A stretch of 1,250 nt of DNA from Escherichia coli. Lineage in GTDB: Bacteria; Pseudomonadota; Gammaproteobacteria; Enterobacterales; Enterobacteriaceae. The translations under genes were made by a program, and so were the position numbers. Of this stretch, positions 1 to 1,250 are shown one piece after another. The stretch is taken from assembly GCF_003334785.1 (NCBI RefSeq), contig NZ_QOWV01000064.1; one strand, given 5' to 3'. Numbering within the stretch: the stretch's first letter is position 1; each line of letters starts with the position of its first letter. A model generated the notes under the pieces. The model was not told where the DNA came from and ran no database searches. It saw only the letters and a program-made list of their open reading frames with translations.

Positions 1-503
1 CTGATTCGCTTCAGGGCTTCTTCTGCCGTCGCACTTTTGCTGCTGATGTATACATCGTGGATTTTTCGCCGGGCATGAGCCCAGCACGCAACTTCTGTCA
101 GCGCACTACCTTCACGTTCTGCACTGAACAGCCTGTCATAACCTGTGAACGCATCCGCCTGCAGGATACCCCGGAAGGGGCGGAGGTGTTGCTCCGGGTG
201 TTTCCCCTGCCGGTTCGATGAGTACGCGAACCAGACCGCCGGAGGAGATGACGAACCCGCATTGCGATCATCCCGGACATACGTCCAGATGCGCCCTGTT
301 TTCGTCTTTTTCAGGCCCGGTGCCAGTACCTTTACCGGTGTGTCGTCAGTGTGAAGCTTGCGGGTATTCATCACATAACGGTACAGGGCATCATTCAGCG
401 GCGTCATTAACTGGCAGCACGCGTCAACCCAGTTGGAGAGTAATGCACGGCTCAGTTCGACACCCTGTCGGGCAAAGATTTCACTCTGACGATACAGTGG
501 CAG
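1..503 (-). other. N-terminal part of the TnpC DDE catalytic domain (truncated by window edge)
   Basis: LPLYRQ (aa 216-221, plus 486..503), LHTDDTPV (D268/D269 at plus 342..347) and CWAHARRK (aa 355-362, plus 63..86) motifs. Catalytic-residue assignment is inferred from family knowledge, not verified by alignment. Confidence 0.55.
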
Positions 504-1148
504 GTGTTCGCAGTATTTTCCCGTTAACACGCGGGCAAGTAATCCGGGGCCCGCGATACCACGCTCTATCGGGCGGGACGGCGCCGGTGCTTCAACGATG
601 CAGTCACATTTTGTACAGGCTTTTTTTACCCGTTCTGTGCGGATCACTTTCAGGGCGCTGCTCACCAGTTCCAGTTGTTCTGCGCTGACTTCCCCCAGAT
701 AATCCAGCTCACCGCCACACTCCGGGCAACAGCTTTCTTCAGGCTCCAGGCGGTATATTTCACGGGGGAGATGTGCCGGTAACGGACGACGATGGCGCGA
801 CTGTCGCAACTGGCGGGGAACCAGCGGGTCATCCTCACGCCCACTGTAACGATCGCTTTCCTGCTCGCGTTGTTTCAGCAGGGCTTCAGCCTGTTCAACC
901 TCACGACGCAGTTTTTCAGAACGGGTTCCGAACAGCATCCGGCGCAGTTTTTCTATCTGAGCCCGCAGATGCTCTATTTCTCGCTCATCTTCTTCGATCT
1001 TTTCTTCGGCACGTGCCAGTGCAGAGCGCAGGAAGGCCTCCGTCTCTTCAACCAGACTCAGTTGCTGGTCTTTCTGACGGAGGGCTTCAGCCTGCTCAGA
1101 GAGCAGCCTTTCCAGCTCAGCGATGCGAATGAGGTATTTCTGACTCAT
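1..1148 (-). CDS. tnpC: IS66-family transposase TnpC (Orf3), N-terminal 382 codons; 3' end lies beyond the window start
   Basis: Manual minus-strand translation from ATG (plus 1146..1148) to position 3 gives 382 codons with no stop: MSQKYLIRIAELERLLSEQAEALRQKDQQLSLVEETEAFLRSALARAEEKIEEDEREIEHLRAQIEKLRRMLFGTRSEKLRREVEQAEALLKQREQESDRYSGRE...CCPECGGELDYLGEV...ACTKCDCIV...CEHLPLYRQSEIFARQGVELSRALLSNWVDACCQLMTPLNDALYRYVMNTRKLHTDDTPVKVLAPGLKKTKTGRIWTYVRDDR...ACWAHARRKIHDVYISSKSATAEEALKRI. The leucine-zipper-like N-terminus, Cys-rich zinc-finger, and the LPLYRQ and CWAHARR motifs are the signature of IS66-family TnpC (Pfam LZ_Tnp_IS66 / zf-IS66 / DDE_Tnp_IS66 architecture, recalled not searched). 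Absent from the supplied ORF track, presumably because it has no stop inside the window. Confidence 0.9.
   Translation of the reverse strand, partial: MSQKYLIRIAELERLLSEQAEALRQKDQQLSLVEETEAFLRSALARAEEKIEEDEREIEHLRAQIEKLRRMLFGTRSEKLRREVEQAEALLKQREQESDRYSGREDDPLVPRQLRQSRHRRPLPAHLPREIYRLEPEESCCPECGGELDYLGEVSAEQLELVSSALKVIRTERVKKACTKCDCIVEAPAPSRPIERGIAGPGLLARVLTGKYCEHLPLYRQSEIFARQGVELSRALLSNWVDACCQLMTPLNDALYRYVMNTRKLHTDDTPVKVLAPGLKKTKTGRIWTYVRDDRNAGSSSPPAVWFAYSSNRQGKHPEQHLRPFRGILQADAFTGYDRLFSAEREGSALTEVACWAHARRKIHDVYISSKSATAEEALKRI
600..731 (-). other. TnpC zinc-finger-like Cys cluster (C140/C141-P-E-C144 ... C178-T-K-C181-D-C183)
   Basis: Two CxxC pairs about 34 residues apart (CCPEC at plus 717..731; CTKCDC at plus 600..617), the arrangement expected for the IS66 transposase zinc-finger (zf-IS66). 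Read directly from the translation. Confidence 0.65.
621..627 (-). repeat. A7 homopolymer tract on the tnpC coding strand (T7 on plus strand), phased as A_AAA_AAA
   Basis: Plus 621..627 is ttttttt; the coding strand reads CGG GTA AAA AAA GCC (R-V-K-K-A, aa 173-177). Confidence 0.9.
864..1136 (-). other. TnpC N-terminal charged coiled-coil / leucine-zipper-like region (approx. aa 5-95)
   Basis: Translation is dominated by E/R/K/Q/A/L with leucines and isoleucines at heptad-like spacing (IRIAELERLLSEQAEALRQKDQQLSLVEETEAFLRSALARAEEKIEEDEREIEHLRAQIEKLRRMLF...LRREVEQAEALLKQREQE). Matches the leucine-zipper region described for IS66 transposases. Boundaries are approximate. Confidence 0.6.
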
Positions 1149-1178
1149 GGCCGTTTTTATAATGCGGTCAGGAGTTTT
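1149..1178 (-). promoter_or_regulatory. tnpB-tnpC intergenic spacer / tnpC translation-initiation region
   Basis: The 30 nt between the tnpB TAA and the tnpC ATG read on the minus strand AAAACTCCTGACCGCATTATAAAAACGGCC. No canonical AGGAGG-like Shine-Dalgarno lies 5-10 nt before the ATG. A/T-rich. Confidence 0.4.
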
Positions 1179-1250
1179 TTACAACATTGTCAGTGCGTTA
1201 AGGCGGGATGTTTTTGGCTGACGCCAGTCCAGCTTATCGAGGAGCATTGC
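1179..1250 (-). CDS. tnpB: IS66-family Orf2 (TnpB) C-terminal fragment, 23 codons plus TAA stop; 5' end lies beyond the window end. Unrelated to IS200/IS605 TnpB
   Basis: Minus-strand frame entering from position 1250 translates AMLLDKLDWRQPKTSRLNALTML followed by TAA (plus 1179..1181). The LLDKLDWR...LTML ending matches my recollection of enterobacterial IS66 Orf2 C-termini. Its position immediately 5' of tnpC on the same strand fits the canonical tnpA-tnpB-tnpC order. Confidence 0.8.
   Translation of the reverse strand, partial: AMLLDKLDWRQPKTSRLNALTML

Follow-up and report, generated by a model that had tools for sequence, protein, structure and literature searches.

What can be learned of an insertion sequence when only its middle part is in hand? 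The stretch of Escherichia coli DNA analysed here, called the window below, is 1250 bases long and holds the end of one gene and the larger part of another. To which element do they belong, what do they encode, and is the copy from which they come a whole one? Both genes lie on the minus strand, a point on which the earlier note, made from the letters alone, was silent. In the direction of the element, the window begins with the 3′ end of tnpB, an IS66-type accessory gene (1179..1250, minus strand): it has the last 23 codons (1250..1182), which translate from 1250 as ...AMLLDKLDWRQPKTSRLNALTML, and then the TAA stop (1181..1179), and this end is the same as the C-terminus of WP_000624688.1 from a sequence-identical copy, locus L001. 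Next comes a spacer of 30 nt (1149..1178, minus strand), AAAACTCCTGACCGCATTATAAAAACGGCC on the element strand, in which a strong Shine-Dalgarno match is absent; a gap of 30 nt between the two genes recurs in annotated copies, for example at 4073-4102 of L001. The rest of the window is tnpC, the gene for an IS66-family DDE transposase, of which codons 1-382 of 537 are present (3..1148, minus strand; ATG at 1148..1146). Its frame, 1148..3, runs through 382 codons without a stop or a frameshift, and bases 1-2 are a part of codon 383. An open frame of this length in 1250 bases is far above chance. What had been claimed of the genes inside the window, that tnpC is open over all 382 in-window codons and that the C-terminus and the stop of tnpB are well formed, is thus borne out. 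The forecast that 130-150 further codons of tnpC would lie outside was right in that the rest of the gene exists and too low in number: since the full TnpC is 537 aa, 155 codons lie beyond the window.

The domains of TnpC follow one another along the window from right to left, all encoded by the minus strand. The segment of residues 1-59 (972-1148) is charged and more variable, with the appearance of a coiled coil. Matches to ISEc8, ISEc22, ISKpn24 and ISCro1 in tblastn searches begin only at residue 60, about 59 N-terminal residues of the ISEc47 protein being not alignable with those of these elements, and therefore this N-terminus is specific to a group made up of ISEc47, ISEc23 and ISKox1. 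Then come the leucine-zipper/coiled-coil domain LZ_Tnp_IS66 at residues 60-130 (759..971; PF13007, E = 3e-12) and the zinc finger zf-IS66 at residues 138-182 (603..737; PF13005, E = 8.7e-12), whose cysteine pairs are in the motifs CPEC (717-728) and CTKC (606-617). The catalytic domain DDE_Tnp_IS66 covers residues 196-486 (PF03050, E = 3.1e-97), of which 187 residues, 196-382, are in the window (3..563). The last 104 residues of this domain and a C-terminal element are encoded beyond it, the latter being DDE_Tnp_IS66_C at residues 494-530 (PF13817, E = 7.9e-16).

Which residues of the catalytic domain may carry out the chemistry? Seven IS66-family transposases with 23-65% identity were aligned, namely TnpC of ISEc47, that of ISEc8, copies from a Pseudomonas phage, a Leptospira phage and a Streptococcus phage, and two copies from gut viromes. 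The only invariant acidic residues among them are D268 in the motif HTDDT (345..347, minus strand), D332 in ILQADAF (153..155, minus strand) and E463 in NNTAERALR, the last being encoded beyond the window. D268 and D332 are thus predicted to be the first and the second catalytic aspartates, and E463 the third residue of the DDE triad, a prediction that leans on their conservation and on general knowledge of DDE transposases. Between the second aspartate and the glutamate there is a CWAH motif (residues 355-358; 75..86, minus strand), which we take to be a signature of the IS66 family; C-[WM]-[AN]-H is kept in the aligned relatives except for the degenerate copy of the Streptococcus phage. In this phage, phiStag1 (L014:588-2016), the IS66 transposase is split, its LZ domain being a separate small ORF, and the region bearing CWAH is missing from the alignment; because of these two features it is probably a decayed copy.

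To which element, then, does the window belong? A megablast search of complete E. coli genomes found at least nine E. coli records, chromosomes and plasmids, that match the window at each of its 1250 bases (100% identity). In RefSeq, these records are annotated with "IS66-like element ISEc47 family transposase" (WP_000080164.1) and with IS66 TnpB. The window is almost certainly an internal piece of ISEc47, an insertion sequence of the IS66 family, and corresponds to the reverse strand of element positions 796-2045; the name ISEc47 is taken here from the product label that RefSeq gives to sequence with 100% identity, and is not the outcome of a comparison with the ISfinder reference. No observation speaks against this identification. 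No difference from ISEc47 as annotated by RefSeq/PGAP was detected, the window being identical over its 1250 bases and other records over the full 2541 bp. The family itself had been named correctly in the earlier note: in addition to the Pfam IS66 domains, the in-window fragment of TnpC scores 283.9 bits, and the full TnpC 450.5 bits, against NCBIfam NF033517 (transpos_IS66; cutoff 180), while the full TnpB reaches 119.1 bits with NF033819 (IS66_TnpB; cutoff 50). ISEc47 is an element already known and catalogued, of textbook IS66 organisation and very common in enterobacteria. Of 5426 complete E. coli genomes, 3235 contain sequence related to the window, at up to 46 places per genome and with many copies in several genomes, and such sequence also occurs in 2492 plasmid records, mainly of Escherichia and Klebsiella; a Salmonella plasmid codes for a TnpC that is 100% identical to that of ISEc47 by tblastn.

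Copies elsewhere make it possible to see the whole element. A base-by-base comparison of eight copies, seven with an exactly identical window and one, L003, with 99.9% identity, gives a length of 2541 bp. In the annotated regions around identical copies, tnpA, tnpB and tnpC follow each other in this order and in one direction; tnpA encodes a protein of 144 aa (L001:3291-3725) and overlaps by ATGA with tnpB, which encodes 116 aa. The termini of the element are GTAAGCGT...ACGCTTAC, a perfect match over 8 bp that becomes loose further in. These imperfect terminal inverted repeats, starting with 5′-GTAAGCG, are found in all eight copies as GTAAGCGTAAAGCC... on the left (IRL) and GTAAGCGTCAACGG... 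on the right (IRR). Classic IS66 members have been described as encoding TnpA and TnpB together with a DDE transposase, with an inverted repeat that begins GTAAGCGT, and the repeat of one member, ISPsko1, as GTAAGCGTCCGG...; the tip of ISEc47 is the same as the family tip quoted there (PMC12888890). Seven of the eight copies lie between perfect target duplications of 8 bp, and each duplication is of a different sequence (AATAAGAC, CCCGATGG, CTTTCAAT, GCTTATCC, AGATATGC, TTTACTAC and GTGAAACT). When the element and one repeat were deleted in silico at two loci, a hypothetical gene of a chromosome and umuC of a plasmid, the resulting 500-bp empty sites matched uninterrupted genes at 100%. The direct repeats and the matching empty sites together indicate that the examined insertions are simple ones with an 8-bp duplication. 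Copies elsewhere lie in accessory DNA and interrupt genes such as the plasmid umuC, an integrase gene of an island and other ISs. One strain also carries identical 2541-bp copies in both its chromosome and a plasmid, each at a site of its own, which points to a recent movement of this lineage, as far as can be read from the sequences. All that the earlier note proposed to look for in the element outside the window, tnpA upstream of tnpB, an open remainder of tnpC, terminal inverted repeats and an 8-bp target-site duplication, exists as predicted in sequence-identical copies elsewhere, the remainder of tnpC being interrupted in one of them and the duplication lacking at one of the eight. Its statement that nothing in the window departs from standard IS66 organisation agrees with both the family profiles and the tnpA-tnpB-tnpC layout.

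Does it follow that the window was taken from an intact, possibly active copy, as was concluded from its open frames? This step is not justified. Seven of the examined copies match the window at 100%, and two of these are broken by another IS that lies beyond it, one by ISEc45 in its tnpC and the other by IS1203 in its tnpB; thus an open frame within the window is no proof of an intact copy. On the chromosome of E. coli AF58 (locus L004, NZ_OZ547038.1), ISEc45 of the IS110 family splits tnpC after about codon 475, which is about 277 bp outside the edge of the window. On plasmid pWP7-S17-ESBL-04_2 (locus L005, 2501-6354), IS1203 has gone into tnpB, in its 5′ part and upstream of what the window covers. 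A copy that is pristine inside the window and dead by interruption, truncation or rearrangement just outside it is, therefore, a possibility to be taken seriously, which is more so as the copy in AF58 also lacks matching duplications. Against it, the full 2541 bp and a perfect duplication are seen in each of the other five of the seven and in the 99.9% identical L003. Judged from this small sample, a dead copy is the less likely state and the window's own copy is probably whole. In practice, the open frames in the window should be read with this caution; in a whole copy, the element should run on for another 795 bp past position 1250 and for another 496 bp past position 1 before it reaches its ends.

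The two broken copies have some features of their own. At L004 (2501-6488) the flanks of the element are ATTTGATG and TTTCATTC, and hence there is no duplication, and ISCro1, also of the IS66 family, adjoins; the unmatched flanks and this neighbour suggest a later rearrangement or a recombination between IS copies. L005 is a second ISEc47 copy on the plasmid of another examined copy, L002, and keeps a perfect 8-bp duplication (GCTTATCC); PGAP labels the remaining 98 aa of its broken tnpB as TnpB.

Other readings of the locus concern what surrounds the copy or what its genes are for. Might the copy be a part of a larger mobile unit? In Pseudomonas there are IS66 members that carry passengers, the 'tIS66' type, in which a passenger gene lies downstream of tnpC, as in ISPa75 with fosZ (PMC12888890), and the many copies in several genomes, up to the 46 places mentioned above, would offer material for a composite transposon bounded by two of them. 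In all eight examined copies, however, the right end comes about 30 bp after the tnpC stop with no passenger gene between, and no two of them were found to enclose cargo, so that a larger unit of either kind is very improbable here. That the window instead holds a domesticated, non-mobile transposase-like gene that is not part of any insertion sequence is practically inconceivable: nothing speaks for it except that the ends of the element lie outside the window, whereas the window is 100% identical in nucleotide sequence to elements that occur in many copies and possess inverted repeats, target duplications and matching empty sites. Another idea is that the surroundings of this copy are unusual or of consequence, which might mean that a neighbour gene is inactivated or activated or that a mobilised segment is bounded, or that the divergent TnpA of the clade of ISEc47 and ISEc23 marks a functionally distinct sub-group. 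We regard this as very improbable, and if it were true, the identity of the window as an internal piece of ISEc47 would stay as it is.

How divergent is this TnpA? It is short, carries a clear HTH_Tnp_1 domain of Pfam, and does not reach the curated cutoff of either NCBIfam model for IS66 TnpA (NF047595, 66.8 vs 74; NF038385, 61.9 vs 150), which is why its RefSeq/PGAP label is merely 'transposase'. It is a divergent TnpA, and the missed cutoff is not counted as family-defining. For TnpB, the difficulty is one of names. The ~116-aa accessory protein of IS66 elements shares only its name with TnpB of IS200/IS605, an RNA-guided nuclease, to which it is unrelated; a RefSeq note marks it so, and NF033819 is a distinct model. 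In the genome of Pseudomonas phage Marin (OR683406.1, L010:140-484), an IS66-type tnpB is annotated as 'transposon-associated TnpB endonuclease', which looks like a confusion of the two through the common name.

Among named elements, ISEc23 is the closest relative of ISEc47. Over the full 537 aa, its TnpC has 96.6% identity to that of ISEc47, with the same architecture, and the two differ in the remaining ~3.4% of amino acids and in being annotated under separate IS names. ISEc23 occurs on plasmids of E. coli as well as in lambda-like phages; in the genomes of lambda-like Escherichia phages there is an ISEc23-type copy with this 96.6% identical TnpC, and thus the IS lineage rides phages, too. 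ISEc8, ISEc22, ISKpn24, ISKox1 and ISCro1 have the same three-gene organisation and the same set of TnpC domains, with TnpC identities of 54-83%. In ISEc8, ISEc22, ISKpn24 and ISCro1, TnpC is shorter than that of ISEc47, the tnpC gene of ISEc8 being 1539 nt. The founding members of the family, IS679 and IS66, which were studied experimentally, reportedly have the order tnpA-tnpB-tnpC with an ATGA overlap that couples tnpA and tnpB (Han et al. 2001). They reportedly also have imperfect inverted repeats of the GTAA type and an 8-bp target duplication, as ISEc47 does.

How might ISEc47 move? TnpC would bind the imperfect terminal inverted repeats at their GTAAGCGT tips, probably via its zinc finger, with the coiled coil probably serving to make it a multimer. 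Cutting the ends of the element, and joining them to target strands cut 8 bp apart, would then be the work of the D-D-E site; the 8-bp duplication would arise from this stagger, and TnpA, with its helix-turn-helix, and TnpB would be required helpers. In IS679, tnpA, tnpB and tnpC are all reportedly required for transposition (Han et al. 2001), and it is by analogy with this that we infer the helper role of TnpA and TnpB in ISEc47, like that of the catalytic residues from their conservation; the three-gene requirement is functional data from IS679 and not from ISEc47, and the likeness between the two is drawn by description and not by sequence. Mechanisms of the IS66 family have been called "insufficiently characterized" (PMC12898284). 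In the literature that we searched, no study on the mechanism or the structure of IS66 TnpA, TnpB or TnpC turned up, and ISEc47 came up in one mention, within a list of ISs. A sequence search of the PDB found no solved structure related to TnpC and nothing meaningful for TnpB.

Does the window hold anything besides the two genes? A search with Rfam at a permissive threshold gave two chance-level matches only (E ~0.7, far below the gathering scores), and no tRNA or tmRNA gene was found in the window; none of its promoter-like or terminator-like sites is above shuffle expectation. An ORF of 156 aa is open on the antisense strand of tnpC (218-688, plus strand). Stop-free stretches of equal length appear in 139 of 1000 synonymous shuffles of tnpC, and this ORF is therefore rejected as a gene. 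The only repeats in the window are families of short ones of 12-18 nt, none of them beyond chance, and the clearest among them is an 18-nt direct repeat with 94% identity (880-897 and 1081-1098). It codes for EQAEAL twice, at TnpC residues 18-23 and 85-90, both in the N-terminal coiled-coil part of the protein, and is either a small duplication within the gene or a heptad-like repeat that arose by convergence.

Follow-up and report, generated by a model that had tools for sequence, protein, structure and literature searches.

A probably coincidental 14-nt direct repeat in tnpC of the insertion sequence ISEc47 and its use as a deletion substrate on ETEC plasmids

A perfect 14-nt direct repeat in the 5′ part of tnpC, the transposase gene of ISEc47, is most probably (at roughly 85%, by our own estimate) a matter of coincidence, two short helical segments of the protein with no relation to each other being encoded identically in a lineage-specific manner; it would have no function of its own and be deletable like any short repeat. 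At least one natural deletion has nevertheless used it as a substrate, in an IS copy undergoing decay on ETEC plasmids.

The window and its element

The window (the whole 1,250-nt stretch of DNA that was analyzed) is 100% identical to a copy of ISEc47, of the IS66 family, on the Escherichia coli plasmid NZ_AP022179.1, where it is annotated as "IS66-like element ISEc47 family transposase", and it is 92–95.5% identical to ISEc23, IS682 and copies of the ISEc8 type, which together number in the thousands. Matches to the window in E. coli amounted to 4,477 records with 9,287 places, and were present in 3,235 of 5,426 complete genomes. Both of its genes are read from the minus strand. Positions 1–1148 hold the 5′ part of tnpC (382 of 537 codons), assigned as the IS66-family DDE transposase gene of ISEc47 from its translation, its Pfam matches and the 100% match; the start ATG lies at 1148–1146 and the open reading frame runs off the window start. 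Positions 1179–1250 hold the 3′ end of tnpB, which encodes an IS66 accessory protein (the last 23 codons plus a stop codon at 1181–1179, assigned from translation and annotation). In the annotated ISEc47 copy the gene order is tnpA-tnpB-tnpC in a single orientation, and it is the tnpB 3′ end of this arrangement that falls within the window. The 30-nt spacer between tnpB and tnpC (1149–1178) is the stretch that varies most among close relatives.

Three Pfam domains were identified in the TnpC translation: LZ_Tnp_IS66 (PF13007) at aa 60–130 (window 759–971, minus strand, 1.8e-12), zf-IS66 (PF13005) at aa 138–182 (E=5.5e-12) and DDE_Tnp_IS66 (PF03050) at aa 196–382 (E=2.6e-59), the last of which ends at the window edge. 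A search of the literature on IS66 TnpC and the leucine zipper yielded nothing that concerns this region of TnpC. The element itself, the coiled-coil (LZ) region of the protein and deletion between short direct repeats are all already known.

The 14-nt repeat and its chance expectation

The sequence AGGGCTTCAGCCTG occurs at plus 880–893 and again at 1081–1094 with 0 mismatches. No third site was found in the window, even with 2 mismatches tolerated, and the whole IS (locus L001) likewise holds these two sites only. From start to start the copies are 201 bp (67 codons) apart, and they share a common frame on the minus strand, which is the coding strand. Copy 1 (1081–1094, minus) spans codons Q19-A20-E21-A22 and 2 nt of L23, and lies in a segment that encodes the hexapeptide EQAEAL at aa 18–23 (1080–1097, minus; unit 1). 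Copy 2 (880–893, minus) spans codons Q86-A87-E88-A89 and 2 nt of L90, and lies in a second EQAEAL segment at aa 85–90 (879–896, minus; unit 2), which is the only one of the two that falls within the LZ_Tnp_IS66 domain. The positions that border the 14-mers carry synonymous differences (GAG or GAA for E, CTC or CTG for L), giving 16 of 18 identical nucleotides over the hexapeptide. No other exact direct repeat in the window is as long, the next being 11 nt. The repeat had been reported in a first-pass annotation of the sequence, the positions, spacing and frame of which were reproduced exactly on recounting, while the residue numbers that it gave (aa 19–27 and 86–94) were one too high.

The probability of a repeat of at least 14 nt per window was 0.0025 in first-order Markov sequences, 0.008 when codons were shuffled across the CDS and 0.006 when they were shuffled within aa 1–100, and the probability of a repeated hexapeptide in aa 1–100 was 0.005 in shuffles. 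The repeat is therefore unusual for a single window, yet a scan across a genome should turn up repeats of this kind occasionally. If the peptide is taken as given, along with the codon usage of tnpC itself, identity of all four fully covered codons has a probability of ~0.024, a value that is low but unremarkable once it is considered that the longest repeat was picked post hoc. Dispersed exact hexapeptide repeats are uncommon, and the family representatives described below had none. Chance is not an overwhelming explanation for one window; it is comfortable only given the multiplicity of a genome scan together with the variation among relatives that is described below.

Origin of the two segments

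The first-pass annotation read the pair as the product of an internal duplication in the coiled coil. In our view it is very unlikely that the EQAEAL units are relics of such a duplication of a TnpC segment, although it would account for the same hexapeptide being encoded in frame by nearly the same codons, and other family members (P0068, P0081, P0113 and P0120) do have heptad-scale tandem duplications at the N-terminus. The similarity of the flanks is at background level: beyond the hexapeptide, nucleotide identity at an offset of 201 (45 nt on each side) was 31%, against an in-frame background of 28.7 ± 3.2%, and Smith-Waterman alignment of aa 1–50 with aa 56–110 fell short of significance (P=0.13; P=0.40 after masking of the hexapeptide). 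A duplication old enough for all flank similarity to have been erased is incompatible with 14 identical nucleotides that include synonymous sites, and relatives show drift at those very sites.

The heptad pattern also argues against a duplication. A register scan predicted a leucine-zipper-like heptad stretch at aa 9–72 (933–1124, minus), over which the register is unbroken, with a positions at I9, L16, L23, L30, E37, L44, I51, I58, I65 and L72; in this best register 70% of the a and d positions are L, I, V, M or F, compared with 50% in the second best. Since 67 mod 7 = 4, a spacing of 67 residues does not amount to whole heptads, and the two units have different heptad positions, unit 1 being c-d-e-f-g-a and unit 2, which lies past the LFGTRSEK break, being g-a-b-c-d-e if the register were continued to it.

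The family alignment, which was built from the TnpC N-termini of homologs found in a search of 1.84 billion representative proteins, places the units on different conserved motifs. Unit 2 falls within the LZ_Tnp_IS66 domain, on the conserved Q-L-E-L-x-L past LFGxxSEK. The motif after (L/R)FGxxSE(K/R) reads Q-L-E-L-x-L-E in most members, SQAEQAL in P0018 and AQMEADL in P0049, and Q-L-E-L is kept at the unit 2 position in nearly all aligned members. Unit 1 aligns to a variable stretch past the N-terminal L-P-D-D...L-K-x-L-L motif, and a segment resembling it is kept in two outgroups, as ELKRLLAGQEAL in P0049 and ELKALLSAQFTEVEAL in P0004. Since the units align to different family motifs, units 1 and 2 descend from different ancestral positions, and with the flanks at background the earlier claim of a duplication could not be upheld.

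The same annotation had suggested that the N-termini of other IS66 TnpC proteins be compared for the same periodicity. Among 114 diverse full-length family representatives (first 110 residues), there were no dispersed exact repeats of at least 6 aa, so the periodicity did not recur. Exact repeats of that length were found in 4 of the 114, the same four members named above, and all of them were tandem with a spacing of 7 or 14 residues. These tandem repeats are a different phenomenon from the EQAEAL pair.

The reading that we favor, a coincidental identity, involves the following. Both segments sit in an N-terminal region of TnpC in which E, L, R, A and Q abound, unit 1 as a piece of the N-terminal heptad zipper and unit 2 as the local form of the conserved family motif after LFGxxSEK. 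Synonymous and conservative changes in the ISEc47/ISEc43 sub-lineage, and in a few other copies, would then happen to have given identity over 14 nt.

Variation among close relatives

Among the loci fetched, two perfect 14-mers were present only in the window, L001, L008 and L013 (ISEc43). In relatives with 92–95% identity, unit 2 reads ELAEAL or EQAEAQ, or else unit 1 is missing. In ISEc23, unit 2 is GAACTGGCTGAGGCTCTG (ELAEAL), which matches the 14-mer at 11 of 14 positions, and in IS682 it reads ...GAGGCCCAA (EQAEAQ); ISEc8-like copies have GAG at E88, and an in-frame indel of 7 codons has left them without unit 1. Unit 2 with its exact 40-nt context, the variant by which the repeat is perfect, was found in only 341 records, compared with the 4,477 that match the window. 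The identity of the 14-mers is, on the sequences compared, lineage-restricted. The first-pass annotation had named chance similarity as the reading to be preferred if homologs lacked the second EQAEAL unit, and imperfect or missing units are what the relatives have.

The 21-bp in-frame indel (window 1080–1100, aa 17–23) corresponds to one heptad, SEQAEAL, that is, unit 1 plus a Ser. It separates the ISEc8-like copies, which read ELESQLRQK (loci L003, L004, L009 and L016; proteins P0001 and P0151), from ISEc47, ISEc23 and IS682. Judging from the alignment, the short form looks like a derived deletion of one heptad that preserved the zipper register, because the outgroups P0049 and P0004 keep the segment resembling unit 1. 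For the same reason, we rejected the opposite polarity, an insertion copied from unit 2, to which 17 of the 21 nt are identical by eye.

Maintenance of the identity by short-tract gene conversion or templated repair is, we estimate, slightly less probable even than a duplication. It would explain why all four fully covered codons are identical despite a prior of ~0.024, and the window has GAA at E88 in common with L008 but not with ISEc23, although ISEc23 is the closer of the two, which gives a hint of mosaicism. A 14-nt tract is, however, far short of the homology that is usually needed, and both flanking codons differ. Moreover, unit 2 of the ISEc8-like copies is only one synonymous change from perfect (13 of 14 positions, relative to unit 1 of the window) in copies that are without unit 1, and mosaicism among whole IS copies fits the distribution of GAA equally well.

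Lower again in our ranking is the possibility that the 14-mer is a functional nucleic-acid element, such as a site bound twice by a protein or part of an mRNA fold that governs the translation of tnpC. The transcript surrounding unit 1 (window 1110–1020, minus; tnpC mRNA nt 39–129) does fold at –40.9 kcal/mol (z = –2.97), with 0 of 200 shuffles as good, but the whole IS has the 14-mer at two sites only, ISEc23, IS682 and ISEc8-type elements, which are abundant and presumably active, have not conserved it, and unit 1 is wholly missing from a large sub-lineage. The predicted hairpin overlaps unit 1 and has its arms at 1032–1044 and 1076–1088. The modeled hairpin is probably incidental, because the differences in its arms among relatives are not compensatory.

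A natural 201-bp deletion on ETEC plasmids

A repeat of 14 nt could misalign in replication, or its copies could be joined by short-homology recombination, in either case leaving one hybrid copy; the loss would be 201 bp (67 codons), in frame. A 40-nt query for the resulting junction was made by joining window 867–893 to 1095–1107, of which normal copies match at most 27 contiguous bases, below the 28-nt megablast word size. A 200-nt junction query was uninformative, as the two halves of normal copies were merged into one "place" spanning 401 bp. With the 40-nt query, the junction was identified at 40/40 in three E. coli plasmids, NZ_CP024244.1, NZ_CP035818.1 and NZ_CP127268.1, and a search of PLSDB returned the same three. 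In blastn alignments, positions 55–614 of the remnant on these plasmids correspond to window 338–897 and positions 597–766 to window 1081–1250, an offset difference of 201. One copy of the 14-mer is kept and the frame continues across it, the product reading ...LLSEQAEALLKQREQ... and the open frame running on as ...ELERLLSEQAEALLKQREQESDRYS... The 187-bp interval between the copies (894–1080, minus), which together with one repeat copy makes up the 201 bp (67 codons) lost, codes for the greater part of the heptad zipper and for the conserved motif LRRMLFGTRSEK. The product is very probably inactive, because it has lost both of these, and the second is the best-conserved motif of LZ_Tnp_IS66. 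We infer that the molecular route would have been replication slippage or RecA-independent short-homology recombination.

The remnant is otherwise 99.6% ISEc47-like in tnpC, carries a nonsense codon (window 467, G>A) and has been truncated on both sides by IS3-family insertions. Across the three plasmids its 883 nt do not differ at all and stand in the same IS3-flanked context, and the shared flanks have 0 and 5 differences over 4.4 kb; the strains that bear the plasmids differ and come from Bangladesh, South Africa and Guinea-Bissau. Given the identical remnant and the shared flanks, we conclude that there was one event, inherited by related ETEC (CFA/I-type) plasmids. That the junction is an assembly artifact is the least probable of all the alternatives, as repeated IS sequences are prone to misassembly but here the same remnant was obtained in the same unique context in three assemblies from different strains and countries.

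At these loci (L010–L012, locus positions 1204–4458), the two IS3-family elements that bracket the remnant lie beside CFA/I and CS1 fimbrial genes, and in L012 the other half of tnpB, as well as tnpA, survives past the IS3 insertion. On the tnpB side of the deletion junction (window 1081–1250), 4 of the 6 differences between the remnant and the window cluster at 1164–1173.

The suggestion in the first-pass annotation that the repeat could be a substrate for in-frame deletion was thus borne out, in that the predicted junction exists in three plasmids with exactly 201 bp lost, as one event in a dead remnant. Its proposal that variants without the 67-codon interval be sought was borne out in part: one DNA allele was found, in the three plasmids, while no protein with the deletion was present in a collection of 5.8 billion clusters, in which other internal deletions did surface. 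The reciprocal tandem-duplication junction had no match in E. coli genomes, and a 32-nt version of the deletion junction had none in GTDB representative genomes or JGI metagenomes. No independent recurrence of the 201-bp deletion was found, and what these searches document is one event rather than a hotspot.

Other deletions in the same region

An 11-mer repeat, CGCAGTTTTTC, served as a control for the deletion-junction search. Its copies at 907–917 (minus; aa 78–82) and 943–953 (minus; aa 66–70) both encode EKLRR and lie 36 bp (12 codons) apart, in frame, on the two sides of LFGTRSEK, a conserved motif. The junction expected from a 36-bp deletion was found in 11 E. coli records, and the loss was confirmed as exactly 36 bp in L014 and L015, which represent two different sequence backgrounds and are both pseudogenes. 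A further candidate, L016, was a false positive with a point difference instead of the deletion. Because an 11-nt repeat with copies 36 bp apart gave deletions in at least two backgrounds, the 14-mer does not stand out as a hotspot, and it is not special as a deletion substrate.

Additional small deletions of 21, 13 and 7 bp were identified nearby at the DNA level. Two of these are out of frame and occur in decayed copies, in the region of about 975–1000 / 1020–1030 of the window: a 13-bp deletion between very short repeats in L015 and a 7-bp deletion flanked by a GCAG repeat in L003. In L009 (NZ_CP023903.1, 350–673), the sequence at ~aa 64 is joined to the C-terminal part of tnpC. Two larger losses were deduced from protein sequences, namely ~43 aa in P0172, which reads EKLR|QLRQS, and 51 aa in P0188, which reads SLVEE|AETLLKQ; the latter loss apparently took place between the TTCAACC-containing copies of the D1 repeat at 1029–1053 and 876–900. 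All of the copies inspected are annotated as pseudogenes.

Significance

A coincidental short repeat, in frame, within an insertion sequence common in E. coli matters little in itself. Such repeats do shape the erosion of dead IS copies, as is seen in the exact 201-bp and 36-bp deletions at predicted junctions. A junction query whose halves are below the megablast word size is a cheap test, in large genome collections, of claims that a repeat is a slippage substrate. In addition, the 201-bp deletion allele could mark a lineage of ETEC CFA/I-type plasmids. It is conceivable, and to us highly improbable, that in-frame zipper alleles of 201, 36 and 21 bp yield a shortened, dominant-negative TnpC that regulates transposition in the IS66 family, the repeats serving as a built-in switch.

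Comparison with known systems

The window's element has the same gene order and the same three TnpC Pfam domains as the ISEc47/ISEc43/ISEc23/IS682/ISEc8 group of the IS66 family. As an element it does not differ from that group; the pair of perfect 14-mers is a feature of the ISEc47/ISEc43 sub-lineage and a few other copies.

Coiled-coil proteins with heptad indels and duplications offer a second comparison. The unbroken N-terminal heptad register of TnpC, the 7-codon indel (SEQAEAL) that separates sub-lineages and the tandem repeats of 7 or 14 residues in other members all resemble what is seen in such proteins. The EQAEAL pair differs from these in that its members are 67 residues apart, which is not a multiple of 7, and lie on either side of the LFGxxSEK break, and it is not a heptad duplication.

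In E. coli, the loss of DNA between short direct repeats is a classical phenomenon that proceeds by slipped misalignment or RecA-independent short-homology recombination. Reportedly classical cases are the lacI deletions that arose spontaneously (Albertini et al., 1982) and those of plasmid assays with direct repeats (Bi and Liu, 1994; Lovett). Compared with those systems, the case described here comprises one event in a dead IS copy. The likeness lies in the structure of the event: of a perfect 14-nt repeat with 187 nt between its copies, one copy was kept, and 201 bp were lost.
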